Shown here: positions 1-64,000 of the stretch, piece by piece
Position numbering within the stretch: the first letter of the stretch is position 1
How the letters are laid out: each line of letters opens with the position of its first letter
Origin: Balamuthia mandrillaris
Lineage: Eukaryota
Length of the DNA stretch: 64,000 nucleotides
Assembly: GCA_031835245.2 (NCBI GenBank)
Contig: JAVKOQ020000003.1
Location: forward strand, 310,001-374,000
Reading direction: 5' to 3'
Made by a program: the position numbers and the translations under genes
Notes under the pieces: generated by a model
Told to the model about the DNA's origin: nothing
Database searches by the model: none
The model's input: the letters and a program-made list of their open reading frames with translations, nothing else

Positions 1-144
1 CTTGTTCTCGTTAATCGTATTCTTCTCGTCGTTTCTTTTCTGTTTTCTCCTTTTTATCTTGTCATAGTTGTCAACTCTCTGCTTTGCCATTTTCTTTGTT
101 TTGGGTTACACGCAACTAATTATGTGGTGGAACTACTTTGTTAG

Positions 145-1479
145 GCTGCATATCATCTCGAAATCAAGCCTTTGGTGGATCTTACCTGCCAAGCTATTGC
201 ACAGTTGCTGAAGGGAAAGAGTCCAGCTGAAATCAGGCGGACGTTCAACATTCTCTATGACTTCAGCCCTGAAGATGATGGTGAGTGTCCGACCATTTGT
301 ATTAGTATGATCTCTACTTATTTACTTTTTATAACATTAGCGCCTCCACCAACAATTCGAGATAAGCTGCGGAATAAACTGTGTAACCCAAAACGAAGAG
401 AAAAGCCAAAAAGCAACGCTCCAGAAAAAGAACCCGTTGGTAAGTTTCTTTTTTTATTTTTCGTGTTGACCTCATCCCTTGTTTATTTTTTCCTAGTGCT
501 GAATGTTTATGAAGACACAAGGTCTGTTGATGAACTCGTGTCGTTCATCAATAACGACAGCAAGTCCGGACGGAACAAAAAGCCTGCAGGAAAGGCAGGC
601 AAACGGGCGCGACAGCGAAGAAAGAAGCAAAAGAAATTGGGTCAAGAACAAAAGGCACAACAAACACAGAACGGCGGTACCACCAAATCACATCCTGGCA
701 GTTTGCGGAGTTCGCGGGATCGAGACCACGAGAAAGAGGAGGAAGCTCACAATGGCACCTCCACACGACGTATGCTATCTAGCAGTGCCGTTCTGCCTCG
801 GCAAAGCGGATTGGACCAAGATTCATCGTTCAAGAACGCTGCTTCGCGAGTGCGAACGGACGACGATAACCATTCCTTGCAACACACAACTGACTATGTA
901 CAGACAACATCTCCTCATTCTTCTCCTCATCACTCTTGTAAAAAAATCGAGCAACAAGCATCTCCAAAAGGTTCGTTAACAAGCGAACAACAGCAACTAC
1001 AGTGGGAAGACACTGACAGCGACAGCAGCATTTCTGAAGAGGAGGACGAGGAAGGAGGCTTGGATAACCAAGAATTGCTTCAGATCTTAGGATTCAACCC
1101 GCAACACCCCACCAGCAGCAAATCCATACAGAAGCTCAACCGTACTAGAGACCATCTTAGTGGCGAGGGCGATGCAGACGGCAACGGAGACGGGCGCTCC
1201 TCCGGTGAGTGCTCTACGCCCGTTGCGCTGGAAGAGGACATTTGGACCGAAGAGGAAGATTTGGATGATATGGACCCGGAACTCAAGGCACAGCAAGACA
1301 AAGAAGTGGAAGAGTTTAGAGTGCGATTAGAACAGATCAACCAGACAGTATGCTACTCTCTCCTCCTTTATTTTTTCTTTTATTAATCTTTTCTCTCTTT
1401 CGCACAGACACTAAACCGGTCGCGGATATCTCTCCCCACAACATTATCACTGGCCTTGATTGACAGTCTACGCAGCTAG
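145..1479 (+). CDS. SKP1-like protein with long C-terminal extension (plant ASK20/21-type); 5' part lies upstream of the window; multi-exon
   Basis: SKP1 dimerisation motif AAYHLEIKPLVDLTCQAIAQLLKGKSPAEIRRTFNI; ASK21-like motifs DTRSVDELVSFIN and DDMDPELKAQQDKEVEEFRVRL; last exon 1408-1479 ends TAG. Confidence 0.85.
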
Positions 1480-2204
1480 TTTAGTATGTCGTTGGTAGTG
1501 GTTGGTGGTGGTGGCGACGGTCATGGTGACAGCTGGTCAGCAAAACGTCATGGAGCAAGGACTTGTCTTGCGCATTCCAACAGATTTTTCATAAAACAAG
1601 GCACATTCCCTCTTCACCAGGTAACACAACCATACTTTGCTTGCTCTTCTACTCTTCCATCAACTGACTTGGTGCTTTTCACGCGAACCAAGGTCAAGGC
1701 AGATATTACAGCCGCTCGTGAGGAGGGGAGCTTGCTGCATTATTTATTTATTCATTCCAACGGAGAGAAGAGGTAAGGACGAACATCGCGGAAGCAGCCT
1801 TTTGATTTCTTCCTGGAGGCTGCGGACCTTTTTTCTTTTTCACCAAAACCTTTTCCTCCACAACAACGAGAAGAGAGAGCACTGGAGTACACATTAATAG
1901 CAGAACGAACGAAACAATAACATTTTTGAGTCAGCCCTGTGTTGCAGGTTCTCCTTTCTCTCTGCGTCACGCTAAGGCCTTCCATCCCTGCATCAATACC
2001 CAGGTCGTCATGAATGACTGCTACTCGTAGAGTTTTACGAATATCTATTAGGTTGATGGGACGGGGCTGGCTTTGGTTTAAAACGAACAGCAAAAAAGCC
2101 AAGAGAGAAGCCAACAACTGCTGCTGCTGCTGGGATTTGCTTCACCACCACCACACACACAGGGACGAACCATCGCCTCATCTCCTAGGAAAACAAAAAA
2201 AAAA

Positions 2205-3081
2205 ATGACAGACCCACTCTCACCATCTCTTGACTCTATGACGCTGGGCGAGAGCCGTCTCATCACAGAAGAGGAATTAGAGGGTTTGCATGACAATCCC
2301 TACCTACAGATCAACCCAACCATGCTTCACTTTCCTCGTGCGTTCCGACTTTCTTCCTTTCCCCCTTGTTGTTCTAACCATTAACTAAATATACGATGAA
2401 AAAAAAAACAGCACCATTGAACAGGATCATCACCAACATCTTGACGCTACGCAACACCAGCACAGACAAGTACATAGCTTACAAAGTGAAGACCACGCGG
2501 CCTAACCGCTACTGCGTTCGGCCGAGCATGGGCATGGTCTCTCCCGGTGAGGCTGTTGAACTTCAAGGTAGGCACTTCATTTCTTTTTTTCGATGTTTCT
2601 CTTTTCTCGGCATCAGCCTGCAATCAAATCAAATCAATGAAATCACTCGTTATGACTTTTTTTCCTGCTCACATCTTTCCTTCTCTGGATGTTAAAAATT
2701 AGTTCACTACAGTTTTCACAAAGATCCTCCAAAGAGTTTACGCTGCAAAGACAAGTTCTTAGTGGAAAGCATTGTGTTGAAGCCCGAGGTTGGCTCCTCA
2801 CCCGAGGAGGTCTCCCTTTCTGAGTGGGTGCGTCTCTCTCTTCTCTCTGTGCTCTTTGTTTTCATTTAGTGTTGTCTCTTCTTTCATGAGATCAGTCTAA
2901 ACTTTTGTTTTGTTGTTTAAAAAGTTCAAAAGGGCGTCACCTACAGAGATTATGAAACAAAAGCTGAAATGTCATTTCTCTTCAACCACTGTGAGGAAAC
3001 TACCTTCCTCCTCTGCTTCCTATTCTTCCACAACTACCACCACAGTAAGTTCTCTTTCTTGTCGTTTCTTTCTTTCTTTCT

Positions 3082-3112
<31 letters not shown>

Positions 3113-3557
3113 TCCCTCTCTTCTGTTATCTCACTACTTTTCTCATTCTTGTGCTTGCGTTTCCTTAACTCTTCTTCTCTTAAACCATCAAAATCAATGC
3201 AGCCAACAACGGGCAACAAAGCATCAACCTCACCAAGCATGGAATCCTCAACAATAATACCAGAGGAAAAACCACAAACAGCGGAACTGCAATCCAGATG
3301 CACCAACCCCACATGCCAGCTCCAGCACAAGAAACTCGCCCTACAGCTGCGGGACTGCCAGAAGGAGCGCGATGGCCTCCAAACGCAAGTACGCAGCCTT
3401 TTGAACAGAATCGAAAAATTGGAGGATCAGGGTTCGTCTCTCTCTCTCTCTCTCTCTCAGTTTTTTTATCTTCTCTTTCGTCATGTTTTGTTTGTCTTTC
3501 TTCTTCAAGATCTTTCGCTTCTTACTCTTCTTTCGCTTGCCCATACTCTCTTTCGCG

Positions 3558-3601
<44 letters not shown>

Positions 3602-3788
3602 AGGAATAGGGTTGCGTCAGCGAACAACAGGAGGACAGCCTTCAACAGGAAAGGCTGCCCCGACAACCATCACAAGCACGAAGCGACCTGGTCGATTTAC
3701 CGCTCTAACTCAAATGCCTCCGCGCCTCGTCATCCTTCTCTTCATCCTCGTTGCCGTCCTGTCTTTCGGTCTTGGCCTTCTATTCTAA
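2205..3788 (+). CDS. VAP/MSP-domain tail-anchored membrane protein, multi-exon
   Basis: MSP motifs LTLRN...IAYKVKTTRPNRYCVRP and DKFLVES; coiled coil; C-terminal TM segment RLVILLFILVAVLSFGLGLLF-stop. Confidence 0.88.
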
Positions 3789-3903
3789 TGTCTTTGTTTT
3801 TTCCTTTTCAAGTTTATAGTTTCGACGTGTAACACTTCCACGACTTGTGTCTTTTCTTTTTGCAGTGTTTTTGTGCTTTGGGTTGGCAGTGCTTTCACGG
3901 CCT

Positions 3904-4815
3904 TCACATCCTATGACCTTGGCTTCTGGGGAACTGGTCGTCCGGAGGGCATCGCCCCTTCTCTATGCCCAGGAACTTGCACAGCTTGCTGTAACAGCTC
4001 CCTTCGGCAAGGTCCATCACCAGCAGCTGCTCCGGAGGGACGATGGCCTGCACCAACTTGTTGTGCTGCAGGTAGCTCTTGATGGCAAAGTACTCGTTGG
4101 GGCGTTCTGACCCAAGGATGGTGCTCAGGGTGGCCAGTGCTAAGGCCGAGGGTGCTGGGTTGCGCTCCAGGTGGGCCTTCAAGGAGGGCCACCATTGGGT
4201 GACATTGCGAACGGTGAGGATGAACTTGGCGTTGGGATACATGAGCAGCAGCTCCTCGAAGAAGTAGGGCATGGGAGCGTCGGTGACGGCGGAGAAGTCG
4301 TCCCACCGTCGCACAATGTCCACGCTGAAGCCCTTCACGTCCCCAGCTGTGGGCATCACCAAAAGGTCTTCCACCGTGGCGGCTGAATACTGGGTGGAAC
4401 GAATGCCGAGCTCGTTCAACGCTTCGTTCAAGGAGGTGGTCCCTGTTCTGGGGAGCCCCACCCCGAAGACCTTGGGGGAGCCGGAGCTCGTTGCAAAAGG
4501 TTGGGACGGGAAGCCACGAAGGCGGTCAAAGTGGTCTCCGAGCTCTTTGACGGTGGAAGCACAGGCAGAAGGACAAGAATGTGTGCTTGCACCCTGCGGA
4601 AGCTCTCGCAAAGGCCGAGTGATGTCTGTCATGCTGTTGGTTGGTGGGCAGGAAACCTCCGCCGAAGGGCTGACCAAGGCCTGTTGCCTTTGTCCTGCGC
4701 ATCGCGGGGGGGTGGGCGGGTCACAAGGGGACAGCAAGGTACCAACCAACAGGCACAGGGAAAACCCCAGACAAAAGGACAAACCCCAAAAACCGATGGG
4801 CCCTCCCATCATCAT
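3904..4815 (-). CDS. P-loop sulfotransferase-family protein (Sulfotransfer_4-like), intronless, with N-terminal hydrophobic anchor
   Basis: KVFGVGLPRTGTTSLNEAL, AVTDAP, YPNAKFILTVR...WWPS, HNKLVQAIVPPEQLLVMDL; start assumed at the MMM run. Confidence 0.85.
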   Translation of the reverse strand: MMMGGPIGFWGLSFCLGFSLCLLVGTLLSPCDPPTPPRCAGQRQQALVSPSAEVSCPPTNSMTDITRPLRELPQGASTHSCPSACASTVKELGDHFDRLRGFPSQPFATSSGSPKVFGVGLPRTGTTSLNEALNELGIRSTQYSAATVEDLLVMPTAGDVKGFSVDIVRRWDDFSAVTDAPMPYFFEELLLMYPNAKFILTVRNVTQWWPSLKAHLERNPAPSALALATLSTILGSERPNEYFAIKSYLQHNKLVQAIVPPEQLLVMDLAEGSCYSKLCKFLGIEKGRCPPDDQFPRSQGHRM

Positions 4816-5023
4816 GTCCCTCCCCTCCACATAAAAAAAACTATCAAAACAACGCTTGCGCATATTTTTTGTTGGTCGAAACGACGCGAAATCCTCTCTA
4901 TTAGTTAAACATTAGGAAGAATATAATAGGGTGCCATTTTTATGAGTTTGACAATGTGGATAGGCCATATTGTATTAGGTTGGGATGCAAAATGGCTAGA
5001 ACCAACAAAAAAAGAAAGGAAAG

Positions 5024-5501
5024 ATGAAGAACAGAGACCTGGGCATTCTGTTCCTCTCTGCCGTGGCCATTCTGCTCTCCTTTCAGCAGCAGAGCTATTT
5101 CACGCTTCGGCCGACATGGATACAACCCATAGACACCAGCCACTTTGCAAATGGACACTTTCCTGCCCCTCACGAAACACTGTACGTGCTACAAACTTTA
5201 ATTTTTTTCTGCTGGTTTGCTCATCGAAAGAACTGTTTTTTCTTTTTCACAGACCTGTTCCTATCGTAGCTGACATTGATGGAGATGGCGCCAATGGTAT
5301 ATCACCTTAAACAAAAAAAAGCTATTTGTTTTCGTTAAGTTTTGACTCTTTTGTTTGCAGAGATTGTGTATGTGACGCCTGACTACCGCATCCGTATTTT
5401 GGAAGGAGCGGCCACCAACACCCCCCTCGTTGAGAACAACATGCTACAAGAACTTCCTATCAAGGTCTCCTCTCCTTTTGCTTTCTTTTTTGCGTGCCAG
5501 T

Positions 5502-5544
<43 letters not shown>

Positions 5545-8243
5545 ATTCATGTTACCTTTTCCATGCTTTCCTTGCTGTCCTCTTTTTTCATGCTCTTGTA
5601 TCACCTCTCTCTTTACTTTCTTTTTTTAAATTTTGTTTCTCACTTTCTTCCTTGCTGTCTTTCTCTTCTTTCTTTACTTTATCTTTGCTGTCTTTCTCTT
5701 CTTCAATAACTCAAACAACACGACAAAAGGCTGAAGCAACGTTGGTGACGGCAGGAGGCATTTCGTCAGGCAGCAGAGCGGTGGCGATGGCCACGGGCTA
5801 CCTCGAACCGTTCCGGGAGGGTCTGGTTCGTAAGCAGGCCATTGTGGTGGTGACTAACGGGTGGGGCGTCATGCTCTTTGACTCCAACCTGCGCCTCATT
5901 TGGGAGAGCAACGTGAGGGATGACTTATCCTCGGAGCTATACCATAGCGAGGTGGCCATCACCGTGGCGCCCTTTCCGGTTAGGGTTGGTGATAAGGGAG
6001 TCGTTGTGGTAGGAGGAAGGCTGGAACGGCGGCCTGATGTGGCCCGCTTGAGGTTTTATTTTCATTCGCTCTCTCTGTCTCTCTCTCCCTCCCTCTCTCT
6101 CTCTCTCTCTCTGTCTCTCTCTGTCTCCCTCTCTCTGTCTCCCTCTCTCTGCTTTTGTTTCTCCACCATCTTCTTCTTTGTTCCACATTCTGAATGTAAC
6201 ATGTATTCTCAAAAGCCATGAGTTGAGGGATATGGATGAGGAAGAGGGGGATGAAGATGAAGAACACTTTTCATACTATGCTTTCGATGGGCGCACTGGG
6301 GCACTTCGTTGGAAGCACGAGGCCGGCGATTTTTTCAAGAGCCAAGATCACCAAGACGAAGAGGTTTGATCCATTTTTAAATGATACACTAAAAATGCCA
6401 CTTATTCTTATGACTGACAACTCCTTTACAAACAGAAAACTTTATTGCCAGAACACAGCTACAAATTGCACGTAATTGGACACACAAAGCATCTCGGAGA
6501 ACTAGATTGGAAAGAGTTCAAGCAGTCTGTTCTCCAAAACCTTCCTCACGCCGTTTATCGCAAGGAGGAGGCCAGCTTTGCTCTGGATCACTTTGAACGA
6601 CAACATCACGCCGGTCGCTCCGGTGCTGCTGCTTCTTCTGAGTGGAAGGGTGAAGGTTGGGCATCTTTTTAAAGCTCCATTTCATTCTCTCATTCTCTTT
6701 TCGACCTCTTTCTTATTGCTTCTTGATCATTCGTTGACCTCTATTTTAAAAGCATTGGGTATTCCTTCTGACCACCACTTGCACGTTGCCGGGTTGCCAT
6801 TTGGTGGCTATGCACCACACACGGCCACTGATTTTATCAAAAAACCCAACGTCGTCGTTGCGCACTTGAAGTCTGGGTTGGAAGTGGTTCATCTTTACAC
6901 TGGCAAACCTCTTTGTGAACTCACTCTCGGAGAAGGTACATCCCATTTTACTCATTTTTGTTGCTTTGTTGCTGTACTCTGATTTCTGACTTTCAAAAAA
7001 AATCACAAAAAAATTAAAAAAAAAATAGGCCTGCATCTCGACATCAACGGTGACGGTGTCATTGGTATATTCTCCTTTCCATTCTCTGGGCTTTGCCCCT
7101 TCTTTCTCTTATTACTTTTAAACTTAACAAAACCGTTCCCAAACAAACAGATACCATAAAAGCTGTCAATTTTGGCGACGGTGAAGATTCGGGCACCTGT
7201 TACGCCTTCGCTACCAGCGGAATACCTCCCATGGAAACCCTCTTCAACACTTCCATCTGCCAAACTAATGACGGCTTCTTTGGTGATCTCTTCGCTGCCC
7301 CCAAAACCTCCAAAAAGGCACAACGCAGGGCGGCGAGAGAGGCCAAGGGCATGGAGGCCACCAATCCTGTCGCTCTCCAGAGCCCTCGCTCCTTGATGCG
7401 AGACCCATTACACAGCGACAAGGACATTGTCTTCTTGGTGAGCTCCGGGAAGATGACTAGCTTGGATAACAAAGGAAGAGTAAATTGGCAGGTGGAAACC
7501 TCCGTCACATGGGGACAACAGGGAGGAGGAGATGCTGCGGCGCGCAGGAGAAAGAGAAGCCGTCTTTGGGGAAGTCGTTGGTGGGACCCGACATATATCA
7601 AGCAGACGAGTCCTGAGTTTTCCGCTCCTGTTGTGCCTTCGCTTACTGTCTTTCATACTACCGCATTTGGAGAACAGGCATGATTTGTCTCTCTTTTGTT
7701 GCTCTTCCCTTGCCTTATCTCCTTTCTCGCTACCTTTTCTCCTCTTTTTTGTCCATGGAATCTTATCTTTTTTTTTGTGGCGTGAACAACAGGCTAGCAT
7801 TTTGGCAGCGGCAGACTCAATGGTCATAGTATCGGCAGATGGAGATAAGCTTGCCGAGGCCATCATTGAGGGTGGCGTCCCCATTGCCCCTCCCACTATC
7901 GCTGACTTTAACAATGATGGATTGAACGATATTATTATTGTCACCGCCAACGCGTACGTCTCTCCTCTCTCGCTCTCTCTCTTGTCTTTCTAATCGTTTT
8001 CTCCTGATTCTTGATTCCATGTTGACCTCCATTCTTCTGTCCTTTTATCACAAAAGGTACTATGGATACGCACTGGAAGGAACAACGGGTTCAATCCTGT
8101 TTCCATCGCTAGTTGGCCTACTATTATTTATAATGCTGCTGTTGGGATTGTTCAGCCGAATGGACCTCTCTGGCATCAGCGCCTCTCCCGATCAGTACTA
8201 TTCCAATGCTGGTCCTTCTGCCGCTAGCAGCAAGTACATTTAA
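5024..8243 (+). CDS. FG-GAP repeat-containing type I membrane protein, multi-exon
   Basis: Signal peptide MKNRDLGILFLSAVAILLS; Ca-loop motifs ADIDGDGANE, LDINGDGVI, ADFNNDGLNDIII; YYAFDGRTGALRWKH; C-terminal TM. Confidence 0.85.
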
Positions 8244-8596
8244 TAACACCGACAACTGGTTGTATCTGCTGCTTCACCTGCAGCTGTTAAAACCCAGCGG
8301 AAGAGAGCAGAGAGCAGAGAGCAGCCGGAGGAAGAGATAAGTGAGCAAGGACAGGAGAGAGGACATGAGAGCGAATCAGTGAGCAAGGACAAGAGCGAGG
8401 ACAGGAGAGAGTACGTGCATTTGAGGGGCAATCAATGCGGCAAAAAAAAAAAAAGGGAGAAAAGAAAGAAAAGGAAGAAAGAAACGGGAAAAAAAAAACA
8501 ACAACAGACCACCACCACCCACCGGCTGTTGCACCTCAACTCTACCACATCTTTTCTCAGGGTTCCCCAAAGCACAACGTACTAAAATATTAAAAC

Positions 8597-9381
8597 ATGC
8601 CACGCCCCAAAGGTAAGAAAGCAAGATTTTCTTTTGTTTGGTGTTTGGTTTGCTGATGGTGGTGCTTTTTTTGTTAAAAAAATAGGTGGTCGCGGAGGAG
8701 AAGGCGAAGGAGGAGCGCCCAAGAAAAAGGGAGCTGCCAAGGGAGCTCGCAGAGTACGGGGAGAAAAGACTTACCGGGACGCTGAAGAGATTGAAGTGGC
8801 AGAGAACAGCAGCGAGGAGGAGAACAGCAAGGAGGAAGAGAGCAGCGAGGAAGAGAGCAGCGAGGAAGAGAGCAGCGAGGAGGAAGAGGAAGGAAAAGTG
8901 AAGCCCAAAGGACCGGCAGAGCTTATAGAAACTGCTAACCCCAACCGAGCGGGCAAAAAAACTTCCATCAAGGCCGCCAACCTAGACGTCACCAAAACAA
9001 AGACTCAACTGTCACGAAAGGAAAGGTCCGTTTTGCTTCTTCCTTCTTCCTCACGTTCTCTCTGTTTTTTTTTTTAACTGACTGTGCAAACAGAGAAGCG
9101 CTTGAGAAAGAGAAAAAGAAGAAGGAATACCAGAAGCTGTATGCACAGGGCAAAACGGCGCAGGCTCAAGCTGACATTGCTCGTCTCCAAAAGATCCGAA
9201 GAGAGCGTGAGGCCGCTGCCAGAAAGGCTGAGGAAGAAGTCCAAGGTATGGTTTTTTTTTGCAACAAAAGTGTTTGTCTTTGACGCAACTAACGTAATGG
9301 ATGGTTTTTACAGCCAAAGAAGAGGCTCAAAAGGCTGCTCGGGCAAAGGCACAACGCAACAAAGCTTCCACCTATTTGTAG
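8597..9381 (+). CDS. PDAP1: PDGFA-associated protein 1 / HASPP28 homolog
   Basis: 16-nt first exon MPRPK(G); acidic SSEEE repeats; GPAELIETANPNR; QLSRKERE; YQKLYAQGKTAQAQADIARLQKIR. Confidence 0.85.
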
Positions 9382-9472
9382 TCCTTTTCACCTTCTTGTT
9401 TTTTGCTCCTCTCTAATATTCAACTTTTTTCCGATACCATTTTTCTCCATTCTTTGTTTTTAAATACTTTTT

Positions 9473-11154
9473 TCATTCTTCAAACTCAACAAAGTGTTGC
9501 AGCTTTTGGCTATAGCGAGGAGGCAGCTTTAGGGAGGCAAGATGTTCGTAGAACGCCGTCACAATGCCATAGATAGCATCTTGCGTTGCTGCATTTTTTT
9601 TTTTTTTTGCGTAAGTTGCAAAAGTTTGAGAGGAGAGAGGGAGAGGAGGAAGAGACAGAGAGGGAGTACCGGTGATAACAGCATGAGGTTGAGGCCGGAC
9701 CAAGCGATGACCTTCAAGAGGCGAGGAGGAGGAGAAGGGCACATCGCAAGGTTGCTCCACGTACTCCTCAACAGCCAAAAGGCAGGCTACCAGCGACTGT
9801 AGGGAGATGAGCACGCCCTCGCTCGTCTGCACCACGCCGTAACGATCCTCTGCCCGCGATTTACAAACCATTTGACTTAGTGCTGTTTTGTGTTACATCT
9901 AAGTCAGTAAACTTAATCGTTAAAAAAAAAGTCTCAATTTTGAAAATCCAACCTTTGATGCTCCAAAGGAGAAGGTTGTACTCTGCAAACAGTTGTTGGG
10001 TGCGTTGTTGATCATTCAGTTGGAACAGCCGCTGTCGGAGGGATTTAAAGAGGCCAGGTCCTGCTTTGCTGCGGCTAATGACAGATGAGGCAACTTCTCC
10101 TTTCCTCTTTGCTATGTTTTCTTCCTCTCTCAATGCTTTAACGGTTTCTATAGGTGGATCAAATCTATGCTTAAGCACTGGACAAAGAACAGGAAGAGAA
10201 GGTAGGGAAGAGCAACAAGAAATAAGCACGCACGTATGACTTGCATTACTTCAAGAGAGAAAGCATCGATGTGAGAACAACAGATATGCATGATGGCTTG
10301 CCATGTTCTGGCGGTATCATCTTCAAAGATGTTGGCACGGCGACGTGTGGAATGGGAGGCCAGCATGGAAAGGTCCAGGAAAGCCAAGTGCCGCATCAAT
10401 GGGTCCGTCTGATCCAACAACCCCTGTCCTAACCTATGCTCACTCTTTCCAGGAGGAGCGTTGGTAGCCAACGCACTTCGCAGTGGATCAAAACATAACC
10501 ACTAATATTGCAGCTCATACATTAAATACAAAGAGAGGAGAGAGGACAAAGTGAAGAAGGAAGACCAACCTGGGTGAGTATGATCTCCACGACGTTGCAA
10601 GAGAGCCGCCAACAAAGTGAGAGTAATGTGGCGGCGAAGAACAGCTGCACCATCAAGGAGAGGTTAAGGTGAGCTGCTGCTGTGCTGTTGTCAAGGAAAG
10701 AGGCAGAGCCCTCTTGCAGAACCTCAAACAGGAAATGAAGCAGATAGAAGGATGGCAAGGCCCATATTGCCTGTTTTAGCGAGTGTTGGAGTGCACCCCC
10801 AACTCTTGACTTGAGCTGAAAAACGCGTCCTCGCTATAATTATGTGAGAGAGAGAGAGAGAGAGAGAGATGTGACAAGCATGTCTAACAATAAACATTGT
10901 AGAGGAAGAATTGCGAGAGGTAAAGGCATCGTACCTGCAAAGATGGAAATGAAAGGAGGTGTTGTTCCTGCCGCAAGGTAGCAATGGCGTTCCACACGCC
11001 CAAAAACAACCCACACCCCAGCACAAACAAATAATTGGTATCCAGACACTGAGCAGCTGTCGGACCTCCTAAATCTGCTCCACCACTATACACCCTCCAA
11101 GTCAGCAATGAGGAGCACACGAAGGAGAGAAGCGAGAGCGTGTGGTGAAAGCGA

Positions 11155-11195
<41 letters not shown>

Positions 11196-11880
11196 TAAAA
11201 AAAAACCTAAGAAAGGCGGCGCGAACACAAGAGTCGGGATTAAGAAGGGAGGAAGAGAGGTGAGAACTGTGGATCACACGAAGGAAAGCCCATGTACAAA
11301 TGAGACCAGAGAGAGCGTTGCACGCCACGAAAAAGAGGTGGAGGGGCTGCTGGCTCACCGCCTTCAGCCACCGCCAAGCAACCGGCTCCACCGTGCGTTT
11401 TACTGTGGTATGAGTGAAAAATAGGATAGAAGTGGTTGATTGCTTGGCCAAGGGAGCAGGAAGAGAAGAAGACAAAGAAGAAACGCATTACCATGAACAA
11501 TACCACGAAAGGCTAAACAGTGAAGAGTGACGCCCAGTCCAAAGATGAGGCTAAGCGCCAACCGCCGGAAGATGCTCCGCAGCAACGACCCCTCTGTTGT
11601 AAATCAAATGGTGAGAAGAACGAAAAACAAAGAGAGAAAGAAGAGAGAAGAGAAAAGAAGGGAATCACACACAAAAGGTAGCAGTACCTGTAACAGCGAA
11701 AAAGAAAGGAGAGAGCTGGAAGCACTGCAGAGCCACCACAGAGACGGCAAAGACCCACACCGCGCACGCCACGGTCCTCCACCAGCGGACCTCCTCTCTC
11801 CATCGCAAGTAGTCCTGGGTCAGCCGGGCTTCTCCCCCCGTAAAGAAAGCCTTGGGCTCTGCGTGGCTCTCCTCTTGCAT
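9473..11880 (-). CDS. NDC1: Nucleoporin NDC1 homolog, multi-exon
   Basis: N-terminal multi-TM region (WRTVACAVW...); LMRHLAFLDL...RRRANIF; EDRYGVVQ; IYGIVTAFYEHL. Confidence 0.75.
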
Positions 11881-12120
11881 TCCCTCTTCCCTTCCCTTCG
11901 GGTTTGCAGCTGTTTTTTCCAAGACCGAAAGAACCAATGAAAATTCAGAATTTCTTTGATTCACTATGATCTGAACAGATTAACTATTATCATATTAGAT
12001 GATTATTAGCTTTGCTTAATGTTCCAATACCTAATCATCCTAATAGTTTGGGAATGTTTAACGACGCCTTTTGGGGGAAGAGCAGCTGCATGCCAAAAAC
12101 TGGAACTACCCCTCTCAACG

Positions 12121-12295
12121 CAGCCATTGTTCCTCCAGAGCGGCTTCTCGTGATGGACTTAGCGGATGGAGGATGCTCCACCAAGCTTTGCGAGTTCCTG
12201 GCGATAGGGAAGGATCAAATGCCCACAGGACGACTTTCCAAGGGAGAACGCCACAGAGCGCCCATATACGGAAACAAGCAAAAAGAAAGCCTGAA
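12121..12295 (+). pseudogene. Degenerate 3' fragment of a sulfotransferase paralog
   Basis: AIVPPERLLVMDLADGGCSTKLCEFLAIGK matches AIVPPEQLLVMDLAEGSCYSKLCKFLGIEK of the 3904-4815 gene; continues CPQDDFPR after a 1-nt frameshift; no upstream domain. Confidence 0.7.
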
Positions 12296-12540
12296 GATGA
12301 AGTATGACAACGGAGTGTTACTCTATCAAACTTTGGGAGAATGTACGAGGATCCTCGGTCAACCGCTTTTGTCAAACGCAAACCTCAAGTGAAACCTCCC
12401 CTCTGCCGTCTTGATCAGCCAAACAGAGGTGTGGCGATGAAGGAGAATAACTTGGCCAGCTTCTTTTTTTCTATCTTCTGTTTTTGTTTTATTGGGCCAA
12501 CTAAGGTTGCAGCTCAACCGACATAAAACCAGTTCTCCTC

Positions 12541-14947
12541 TTAAGAGGAAAAACCTCCTCGCTGGTTTGCACCAGCAGCAACTCCAAATCCTCCTCCTCT
12601 GCCACCCCTTCCTCCAAATCCACCTCCCCTCCTCCTCTTGTGCCACCACCGTAGCCAAGACCAGGGCCAGCTGCAGCACCGCCCCGTCCTCTTGTTCCCA
12701 TTCCTCTAGGCGCTCCTCTGTTTGGTTGTCCTCTTGCAACTTGACCTTGGCCGGGAAGAAAGGCTCCGCCTCGTCCTCCAACACCACCACCACGGTTTGC
12801 CATGCCTCCACCGCTTCCTCGAACCTGTCCGTTACCAGTAACGTTACCACCACGTCCTGTTCCTTTTGCAAAGCCTCCTGCTCCTCTGGGAGCTCCACCT
12901 GCGCCACCTCTTGGAGCTCCTCCTCTTTGAACGCCGTTGGCACCTCCTCCTCCTCCTCTTTGTACTCCAACACCTGCGCCTCCTCCTCTGGGTACTCCTC
13001 CTGCTCCTCCTCCTCTAAAACCAGCACCGCCTCGGGGCACGGCAGCTCCTCCTCTTCCTCGCCCAAAGCCACCAGCACCGCCCATTCCACTACCGCCTCT
13101 GCCAAAACCAGCACCGCCTACAGCTCCTCCTCCGTTCATAGCGTTCTGAGCAAAGGCTCCTCCTCGGCCACCACCACCATTAGTCACCATGTTAGATGTT
13201 GCAGTAGCTGTAGTGGATGCAGGTGGACGAGGTGGAGGAAAGTTCGGTCTCGTGGGAGGAGTTGCTGGTGGAGGTCCTTTGACTGTCATTGTAGTGGCGG
13301 TCGGTGGTTCCTCCTTGCCTTCCGCTTTTCTCTTCCATGCCTCGATCTCCTTCTCGAGGTCGGCATTGGTCTGCTGGTAGGATTGCAGCTCTAATCGCAG
13401 GCGATTGGCCTTGGTCTCCCACTGTTGCAGCTCCGTCTCCACCGCTCCTAACTTTTCCTTCTCAGCAGCTATCAGGCCCTTCAACTTGTCCAGGTTGGCC
13501 ATCCTCCCCGAGTCCTCTTTCACCAGCTCCGATTGGGAGGTCCGCAGACTACTGTCCAGCAATGGCGAGGAGGCCATGTGCGAGGAGCCTGGTCGAAGAG
13601 TACCCAATTTCATGTTGCGAAACTCTGCCAACGTGTTGACGGCTGACTTGGAGCCACCGATGGTCCTGAGTGCGGCCTTCTCCGAGGCTGCCAGTCTCGC
13701 GGAGCCTCCAGAAGAGGACTGTAATCCTCCCGCCCCTCCTTCGCTGCTGCTGGTGTTAAGCGGGATGCTGCGTCCTTTTCGAACGGACTTGAGCTTGGCC
13801 AGTTCCTCGTTTTGGAGGTAGTTCTTTTCAGTGCTAATGGCGTCTCGCCACTTGTCTTTCTCTGTCGGATCTTTGAACTGGACGATGAGAATTATCATGT
13901 CCTTGCCCACTCCATCCTCCAGTTCCAGTTGGTGAAGCAAACAGGAGACCTCGGTGCCGGTCGCTGTCTCCAATGGAGGCAAGTCTCTGACAATCACGGA
14001 ACGAACATTGAACATGTGTTTGATCTTTAACTTCTTTGTGAAGCGAATCGCTTTGGCCTGTTATTATTGTTAGAAGAGAAGTTATTTTAACCTGATAAAA
14101 ACAACGAGAACATACATGGATGATGAGGTCGTTGAATAATAGAAGATGAGAAGACTTGGAGCTTTTGGAGTTGCCGATGATCACTGGGAACACTCCGCGA
14201 AAGACAAACTGACGATTTGGAGCCACCAGAGAAAAGTCTGATGGCACGTCTGTAATCTCTTGGGCTATTTGCATTACACTACATACATAGAAGACGACAA
14301 AGTTGAAAACCAAAACCAGAACAAAAACAAAAACAAAAACATAACAGACAAAAAACAAAAGCAAGTAAGACAACGTACATTTGTAGATTCTCTGCATTTC
14401 TTTTGCTTTCATTGACATGCTCGGCGACTTCTCCGAGCTTATCCATCACCTCTGTAAGCTTGGCATAATCAGGATCACTCTCATCTGTATTCCGTATGAC
14501 TTCCTGGGAGCCACAGGAAAAAAGTCTAATAAGCAAATAATAACATAAAGAAAAGAAGTAACCAAAATAAATAAAAGAGACAGACCTTAAATAACAACGG
14601 GTATTTACAAATACGTTGCACAGGTTTAATAAGCAAGTCGATGATGTCCAATCTAGTGTTTGTGCTGGCTTTAGCAGCCTTTAAAAGCATAAAGGTCAAT
14701 GGATGAACTTAAAAAAAAACAACGAGACAAACGAAGCGTAATAAGAAAGCGAGTAGAACAACAGACAAGAGACCAAACAAGGAAACAACGCATGAAAGAA
14801 AACATACATCACAAAACGCTACAAAAGCTGCATTTTTCTTAAATAGTGTGTTGGTAAAGGTAACCGCAGTGCTGTAGTTGGAACAATAGGTGCTGTACAT
14901 CTTAAAATAATGCATCTATGTGTCATAAAGAAGTATGAGTGAAACTT

Positions 14948-14999
<52 letters not shown>

Positions 15000-15196
15000 A
15001 AAAACTCAACCGTTTTGAGAAAGAGGTCCGCGATGTGTTCTCCTTGAGGTGTTCGCCAGGTTTGTTCATCCAAGGATAACAGACCGTGAAGGAGTTGAGT
15101 GTTAACGCCCAGAATGGTTGGCATGGTTGAGAAAATGGTGTTGGATTGTAGTTTATCGATGATGCCTTGTTGCACTAGTGGGTGCATGTACCGCTG

Positions 15197-15234
<38 letters not shown>

Positions 15235-16178
15235 GAGCAACGATAGAGAATGAGCGAACAAGCGAAAGACAAGAGAGAAGGGAATAAAGACTAGAGAACT
15301 TGAGAAAGAGATAAAGAGAAGAGAGAAAAGACAAGATACATCAATGAGCAACTGAAGGTCAGCAACGTAGTCCCTCTCTGTTTTGATGATCTCTTTCATG
15401 GCCTCAATCCTGTGCCTCGCCTTCCGCTCCTCCGGCGTCTCGTTGACAGGCTCCGGTACGCTCACAGTGGCCGGCGGGGAAGGCGCATGGTAGTTGTTAT
15501 ACTCTCCATATTCATCGTAGTACTGCTGTTGATATTCTGGTGCTGCACCATCTTCATAGTAATGGTCCGTATAGCCGTTGCTTTGCTCATCGTAATTGTA
15601 GTCTTCGTAGGAGCCGTCCCCGTAGTGATAAGCTTCTCCGCTTGCACCTTCTTCTCCTTCGTAGTAATCGTAATAGTCGGCAGAGCTGTCGTCGTAGCTG
15701 CTCCCGCTCTCATAGTCGTTGTACGTGCCGTCTTCCGTTGCAGCTCCCGTTGGGGTGTCTACAGATTGACTCCATTGTTGTTCGCTGCCGTCTTCTCCTC
15801 CTTCTCCTTCGCCCCATTCCTCATAATATTCTTCCTCCTCCTCCTCATCGCAATAGTAATGATAAAAGCCTTCTTCATCATAGTAGCCGTATGTGTCCCA
15901 TTGAGGTACTCCCGCGTCGTCCTTCACATCATCAAAAGAAAAAGGAACGACAAAAGAGAGAAAGAAACAACGAAGAAGAAGAAAAAGAGAGAGAGAGAGA
16001 GATTGATAAATCAAAAATGAAAATGAAAATAAAAATAAAAGAGAGAGTTACATCGAATGTAACAACGTACCAAGTAGTATTGATAGCCGCTTTCCTCGTC
16101 GTCATAGTACTGCGGCGGCTCCCCGTTGGCCAACAACGGAGGCGGCGGTCTTAGGTTAGTGCTGGTGGCTGCCGCCAT
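12541..16178 (-). CDS. DH-PH RhoGEF with Tyr/acidic N-terminus, coiled coil and RGG-rich tail (apparent frameshift near 12626)
   Basis: AMKEIIKTERDYVADLQ; YSTYCSNY; LLIKPVQRICKYPLLF; HVNESKR; PH segment HLLLFNDLII; RGG repeats at 12550-13130. Confidence 0.9.
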
Positions 16179-16626
16179 TCTATGGTCCGCAGATTGCTTG
16201 CTCCAATATTATAACTGTATATAGTATTTTTTTTGTAAAGCCCAAAACGTATTTTTTTTCCTCTTTCTTCTTGGAAGCCACACGAGCCCAGTAACGCGAG
16301 CCGGAAGTTGAAGCGTGAAGTAATCCGTTTGGGTATAACGGCTTCAGCTGTTGTTTTATTCTTTTTATTTTTATATATTTTTTTATTCTTTGTTTGAAAC
16401 AAAAAAAATAAGATGCACCAAAGCAAACGGTGGGTCCGTTCAACCCACGGAAATTTGTCCGGTGGCACAGCTTCAGCTTAAGGTACTCCTGCATTGGACA
16501 TCCTCTGGATCCATTCCATGAACGGCCCTAATAATAAGCAATTATAACAGTGTTTATATATATTAGAGCCACCAAATGAACATTTCTGTTTTTTCTTCGT
16601 TCTTTTTACGCATTGTTTCCGCGGTT

Positions 16627-16905
16627 TCAGGAGGGGGTGGACGCAGAGAGGATGTCCTGCTGCGTGTCCAGCATGAAGTGTTGGTGGGCCGTTGCGATGA
16701 GCTCCTCCTCCAACTTATCCTCCACGAAGCTCTCTTCCCGCGTGTAATAGAGCCCGTTGTTGCGTTCGACGACGAGCCCGGCCGCTAAGAGCTTTTGGAG
16801 GGGGTCGTTCACCTCAAAGTCGACCTCCACTTTGAAGCTCTTTTCCAAAAGATATTCACAAGCACCATCTTGGTTTTTTTGCAACAGAAAAAAAAATCAG
16901 AATAC

Positions 16906-16948
<43 letters not shown>

Positions 16949-18241
16949 ACGAGAAGATAGAACTCAAAGAAATAAACGACAAGAAGAACAAACGACAAAA
17001 AGAAAGGAACACAAAGCACAAACCCAATTCCTCCCTACTGATGCCCACTTTCCACTTCCAAATTACAAAGTAGGTCATGACCAGTTCTTTGAAGTCCTGT
17101 TCCACAGCGCTCTCCTTCACATAGCTCAGCACACTGCGGTTGCAGTTGAGCGAGTTATTGTAGAGAGAGTTGGTGATCATATTGCTGCACAGACGAGAGC
17201 TTCTGTTGCTGGCAATCTTTCTGTTGATGTACCGTAACAGTAGCGGCATCATCACAAAGAGAATGCCAAGCACAGCTTCGTCGAGGTAGGTGGAGCGAGA
17301 AATGGCGGTGAAGGCCTTGAAGGCGATGGTCACCACCCAACTGAGCAGCATCAGAAAATAGAGAATGTCAGCCCAGTTGAGGCCCGTTTGTTTGATGGGA
17401 AAGATAAGCTTCACATTCTTCATTGGAATGTCATAGAAACTATGTATAGAATGAACAGGGATTGAAGTAACGGTTGAAGAACTTAGACGAGGTAGAACGC
17501 GAGAGAGAGAGAAAGAGAGAGAGTACCGCTGAACATGAATCTTATAATTCGACAGTTGATCTTCAGCAAAACAACTGCCGTCACCGTCAGGCGATGAGTC
17601 AGAAGAGGGTAAAGATGATGAGGCATTTGCTCGTTTCCTGAATAAGACCACCAATTCTTTGTAAGTTGGCTCTTGCAACTCTATACGAGAGAAGAAAGTC
17701 TTGAGGTTTAGGAGGGGGTAGTCCGCAAGAGTGATGCGCTTGATGGCTTGTGGTCGATGAATGCTGGTTGGTAAGACTCCCGTAGTCATCGGACCACCTT
17801 CTCCTACTAGGCTTTTTCGCAGGGCATCAGGTCTTGAAGTTTTTGCCGGCTGATACCCCACCGTTCTATTTCACATATAAATAAGGAGATAAGGAGAAGG
17901 AGAGGGAGAGTCAAAGACAGTACCGAATTGTGCCAATCCCAAACAAACTTTTCAAGAAGTTAAGGCCACCTTGTAACAGAAAATCTATCTTTTGCAACCA
18001 GAAATAGCCGGAAAACTTACGCACACCAGCGCCTCGCCAAAACACCAACGTGTGGCGTGCAAAGCTTGGCAGTTCATCCACCACTGGTTGTGTGGCTCTA
18101 CCACCGTATTCATTAACTCGCTCTTGCATCAGGTCTGAATTGAAGTAATCAGAGAGCAGCTCGGTGTCTAACTTATCCCAGTCCACTTTCATTGGAAGGC
18201 CAAAAAAGACCTGAGCGATCATTTCATCAGTTCAGTTCTCC

Positions 18242-18274
<33 letters not shown>

Positions 18275-19606
18275 GCTCTCTCCCCTCCCCTCGCAAGTCT
18301 CGTGGTATGTTTCTCTGGTTGCTGTATTGCGGTTAAACGCTACGTACTTGCTCTGAATCATCAGAGAAGTCCAGCTCTCGTTGGGTTAGCACATTGAAGT
18401 TGGCTGCACGAACGGTGCCTATGAAGCTATCTACAAATCGGTTGCATAGTTCACGTTTCTGTGCAGCTGATGCTCTCAGAAACTTTTCCCTCATTGACTA
18501 ACGCGAATCAGTAAGCAAACAGAACGAGAAGAAGCAAGGAGCAGAAGAAGAAGGAGAAGTTACAGAAACGTTGCAAGCCTCGTTGCGAACGGCCGGATTG
18601 AAAAGGGTATCATAGCGTTGCAGCTCTGCAGCAGCCGCATTGCTCTTTGCCAGAATGAGATAAAAGTACATTCCACAGAAACGTCTAAAGTGGCTTAAAC
18701 CCGGCGAAGAGGAGGATGCACCATCGCCAGGCCGCATGGTAGTGGTGCCCGAGTCACGGTCCATCAGAGCCAAAAGCTCAAACAAGGATCCGACCAAACT
18801 TTCCACTGGCACTGGGATGTAGTTTTGATGAGGCACCCATACTTTGTTATTGGCCTACAGGCAAAACATTTCGAAGAGAGAACAGCAGTGAGAATTTTGG
18901 AAGAAGAAAAAGAAAGAGAAGAAGAAGAAAGAAGAAGAACAACAAGAAGAAGAAACAACCAACAATGACAACAAGCAGAAACAGTAGAATAACGTATAAA
19001 AAGGAGTACTTTGTCAAAATAGAGTCTTTCGTCGGCTCGCACAAACCCAAGATAGTCAAGCTCTTGTTTCGCTCCCTCCTCCTTCCTTTTGTCTTGTCGT
19101 TGCTGCTGTGCGCTTCCCTTTCGGTGGTGATACTGCCGAAGGGTCTCCTTTCTCTTCTGCTCCATTCGGTACATGCCCTCGGTCACATCCTTGATGAACT
19201 CTTCGTGGTGAACACCAGCCACAGCAACAGAAGCCTTTGCGGAAACTCTTTCATCATCGTTTTCTTCGTCTTCTGCTGCATCAAAAGAAGTGGAAGAAGA
19301 GTAGTTTTGTTTTGATCCCACTTCAAAAGGAGGAGGAAAAGAGGAAGGAACATAGGAAGGAGAATACAGAACAGGAAAGCCTCCACGGCCACTGCCAACA
19401 GGATGCAACGCAGAAGCAAACTCTGAAGGCGAAGCGGAGGAAGAGGAGAAGGAGGGGAGAGAAGAAGGCGACGGAAAATGAAGCACGTTCTCCTCTGAAG
19501 AGGAGGAGGCTCCTCCAGGATGAGGGGATGAGGAGGAGGTGCCCACCCATCCCTGTTGGCTTCGCGAAGGATGAGCAGGATAGCCCATGCCTCCTGTCCG
19601 CTCCAT
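16627..19606 (-). CDS. DUF3754 / TMEM143-like membrane protein, multi-exon
   Basis: QEPTYKELVVLFR, FYDIPMKNVKLIFP, two TM helices, EQDFKELVMTYF, VDFEVNDPLQKLLAAGLV. Confidence 0.75.
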
Positions 19607-19897
19607 TCCCTATCTTTGCTCCGCTTGTTTCTTTTTGCCTTCACTTAATAGCGGTGAGGTCAGTAACTACCAAATTTAGCTCCTTATTACGTGGGTTCAT
19701 TTTTTCACGTTTTATGCTGAATTCCAGACATACTTCACATAATTCAAATTTTTGACAAATTTTGAATGCCGATCATACCCAACATTTTTATAATTCCTCG
19801 CAAATACTTAGCATTTTCTGAATTCTCTGCATTGACTAAATAAATAATTTTTTTTTTCAGTTTGCTTCACGGAAGAAAGTTTGAAGAGCGGACGATT

Positions 19898-21903
19898 ATG
19901 AAGGCTGCCGCAACAGCCGTGGATTATGCTGCCAAGGTCAACGGCCTCTTTCCGGTGGACATCACACTGGAGGAGGCGAGGCGTGCGATCGTGGGCTTCC
20001 CCGGTTTCACTGAGAGCCGCAAAGATGATGTCATAATTTTCAACTACGACTTTTGCTTCAAGACCACCTTTCCCGACCCAAACACCGCCGAAGACGCTGA
20101 AACAGCTTATTTGAGACGAGTGAGGAGGTTTGATTCTTGTTGTGTTCCTCTTCTTGTTGTCTTATGTTGTCTTATGTTGTCTTATGTTGTTGTTGTCTTA
20201 TGTTGTTGTTGTTGTTGTTCTTGTTGTTGTTCTTGTTGTTGTTCTTGTTGTTGTTCTTCTTCTTCCTCTCCTCTCGTTTGCTTTTTGATTCTCATGTTCT
20301 TCTTGTTCTTCTTCTTGTTCTTGTTCTTGTTCTTGTTCTTGTTCTTGTTCTTCTTCTTCTTCTTCTTCTTCTTCTTCTTCTGCTTTTGCTGCTTCTTCTT
20401 CTTCTTCTTCTTCTTCTTCTTCTTCTTCTTCTTCTTCTTGTTCTTCTTCTTCTTGTTCTTCTTGTTCTTCTTCTTGTTCATTCTCAACTTTTTTTTTTGA
20501 ATGCAAATAAATAGGGAATGCCGAGGTCTCATATTCAGTGTTGAGACAGGAGAGGTCATAGCGAGAAGGTTACACAAGTTTTTCAATGTGGGAGAGCTGG
20601 AGGAGACCGAGGCTGACCGCATCGACCTTACCAGACCTCATGTCATTCTCGAAAAAATGGATGGGTTAGGCCCTTCTCCTTTCTTTCTTGGTTTCATTCT
20701 TTCTTTCTTCCTCTTATTCCTCTTTCTCTATCCGCGTCTCCTTCTCCATTTTTCATGCTTTCTTTATTGTTGCAATACCAAGCAGCTAATACCGACAAAA
20801 GATCATTAGTATCACCATTCTTGACAGGAGGGCGCCTCCGCTTCGGCACAAAAAGCGGTGTGACCGACCTCAGCGTATCCCTTGAGGAGAACTATTTGGC
20901 CAAGAGCAAGGCTCCCTACCATGACTTCTCGCAGGAGTGGATGCAAAGGGGATATACTCCTCTCTTCGAGTGGTGTTGTGTGGCGCAACAGATAGTGGTG
21001 GCTTATCCCGAGGACCTCCTCATGCTCATCTCCATAAGACACAATCGCACTGGGGCTTACGTACCTTATAAGGAGATGGTTGCCAGCGCACAAAAGTGGG
21101 GCATTCCAGTTGTATCTGCCCTCAAAGGTTCTTTGTTCTGTCTTTGGACTTCTTAAACTCGTTCGAACGTTATCATGTTCTATGTATATCTTATTTCTTT
21201 TTGTCTTTTGCTTATCTCGGCTGATATTATACCACCACCTATAATAGGTACATTGGAAGGCATTGAAAAGCTTATAGACACAGTGAAAAAGAGCGAAGGC
21301 TTGGAGGGATACGTGCTGATCTTCCAGGACAACGGCGAGATGTACAAGATCAAGAGCGAGTGGTACTTTGAGCGCAGCAAGAAGCAACCCGGCGGCGCCT
21401 TAGGCTCTCAGGAGAAGGACGTCTGGCTGTTGGCCCTGGAGAACAAGCTCGACGACATAGCCATCACCATAGGACCAGCACAACGCGAGAGGGTGGAGCG
21501 ATTCGCGGAGGAGTTATTCCTTGCGGTCGATCGAACGGCCAAGCGGATCGAGGCGGTCGTTGAGGAGGCGAGGCTAAAGGGCATCCAAGGGAAGCCAGCT
21601 TTTGTTCGCTTTGTGAGCGAGAAGAAGAAGATCAACAAGGGTCGTTATGGAAGAGGCAAGAAGGGGGTCTCGAAGCCCGAAGAGGGAGAAGAGAAGAAGA
21701 AAGAAAAAGAAGAGGCGAGCGAAGCAAAAAAAGACGATGAAGAAGAAGGAGAAGTATTCCCGGAAGTGAGTCTGTATTTTGCCTGTTGGGATGGACGTGA
21801 TGCGCTGCAGGAGGTTATTCGGCTGTTGAAGAGGGCTTGTTCTAGTCGTACGAAGCTGGACCAAGCGCGGCACCTTGCTGAAAACATTTACTTCCAGTTT
21901 TAA
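19898..21903 (+). CDS. T4 Rnl1-like ATP-dependent RNA ligase; introns 20128-20514, 20665-20801, 21128-21247
   Basis: FNY; RECRGLIF; LHKFFNVGE; motif I EKMDGSLV; FGTKSG; TPLFEW; IVVAYPED; IRHNRTGAY; motif IV EGYVL; motif V YKIKSEWYF. Confidence 0.88.
20155..20480. repeat. Intronic (TTG/TTC/TTGTTC)n microsatellite
   Basis: Directly visible tandem repeats in intron 1 of the RNA ligase. Confidence 0.95.
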
Positions 21904-22044
21904 ACGAGGAATGGTGAAAAAAAATAAAATAAAATTAAACGATCATTTGATTGGCTGAGGAATGAAATTAACTTTTATGATTTATGATTGGATAGATCGA
22001 AGATTGATCGAACCAGAAGCAAAAAAAAAACCAACAGCAGAGAG

Positions 22045-22850
22045 ATGAGAACAAGTCGCTGCTCCTCTTTGTGGCCAACAAGTAGATCGTCCCTTCGAGT
22101 TGCCTCCTTGAGTTCTAGACACTGTTACAGCAGTTTTTCAGGGTTCGTTTTTTTTTTTTTTTTTTTGCTAAAAATCAGTTCTATCTGACTGTTGATTTTA
22201 TTGGCAAAAAACAAAAACTTCAACTGAAGGAATAAGAGATGGATTCCTTCCACTTCGGCTGTGGCTGCTGCTGCTCGCGACCACCTCGACAACGTGCCCA
22301 TGCCCAAGTATCCGGTGGTGCTATGCCATGGCCTTCTTGGCTTTGACACCCTCAACCTCTTGCCCAAAGGGCGGCTCTCCCTACCGTACTGGTGGGGCAT
22401 CGTTCACGCTTTGGAGGCCCGAGGCGTTCCCGTGTTCACTGCGCGAGTGCCGCCCACCGCTCACGTCGAGGTTCGAGCGGCACGACTCAAGGAGAGGGTC
22501 CTCCAGATCCTTAGGGAACTTCCAGCTACCACTCATGAAGGCACACGAAAAATGGATCCCTCCTCGTATGTCGTTCTTCTTTAAACTCTTCGTTTTCTCT
22601 TCGCTCCTTCTCTCGCTTTCTCTCTCGCTTTCTCTCTCTCTCTCTCTCTCTCCCCCTCCTCTCTCCTATCTCTTGTTTGACCCAATCGAATACAATCATC
22701 ATAAAACAGTATAAAGCGGGTGGAGAAAGCTGAGCCATCAACAGCTGGTTCGTTGGATCCAACACCAAAGGACGACCAAACAAACCTTTCCTTAGGGAAA
22801 GTAAACCTTGTTGGTCATTCAATGGGTGGCCTCGATGCTCGATATATGGT

Positions 22851-22893
<43 letters not shown>

Positions 22894-23503
22894 TCATCCT
22901 AAGAGTGTCTATCAGGTATCGTGTTTAGGTGGACATGAGTTTGTTAGTAGCGTAACAACGATAGGAACTCCTCATCACGGTTCTACCTGTGCAGGTTCCT
23001 TTCCTTTACTTGTTCCACATTCCATCTTCTGTCTTCCTGCTTCTTCTACTCCTTATATAACCATTTGAACAATCCTAGATTGGTTCTTGCGTTACATGCT
23101 TCGACCAGGCATGGAACGAGCCCTTAACAAACTCAACATTCCAACCGAAGCCTTCCACTGCCTTACTCCAAGCTACATGCGGGACCACTTTAACCGCAAC
23201 GTCTTGGACCACCCTTCCGTCAAGTACTATTCTTTCGGTGCTTCTCGCCATCGCTCTCAACTGCCGTTCGTTGCTCGACCTTTCTACGATGTGTTGGCAG
23301 CCGCTGAAGGAGAGAACGACGGGTTGGTAAGCTGTGAGTCGGCTCGTTGGGGAACGTATCTTGGCACTCTACGTGCAGATCATATGGAGCAGATTGGGTG
23401 GTTGACTCGCTTGTTGCCATTGCCTCAGTTGTACGACCGGCCTTATGATGCTTTGTCCTTTTATTTAGAGTTGGCTGAATTTTTGGCCAAACAAGGACAC
23501 TGA
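22045..23503 (+). CDS. Alpha/beta-hydrolase triacylglycerol lipase (TGL2-like) with probable mitochondrial targeting peptide
   Basis: PVVLCHGLLGFD; VNLVGHSMGGLDARY; TTIGTPHHGS; ENDGLVS...ARWG; ADH; Arg/Ser-rich exon 1 from ATG 22045. Confidence 0.9.
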
Positions 23504-23616
23504 AGAAGCCACGAAGAGAAGCACCAACTAACAATGAAAGGAAGATAGTTGAGGGACAACAAAGTATAAGTTTATTGGAAATGTAACCACAAATAGGAGA
23601 ATGTGCTGCTACTTCT

Positions 23617-26600
23617 TCAAATCAACATATCTTCCTCATCGTCGTCTTTCATGCGAGAGGCGATGCCATCTACCTTCTTCTGCAATTTCTTGAAAGCATG
23701 TTTCATCTTCAGCTCCATGTGTACCATTTGAGCATTGTGCTGCTGCAATGCTGCTGTTGCTGTCTCTATCTTTCTGTTGGTACTTACGCCTCCTCCTTCT
23801 GCTGTGGCTTCCATCTCCTCTTCTTCTGGCTCCTCATCCATGGCCTTCTTTTTGGCAATCTTCTCACCTGGGGCTTGTTGTCTGCTCAAAAGATACGCGG
23901 AGTATGGCTGACCTCCAAACCTGTAATCCGAAGCATTTCCTTTCTTCTTTGCTGCCCCTCCAGCGCTTCGGTTCATCAGGTTTCGAGCGGTGGCTGACAC
24001 TCGAGGTTGTCTTGCTGCTGGAGGGGGCACAGGTGGAACGTAATGATGGCGGCTTTGTGCGTTCAGGTCTTCGAGTTCTGTATCACTGTGGAAGAAGCCT
24101 TCCTCTTCGTCGGCGATGGATACCAAGGTTTTGCTTCTCGTCAATTTCTTGAATTTATCACTCTGTTTTATTGACAGTGTGAGAGAAAGAGAGCAAAGAG
24201 GAGAAAGGGGGAAGCGAGAACCTTGGCAGGATCGGCGTAATACATCAACACAAGGAAAGCATAGTCAAGATAGTACTCCAAGTTGGCTTTCTCAATAACC
24301 TCCGCATAAGAAGTACTTAACATAGCAATCAACAAGTTCAACAACATGATCGCTATAACAATTATGTGAGAAAACGTGAAAACAACGAAAGGAGGGAATG
24401 AAAAAGGCACAAACTTGATATGATCATGTAAATAAGGTACAACACGATAGCTCCAAAGTGAATGTCGCTGGCCACTGTGTCAAAGTCTCCATCTCCAACT
24501 GCTGTTCGAAACATGGACACCCTTTTATTTTGTCAGAAAGCAAACAATGGAAGATGCAGCAGAAAGAAGGCAAGATGAAGAAAAAGACAGGTTTGTAAAA
24601 AAGAAAAACATACATAGACCAATAAATAGCGCGATAAGACCAAACGGTGGAGCCCAACAAAAGGAACAACGCCAGGCTGAACGAGAGAATGAATACAATA
24701 AAGACGCTTCCCCACACAATCAATGCCCTTAACATCTAACAAACTAGAAATAAATTTTGTGTTTTTAAGAAAGAAGAAGACAAGCATTACCCGGCGGACG
24801 ATGATGAGCAGCACTCCCACGTTCTGATGAACACGCATAAACTTGAGCAGCTTGGCCCAGCCCAACACCAAAACTATTTGGTGTTATAGCATAGAGAATC
24901 AAGTGAAGGTCAAAAAAAAAAAGAATCGAAAAGAAGATAAAGGAGTAAGGAAGGTAACTGAAGGCGATTGTATGGAACTGATAGTCTCTGTAACGGGCCA
25001 ATCGATTAAAGCTGACAAAGTCAGTATCGTCAGCCTCCCAATCCAAGCTATCGATGATTCCGATTTCGATGAACCGGAAGATGGCCAACACGATGAAGCC
25101 CAGATATATAGTTACATCCACCGCGTTCCACCCGTTAAGGAAGTAACGACGCTTCTCAATGATTATCTGTTGTTTTTATGCAAGTTTTTCAGCATAAAAG
25201 AAGGACGAAGAAAGAAGGGAGAGAGAACCTCTTTGATTTCTATGACAACTGAGATGGCGACCCAAATGCCAATGACGATCTCCATCGCTAGCTCTGCCCA
25301 ATCTCCACTGGAGTTATACTTGCTTTATGCAGTTAAAGAAAAAACAAAGAGAACAACAGAGAGAGAGAGAGAAAGAGAGAGCGTGAGAGAGGAAGAAAGG
25401 ATATCTGTAAAGTTTGACGGTGAAGAACTCTGAAGATGGAAACACGACGCCGGCAGCTGGCATGTCCCACATGATGCGAACAACACTGAATAGGTTGATG
25501 TTTGGATTGTACACTGCCTTCAAGTCAGTTCACCGGCCTTGAAAGGCAAAGAAAGAATGAAGAGAAAGCAACAAACTCGTAAACTCGATGAAGACGCCAC
25601 GAGTCAATTCGTCCAACCAGTTGTTCTCATAAAGTTCAGATAACTTTTCGAACGTGGCGTTGGCATCTCTAGTGTTCAGAGTCACTTTATAGCCTCCCCT
25701 CTCAGGAAACAACTCTTCCAACATACTGATGAACGATTCGCTGTCTGAAGGCTCCGAATAAGTCCATCTGTAGTCCAGTGGTTCCCAAATCAAAATAGGT
25801 TAACAGAAATAAGCACAGAATGAAGAAAGCAAGCACGAACCCTTCTCCACCAGGACCGAACGTGCCTTTGGACTCGGTTTCATCGTGATCGTACTCACCA
25901 TAACATTGTCCATTCTTGGCGAGAGCTTCATAGTCATCGTTGATAAGATCGCAGGAGCCAGGTTCTACGCGAAACTGGCGGAGCTGAACTTTGTTGGTGA
26001 CCACTCGGTTGTAACGCATAATGAATGAAGACTCTGGGGAAAAGAAGTTTATGAAGAACGGTCCTGTTATCCACTATTAGGTTGTTTTTGTTAACGACAT
26101 CATTCCAGAACAAAGGTAGGAGAGAGTGAGTCAGAGAGATGAGCAAGCAGAGTGAAGAAAGGAAGAGACAACAAAAAGAAGAACGTACAGTCCATATTTC
26201 TGGTATTTGGTCGGTATCAGCAAAGAACTTTTTGAAGTTTCCAGGAGCACCCGTTCTGCTGTCGAAGGGACGATCGATGTAAAACTCCTCTCCCACCGTC
26301 CTCACTCGGATGGAGTGTTCAAAGTAGTATGCCTTCGAATGCAGGTCCGTACTCGTCAACAGCATTACTGGCAAACAGAAAAACAAGAGCTTGTTCGTCA
26401 CAAACAAATATATAACATGAGAATATCAAATAAGATACGTACTGACTGTAAACAAAACAAGAAACACGAAATAGGACGAAAAACTGAGCAAAAAACGGAC
26501 TCTGGGATGGGCCAACAAAGCTCTCCAATTTGCGGACCACCATTGTGGATTCCAGCTCAACTTAAGATCCCATGTTTTGTTCAATGTTGCTTGAATTCTG

Positions 26601-26786
26601 CGATGCTAATTGTTTCACAGTTAAAATAGGTACAGGGAAGGTAAAGGTTGGCGCAACAAGAAGAAGAACGAGTTGTTGGTACCTTCATTATAGCACCTAT
26701 TCGATTTTCAACAATGAAGAAAAGGGGAGATGTGCCTCCTGATGTCCTGTTCACAGAACACATGATGTCAAAAAAAGATTTTAAAG

Positions 26787-26852
<66 letters not shown>

Positions 26853-28280
26853 CAGAAGAATTTAACCTGGCATATTTCAGAGTGGCATTACAGTCCAATA
26901 AATGTTCGGTGATCTGCAGTGCGTCTCTGCATTGCTTCTTTGCCTTATTGAACCCCAAAAAGTCCGACTCGGAAGCTCCTTGCAACTTGTTGCGAGCTTT
27001 GTGCAGCCTCTCCAAAGCGTTGCAAAGAGGGGTGGCGTGCCGGCCGTCCAAAGGATCGACGTCAACACCGTGTTTCAACAAGAAGCGAAGTGAGTTGACC
27101 GTTCCGTATTTGGCTGCTATATGAGTTGATGTAGTATTCTTGAACGTTCTCATTTTCACTATACCAATGTTAGACCAGTGGTCGTTCGGTAGAAGAGGAG
27201 AAAAATAGGGAAACGGTACCGTTTTGGCGAGCATCAGAGATGAGGAAGCGAAGAAATTCAACATCATCAGTGCGTCTGATGGCATACAGGAGTGTTGCTC
27301 GTTTGCTCCGTTTGGTAATCGTCTCATAATCTTTTCTTTCAGGTGTTCCTTCCTATAAGCCCCAAAACGAGGAGAGGATGATAAGAAAAGAAGGAGAGAG
27401 AGAGAGAGGAGAGAGAGAAAGTGCGAACCTTTGGAACGCCACTTATGTCGATGTGGTGTTTGAACAATAAACGAGCAACCTCGAAGCCAACTTTGCATTT
27501 AATGGCAAGCGAGAGCACTGTGTGGTGCTTTGAGACCAATGAGTAAGCAATCCGAGGGACGAGAGTGAAGAAATAAAGACAGAGGAGAAACAAGAAAGAG
27601 CTTACGTGCTAATGGCATGGTCATTGTGGATTGGTTCGTGTTTAAAGAAAGCCGTGAACAGTGAAAACGGAGAACAAATAGGAAGAAGAGAAACAAAGCA
27701 CTTACATTCTAACAAGCAAACATAAAAGCAAAACAAAAGCCCGTTACAAAAAAAAAAAAAAAAAGGTTAAAAAGAGGTATTAGTGACAAGAACAAAAGGA
27801 GACTGAAACAAACATCCTGCAGTAAGGAATGAGGTGAGTTTATTGCACAAGGACGAAGAAAGAGGGAGCAAAGAAAGTTTCGTACTTCTTCTAAAATGTC
27901 GTCTTCAGAGAAGGCATCGGTGGCGAGCATCAGGTCCAACATTTCAACTCTTCCAAACTGAGCGGCTATGTGAAACGCATTTCGGCTTTCCTGTACAATA
28001 AAGTTGAAAGAAAGAACGAAAGAAACCACAAGAAAGAAAGAAAGAAACGACAAGAAAGAAAGAAAGAAAGAAACGACAAGAAAGAAAGAAACCACAAGAA
28101 ACTACAAAAAGAAACACACCTCTTTCTCAGTGAGGGCAGCCGAGCTGGCTATATCGCTGCCTTTTTTTCCTTCGTGAGCCGAAGCATCCTCTTCTTTTAT
28201 GAACTCTATAGACTGCAAACATGGAGAGAAGGAGAGAGAGAGAGAGAGAGAGAGAGGGATAAAGAGAGAGAGAGAGGAAA

Positions 28281-28324
<44 letters not shown>

Positions 28325-29239
28325 ACAACATAAAACAATGTAATAAGCGAGCAGAGAAGGAAGAGTTAAGCGAAAAGAGAGCAGAGAGACAGTGAAACGA
28401 GAGAACAGAGGAGACGAACTTTAACGCTAGGGTCAGCACCGAGGTCTAAAAGATAAGCTGCAATGTCGTCGTGGCCGTACTTGATGGCAAACTGAAGCGG
28501 CGTGTAAGCAACTGGGTTGCCTATTCCTTTTGCCAAGTGCTTAAAAAATATTTGTTGAGAACTTCGAAGAAAGCAGAGGGAGTGAACAGAGAGAGAAAGG
28601 GAGAGAAGCAAGTGAACAAAGTGGAGTGAGGATGGCGTAAAGTACCTCTCCAGGAAGGCAAGCCTAGGGAACCGGCGGCATTCAACAGCGATACGAAAAA
28701 CCAAAGCGTAAGCACAAAACAAAAAAAAGAAATAATAAAATAAGAGGCACCTGCAGGTTGATATACGCCTCGACGTCCTTAGTGTCTTCCACCAGCTCGA
28801 CCACAGCGGCAAGGTCTCCGCTTCGGACGGCAAAACAGAGGTCCATAGCTTCCGGGCTTTCATCCCAGTCCTGTACGAGAGCTCTTCTCCGGTTATGGTC
28901 CTCTGCGTTTCTGCTCTTCTTCCTGCCGATGTTTCTCAGCCGTTTTCGTCGACCGGCTCCTTTTTTGAGGGTGTTCTTCACCCTGCGGAGCCAAACGGCC
29001 GACCTTTTCAGCGGGGGACTCGCTTCGTCACCCTCATCCCCCTGGTCAACGTCCTCATCCAAGTAGGCCAGTTGGTCGGCTGAAGTTCCTCCCTCTGCGT
29101 TAGCAAGTTGTTTTGGTGGTTGTTCCGGTTCTTCGTCCATCTCGGTTTCGATATTGCTGTCTTCTGTCTCCTCTGAAAATGAATGCTGATTGGCGTCTTC
29201 TTCTCCTTCCCATATGCTGTCTTCTTCATGACTGCTCAT
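23617..29239 (-). CDS. Ankyrin-repeat + polycystin-2 (TRPP/PKD2)-like cation channel, paralog A
   Basis: Ankyrin repeats (TPLQFAIKYG, NAFHIAAQFG, HIAAKYG); TOP-domain motifs QLRQFRVEPGSC and WLDELTRGVFIEFT.YNPNINLF; pore FRTAVGDGDF; S6 MLLNLLIAMLSTSY. Confidence 0.88.
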
Positions 29240-29536
29240 TGTGACCGGTATGATAGCAAAGCAACTGTATGTACAAGTTACTCGATTAGATGAATAAGAA
29301 GGAAACTGGAAGGGTGGGAAAAATTACCTTGAAGACAGCAATCCGCCCTTTGTTTTGTGCAGAGAAAGTTAAAGCAGCACCGCAAGTGTTTTGTGTGTAG
29401 TGCAGGATGCGCAACAAAGAAAATAAAATAAAGAAACAAACAAACAAAACAGTGAATTCAGGGTGCACGAGTCTCAATAAACGTATCTGTGAATTTCCAA
29501 ACGAGGGATTGCCGATAAATGAGAGGACACCGCCAT

Positions 29537-29676
29537 CCAATCAGATCGCGCCGAATTTAATTAATCATATGCTGACGTAACCTTGTCGCCACAAATATAC
29601 CACTGACGTCATAGGTTAATGACGTAAGCTTAGTCGACAGATAAAGATGACATCATCGGAATGACGTAAGCGTCAC
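29537..29676. promoter_or_regulatory. Cluster of CRE-like TGACGT sites in a divergent intergenic region
   Basis: TGACGT at 29573, 29604 (full TGACGTCA), 29620 and 29662; CCAAT near 29537; lies between divergent starts at 29239 and 29707. Confidence 0.55.
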
Positions 29677-29706
29677 ATCAATATATTGATTTTCGGGTCG
29701 ACCCGG

Positions 29707-31458
29707 ATGGAACCAAGAGGAAAGATGAAAAAAGAAGAGAGGGTGGCTCGCGGCAACACCGGCTTTGCCATCAGTCCCGCTAGCATCCATGGTTGCAGGG
29801 TCGCTCTCTCTCCGCTCGGCACCTCTTCAGACACGTTTGTCGCCTCACGCTCCTCCGTTTATCAATTGAAGTTCAGCACTTCCTCCGATGCAGATTTGAC
29901 CTCTTCTTCTCCTTACGATGGCATGACTGCTCTGTCAGTGGAGGCAACGCCTCTTTCCTTGTGCTTTCCTCATCGCGCTGAAATACAAGACCTTCAAACT
30001 TCTTCTACTTTATCCGATGGCGACAGCTTCTTCTTGGGAGCGAGCGATTCCACCGGACGTACCACCGTCTCTCTGCTTCGTCTGCATGGGGGAGAGGACA
30101 GAATTGGTGCTGGTGGTGGTTTCGCTCTGGCCTCGCTTCCTTCTGCTGGGGAGTGGGGCTGGTCTGGCGTTGCTCTCGCTCCGCTTTCCTCCTCTTCGCT
30201 TTTGGTATGTCAACGCTCTCTTCGCTCTCCTCTCTCACTTTATCTCTCTCGTTCTTCGTTCTCTCCCTGACCTTTGAGAACTCCTTGAGGAAAGACTGCA
30301 ACAGCAAACCACTTTGGCAAATGCGTTCAGTTCTTTGAGAACGACAGTTGCGTTCGTCGGGTTTACACTTTGCATCGTCCCACTCAGCTTTGCTTTCTTC
30401 CCCCGCCTTCATCCGCTTCCTCTTCCTCTTCAGATGCTTCTGCTGCTGCTTCAAACACGAGTCCGTTGCTTCTTGTCACGGAACGGAATCATCTCAGCCT
30501 TTGGGATGTTCGAATGGCTGAGAAGAACGGCTGTGCCAATCGCTTTGTTGTTCGTTCTTGTTTCTTCGTGCTCCTCTTGCCTTTCTTCTCGCTTCTTTTG
30601 TCTTTCTTTTTCCTAAACGATAGAAAAACAGATGGGAACAAATGATGAATTGTTGGCATTGAGCTGTGGCAACAACGTGATAGCGGTGGCAGGAGAAGGT
30701 CGCACTGTCTCCACATTCGATCTGCGCATCACTGCTCCGTTGGCACGTTGGGCCGCCGCCACCAAGTACGCCACTACTGCGTTGCTTTTTCTTCATTCAG
30801 GAAGAAAAGAGAACGTTGTTGGAGCCATGGATGACCTGTGTCTTGCCGCTGGGCTTGATTCGGAGGCACGCCTTCTTTCTTGCGTTTTTCTCTCTCTTCA
30901 TCGTTCTCTTCTCTTCATCGTTCACTTCTCTTCGCTTCTCTTCTCTCTTCTCGTTCTGGGCATCTAGTCTCTCTTTCTTCTTTTGCTGAACAGGAAAATT
31001 ATAGTTGGTTTGTGCAGACTGGGCGTCTTCCAGTAATCTTCGAAGAGGGACTAAAGCCAAAGCCTTTCATGGTGACTCTCGTTGGATAGGAATTCAAAAG
31101 GTTCTTCTCTCTCCTCTCTCTCTCTCGTCTAGTTTCTCGGTTATCTTTATCTCATATCATTGTTCAGCAACAAGAGGGAAGCAAAGAACGAGTTGTGGGG
31201 GTAACAGAACAAGGAAGCGTGTACATCATTCACAACGCTGCAGAAGAGCTTCTTCTTAGCAATGAGAACGATAAGAAAAACAAACAAGAAGACAAAGCAA
31301 ACAAAGGAAAAAGAAAGTTATCTGCTGCTGAATCGCCAGAACAACGACAACGACAACAACAACGAAGGGATAAAACAGAAAAACAACAACAGAACCATAA
31401 AAAGAGAATGATCAACAAACAAGCAAAACAACAAGGAGAAGAAGAAGTACAAAAGTAA
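29707..31458 (+). CDS. WD40-like beta-propeller protein, multi-exon
   Basis: HRAEIQDL, LSLWDVR, VSTFDLR...ARW, FHGDSRWIG; charged C-terminal tail. Confidence 0.65.
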
Positions 31459-31470
31459 ACCACGTTCCTT

Positions 31471-34400
31471 TCACAAAAGCATTATATTTGCTTCATCATC
31501 TCCAACTCTTGACAAGACATCATCCATTTTCTTGTGCAACTTGTTGAGACTGCGTCCAATCTTTTGTTGCACACTGTCCAATTGTTTGATGGCTAGCTCC
31601 AAGTTGGCGATCTCTCCGCTCATAAGCGATGCAACTGCTCCGCCTTCTAGTTCTCTTCCTCCTTCGTCTTCATCGCCAATGATAGTGAAGCTCTCTTCTT
31701 TGTCTTTTTGTCTCTCTGTTCCATCTTTGTTGTTGGCTGAAGAGCGTATCCCTGTTGCGACGGTGTTCTTTCGTTGCACTTTAGATACTAGAATCTTGGA
31801 GTAACCATCACTGCCAAACTGAATGATGTTTCTCTCCTCCTTCTCTTTCTCTTTCCTTTTGCTCTTTCGCAGACGACTCTTGCTTCTCCCTTTGTTGTTG
31901 TCGTTAAGGAAGAAGTCACTTATGTTGCTGGAAGACCAGTCGGAAGGCGGAGGAGGGACCGGAGCTTTACATATCGCCATTTCTTCCAGCTCCGTGTCAC
32001 TGCTGTTTCCATCTCTGGAAGTTTCGTCATCAAAGTATTGCTTGCCTGCTTTCTGTTTGATAAACCTTTTGAACTTGTTATCCTTTTATGTTTTTTTTTT
32101 TTAAAAAAATTGGTAACCACGTTAGCACAATAGGAAGAATGCGTATTCTTACAAAGAGAACAAACAAGAGGCTTACCTTCGTGTAGTCTTCGTTATAAGT
32201 TAAAACGAGAAAGGCAAAGTTGAGACAGTATTCCAAGTTGGCTTTTTCGATAACCTCAGCGTAGGATGTACTCAACATAGCAATCAACAAGTTCAGCAAC
32301 ATAATACCTGTTTTAAACAACCATTGCTGTTAGATTTTATGTCATAGAAGAGAAGCAAAGACAGAGAGAACAAAATAGAGAGAGGAGAGAACGAACTGGA
32401 AATGATGATGTAAATGAGATACAGCATGATAGATCCAAAGTGAAGTTCTTGAGATGCCACATCGAAATCTCCATCTCCAGTCGCTGTACGAAACATGGTA
32501 ACCCTTTGCAAAGAGAAAGCGTGAACCTCAGGATTGCAGAAAAGAAAGAATGGGTGTTGCGTACATGGACCAATAAGTGGCACGATAGGACCACTCTGTA
32601 GAACCCAACAAAAGGAACAAAGCTATGCTGAACGAGAGAATGAACACTATAAACACGCTTCCCCACACGAATAAAGCCCTCACCATCTGTTTCGGAACCA
32701 GTTCAGCTTTTCTTTTTGTTGCATATTATCTTTTTTCTTGCAGGAAGAGAAGCAACATACCCTATTGACCACAATAAGTAGAACTCCGATGTGTTGCTGT
32801 ACTCTCAAAAACTTTAAAAGTTTGGCCCATCCCAACACCAAAACTATTTTGGTAGGCAGTATAGTTAGCAGAACATGAGGAAGAGAGAAAGAGAGATAAA
32901 GTAAAGGAGAGACAGAGAGAGACGAGAAACGGAACGCAACTCAAAGCAATAACGTGGAACTGGTAATTGCGATACCGGGCCAAACGTTGAAAGCTGACAT
33001 AGTCGGTGTCATCAGCCTCCCAATCCAGGCTGCTAACGATGCCAACCTCTATGAAGCGGAAGATAGCCAGCACCACAAAACTTACGTACATCAGAACGTC
33101 CACTGCATTCCATCCGTTCAGAAAGTATTGACGTTTCTCCACAATCACCTGCATAAATATTGTGAATATTGCGAAGAAGAAACGAGAAAAATCACCTACA
33201 ATAACAACCAATGAAGAAGACAAACAACTAACAGAAGCAACAAACCTCTTTGATCTCAATGAGAACGTAAACGGTAACCCAAATGCCAATAACGATTTCC
33301 ATTGCTAGTTCAGCCCAATCCCCAGATGATTCATATGTGGTTCGTTATTAAAGAATCTATCAACGGATAAGAACACAAAAAATGATGGAAAAAAAGAAAA
33401 GAACACAGAAAAAAGAACATGTGAAAAGGATATCTCAAAAGCTTCACGGTGAAGAACTGAGAAGAAGGATAAACAATGCCACCGCGAGGCATGTCCCACA
33501 TGATCCTTACAACGCTGAACAAGTTGATATTTGGATTGTAAACTGTGAACTCTATGACGACGGCACGTGTCATCTCGTCGATCCAGTTGTTCTCATAGAG
33601 TTCTGTCAGTTTCGTGAATGTGGCGTTGGCATCCCTTGTGTCGAGAGTCACTTCGTAGCCTCCCCGCTCAGGAAAGAGTTCTTCCAGTTTACTTATGAAT
33701 GATTCTCTGTCAGAAGGTTCTGAATACGTCCAACTGTTGTTCCGTAGAAATGATAGTAACGTTAGACAAAGCGGCCTATAAAAAGAGACAACAAAATGGA
33801 AGAATTCTCTCCTACCCTTCGCCGCCAGGACCATAAGTACCAGTGAACTCGTTCTCTTCAGAATATTCTCCATAACATTCACCGTTAACAGCCAATGCTT
33901 CATAGTCGCTCGTGGCGAGATCGCATGTGCCCGGTTCCACTCGGAATTGTCTAAGTCGCATCTTGTTGGTAACGATCCGGTTGTAGCGCATCACGAAAGC
34001 GGTTTCGGGTACAAAGAAGTTGAGATATAACGGTCCTGTTATCCACTTTATGTGCATTTATTTTTTCAGTTACCATGATCGGAAAGAAACAGGGTGACGA
34101 ACGAAAAAGGAGGTTTTCGTACAGTCCATATTTCAGGAACTTGATCAGTATCCGCAAAGTACTTCTTAAAGTCGCCTGGAGTTCCCGTTCTACTGTGAAA
34201 AGGACGATCGAGGTAAAATTGTTCTCCAACAGTTCGCACTCGCAATGATTTTTCAAAGTAAAAAGCCTCCGAATGAACATCGGTATTGGTCAACAACATC
34301 ACTGTTAATCAGAAAAGATACGGAACGGTTCAGAACTTCATACAAAGCCATTAACGCAATCGAAAGCCCAGCAATATGAAACTTACTGACAGTAAACAAA

Positions 34401-34851
34401 ATAAGGAAAGCAAAGTAGGTGAGGAAACTGAGCCAGAAACGAAACTTGGGGTGAGATAGCACATATCCCCAGTTTTCTTGCCACCAAGCAGGATAGATCT
34501 GGAGGTTGAGTCTCCAAGTTTTGTTTATCGTGCTTTGGATACTCTTGTGCTGTAATGCAAAATAGTTTAGGCTTTACGAACGAATAAAGAATGAGAAAAA
34601 GAGAGGCATTACTGTCATCAAGGAACCAATTCTTTGAGTTACTATGAAAAGGAGAGGAGACATGCCGTCCGAAGTTCTGTAGTTGACCATCGTTATTGAT
34701 ATTCATAACAAAGAACATTAGCAGAAAAAGTGACTACTTACTTTGCATATTTAACTGTGGCATTGCAATCCAGCAAATATTCTGCAATCTGGAATGCATC
34801 TCTATAACACGTTGAGGAACAAAAACCCGTGTGTGTATATATGTGTGTGTG

Positions 34852-34884
<33 letters not shown>

Positions 34885-34894
34885 ATATATGTGT

Positions 34895-34984
<90 letters not shown>

Positions 34985-37614
34985 TTCGTAACAAGAGAAG
35001 TCATACTTGCACTCTTTGTTCGCTTTTTGTAGGGCCTGTGAATCCAGTTCTTGAGCTTGCCTCAGTTTGTTTCGCATTTTTGCTAGCTTTTCCAAAGCAA
35101 GACAAAGTGGAGTAGAATAACGAATGTCCAATGGATCCACTTCCGCTCCGTTCTTCAAAAAGTAACGTAACGTATTCAGGGAACCGTATTTGGCTGCAAT
35201 GTGAGTTGGGGTAGTGTTCTTGAACGTTCGCATGTTTACTGTATTGTGTTCATTCAATCGAGTTTAAGTTAAAGAATGAAAGAGAGGAAGCAGAAAAGCA
35301 GAGGAGGAGGAGGAGGAAGAAGAAGAAACAAAAAGAATTAGAAGAACCACCGTCAAGATGCACATCGGTAATGAGGAAACGAATAAAGTCGACATCATCT
35401 AGTTTTTTAACGGCGTAAAGGAGAGTCGCTCTTTTGCTTCTTTTTGTAACTGTTTCGTATACCACTCGAGCTTGTGTATCTTCCTGATAGGTTTTGTTAG
35501 GGTTAAGCAAATAATTTTTTTTTCAAAGAGCAACGAAGTACTTGGGGAATGCCGCTTATGTTTACATCATACTGAACAAGCAACCTAGCGACCTGTGGTC
35601 CTACTTTGCCTTTAATAGCCAAAGTGATGACATTGTGATGCTGTTCACGAAAAGAGAGAGGCACTTAGTGTGGTTGAAGACTATTAGATACAGTCGGCCG
35701 AAGAAAGACGTACGTGCTATTATTCAGAAAGTGAAGCGCATTAGAATGAATAAACGATAAAGGAACAAACAGGAGCATACTTACATTCTAAGGAACGAGG
35801 TCACGTAGATAAGAGGTCATAGCAGAACAAGGAAAAGAGAAGAAAGATATAACAACAGAGGGCAGACAAAAGAAGATATTCATAAGGATAATGTGAAAAA
35901 TGCTCAAGTAGACAAAAACAGACGTACATCCTAATGAAAACGCACAAGAGTCAGTTATACTACCCACATACAAGAAACCATCCGAAAGACTGACCTCATT
36001 TAGCAAGTCCTTCTCAGCAAAGCGCTTTCCTGAGAGCATAAGCTCTATCAACTGTGCTCTTCCATATTGCGCAGCCACATGAAAAGCATTGCGACATTCC
36101 TGTTGAATGATAATAAGTGGGAAATATACAGAAAAGAAATCATAAAGAACTTCAAAAGTTATTCACCGCTTTTCTGTATCTACAACAATCATCACCAGGT
36201 CTTTTGGAAGTCGTATGTAATTGTACTTCCTCGCCTTCTACATCTTCTATGTATTCCAGAGACTGCCTTGTTTTGTTAATGTCATAAATAACAAAAGAGA
36301 ATGTGCTGTAAAGAAGCGAAAGAAGAAAGTAGAAAGAAGAAGACTTTGAAAAACAGCGAGAGAACGAAAGCAACCTTAACAAGAGGATCAGCACTAGCGT
36401 CTAGCATGAATGCCACGAGGTCGTCATGTCCATACTTAATGGCGTACTGTAAGGGAGTATATGAAACAGGATTTGAGTTGTTTCGGGACACGAACTGTTT
36501 TCCGTTCGGTTTGACGGCGGGAAAATGAGAGATGGATTAAGTTAATGAAAAAAAAAATAGAAGAAGAAGAAGAACAAGAAGAACAAGAAGAAGAAGAAGA
36601 AGAACAAGAAGAAGAACAAGAAGAACAAGAAGAACAAGAACAAGAAGAAGAACAAGAACAAGAAGAAGAACAACAACAAGAACAACAAGAAGAAGAACAA
36701 GAACAAGAACAAGAACAAGAACAATAAGAACAAGAACAAGAACAATAAGAAGAAGAACAAGAACAAGACAAGAAGAAGAACAAGAACAAGAAGAAGAACA
36801 AGAACAAGAACAAGAACAAGAACAAGAACAAGAACAAGAACAAGAACAAGAACAAGAACAAGAACAAGAACGAAGAACAAGAATGAAGAACGAAGAACAG
36901 AAGAACAGAAGAACGAACGCAAGCAAGCAAGAAAGAAAGAAACGACAAGAACAAAAGAAAGAAAACGAAAGGAAATCATAATCATAACATTACCTCTCCT
37001 GGAAGATAACACTGTGTTGGCACGAAAAAAAATACAATGAAAGAAATTTAAGTCAGAAGACGGTAACCAAAACAAAAACAAGAAGAGAAGAGAAGAAGAC
37101 AACTGAAAATACTAACTCGTTGGTTAAGAAACTTGGCAGGAGAGCCCTTCAACTCCTCCAACACTTCCACCACAGCACTCTTCTGCCCCTCTCGAATGGC
37201 CAAGCAGAACTGGTACAGTGCCGACCCTTCGGCGCTGCTTCGCAAGTGCCTGTTTTTCTTGGAAGGAGAGATCAGATGTTTCTTCCGCATGGACTCCAGC
37301 CTCAGTTTGTTCTTCCTGACACGCTCAACAAAGCCGCTCATTCGTCGCTGGCTCAGCTTGCCGCTGCGAGCGAGCGGTGGTTCTGCTCGGTGGGCATTGC
37401 CTTTGGTTTGTTGGGCTTCTTCTTTTTCTTGTTGTTGTTGTTGTTGTTGTTGTTCTTCTTCCGTTTCTTCCTCGTCGGACTCGTCGTCGGACGTATCTCC
37501 TTGGTGGTGGTGGTCTTCTTTTTTCTTTGGCTTTAGGTGGTGATGCTCACTCTCGCGTTCCTCCGAAGAGGAGTTACCAGAGGAGGACATAGCAGCGGAG
37601 CTGGACGCGGCCAT
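31471..37614 (-). CDS. Ankyrin-repeat + polycystin-2 (TRPP/PKD2)-like cation channel, paralog B
   Basis: Same motif order as paralog A: TPLQYAIKYG, TPTHIAAKYG, RLRQFRVEPGTC, WIDEMTRAVVIEFTVYNPNINLF, FRTATGDGDF, MLLNLLIAMLSTSY. Confidence 0.88.
34829..34980. repeat. (GT/AT)n plus (GA)n compound microsatellite inside an intron
   Basis: Directly visible. Confidence 0.95.
36558..36900. repeat. (GAA/CAA/GAACAA)n intronic microsatellite
   Basis: Directly visible. Confidence 0.95.
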
Positions 37615-38643
37615 CGGTGTTATATAGGCCGCAGCGGTTTGCGTCGTCTGTATTGTTTCAACAAAAAAATAAAATAAAAATTAGGCTGATGACAAACAAC
37701 AGATAACGCTCGTTAACCTCTCCGATTTTGGTCCAAGTTTTCTTGTTTCACTCATTTTCTCCTTTGTAGAAAAATTCGAACACTTTGCGTTACTCCCGTT
37801 CATTAATCAATCCTAATTAGGATCACGGAGTTAAAAATAACCATACTAGGTCAAAGGAGTTAATGAATAGATCTGATCACCCAATCATATCCGTTGGTTA
37901 ATTGATCTGTTTGTAACCGGAGAAGCTCGCAACGGTTTATGTTTTCGCTGATTTGAGCAAAGTGGGTGTGAGTTAACAGGGGCTGGTGCACTTGCCTTTT
38001 GGGCTGCGGTTGTTGCTATGGGCGGGAAGGCCCAGGCCCCTCCACGTTAAGGTCCGTGTTGCTGTGTTATGTGCGCGGAGAGGAATACGAAACAAGCGAA
38101 AGAAGAAAAGAAGAACCCAAGCGACAAAGCGGAGGTGAGCGAACTGTTCTTTTCTTTGGCTTCCTTTTTGTTTGCGGTCTTCGGGAGAGACGTGCAGCAC
38201 GCGGACGATAAGCGATGGTTCAAGTTCAAGGGGGATCTACTTTGATGCCGCTCTGAACGCACGTCCGGAGCTATATATACACGCGGCACAAGATCCCGTT
38301 CTATTGGGTGAGGCTGCGTGAGTTGAAGGCGTTTAGTGGAGAGGAGAGAGAAGTGGAGGAGTACCTGAAACCGTTTAAGAAGAAGCAGGAGGAGAGGAGG
38401 CGTCATGGTTTGGAACGAGAGGAAGAAGAGGAGGCATTCTTTCATTCGACGATGAACGTATGATGAGAATAAATGTGTGGAAGATTTAAATGCAAGTGGT
38501 TACTGGCAAATGCATTGGCGGGATTGTTGTTGTTGTTTAACCTCGGTTCGGTTGTGGATGCTCGTTCAAGCCCGTCTAAAATCGAGGAATATGAAATAGA
38601 CGTTGAGGGAGAGGGAGAGGGAGAGGGAGAACCTTGGCTAAGG

Positions 38644-39490
38644 CTACATGGATTGATTCCACCTTTTCATTCCTAGGCTGTGTTTGACGTCTCTTTGCAC
38701 AAGCACGCTGGCAGTCGATGTCAGAGAAAGGACAGGTACGTTAGGGTATCTGCGTCTGAAGAAGCGCATCTCTCGATAGTCAGCACTGAATACACTGCTC
38801 CATTTGGATGCACACTGCGCCTCGTCAAACACAACGCGACCTAGTTTGCCGTGATACAGAGTGTCCAACGAGCTCTCTATCTTGGCGAAGTATTTGGCTC
38901 TAGCAGGAGTAAGAAAGAGCACCATGATGTACGGCGTGGGGTGCGCAGCAGCAAAGAGTTTGCTGGTCTCAGCGTAGGGAAGCTGCGCGCTTAAGTGGGC
39001 TACAGGGATGCCACGACTCTGCAAGAATGCTACTTGATCATGAATGAGAGAAAGGAGAAATAACAATGGTCATTCCACGCTCACATGCTGCTGGTGTAGC
39101 TGTAGAGTGGCTACTTAAGCGAACGTGACAACAAGGAGGAGGAAAATGATGAGAGGGAGCAAACGTGATAACATAAACTTTTACCACCTGCAGAAGGCAA
39201 CAAAAGCAAACAGTCGCGCTTGGACATCGTGACGTTGATTGCCTCTCGTTGGAAAGGACGAAAGCCTTGGTGGCCAAAGAGGGTGCTATTGAGTTGTTGG
39301 ATCTGCTCTTCCCACGAGAATGCTCTCGCCCAATTCTGCTTGCACCCTACTTTTCCTTTGTCAGTTGGTGTTTCTGTGTCTGTTTTATTAGCGAGTTTCG
39401 AATGGTGAATGAATAATCCGATTCTCGCCAACACAATCGATAAATTCAAAAATTAATTGTTTTGCTTCATCGTACGAGGTTGTTCCATAA
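38644..39490 (-). pseudogene. Degenerate partial RecQ helicase copy (first RecA-like domain only)
   Basis: FGHQGFRPFQREAIN, LPSAGGKSLCYH, VFDEAQCASKWS, YPNVPVLSLTSTA; frameshift near 39048; ends at 38644 before the second domain. Confidence 0.65.
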
Positions 39491-39603
39491 AATCGTTGAT
39501 TTCATCCAACCTCGATCGTCCGCCCTCGTTCTTCCGTTAATGGCGTCCGCTTTCCAACGTAATAGATTCAATCTGACTTTTCTCAGTCTCAGTCTGCTTC
39601 TCG

Positions 39604-42724
<3,121 letters not shown>

Positions 42725-43861
42725 CCTGCTGCTACACTTTTTTTTTTTTTGTTGTTGTTGCTGGGAATCGCTGCGTTGCTTCCGTCTCCTTCTTCTTCTA
42801 CGCTTGACAATAACGTACTGGAAGATAATTTTTTTAAAACAAAAAAGCGTAGCAAAGAAAGTAGTAGTAGAATAAGCAGCGATTGCGAGAGTGGAGTGCC
42901 AAAGCAAACGGATGGAGTGAGAAATGACGATAATCTGAGTAGAGAGAAAGAAGGACATGGCCAAAAAACCTGAGAGGGAGAGGAATGAGTGAGAGAGCGG
43001 GTCGTTGTTCGACCAAACGTCCCTAAGAACGCCTGCTTTTTATTGTTCGTCGAGAGGATTGGAAAGCAAGGGTGTTGCTCGTTTACCTCTTGCCTACCAG
43101 GTGACAATTGTATCCATCACATTTTTGCATTCTCGAGAGTTATCTGGTCGTCATGAAAACGATCCAGTCTCTGAGGGATGCTAATACTATCGAGGTTATC
43201 TTTCAGTTCCTCCAGTAGTCCTCGCATGCGGTTGTCAATTCTTTTTTCCAGTTCGTCGAGTTTTGCGAAGAGATGTGCCTGCAAGAGACAGATGCCAAGT
43301 TAGAGGTCAGGAAAGATGATGTTGGGTGCAGGGTACACACGAGAGTCACATCGGCAGAAGATGGTCCCCCACCGCCAGCCCGCTGCCCTTGTTCCATCGG
43401 GGCCATCGCGCCATGAGAACCGGCGAGGTCGCTGTGAGGCATTTTGCTGTGAAAACGCACTTCCCGACGGCTGTGCACAGATGATCAAAGGAACACAAAA
43501 AGGAGCCAGAGGTTGAGTACAAAAGCAAAAACAACCTCTTGATAACAATCTACCACGCTTTATGTTTCGAGGAGTTGTTGTTAACCACTTCCTTATCTGT
43601 AGCAGATTGGTGCAGATGTCTTTCTCCCTAGTCGACACACCGAAATAGTGCTCCTCATCAGTAAGTCGTTAGCCTCCTCTATCATGCTTCTGTAGAATGG
43701 GAAGGGAGGAGGGTGCCCAAGTCTTTAAACTTCGCACGAAGACCTTGGGGACTGGTAGGAAAACAAACAAACACGCACAAAAGAAATTCTGCTCCGTTAC
43801 CCTGCACGCAAGGAGAAAATGAGGTCGCTGTGAGGCGACGGTTTATTCTCTTCTCCTCTTT

Positions 43862-45824
43862 TCAAGATAAGATACAAGAAGAAGAAGAAGAAGAAGAAGA
43901 AGAAGAAGAAGAAGAAGAAGAAGAAGAAGCAAAGCTGGAAGAAGAAGAAAAAGAAGAAGCTGAAGAGGACGAACCAGCAGAAGAAAACCCGGGAGCGAGA
44001 ACAGAGGGCCTGAAGGTAGCTGCATGCCCGGCGTGGGGATTTGAAGCTGTGGATGAACGGTATGATGTTCCTTTTTGCTTCTTGGTGTAACTGGGGTTCG
44101 CAAAGAAGCTCACCAGAAACTCTGGGTAGGCATAGTCATCCCTGCAACTGACAAAGATAGATGGATTCCTTTCGTCATCCACCATCGATTCATGCTCCAC
44201 GAAGTTCCTTTGTTTTGGTTTAGGGACCTTCATGCCATGCACTCCAAGATGGTACTCCCCCGTCAACACTCGGGCCAAGAACATATGTTGAATGCCCTCC
44301 TTGTCTGGAACGGAGTAGCCGGTATTGGCGGAGTAGGATGCATCACGGGCAAAGTAAACGCCATCACCGTAGGCCTGCCGCTCTCCAAACTGTCGGAGGA
44401 AACCCTGTTGCATGATCTTGAGGAGGTTTTCTTTTGCTGTGCCATGCCACAGTCGCCGCTCGTAACGTATGCTTGTATCCCCTCCTTCGTTTTGGGCATA
44501 AGAAATAATAAGAAAAATAATATTCACAATCAAAGGAGCGAAATGGAACCAGGAAAAAAAAAAAAAACAGAGCGAGAATAGACAAGGAGAGGAGCAAGAC
44601 AAATAGAAAGAGAAAGATACCTTTTTTGACGTATTGGCTCAAATGGAACTGATATGCTTCCCACCTGACAGCGCACTGGACAGACGTAATAGAATGAATG
44701 AAATACTTGTCCCAAGAGACGGTTGCATAAAACAAGCCAGCCACTTCCTGGTACAGTGGATCCTCTGGAGATAGTAAGACTCTTTTGACTTCCGCCAGAT
44801 CTTTTCTCGGCACCCAAAAGTCTGGTAAGGCAATGGGAACGGAAGAACAGGATTGTTGTTGCGGGTGTCGCCTTCTCACAGGACGCCTTTTCTTGGTCAT
44901 AAGGTTGATTTGGCACATCACAGAGGGATGTACAAAGACCTGGTAGGCGTTCTCGCCAGCGGAAAGGCACACACACTGAAGGCTGCGCTCCTGGTGGGCC
45001 GCCTCTAACTTTTGGTTGTCTTCAGGAAGATAAGGATTCCACAGGCCATAGTCATCTTGCCATTCCCAAATTATAGTTGAGGAAGAAGATGAAGCAGAAG
45101 TGTTGGAAGAAGAAGCAGCAAAAGCAGAAGAAGAAGAAGAAGAAGAAGAAGAAGAAGAACAAGAAGAACAAGAAGAAGAAGAAGAACAAGAACAAGAAGA
45201 AGAAGAAGAACAAGAACAAGAAGAAGAAGAAGAAGAAGAAGAAGAATTAGATGAAGCCGACCCGCCAGTAAGCGCGTCCTTGATCTGTTCCACAGCATCA
45301 CGAACGACCTCAGGAGATCCCCGTACGAACGCCTTCTGTTTTGCTCTGTTGATGAAGATACCTGCACCGCTGCTCTCTTGGATTTCCCTGGCCAATGCGA
45401 AGCCCTTCTCAGCAAAAACTTCTACCAGGTCTCCCAGAAATACGATTTGAGCAATGGCCTCTTTTTTCTGCATAGCTGGCGTAGCACCACCTTCTCCAAA
45501 TGTTAAAGAATAGTACCAGCCATTGGAAGGAGGAAAGTAAAAGAGACCTGACGATTGAGCAACTGGGGGAGTAAGTGACGAGGAGGCCACTTGTTTAAGC
45601 AGTCCTACAGCAATAGTAACAGTGTCAGGGGTTCCAACCACCACAGCCATTTGCCTCTCTTGTACGATTATGATGTTGTATGCTCCAGATCGTTTCTTTA
45701 TGTCTTTGGTCATCCGGAACCTACGTTCAGAAAGCTTGTTCACAGCTTCCTTCGACAATTGTACCCTCTGCTTGACCTTTTTCGTTCCACCTTCAACTGC
45801 ACTTGCGGCGGTTGCAGCAGACAT
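43862..45824 (-). CDS. Mono-ADP-ribosyltransferase (PARP12/14/TIPARP-like) with 2 KH-like domains, WWE and PARP catalytic domain
   Basis: KH-like KDIKKRSGA...VVVGTPDTV and REIQESSGA...VRGSPEVV; WWE WEWQDDYGLWNPY...RRPVRR; catalytic LWHGT, YGDGVYFARDASYS, MFLARVLTG, SIFV, YPEFLV. Confidence 0.9.
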
Positions 45825-46225
45825 TCTTGGTGCCCTTTGCTGCTTGCTCGTAGCTCTGCCTGTTAGTAGAAAGAAATAAGGAAAGAATAAACGAGAGATA
45901 AAGATCCTCAGGCAGATGTGTTTTGTTCTGGACACAACTTCAAATGAATGAATTTTGCCGAAAATAGTCCCATCCCAGGAAATGAATGAACACAGACCCA
46001 TTTTTGTCTCGCTCGTTTCTTTGCTGCAGCAAAGAAATTTAAAAAATAATAATAACAAAAAAAAATAAAAAAACATTGGTTTAAACCAGAACAAAAAACA
46101 AAAGACTGTATATATGGATATTTCCAAAAATAAAATAAAATTAAAAACAATGCCATTTACAATGAGAACAAATAGAGGTGCAATGCATGGGCAGTAAAGA
46201 AACAAACCTGCACAGAGCGTCACTA

Positions 46226-49200
46226 TCACTTGTTGCGAGACCTCCCTCCTTTTTGGACTCTGCCAGACTTTAGTGTGTGTTTCTTTTTGCCTTTCTTGGC
46301 CTTAACGTGCAGCAGGAGAGTCGCGAGGATCTTGGGGTCGTAGTCCTGTCTGCTGTTGGTGTACCGCCTCGCTTCTTCCAGGCATTTGTGCTTGGACTTG
46401 TCACCATTCACAGTGACTCCGCTTTCCAGCAGCAGCTCAACCCACTCCAATGAACCGAGCTTCACGGCAAGGAGCAATGGTGTTGAACCCCCTTTTGATG
46501 TCACCAAATCAGTACCCCAGAGAGCGAGAAGGAGAAGCAAAGGTAGAAAGGAAGAGAAAATGAAGGAGAAAGAGCGATAGAGAAGCAGCACACCTCGGAC
46601 AGTTACAAGAGATAATCCACATTCCACACTTTTTTGATAGAGTTGATAGGGCGGAGTGTCATAACGCGAGATCATATCAAACACAGGGTTATAATTGTCA
46701 CACAGGTTAGGGTCGGCCCCCCATTCCAATAAGAGCATTGCGATGTTGGTTTGTTGGCATTTAATGGCCAGCTGATATGGAGAACAGACTATCGTGTCAC
46801 TGTGGTAGGTTTGACCTGGTGAATAGAATGAACCCTCTTTTAACACATTGGGCGAAAAGCCGCGTTTCAAGAGATGTCGAACAGCTTTATGGGAGCCTGA
46901 AGAAACTGCCTTGAAATGGGATTGTGTCAATTACTAAAATATGCAGGAAGATAAAAGGAAGGTGGAGAAGAAAGGTTACCTCATGCAAAGGCCATGGATG
47001 AGTAACATCATCTGTACCAAAAACGGTGCACCTGTCTAACATTCTCAAATAGCGGTCATGGCCAGCTGCTGCTGCCGCTGCATAAACGCGTAGATCTGCC
47101 ACAGCACCCAACTCAAGGCAACAGCGAGCCAACTGGATGTTATTATGACGAATTGCGCGTTCCAACAGAGTTTTGGCTTCGCTCAAGTCATTGCGGTTAC
47201 CAACGTCGAGAATATCAACGTCCACTCCGAACCGCTCTACCAAGGAGATAACCTCTTCGGTAGACGGCAAGCCACCCAAGCCGTTGAGCACAGTAAGAGA
47301 AATGTCCAGTGAGCCACGTAGAAGGTTGTAACCCCCATCCAGGATGAGGAACGAGAGGCGGCTGTTGGAGTTGAGCGATGCAGACTGAATGAAGCGTATG
47401 AGGTCTTCGTTGTCTCGCGAGTAACAGGTCAAAGAAAGATTGACCAGTTGAGGACATACACTCAACGAAAGCGAATCGTCTGCACATTTTTGTTTTTGAA
47501 GGTAGAGTAGGGAAGCAGCAAAATATGGAAAGAGCGAAAGTACACATCAAACGAGAGAGACAGTATAGGAGAGAGGAGAGAAGAGAGAGGAGAGAGGAGA
47601 GAGGGAGAGAGAGGGAGAGAGGGAGAGGAGAGAGAGGGAGAGAGGAGAGGAGAGAGGAGGAGGAGAGAGAGGGAGAGGAGAGGAGAGAGAGGAGAGAGAG
47701 GGAGAGAGAGGAGAGAGAGGAGAGAGAGGAGAGAGAGGAGAGAGAGAGGAGAGAGAGGAGAGAGAGGAGAGAGGGAGAGAGGAGAGAGAGAGGGAGAGGA
47801 GAGAGGAGAGAGGAGAGGAGAGAGAGGAGAGAGGAGAGAGAGGAGAGAGAGAGAGGAGAGAGGAGAGAGGAGAGAGGAGAGAGAGAGAGAGGAGAGAGGA
47901 GAGAGGAGAGAGGAGAGAGGAGAGAACGTACCAGAATATTGAATCTGGGGGTTATTGCTCATCAACAAAGTTTCCAAGCTAGAGCACTGGCTAAGGAGAG
48001 CCTTCAAAAGGGAGTTGTCAAGATCGCATCTAGAGACGTTGAGAAAGCGAAGCCCAGCAAACTTCTCTATCAGGCCCAATGCACGCTATTCGGTCATTTG
48101 TCAAATGACGTGAGTTCGAGAAAACAATCAATTGCAGAAGGAAGAATAAACAAGAATTGAAGGAAAAGGAAGAGATAAGAAGAAAAAAGGCGGAAGAGAC
48201 GAATGGTGCTTATAAAAAAAAATAATAAACAAACCGGCGAAGCAATGGCAGGCTGATTGACCAGAGAGAGCTTTCGAAGTTTGCAAGAAAAATCGAAATG
48301 CTGCAACAGCTCACACAAATCAGACACATCCAGCTGAATGGCTTTAGGAAGATGAAGCTCTTCTATGAAACGAAGGGAATCTTTGGCATGCTTTGCAAAT
48401 CTTAATAATAGAATTGAATGGGGATTTGCAAAGAAGAGCTTTTGGTTGGCTTCGCTTTGGAGAGCTTCAAACTCATCTTCAAGTTGCTTTTGTCATAGCA
48501 ACAACAACAGCGATTAACATAAAACATATGGAGGAGAGAGCACAAAGCAGGGACAAGAGAGGAGAAAGCTGAGGCGAGACTAGAGAGGGAGAAGAGGGCG
48601 AGATTAGAATGGTTCTACGAACTGATTGTGTTCCTTTGCTCGTTTGTTTGGCTTGTCGTTGCGTCTTTCTTCGCATTGATAAAACTAAATGTTAACAATA
48701 ACATTAGCATTCGTCTTCTTCTTCTTCTTCGTTCTTCTTAAGTTTGGGAGGGAGCAAGAGAGAAAGAGAAAGCGAAAGAGAAACCTTCATATTTGGAATA
48801 GCCTTCACGAAGGAGAGCCGCCTCACGCTCTTCCTGCTCTTCTTTGACCTTTTCCTGTTCCCTAGAAGCTCGTAGCAGGCGTTCTTGCAACTCTTCCTTT
48901 TGTTCGTGTAGCCACAGCTCCTTCTTACGCGCTATGTGCTTGTTCCATTTTAACTTGTTCAGGTCAAGTCTTGTGGGTTTGTGGTTCATCAGCTTCTCCG
49001 ACAACAGAAAACAACAACGAAAGAAAAGCGAAGAAACTTTTACTTTGTCCACAACTCGGGAAACGACCGAACAATGTCTCGCCAAGAGCGACACACGGCA
49101 CAGAGCAGCGGTTGCTCGTCGATAGGGTCCATCTCCTGGAAGATTCGCACCCACACTTCCACCGGCAGCCACGGCCCTTGTTGCACCCCCTCGCCCATCG

Positions 49201-49237
49201 CCGCCTCTTCCTGGGGATCGTGGCCGGGACGCTCCAT
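46226..49237 (-). CDS. F-box + LRR-like + ankyrin-repeat protein, multi-exon
   Basis: F-box LPVEVWVRIFQEM...AVCRSWRDIV; LRR LRFLNVSRC and LETLLMSNNP; ankyrin SPYQLAIKC...GADPN and TPLLLAVKLG. Confidence 0.75.
47566..47925. repeat. (GGAGAGA)n-type purine microsatellite, intronic
   Basis: Directly visible; a complementary (TCTCTCC)n tract occurs at about 52980-53175. Confidence 0.95.
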
Positions 49238-49523
49238 TTGCCACTACTTTTTTTTCCGATTGTTTTTGTTTTATGTCGACAAGAATATTCAAAGGACCAA
49301 TAAAAAATCAAACCCACGACCGTTGTAACGGATGAATTATTCGTGTCGTCACGGAAGTAGTAGCACAAAAGGAACGAGGCGAGAGGAAGCAACAGGATGG
49401 AAGAAGCACAGCGGTACGATCGATCTTCCTCTGTGCTTGAGCCGTTGTGTGGTTTGACCTGACTTGTTGCTGACGTTTAATGTTGTTGTTCACTTAAAAA
49501 AATAAAGGCGGGGTGAGTCATGT

Positions 49524-50504
49524 ATGTCCCTATTCAACCTTGCCTCCATCAACATTTGGGGCGGGTTTATCTTTGGCTACAACACAGGTTTGCTTTCACT
49601 ACCCTTTTTTTCTCTTTTCCTTCTTCTTCTTCTTGCCTTCTTGCCTCCTTGCCTTCTTTTTGTCTTCAACGTTTTCGTTACATTTTTTTTTCTGTTTCAT
49701 CTTCTCATCTCGTTTGGAGGCATGCCACTACTCCACCTCAAAAGGCATCATCGCTTTAGCCAACAAACCCATTCAAACCCACTTTGACCTCAGCACTACG
49801 TTGACGGGTGTTGTTGCCGGTACGTAAATCTGATCCCTTTTTTTTTTTGCTTCTTTCTTTCTAATCTTTTTTTTTGGTGCTTCAGCTTCTATTTTGATGG
49901 GAGCAATGGTGGGTTCCGTGGCTGGTGGTTTGCTGTGCGACTTGTTGGGACGGAAAAAGGTGATGCTGCTGGCTTGCGCTTTCACCATAGCCGGAGCATC
50001 AACCTCCGCCTTTGCTCCCAACCTGTGGAGTCTCTGCGTGCTGCGCGTGCTGCTGGGCGTCGGAGTTGGTTTGTGCAGCACCGTTTGTCCTCTTTACGTC
50101 AACGAAATGTCGCCCTCCGAGAAAAGAGGTCGTTTGGGCACTCTCTTCCAGGTTCAATTTCTGCCCGTTCCTTTTCTTCTTTCTGTTTTTTTTTTTTTTC
50201 AAATGCTTCTGTTTTAACAGAATCTTTTTGTTTCTCTCTTTACTTACCACTTTCCTTCTTTATCTGTTCCTTTCAGTTGAGCATTACACTTTCCATATTT
50301 GTTGCAGATGGAGTGGGTTATGCCTTCCTGCAACTTCCCTCGTATGACTGGAGGGCGATGCTGGGCTTTGGCGTGCTACCAGGCTTGATTTTACTTGGTT
50401 ATGCTTTGTTTGCCATGCCTGAATCTAGAATATGGCTCAGCAAACATCAGGTTTCTCATCTCTCTCGAGTGGGCCGACGGCTCTCCTTTTTCATCCTGCT
50501 CCCG

Positions 50505-50547
<43 letters not shown>

Positions 50548-51691
50548 CCTGCCTCTTCTCTTCCAACAAATCTGTGCATTTGTGTGCAGAATAACTATCG
50601 GCCACTGGAAGACGCGACCTATGATGGTGACCTCGAAATCACTATCAATGGCGAGACCGACCGCGGAGGCTGGCGCAGCCTATTTGCTCCGCGCAACTGG
50701 AAGAACGTGATTTGGGGTATCATGATGGCTGTTGCTCTTCAGCTTAGTGGCATCAATGCAGTAATTTACTATGGTAAGCTATGTCCTTTGGTTTTCTGCT
50801 TCCATTGTTGTCTCTTCTCCTTGCTTCTCGTTTTCTCGTTTTCTCTCTCTTGTTTTGCATAGTAGGTTAATTTTTTTTTAATTTTTTTTAAAAAAGCGCC
50901 CAACATCTTTGAGAGTGCTGGCCTGACATCAGACACTGCCAGTTTATTAGCAACGGTGAGCTTCATTCTTTTGTATTCATCCTTTTTGGTTTTATTCTTT
51001 CTTTCCGTTGTTGTCTTTGACTTTTTCAGTTCATTTTCTTCAATTTTAATGGCTCATTTGATTTGAAAAAAGCTGAGCGTTGGTGGCTGGAACTTTGTGA
51101 CTACGTTTTTGGCCGTTGGTCTCATCGATCGCTTTGGAAGACGTCCCCTCTTTATCATTGGAGGCATCATCATGGGCGTGGCCGACATTACGCTCGGCTT
51201 TGTAACTCAGTACGCACCAAAACCTTACGATGGATATGTTTCCATCGCCTGCGTGCTTATCTTCATACTTGGCTTCGAGGGTGGCATCGGCACTCTCTTT
51301 TGGGTGTTGATTACCGAGTACTATCCTTCCAGTGTAAGCCTCTCTCTCATGTCTCTCTTTTTCTCTCTTCATGCGAAACGGTATGTTGATTTTTTTGTTG
51401 GTTATCAACAGGTCAAGTCTCAAGCAAGTGGATTTGTGAACGTATTGCAGTGGGGCTTGAACTTGCTGTTGACCCTGACGTTCTTGGACGCTATCGATTC
51501 CATCGGCTTGGCCACCACATTTTGGATCTTTGGAGGTATGGCGCTTCTTCTTTTCATTGGTGTGTGTGTAGGTATTGGCTCTTTTTTTTACTCACGATGT
51601 CATCTTCGTTTTGGGCGTTTCAGGAGTCAATATCCTTGCCGTGATTTACTCCTGGTTCTGCTTGCCGGAGACCAAATCGCGACAGGACTGA
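49524..51691 (+). CDS. MFS sugar porter family transporter, multi-exon
   Basis: GGFIFGYNTG, DLLGRK, RVLLGVGVG, YVNEMSPSEKRG, PES, QLSGINAVIYY, IDRFGRRPL, LPETK. Confidence 0.93.
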
Positions 51692-52036
51692 AGTCTGGTT
51701 TAGGATCCTCACCCCCCCCGCTGGAATTTATTTTAAATTAGCTAGAAATTTACTCCAAATTTCGATGATTAAGAAATTTCGATGAGTAATTCAATTTACT
51801 CCAACCAATCGGAACGGCTCTCTCCTATTTTTATTAGTTTTATTATGAGAAGGAAAAAAAAGAAAGTGAAGATAAACGTTACCCGGTGTGTGCGTTCGGA
51901 TAAGAAGTTATCCCACCAGTATTTCTGTTGTTTTGTTTTTTTTAAGAATTATTGTTTTGTTGTTGGGACTGCCTGAGTTTTGTTTTTATTATTATTATAG
52001 TATTATAGTTATTATAGTTATTGTTGTGGAAGAAAC

Positions 52037-52828
52037 ATGGAAGTGGAGCAGTTTCGGGACGGCAAAGTGCCCGTGCGGTTGCGTGCGGGAAGCAACCCTC
52101 GCAGCCCTCGCAAGAAGCTCAAGGACCTCTTTCCCTACCTGCCCATCGAGGGCATGGAGCAAGCGCAAGCTGGGGCAACCAACCGCGCCCGCGCCGCCGT
52201 GGACTTTGACGGCTTCGTGGCGGAGGACGGGCGGGCTTTTGCGGATGGGGTGAGCGAGACGCTGGAGGGCTACGTGGAGAGCCCCTGCGGGACGGCCAGG
52301 GGAGGACCCACCTCCCACGTGCAGAACCTGATCAACTGCAAGGAGGGGGAGGTGCTGGGGTTTCAGGAGACGGAGCAGGCCCTCATGACAAAGCTGTTGG
52401 AGAGCGAGAACAGGCACAAGTTGCAGAGGCTTGCCAGGGAGAAGGATAACGGGAAGGGAAAGGAGAAGGGGAAGGAGAAAGAGAAAGAGAAAGAGGAGGG
52501 GGTGGCGGAAAAGGAGGAGGAGAAGGAACAGCGGAACGGCTTGCACAAACGGTCGATGAGCGAACCGAACAAGGAGTGGGGCAAGCAGGTGTCGAAGCAA
52601 GGAGGAGAGCGGCGTGTAAATAGTCTTGTACATACCAAGCTGATGAAACGGAGCGAGCTGCGAAAGAGCAAGGAGGGAGAGGAGAGGCTGGACGGCAAGG
52701 AGGAGGGCGCAAAGAAGAAAGACAAGAAAAAGGACACCAAAGGAAAGGAAAAGGAACTCAAGAACAAGCCGAAACGCTCTTCTTCCGTCACAACAACGGA
52801 CCAAAGACGAGGCTCATGCCCTTCCTAG
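52037..52828 (+). CDS. Hypothetical protein; GC-rich intronless ORF with charged C-terminal half
   Basis: 263-codon ORF with coding-like GC-rich third positions; no family recognised. Confidence 0.5.
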   Translation: MEVEQFRDGKVPVRLRAGSNPRSPRKKLKDLFPYLPIEGMEQAQAGATNRARAAVDFDGFVAEDGRAFADGVSETLEGYVESPCGTARGGPTSHVQNLINCKEGEVLGFQETEQALMTKLLESENRHKLQRLAREKDNGKGKEKGKEKEKEKEEGVAEKEEEKEQRNGLHKRSMSEPNKEWGKQVSKQGGERRVNSLVHTKLMKRSELRKSKEGEERLDGKEEGAKKKDKKKDTKGKEKELKNKPKRSSSVTTTDQRRGSCPS

Positions 52829-53647
52829 TTCTTCTCCCTTATCTCTCCCTTTCATTTCTCGTTTCGTTCTTTTCTCTCTTCCTCTAGTCTCTCTTTTCTC
52901 TTCATTCACCTTCTCTTTCTCCCTCCTTCCTCTCTTCTCGTTCTCTCCCTTATCTTTCCTCTTTTGTTCGTTCCCTTTTCTCTCTCCCTTCTCTCTCTCC
53001 TCTCTTTCTTCTCTCTCTTCTCTTTCTTCTCTCTCTTCTCTCCTCTCTCCTCTCTCCTCTCTCCCTTCTCTCTCTCCTCTCTTTCTTCTCTCTCTGCTCT
53101 GTCTTCTCTCTCCTCTCTCCTCTCTCCTCTCTCCTCTCTCCTCTCTCCTCTCCTCTCTCCTCTCTCCTCTCCTCTTGCTTTCCTATGGAGTATTTCCCTT
53201 GAGAGCCATAAAAGAATGTAAACTATGTTAGCCAAATTTTTCTTGGTTTTTTGTTTTCGTGTCGACATTTGGTGAACCAAAAAAAAAATAAAGCAGACAA
53301 CAAAGAAAGCGAGCGAGGATCCCTTCCCGCCCAAGAAGAGAGACAATTTGAACGCTGTTTTCTCCAAGGAACGAAAAAAAAGGGGGGGGGAGAACCAATT
53401 CAAACAACAGACGGATCATCAAAGCAAGGTAACATGCTTGCATCCATTTTATTTTATTTTATTTTTTTCCAATCATCGAGGGCACAACGAGAAAGCACAT
53501 CAATTTTTTTTTTTTTTCACGGAAGTGTGTTTTGTGCACAAGCAACTCACACCCTTCTTTTTTGGTGAAGGCAAAACCAAAACTTATTACGGTTCAAATC
53601 AATCCTTAACATTTTTTTTTTCTTTTATAAACAAACGTGCAGCCATC

Positions 53648-57850
<4,203 letters not shown>

Positions 57851-58042
57851 AATTTATGTCGAGTGACCGTTTTCTTTCGAAGAGATTTTTGTAGACACAA
57901 TTCCCAAATTTAGGTAAAACTCAATTTTTGTAGACAAACAAAAGAGAAGATAAAAAATACATAAAAAAAATTGTTTTAGCGAAAAGAAGAACGAAGAAGG
58001 AAGAAGAAGGAAGTTCAAGGGGCTCCTAGGGAAAAAGAAGAA

Positions 58043-59973
58043 ATGAGTAGCAGCGGGAAGAGCTCGATGGTGGCCAGGCTGCTGAAAGAACGAAAAAAGA
58101 AGAGGCTGTTGAAGAGGGCGATGGACCGATGGCCTGACCCTACCTCTGCTGGCGGCCCGCTTGCTGATTTTCCTCAAGAAAGACAAGGGTGCTTTTTTTC
58201 TTTCTTTCTTTCTTTCTTTCTTTCATCTTCTCGACATGGTCTTTTGCTTTTCCTTTAAAAAAAACTCTCTGATTTTTTTTTAAATTTATTTACTCATTTT
58301 TTTTGTTAATCAGAAAATTTGTGGAAGGAAAGATATTTGAAACCAACAAAATATACAAACGGCAAGACCTTCATCGACGCTTTGGCGGACAGAGGAGAGC
58401 CGGCATCAGCACGCCCGCTCATTTCCCATTCATTTTCATCTTTAGTGGAGAGACTTCGGTGGTGCGGAAGGTCGGTTACACGGATGGTTGGAAAGATGAA
58501 CACACTTTCTTTTATACTGGCCAAGGTAAATATCGTTCTTCCTTATGGAAATGTTTTTTTTTTGTGTTTTGAATTCTTTTTTATTTATTCTCTTTCTTTC
58601 TTTCTTTCTTGCTTTTTTTCAGTTTCTTTCTTTCTTTCTTTCTTTTTTTGTTTCTTTTCATGGCTTTTTTTTCTTTTTCTCTGCTTATTCTTTTGTACTG
58701 TAAAACTTATCTGTTAACAGGGCAAGAAGGCGATCAAACCTGGACAAAAGGTAACCTGGCCCTTCGAACCCACCACCGACTATCCAAACGGATTTTCTTG
58801 TTTCACATCGACCCTCGCCTTCACTCGGGCTATGTTAGGTTCATCGATGAGCTGCAATTCCAGTCCTACCAGTACGTGCAACGACCTGACACCGAAAGTA
58901 ATATGAGACGAGCGATTCTCTTCACTCTCACTACTGTTACTGCTAGTGCCTCTTCTCCTTTGAGCACAAACATTCTTTCCTCCTCTTCTTCCACAACTTC
59001 ATTTTCTTCTTCTGCTCGAACTACTTCTATCAACCCTTCTACATCTTCTTGGCCAGGCTCTTCCAGAGCCAAGCTAACTAGCAATAGCAGCAACACCACA
59101 ACAAAGTATAATGCAACTACTTCGGTTGATCCACATGTAAGAACGCCAACACCTGAGTCGAGTGCAGCAACATCATCGAGACAACCTACAACAGAGCAAC
59201 AAGCGAATAGCGATATATTCCCTACAACAGAGCAGCGGATACAGCAGAGAAAGCGTAAGAGAGAAAAGGCGAGAGAGGAAGAGAGGAGGCGGCTCCAGAT
59301 GAGAGCGGCGCAACGGCGGCGGCAAATGGACCAGCTGCCAGTCTTCCAAAAGCAAACAACCAAAAAAGATGGAATACCTCATAAAAAACTGTCTTCCGAA
59401 TCTTCCTCCGCATCAGAGCAAGACGAGAATGCACAAACGAAACGGATTCCAATGGAACAACTTCCAAGCCTCAAAAACAGAAACGAACAATCAAAATCGT
59501 TGTCAAAATCTTCGTTATCAGAGAAAGAAGAGGAATGCGAAGCACCCGCACCGAGTGAACCTTCATCAACAGAGAATGCAGAAATGGAACGGGGGCAAAC
59601 AAGTAAACAATCACAAACCTTCAAACGAAAACCTCAACAACTGTTCTTTGCTTCTTCTGATGACGAAAAAGAAGAACGAGATTATCAACCAGAACAGCAT
59701 CTTCCACAACAACAGCAAATCGATAACATTGAAGAAGTTGTGAGCTACGAACGAATGAATGGAGAAAAGTTGTCACGGCTCCAAGAGGACGATTTCGATG
59801 ATCCACTTTTGCTGGACTTTGACGAGGCAGCAAGCAGAGAACAAGCAGAGAACGATGAACAAGAAGAAGAACTGGACTTTGATGATCCATTACTCTCAAT
59901 AGTAACAGAAAACGACGAACGCGATGACGAAGAAGAAGTGGACGATGGATTCATCGATCCCCTACTACTGTAA
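58043..59973 (+). CDS. Protein with bacterial-type SRA domain (ScoMcrA / SRA-HNH-like) and long disordered acidic tail; introns 58189-58313 and 58526-58720
   Basis: Spliced domain YKRQDLHRRFGGQRRAGISTPAHFPFIFIFSGE...GYTDGW...FFYTGQGQEGDQTWTKGNLALRTH...IFLF...RPDTESNMRRAILFTL. Confidence 0.8.
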
Positions 59974-60176
59974 AAAAAAAAAAGACTTTCTGGGTGTGAG
60001 AAGCCGTCAGCCTTTAGAAGGAACGTCTCTCATTTGGTTGCTCAAGTGATCCGCTGCAACAAGAACGTGCTTCCTCTCCTTGTTCACTCTTCACCTTTCT
60101 TTCTGTTCTTGTGCCATAAGAAAAAAAAATGCACCACACCCTGTGGGGTAGAAAAAGTAAAGTATATTAGTATATG

Positions 60177-61010
60177 TTAGGAGTGCTTCTTTACAACGTG
60201 TCGCGCCCACTGGACTTCTTCTACCATCTCTCCACTAAGTTTTTTTTGTTTCAAACAAACGAAAGACAAAAAAAAAGTTAGAAACAAAAAATATAACAAA
60301 AGACAAAGAAAAAAGACAAAGACAAAGACAAAGACAAAGGAAAAAAAAAAGACAAACCAAATGGTGCATTGTTTCATTTTGGCAGCACGATCCTCTTCAG
60401 CGCGTTGCCTAAGTTCCTCCTCGGAGTAAAGAGAAACAGCGGCAGTCTTTTGCAGCATGTTTCCATAAAACCGGCGTTGCTTCTTCTCCGCCTCCTGCTG
60501 CAACCTTTTCACTCTCTGCACTTCTTTTTGTATTTCTGCCGCTTCTTTCGTTCCTTCTCGTTCTTTGATTTCTTGTAAAGCTTTCTCGAATGCTTCCAAA
60601 GCTTCTTCGTGATCGTTGAGTGCTGCATGGGCTTTTCCCATTCGAAACAATGTCTTGCAACGAATCGAAGAAGAAGATGAAGAGCGTTGTAATGCTTCAC
60701 GACAAGCATCGAGAGCGGCTTTCGGTTGATCCAGTTTGAGATAACAGGCCGCAGCGTTGGAGTGGCACAAGAGAAGGAGATGGTCTGCTCTCTGCTCCTC
60801 TTCATCGGTGGGCAGGTGGATGGCTTGTAGATGAAAGAGAGCGCGACGATACTTGAGGAGGGCTCGTTCCATGTGTTGTCGGAGAAAGAGAACATTTCCG
60901 CTTTGTTTCAGTTGTTCTGCTAGTTCTAGTTTTTTAGGGTTCAACTCGTATTTTTCTAACCCGCTCTTAATTTTGTGTTAGTTTGTTTGAGTGTGTGAAA
61001 TCGACAAAGT

Positions 61011-61046
<36 letters not shown>

Positions 61047-61877
61047 GAGAGGAGAGAGAGACAGAGAGAGAGAGGGAGCACATACTGTGTCGCCATAGGG
61101 TTCAGAGGGTTCGATGTGCAGCAGTTCTAGCTGGAAGATCAGAGCTGAACGAGGTGGAATAGGTTTACCACTTCCTATTGTTTGCTCCAGTTAAACATGA
61201 AAAGGAGAAGGAAGAAGGAAAGAAAAGAGAATGGGAGAACTAGAGGAAAGGAAGCAGAGCAACACAGAAGCAGAGAATAGAAGGTTGAGAAGAGGAGATG
61301 GCAAAGAGAGAACGAGAGAAGCAGAGAAGCAGAGAAGAATGAGAGGACTGACCATGAAAGCCATGGGGGTTACCAGCAGAGGCGAAAGCATGAACGCTGG
61401 AGCAGAAGATGGTCGCTCGGTCCCCTTCCTTCAAACAGGGCAAAGCCAACTCCAGCCCAGTGATCGTTTGCTCTCGGCCGAGCGTAAACGTGAACTCGCT
61501 CTGCCGCTCTCTCGTGTCCTCAAAGATGGAGAGCTTGTGGAGCGTCTCTTCTTTGTTGTGGTTGTTGAAGAGAGCAACGGATTTCTCCTCGTCCTCTTCT
61601 TCGGAAAGAAGTCTACCCACAAAGTGGACTAAAAGAAAGAACGACAGCGAGTCAACACATAAACCACAACACAACACCAAAAAAATCAAAGCATAAGCAA
61701 AAAACAAATCCAAAGATGGAATGATGGAGAGTGGCCTCACCACGGACCATAGACCACATCTCCGGTTGTAGGGGGGGGAAGCGAGGCCGCGTCGTCAGCC
61801 CTGTTGCCGTCCAACCGCACCTTCACGCCCCCATCCTCGCTAACCTGCACCCACTCGCCCGTGCGCTTCAGCTCCAT
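60177..61877 (-). CDS. FKBP-type PPIase + TPR co-chaperone with C-terminal C2H2-like finger
   Basis: VHFVGRL, FTFTLGREQTITGLELAL, IPPRSALIFQLELL; TPR LKQSGNVLF, SNAAACYLKL, KTLFRMGKA. Confidence 0.88.
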
Positions 61878-61907
61878 CTTCGGTTTTTTTTTTTTGGCTA
61901 AGGCAAT

Positions 61908-62092
61908 ATTAATGTCGACATCTGCCCACTGTCCACAGAAAAGAAATGGCAAGGGATAAAAAGGGCAGCAACGTTGTGGTTAATGTCGACACGAATATTT
62001 CTGTCACAAAAAAAAGATATGCTTTCACACGTCGACATGAAAGTCGACATCAATGTGTTGCTTGGGCAGAAATTGGAGAGTTTGTGTCGACA
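61908..62092. promoter_or_regulatory. Cluster of five GTCGACA motifs in the FKBP/eIF3c divergent promoter
   Basis: TGTCGACA at 61913, 61984 and 62085; GTCGACA at 62031 and 62043. Confidence 0.55.
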
Positions 62093-62573
62093 AATTCCTT
62101 CTTCCTTCTCGATTTTTTTTATTTTGTTTGGGGGGCGAGAACGCAATAGAAAAAGGGGGGAAAAAAAAAGGCTGAGTGAGAGAGCTCGTCTTGCAAGTGT
62201 TCTTTCGTTTCGCTTCTTCTTCTTCTTCTTCTTCAAATCTTCTTCACTTTTTTTTTTCTGTTGCGTTGCAGGTAAGAACACAAACCCTCTTTTATTTTTC
62301 ACTGTCCTGAGATCGCTTTCTCGATTGGGATTTCTCGATTTGATTTTCTCGATTGGTTCTTCCTTCTTTTATTTGTTTCTTATTTTTCAATTTTTTTCCC
62401 TTCTCTCTGCTCCGAAGACAAGTCCTTTGCTTTTTTTTGTTCGCTTGACTTTTCGGATTTAATCTCTCGCTCACTCGCTCACTTCACTAACCGCTCGCTA
62501 CATTTTTTTTTTGGTACAGCTTCTCAATCAATCAACAACCCACACTCAGTGAGTCACAAATCATCAAATCAGA

Positions 62574-64000
62574 ATGTCTGGCAAATTTTGGGGCGGCGGT
62601 TCCAGCGAAGAAGAAGAGAGCGACTACTCCGAGGAGGAGGTACAAACACCCGTGCGACGACCCGGCTTTGATGAACTCGAGTCCGACGCCGAGGAGAGCG
62701 AGGGGGAGCAGGAGGACAGGGAGACGGGAGAGATCGACCTGGGCTTCAGCTCCTCCTCTGAGGATGAGGGAGAGAGAGAAAAGCCCAAGAGCTTGAAGGA
62801 CAAGCGCTATGAGGAAATGAACAAAATCATTGACGGTCTCTCCAATCACCTCAAGATCAACGACTGGAATGCAATCGCCGCTGGTAACTTTCTGCTTCTC
62901 CCTTCTCTTTAGTGCCTCTTCCTCTCCTCTCCTCTTCCTTCTCTCTTACATCTGATTCCCAACGCTTTTTACACTCCGCTTGCCACACTTTATTTGCTCA
63001 CTCAAACACCACAAAAAAAAAGACTTTAACAACCTGGTGGCGTGGATTAAGAAGGCCAACAACATCATAAAGCAGGATGGTAAGGGCCTACCTGGCCCTT
63101 ACATCGGCACTTTGATCCGCCTGGAGGATGCCGTCACGCAGAGCGCTGGCAAGGATGCCAAGAAAAAGATGAACGCCCTCAACGCCAGAGCCTTGAACAA
63201 ATTGAAACAGTCGCTCAAGAAACACAACAAAACTTTGGAAAAGGAAATAGAAGCTTTCCTAAAGGTACAAAAGAGCTTTGTTCATTTGTTTGCTTTGAAA
63301 ACGGTTTTTAATGTTGTTAAACAACAAAAACAAATCATAAATAGAATCCGGGATCGTTTTACGTTCCAGGAGAAGAAGAAGAGCCTGAAGAACAGCAAGA
63401 GGATGGTGAGGATGGAGCCTCTAAAACATCAGCAGGAGGAAACTGGGGTGACCTCGTTTCTGATGACGAAGAGGGAGATGCCGCAGCCGATGAAGACGAA
63501 TGGAATGTCGCAGGAGCCAAGAAGCGACCCAGAAAGAGAGGAGCCAAAGGACCTGGCCCCGCCACTGCTGCTGCGACTAGTGGAGCCCCTCAACCAGTCG
63601 TCTGGACGGATGAGTTGGTCCAGAAGAAGTTGAACGAGCTGATGAAGGAACGTGGCCGGAAACGAACGGACTCTAAGAAGCTCGTTGAGAGGCTGAAGGA
63701 GCTCCTGAGCAAAGCTACCACTAATCAGAGGAAAGTGGAGATCAACGTCATGATCCTCTCCTGCATGTTCGAGCCGACATCTGCCAACCTCACCAAGTCC
63801 ATGTCCGTGCAGGAGTGGAAGAACTGCATCGAGCTGATGAGAAAGGTGCTGCGTCTGCTCGAGTCGGACAAGTCCGTGAAGCTCACTGAGACGCGCTCCC
63901 GCGATTTGGCCGCTGAGGAGACCGCCCAGGAAGAGGCCGGTGCTGGCGATGAGTCTTCTCAGACCCTCGTCCTTAACAACCTGCGAGCCTTCATCAACCA
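62574..64000 (+). CDS. EIF3C: Translation initiation factor eIF3 subunit c (NIP1), 3'-truncated by the window
   Basis: MSGKFW + acidic/Ser N-terminus; KSLKDKRYEEM; KINDW; KKKMNALNARALNKLKQSLKK; RGRKRTD. Confidence 0.92.

Follow-up and report, generated by a model that had tools for sequence, protein, structure and literature searches.

Three consecutive one-codon exons in an ankyrin-PKD2-like channel gene of Balamuthia mandrillaris

In this study, a run of three consecutive exons of only 3 nt each, GAT, AAT and CAC, was observed in an ankyrin-repeat and polycystin (PKD2-like) channel gene of Balamuthia mandrillaris, within a stretch of 64 kb of genomic DNA that we refer to as the window. These triplets are real one-codon exons, as an earlier note on this DNA had proposed from the letters alone; the nine bases are present in both of the RNA reads that cross the junction, and they are conserved in a tandem paralog of the gene. 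We have here three consecutive one-codon exons with RNA support and with conservation through a duplication, in a supergroup for which no report of microexons was found. Such an array offers a compact test of how the spliceosome handles exons that are nearly devoid of exonic sequence.

Layout of the array and RNA reads

The host gene, referred to as paralog A, was modelled on the minus strand at 23617..29239 with 24 coding exons and 1194 aa, while its tandem copy, paralog B, lies upstream on the same strand at 31471..37614 with 24 coding exons and 1219 aa; these are the lengths of models built by coordinates, including a predicted exon of 18 nt. By direct reading of the minus strand, the three triplets of paralog A were found where the earlier note had placed them, each with AG/GT flanks, and the reported flanks and intron lengths of 69, 105, 97 and 78 nt proved exact. 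The exon upstream of the array (27886..27990), an ankyrin repeat, ends in DILEE with the donor side GAAGAA/gtacga, and is followed by a GT-AG intron of 69 nt (27817..27885) that is spliced out in the RNA reads, the exon GAT for Asp (27814..27816; cag/GAT/gtttgt), a GT-AG intron of 105 nt (27709..27813), the exon AAT for Asn (27706..27708; tag/AAT/gtaagt), a GT-AG intron of 97 nt (27609..27705), the exon CAC for His (27606..27608; tag/CAC/gtaagc) and a GT-AG intron of 78 nt (27528..27605), also spliced out in the RNA reads. The exon downstream (27429..27527) has an aag/CAC acceptor and starts with HHTVLSLAIK in an open frame. All three triplets, which are seen in the RNA reads, are in phase 0, and the division into 3+3+3 is the sole GT/GC-AG parse of the nine bases in the 358-nt span, with the minimum intron set at either 20 or 40 nt; the same parse fixes the two inner introns. 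The nine-base string is absent as a contiguous run anywhere in the 64-kb window.

Four of five listed sequencing runs, X1 to X4, were compared with positions 26870-28000. The RNA sample comprised six reads on these positions from runs X3 and X4, of which approximately 3% and 5% were read, respectively. Both of the reads that cross the junction of paralog A, from run X4, include all nine bases and neither of them skips any triplet. In these reads, position 27885 is joined to 27527 with eight letters in between that match neither side; these letters, reverse-complemented and led by a G that coincides with that of the donor at 27885, give GAT, AAT and CAC. The remaining four reads lie at 26870-27061, hence no read fuses the flanking exons directly, and a cDNA joining GAAGAA straight to CACCAC, which the earlier note had named as the observation that would speak against it, did not occur among the RNA reads obtained. 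Runs X1 and X3 gave no reads at the array junction within 26870-28000. The two junction reads are offset by 17 bases in the depth table and may be the mates of one 167-nt fragment, or two molecules. Since there are two reads from one run, with about 3-5% of each run read, minor skipping would go unseen.

A diverged DNA contig from run X2 spans the array at less than 90% identity and keeps its intron layout. Its comparison with the window listed 25 substitutions, 18 intronic and 7 exonic, and the exonic differences all fall at codon position 3, four in the upstream exon and three in the downstream exon. In this contig, CAC is unaltered together with its AG/GT, but the G at position +5 of the CAC donor is changed (27601); AAT and part of GAT fall so close to where the aligned pieces end that differences there would not be listed.

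The tandem paralog, the annotation and chance expectation

In paralog B, the same triplets occur on the minus strand at the equivalent protein position, as predicted exons GAT (35928..35930), AAT (35785..35787) and CAC (35714..35716) that are assigned from sequence conservation, with array introns of 64, 140, 68 and 73 nt. Canonical flanks and introns of 64-140 nt accompany all six triplets of the two paralogs. The nine triplet bases are identical between A and B (9/9), as against 61-65% identity of the flanking exons, where the same codon is used at 27 of 64 positions with the same residue; the two proteins have 680 of 1162 aligned residues in common (58.5%, calculated before the 18-nt exon was added to the models). 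The paired array introns of A and B are barely alike, with 7-48 of 200 shuffles matching their scores. We infer that the four array introns are older than the duplication that gave rise to A and B. Tandem duplication of a unit of intron and codon was also considered as the origin of the array and rejected, as the similarity of the array intron pairs does not exceed that of control pairs: their scores are equalled by 6-16 of 300 shuffles at best, and unrelated intron pairs score as well as the array pairs in 49/136 and 49/120 cases.

With reference to the domains, Pfam detected Ank, Polycystin_dom and PKD_channel above the cut-offs in the NCBI model P0004 of paralog A (PF20519, E 1.5e-27; PF08016, E 5.5e-27) and no NACHT domain, and the best match among solved structures was human polycystin-2 (E 5e-41, residues 500-994). 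The predicted Balamuthia channel thus has the polycystin (TOP) and PKD channel domains in common with polycystin-2 and the TRPP channels, but differs from the polycystin-2 matches in an extra N-terminal ankyrin domain that lies outside the matched region. Fusions of ankyrin and polycystin domains were also seen in Cavostelium and Cyanophora (P0030, P0033, P0032). A search for orthologues that span the linker, by words near the query length, gave 26 matches of which only the Balamuthia proteins were close; HMMER against 1.84 billion representatives gave one non-Balamuthia fragment, P0108, beginning just past the linker; none of 456 shorter candidate proteins spans it, and a metagenome scan for the linker gave 80 pattern matches with none confirmed. 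P0108 is an orthologue fragment of 345 aa on a contig of 1037 bp, labelled as an 'archaeon' MAG, and is probably eukaryotic in origin.

The expectation of the earlier note that gene finders would miss these exons was borne out, as D-N-H is missing in all four retrieved NCBI models of A and B. The flanking exons are fused directly in P0003 and P0004 (paralog A) and in P0001 (paralog B), the Balamuthia mandrillaris protein to which one paralog B exon is 100% identical, while P0002 includes GAT but continues into the intron behind it (D-V-C-F-M). Since four of four models are wrong at the ankyrin hairpin, other microexons have probably been missed in the annotation of this pathogen. A third Balamuthia paralog, P0005 (KAL6075621.1), lies on another contig, and at its residues ~345-397 the model reads through intron-like sequence at the equivalent junction, which suggests that the same microexons may be hidden there.

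The omission of D-N-H from all these models could be taken in favour of another explanation, by which the triplets are chance look-alikes within a single intron of 358 nt, the reads having originated in a strain or paralog with the nine bases contiguous. These genes do have other long introns, of 207 nt in A and 499 nt in B, and the RNA run is not necessarily from the strain of the window. Nevertheless, we give this explanation almost no credence, and it is largely refuted by the X4 reads, which are 95-100% alike to paralog A against 61-65% for paralog B in the same exons. The intron layout retained in the diverged DNA contig and the disagreement of the NCBI models among themselves at the array junction are also against it. 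The triplet match of paralog B tells against chance as well: when the B span was shuffled 30,000 times, all three flanked triplets of paralog A, together and in order, never appeared, with a product of single rates of 6e-7.

Considered singly, such a motif carries little weight. The window shows no enrichment of isolated AG-NNN-GT, with 14 on the plus and 17 on the minus strand at length 3 as compared with 6-27 for lengths 1-24, and at least three bare AG-NNN-GT fell within the 358-nt span in 110 of 20,000 dinucleotide shuffles for paralog A, and in 805 of 20,000 in the same test on the span of paralog B. The scan for YAG-NNN-GT arrays that the earlier note had suggested for the genome was run on the 64-kb window, where no 3-nt candidates other than those of the A and B arrays formed chains at intron spacing; it drew on 7 minus-strand and 4 plus-strand 3-nt candidates with 4 neighbour pairs, and its filter also passed one pair of 5-nt candidates. 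What places the array above chance is the identical triplets in paralog B, their presence in the RNA reads and their being the only such chains in the window. A splice-site-matrix scan of single AG-N(k)-GT motifs in the 64-kb window did not separate the real microexons from background, and no array was found among nine other high-scoring candidates examined there. The triplet TCA at 26443-26445 was tried as a 3-nt exon and rejected, being the end of an ordinary exon.

Splice signals and the predicted ankyrin hairpin

In genes with short introns, the spliceosome generally pairs splice sites across the intron, and an exon could then be of any small length. The array introns of 64-140 nt compare with the other 36 GT introns of both genes, whose median is 83.5 nt, in agreement with the earlier description of their lengths as typical, and the mean intron is 113 nt in the genome of another Balamuthia strain (10.1101/2025.02.25.640156, a preprint that also reports 23 libraries of strain V039, encystment among them). 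A G at donor position +5 is present in all six microexon donors as against 22 of 38 other donors of A and B, and the microexon donors, with scores of 5.6-7.9, lie above the leave-one-out median of 5.43 for the others (Mann-Whitney p = 0.01). The acceptors before the triplets are unremarkable (1.4-7.3 against a median of 5.36 for the others, p = 0.16).

The likely role of the three residues was examined with an ankyrin profile of 143 repeat pairs (141 distinct) at 33-residue spacing from 33 fetched proteins, anchored on an ankyrin motif, in which Asp stands five residues before the motif Thr in 86 of the 143 pairs. The full paralog A isoform aligned D-N-H-H-H-T to the profile d-k-n-g-r-T, so that the hairpin Asp falls five residues before Thr and the ankyrin-like linker predicted by the earlier note is restored. 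This full form scored 22.5 bits, the best of eight, and the seven skipping forms scored 18.7-20.7 bits, a small margin of 1.8 bits over the next isoform; in paralog B, the local profile alignment stopped short of the junction. The motif after the hairpin is degenerate in A, with T-V-L-S as compared with T-P-L-H. Successive repeats lie 37 residues apart if the triplets are included and 34 apart if they are left out, as against the canonical 33, and the ankyrin argument therefore rests on the register of Asp and not on length. The alignment supports that D-N-H would set Asp at the conserved position of the predicted ankyrin hairpin, and since the triplets put Asp there, constitutive inclusion is the most likely outcome.

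We therefore favour, with reasonable confidence, that the triplets are included every time, each short intron being read by intron definition, and that they supply the D-N-H of the predicted hairpin. In such a mechanism, the spliceosome would pair the donor and the acceptor of each 64-140-nt intron, so that the length of the exon would become irrelevant, and the strong donors behind the triplets would let nearest-site pairing win. Full inclusion would then be held by selection, as only all three residues would give Asp in the D-x-x-G-x-T register.

A different outcome would be alternative splicing, with up to eight hairpin variants carrying 0-3 of the residues and tuning the binding of the ankyrin domain, as proposed for the codon-sized exons of the Tuber NACHT-ankyrin genes, for which alternative splicing is reported (PMC9815663, PMC4986451). 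The suggestion of the earlier note that each triplet could be skipped to alter the linker holds as far as the phase is concerned, since all three exons are in phase 0, but actual skipping was not borne out, with none in the two junction reads and lower profile scores for all seven skipping forms of paralog A. The middling to weak acceptors would suit such variation, and two junction reads are too few to count heavily against it; on the other hand, the strong donors do not favour it, and codons that stay invariant across paralogs of 58.5% identity are unlike a diversifying cassette. We consider this outcome unlikely.

A 3-nt exon has little room for factors on both of its sides simultaneously, which makes some ordering of intron removal likely. 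An ordered or recursive route would go further, with the triplets added to the upstream exon first and the intermediate sites used again, and the above-average donors would be in line with it. However, neither the length nor the signals of the introns are out of the ordinary, the parse nowhere needs zero-length AG/GT sites, and no intermediate was seen among the six RNA reads; we regard this route as quite improbable, and constitutive inclusion by intron definition is retained as the preferred reading.

Codon-sized exons in other eukaryotes and further features of the window

Very short coding exons are already known in flies, truffles and plants, and the Balamuthia array adds another case. 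The word 'extreme', applied to the array in the earlier note, is overstated, as the nank genes of truffles hold dozens of 3-bp exons and two exons of 3 nt are annotated in Drosophila sowah. The codon-sized mini-exons of Tuber melanosporum nank were reportedly described by Iotti et al. 2012. In these NACHT-ankyrin genes, dozens of 3-bp exons are alternatively spliced, and the splicing has been proposed to diversify the recognition domain of an expanded family of immune receptors (PMC9815663, PMC4986451). The Balamuthia genes resemble nank in that they encode ankyrin repeats, contain several exons of 3 bp and belong to a eukaryote with short introns, but they differ in holding three codon exons per gene in both paralogs rather than dozens, and in a host with ankyrin, polycystin and channel domains rather than an NLR (NACHT-ankyrin). 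They are also unlike nank in that the codons are invariant between the paralogs, neither of two reads shows skipping, and the introns are no more alike than controls.

FlyBase-annotated exons of 12, 3, 3, 6 and 27 nt are given for Drosophila sowah in Supplementary Table 4 of PMC8042270 (with rows ME119, ME3, ME2 and ME19 among them), and the two neighbouring 3-nt exons, GGC and TAT, lie about 1.1 kb apart. As in sowah, the codon exons of the Balamuthia genes are few and fixed and their host is an ankyrin gene, with the ankyrin fold as the common ground; sowah is an animal gene with two 3-nt exons, whereas the Balamuthia array has three in succession, with introns of 64-140 nt, in an amoebozoan channel gene. 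Isolated ultra-short exons are described as 1-nt exons in plant APC11/VPS55 (PMC8831610), a 3-bp exon in Drosophila hth (PMC7392893) and 3-nt exons in Ncam and TnT (PMC8042270). These, like the present case, are conserved coding exons of 1-3 nt that annotation often overlooks, but they stand singly, or at most as two adjacent exons (5 and 12 nt), in contrast to a run of three one-codon exons. In the openly available literature that was searched, we found no published microexons in Balamuthia and no such run in Amoebozoa; the main text of the Balamuthia genome preprint (10.1101/2025.02.25.640156) contains neither 'microexon' nor 'PKD2', and its supplements or curated models may already include the exons.

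Taken with sowah and nank, the array prompts one to ask why codon-sized exons have been acquired repeatedly by ankyrin genes. As a speculation that we ourselves hold to be doubtful, ankyrin hairpins might be a recurring site of codon-by-codon building in unrelated eukaryotes (amoebae, animals and truffles), and Balamuthia might use the splicing of the three exons and of an 18-nt exon as a dial by which hairpin length is set one residue at a time in a sensory channel of the TRP type, differing for example from trophozoite to cyst. This 18-nt exon is a predicted phase-0 microexon in the first intron of each paralog on the minus strand, encoding ACLPGE in A (28646..28663, with a weak acceptor score) and the matching, conserved CYLPGE in B (36994..37011); it would lie in the loop ahead of the first clear ankyrin repeat, and is missing from the NCBI models P0004 and P0001.

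Other splicing features were also noticed in the two genes. A predicted U12-type intron with the donor ATATCCTTT lies on the minus strand of paralog A (25320..25404), ending in AA, or in AG 3 nt earlier, and a predicted U12-type AT-AC intron with the same ATATCCTTT donor occupies the same position on the minus strand of paralog B (33337..33433). The AA-end reading in A gives TVKLYRY, comparable with TVKIWRY in the homolog P0031, and the NCBI models mis-splice at this predicted intron; no literature on Balamuthia and U12 introns or the minor spliceosome was found. Each paralog also has one specific intron on the minus strand, at 25514-25576 in A and 34802-35006 in B, which would represent intron gain or loss after the duplication. 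Elsewhere on the minus strand, at ~38600-42000, the open reading frames of the window include two tandem stretches that we take to resemble coding sequence of a RecQ-type helicase.

What the first reader, a model, noticed from the sequence alone, without database searches (positions are those of the whole stretch)
35641..35995. The same GAT/AAT/CAC microexon triplet is conserved in paralog B
Seen on the minus strand after DLLNE: ttag|GAT|gtacgt (35928-35930), ttag|AAT|gtaagt (35785-35787) and atag|CAC|gtacgt (35714-35716), then HHNVITLAIK. The introns (64, 140, 68 and 73 nt) show no evident similarity to paralog A, yet the three codons, their order and their splice signals are kept. This internal comparison indicates purifying selection on the microexons and makes chance very unlikely.
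Basis: seen in the sequence. Interest (0 to 1): 0.88.

Follow-up and report, generated by a model that had tools for sequence, protein, structure and literature searches.

The report
Three one-codon exons in a row
Two neighbouring ion-channel genes of the amoeba Balamuthia each carry three successive three-base pieces between short introns; RNA reads show all three spliced into the message of one gene, the other gene likely does the same, and the public gene models miss them.

Summary
Confirmed. Paralog B (minus strand) has ag|GAT|gt, ag|AAT|gt and ag|CAC|gt at the stated places, with introns of 64/140/68/73 nt; paralog A has the same triplet. Both encode ankyrin-repeat, polycystin-2-type channels; NCBI labels the B protein Balamuthia mandrillaris. 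Two of two RNA reads crossing the site in A carry all nine bases, possibly one molecule, and three 3-nt exons are the only way to build them. No read crossed B, so B rests on the identical layout despite near-saturated synonymous divergence and unalignable introns. The identical codons alone are weak evidence (about 0.2 by chance). All four public A/B models examined lack the full triplet. Likely mechanism: intron definition across short introns, removed one after another, mostly included; residues D-N-H fall in an ankyrin hairpin loop. Closest in print: alternatively spliced codon-sized exons of truffle NACHT-ankyrin genes (tens of exons). This scan noted longer one-codon arrays in other genomes, several without RNA data. 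New here: a short, fixed, paralog-conserved run in an amoebozoan, with direct if thin RNA support.

The parts
35995..36099 (-). Paralog B, exon upstream of the triplet (ends ...DLLNE, phase 0)
   Evidence: matches the public model P0001
35931..35994 (-). B intron 1 of the block, 64 nt, GT-AG
35928..35930 (-). B microexon 1, GAT (Asp)
   Evidence: homologous exon seen in RNA for paralog A
35788..35927 (-). B intron 2, 140 nt, GT-AG
35785..35787 (-). B microexon 2, AAT (Asn); the 13-nt context is identical in A
35717..35784 (-). B intron 3, 68 nt, GT-AG
35714..35716 (-). B microexon 3, CAC (His)
35641..35713 (-). B intron 4, 73 nt, GT-AG
35542..35640 (-). Paralog B, exon downstream of the triplet (starts HHNVITLAIK)
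   Evidence: one RNA read covers it up to 35614
31471..37614 (-). Host gene B: N-terminal ankyrin repeats + polycystin domain + PKD channel; 1220 aa with the triplet and the missed 18-nt exon restored (U12 intron not yet corrected)
27814..27816 (-). Paralog A microexon 1, GAT
   Evidence: in RNA reads
27706..27708 (-). Paralog A microexon 2, AAT
   Evidence: in RNA reads
27606..27608 (-). Paralog A microexon 3, CAC
   Evidence: in RNA reads
23617..29239 (-). Host gene A, tandem paralog, 58% identical to B

Best explanation
Both paralogs carry three consecutive 3-nt pieces between four ordinary short introns; RNA shows all three spliced in for paralog A, paralog B likely does the same, and the spliceosome likely manages this by recognising each intron on its own and removing them one after another. 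Shown: the sites, their conservation, the nine bases in A's mRNA, and that only a 3+3+3 split can supply them. Inferred: (1) inclusion in B; (2) intron definition, since the introns are 64-140 nt, like the genes' other introns, and a 3-nt exon cannot hold acceptor- and donor-side complexes at once; each removal lengthens the exon next to the following intron, much like recursive splicing that leaves one codon behind at each step; strong donors behind the microexons would guard against skipping; (3) inclusion is the main, probably constitutive form; (4) D-N-H supply the beta-hairpin loop before an ankyrin repeat (the Asp five residues before the TPLH-equivalent); (5) the layout predates the A/B duplication.
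For: table 5c: run X17, joint 27527 to 27885 with 8 letters between, 2 reads; with the base at 27885 these read GAT AAT CAC, and laid bases plus inserts sum to exactly 2 x 150. The flanks differ too much for these reads to come from B (39 of 68 and 55 of 90 bases alike). The nine-mer is absent from the window, and the only AG/GT(GC)-bounded decomposition in either paralog is 3+3+3. Shuffle and background counts. Ordinary introns: median 79.5 nt, 33 of 34 at or below 207 nt, against 354/358 nt for the merged introns of the public models. 5 of 6 microexon donors rank at or above the 82nd percentile of the 34 ordinary donors. An ankyrin profile from 335 unrelated repeat pairs scores A highest with all three residues (22.7 bits, best of 8 combinations; 17.7 with none) and puts the Asp on the consensus D. 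Short flanking introns free microexons from extra factors in C. elegans (PMC8378409, passages); steric exclusion and ordered removal are discussed in PMC10250204 (passages).
Against: RNA support is 2 reads from one run that may be the two mates of one molecule; 0 of 8 reads laid on B crossed the site; only 3-5 in 100 of each run was read. Two reads cannot give an inclusion rate. The ankyrin profile does not separate the 8 B variants (16.0-16.6 bits, junction not aligned). Repeat spacing is 37 with the triplet and 34 without, while 33 is typical (283 of 364; 34 in 35, 37 in 1), so spacing alone does not demand the three residues. A's GAT donor is weak (26th percentile). All four public A/B models seen lack the full triplet (three skip it; P0002 takes Asp and runs on into the intron). 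Splicing order was not tested.
Confidence: 0.75

Rival explanations
1. A regulated cassette: each codon can be skipped on its own, giving up to eight in-frame versions of the ankyrin loop, as described for truffle NACHT-ankyrin genes.
For: All three exons are phase 0 and one codon long, so any subset keeps the frame; A's GAT donor is weak; the truffle precedent is in ankyrin-containing genes (PMC4986451, PMC13449251, passages).
Against: 2 of 2 crossing reads have all three; residues and order are the same in two old paralogs, which fits fixation better than diversification; the run is only three exons long; all three together fit the ankyrin profile best in A.
Confidence: 0.17
2. The triplet is spliced in A but has become vestigial (mostly skipped) in B, as the public model has it.
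For: No B read crosses the site; the public B model skips it; the profile test is blind for B.
Against: B keeps all three codons, all AG/GT and three strong donors (88th-94th percentile) while the introns have lost all likeness to A; unused sites would have decayed. The public A models miss the triplet too, although RNA shows it.
Confidence: 0.05
3. The sites are chance matches or zero-length recursive (ratchet) sites, and the nine bases in the reads are an artefact or come from elsewhere.
For: Only 2 reads; donors in these genes are degenerate.
Against: The insert equals the three predicted codons in genomic order; no contiguous copy exists in the window; shuffle rates of 26 and 2 in 20000; ratchet sites leave no bases (PMC13149111, passages).
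Confidence: 0.03

Closest known systems
Codon-sized mini-exons of Tuber melanosporum nank (NACHT-ankyrin) genes (Iotti et al. 2012, not read; seen as cited in passages of PMC4986451 and PMC13449251)
   Same: Runs of one-codon exons in an ankyrin-containing gene of a eukaryote.
   Different: There: tens of exons, extensive alternative splicing, an expanded NLR family, read as diversification. Here: three exons, same residues in two old paralogs, an ankyrin/polycystin-2-type channel, an amoebozoan, and the only reads show full inclusion.
Conserved, unannotated ultra-short plant microexons (1-nt APC11 and VPS55; adjacent 5+12 nt pair in peptidase M1; PMC8831610, PMC11096116, passages)
   Same: Conserved, usually included, missed by annotation, flanked by strong donors.
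   Different: Single exons or a pair of longer ones; no three 3-nt exons in a row in the passages seen.
Isolated 3-nt exons of animals and fungi (mouse Ncam, Drosophila troponin T, PMC8042270 passages; RPS24 3/18/22-nt trio, abstract starts in listing; 27 three-nt exons in 26 Coprinopsis genes, PMC12230235 passages)
   Same: One-codon exons removed by the ordinary spliceosome.
   Different: One 3-nt exon per site; the animal examples cited are alternatively spliced.
Recursive splicing at zero-nucleotide AG|GU sites (PMC13149111, passages)
   Same: Stepwise removal of what looks like one intron.
   Different: Each step here leaves a codon in the mRNA, and the introns are short.

Membership tests
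Spliceosomal microexons | Internal exon of at most 30 nt bounded by AG and GT | tested here: met
Spliceosomal microexons | Present in mature mRNA (paralog A) | tested here: met
   2 of 2 crossing reads, possibly one molecule; unique 3+3+3 decomposition
Spliceosomal microexons | Present in mature mRNA (paralog B, the finding itself) | tested here: inconclusive
   0 of 8 laid reads cross the site; inferred from conservation
Tuber-type codon-sized exon diversification cassette | Consecutive one-codon exons | tested here: met
   three in a row
Tuber-type codon-sized exon diversification cassette | Tens of such exons in a NACHT-ankyrin NLR | tested here: not met
   three exons; Pfam finds ankyrin, polycystin and PKD channel domains, no NACHT
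Tuber-type codon-sized exon diversification cassette | Extensive alternative inclusion | tested here: inconclusive
   2 of 2 reads include all three; too few to exclude skipping
Zero-nucleotide recursive splice sites | AG directly followed by GT, nothing retained | tested here: not met
   three bases between AG and GT, retained in RNA
Polycystin-2 (TRPP)-type channel (host gene) | Polycystin domain followed by PKD channel domain | tested here: met
   PF20519 E 4e-27 and PF08016 E 2e-25, above cut-offs; channel activity not testable here
Intron-definition, ordered splicing (mechanism) | Defined order of intron removal around each microexon | not testable with these tools
   no nascent or long-read RNA was laid

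The most novel reading that the evidence does not exclude
The triplet is a regulated one-codon-at-a-time switch that tunes the ankyrin hairpin of a polycystin-2-type channel (up to eight loop versions), and ankyrin hairpins are a recurrent site for codon-sized exon runs in fungi, animals and now Amoebozoa.
Probability: 0.15. Interest if true: 0.78.

Novelty: new variant of a known kind. Interest (0 to 1): 0.56.

Why it matters
Three 3-nt exons in a row leave no room for exon definition at three successive sites, so the locus is a compact natural test of how and in what order the spliceosome handles minimal exons, and there are two diverged copies to compare. It extends one-codon exon runs to Amoebozoa (no paper with both 'balamuthia' and 'microexon'; none of the 25 listed amoebozoan papers mentions microexons). 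It gives direct RNA support of a kind that several similar arrays noted by this scan lacked. It also shows that short in-frame exons are dropped silently from public gene models of this organism.

Tried and rejected
No whole genome is held, so no genome-wide count of such sites and no DNA for the third paralog. RNA lay on B: 8 reads from 2 of 3 raw-read runs, none crossing; one contig set laid nothing. Lay on A: one run and one contig set gave nothing, one run gave 2 reads away from the site. Orthologs outside Balamuthia: three word-index searches, one representative search (best 150 of 7147 seen) and one metagenome scan (59 loci) gave generic ankyrin or PKD hits; P0069 begins just after the site; L017 is an ankyrin-rich channel transcript without close likeness to this family (TRPA1-like by my recall); Cyanophora P0005 matches the region only weakly and was not aligned further. 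A candidate 3-nt exon TCA at 26443-26445 is the end of an ordinary exon. Codon identity as evidence of nucleotide-level constraint: rejected (about 0.2). Ankyrin spacing as proof of inclusion: rejected (37 with, 34 without). No structure was predicted, as only models lacking the triplet could be submitted. The fasciclin I paper was not held. In one search, 8 of 42 junctions were left out of the 'ordinary intron' set (the microexon block, two U12-type junctions, one intron holding a missed exon).

Full report
Observation. About 8 kb downstream a tandem paralog (A) has gcag|GAT|gtttgt, ttag|AAT|gtaagt and ttag|CAC|gtaagc at 27816, 27708 and 27608, with introns of 69, 105, 97 and 78 nt.

The host genes. 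One exon of B finds a single protein at 100% identity, labelled Balamuthia mandrillaris by NCBI (P0001). Pfam gives ankyrin repeats, a polycystin domain and a PKD channel. P0153 maps exactly onto A; P0002 and P0152 are further versions of A, and P0003 is a third paralog. None of the four A/B models has the full triplet: three join the flanking exons directly, and P0002 takes the Asp and runs into the intron. No whole genome is held.

Chance. Three spaced YAG-NNN-GT sites appear in 26 of 20000 dinucleotide shuffles of the B interval and 2 of 20000 of the A interval; none lies in 2090 nt of interior of the 34 ordinary introns (8 of 42 junctions set aside: the block itself, two U12-type junctions, one intron with a missed exon). 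The expectation for the three exact sites in order in B is about 2e-8. Across the window, 5 of the 6 YAG-NNN-strong-donor hits are these exons. The paralogs are old: 674 of 1157 residues identical, 73 of 186 fourfold codons identical, and the four intron pairs align no better than shuffles. Twofold codons are identical in 156 of 267 cases, so three identical codons are no evidence of a nucleotide-level constraint; the conserved position, phase, order, residues and AG/GT are.

RNA. Raw reads of three RNA runs under the species label of the best DNA holders were laid. On B, 8 reads landed and none crossed the site; the nearest ends at 35614. On A, 2 reads of run X17 join 27527 to 27885 with 8 letters between. 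With the base at 27885, which doubles as the intron's first G, they read GAT AAT CAC on the gene's strand; laid bases plus inserts come to exactly 300, i.e. two 150-nt reads, and the flanks are too unlike B for the reads to be B's. These are 2 of 2 crossing reads; they start at different places but may be mates of one fragment. The nine-mer occurs nowhere in the window, and the only chain of AG/GT(GC)-bounded pieces that gives it is 3+3+3, in A and in B. So the triplet is shown in mRNA for A and inferred for B.

Protein context. With D-N-H the Asp sits five residues before the TPLH-equivalent, where 44% of 335 unrelated ankyrin repeat pairs have D. A profile from these pairs scores A best with all three residues (22.7 bits, best of 8; 17.7 with none). 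For B it does not align across the junction and is uninformative (16.0-16.6 bits). Repeat spacing is 37 with the triplet and 34 without, against a mode of 33 (283 of 364), so spacing does not by itself require inclusion. No ortholog outside Balamuthia covers the site.

Mechanism (inferred). The four introns have the ordinary size for these genes (median 79.5 nt) and for the organism (average 113 nt; 10.1101/2025.02.25.640156, passages). Exon definition across three bases is held to be sterically impossible, and short flanking introns let microexons be spliced by intron definition (PMC8378409, PMC10250204, passages). The simplest model is that each intron is recognised on its own and removed in turn, each step lengthening the exon beside the next intron. 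Five of six microexon donors rank at or above the 82nd percentile of ordinary donors, which would favour use over skipping; A's GAT donor is the exception. The order of removal and the inclusion rate were not measured. I put 0.75 on mainly constitutive inclusion in both genes, 0.17 on a regulated cassette, 0.05 on decay in B and 0.03 on artefact; about 0.92 that B's three exons are used.

Comparison. Single exons of 1-3 nt are known in plants, fungi and animals (PMC8831610, PMC12230235, PMC8042270, passages), and adjacent pairs in plants (PMC11096116, passages). Runs of codon-sized exons are in print for the truffle NACHT-ankyrin family, with tens of alternatively spliced exons (Iotti et al. 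2012, not read; cited in passages of PMC4986451 and PMC13449251). That lead came from this scan's earlier notes, which also list longer one-codon arrays in other genomes and a 12-3-3-6 run in an animal ankyrin gene; I did not test those notes beyond the truffle citation. This locus shares the structure but fails the truffle family's features (no NACHT, three exons, fixed residues). Searches for a Balamuthia or amoebozoan report found none: 0 papers; 25 of 508 listed, none mentioning microexons; others (23 of 28 listed; 4) showed no title or abstract start on three consecutive 3-nt exons. These were listings, most subscription papers are not held, and bioRxiv supplements with a newer curated annotation were closed.

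Verdict. A real gene structure, correctly seen and correctly read: a new variant of a known kind, with thin but direct RNA support from the sister paralog. Interest 0.56.

Noticed in passing
window 36994-37011 (B) and 28646-28663 (A), minus: A conserved 18-nt exon (CYLPGE / ACLPGE) missing from the public models of A and B; B's model also drops the first 16 codons of the next exon (36494-36447). The model of the third paralog has the same six-residue gap. No RNA check.
   Followed up: partly
window 33337-33433 (B) and from 25404 (A), minus: U12-type intron (donor ATATCCTTT, branch-point-like TTCTTTAA) at the same place in both paralogs: AT-AC in B; in A it ends AA (25320) or AG (25323). Both public models splice this spot wrongly. 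U12 consensus recalled, not from a call.
   Followed up: partly
P0003 (NCBI KAL6075621.1, not in the window): Third Balamuthia paralog; its model carries about 35 residues of intron-like text exactly at the microexon site, then HYHTVMSL, one residue longer at the start than the A/B exon, as if the third codon were fused to the downstream exon. DNA not available.
   Followed up: partly
window 34802-35006, minus: A microsatellite-filled 205-nt intron in B that A lacks: an intron gain or loss since the duplication.
   Followed up: no
P0001/P0153; P0005: N-terminal ankyrin repeats joined to a polycystin-2-type channel; a Cyanophora protein also matches both parts. Animal polycystin-2 has no ankyrin repeats (recalled).
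   Followed up: partly
P0069 (HLD77916.1): A 345-aa fragment labelled 'archaeon' on a 1037-nt contig is 30% identical to this family over the ankyrin-to-membrane stretch; probably a eukaryotic sequence under a wrong label.
   Followed up: no
window about 38640-42240 minus; 19840-21900 plus; 22200-23500 plus; 43860-46930 minus: From the ORF list, by recalled motifs only: a RecQ-type helicase region that seems to hold two helicase-like parts, an RNA-ligase-like gene, a lipase-like gene and a PARP/WWE-like gene.
   Followed up: no
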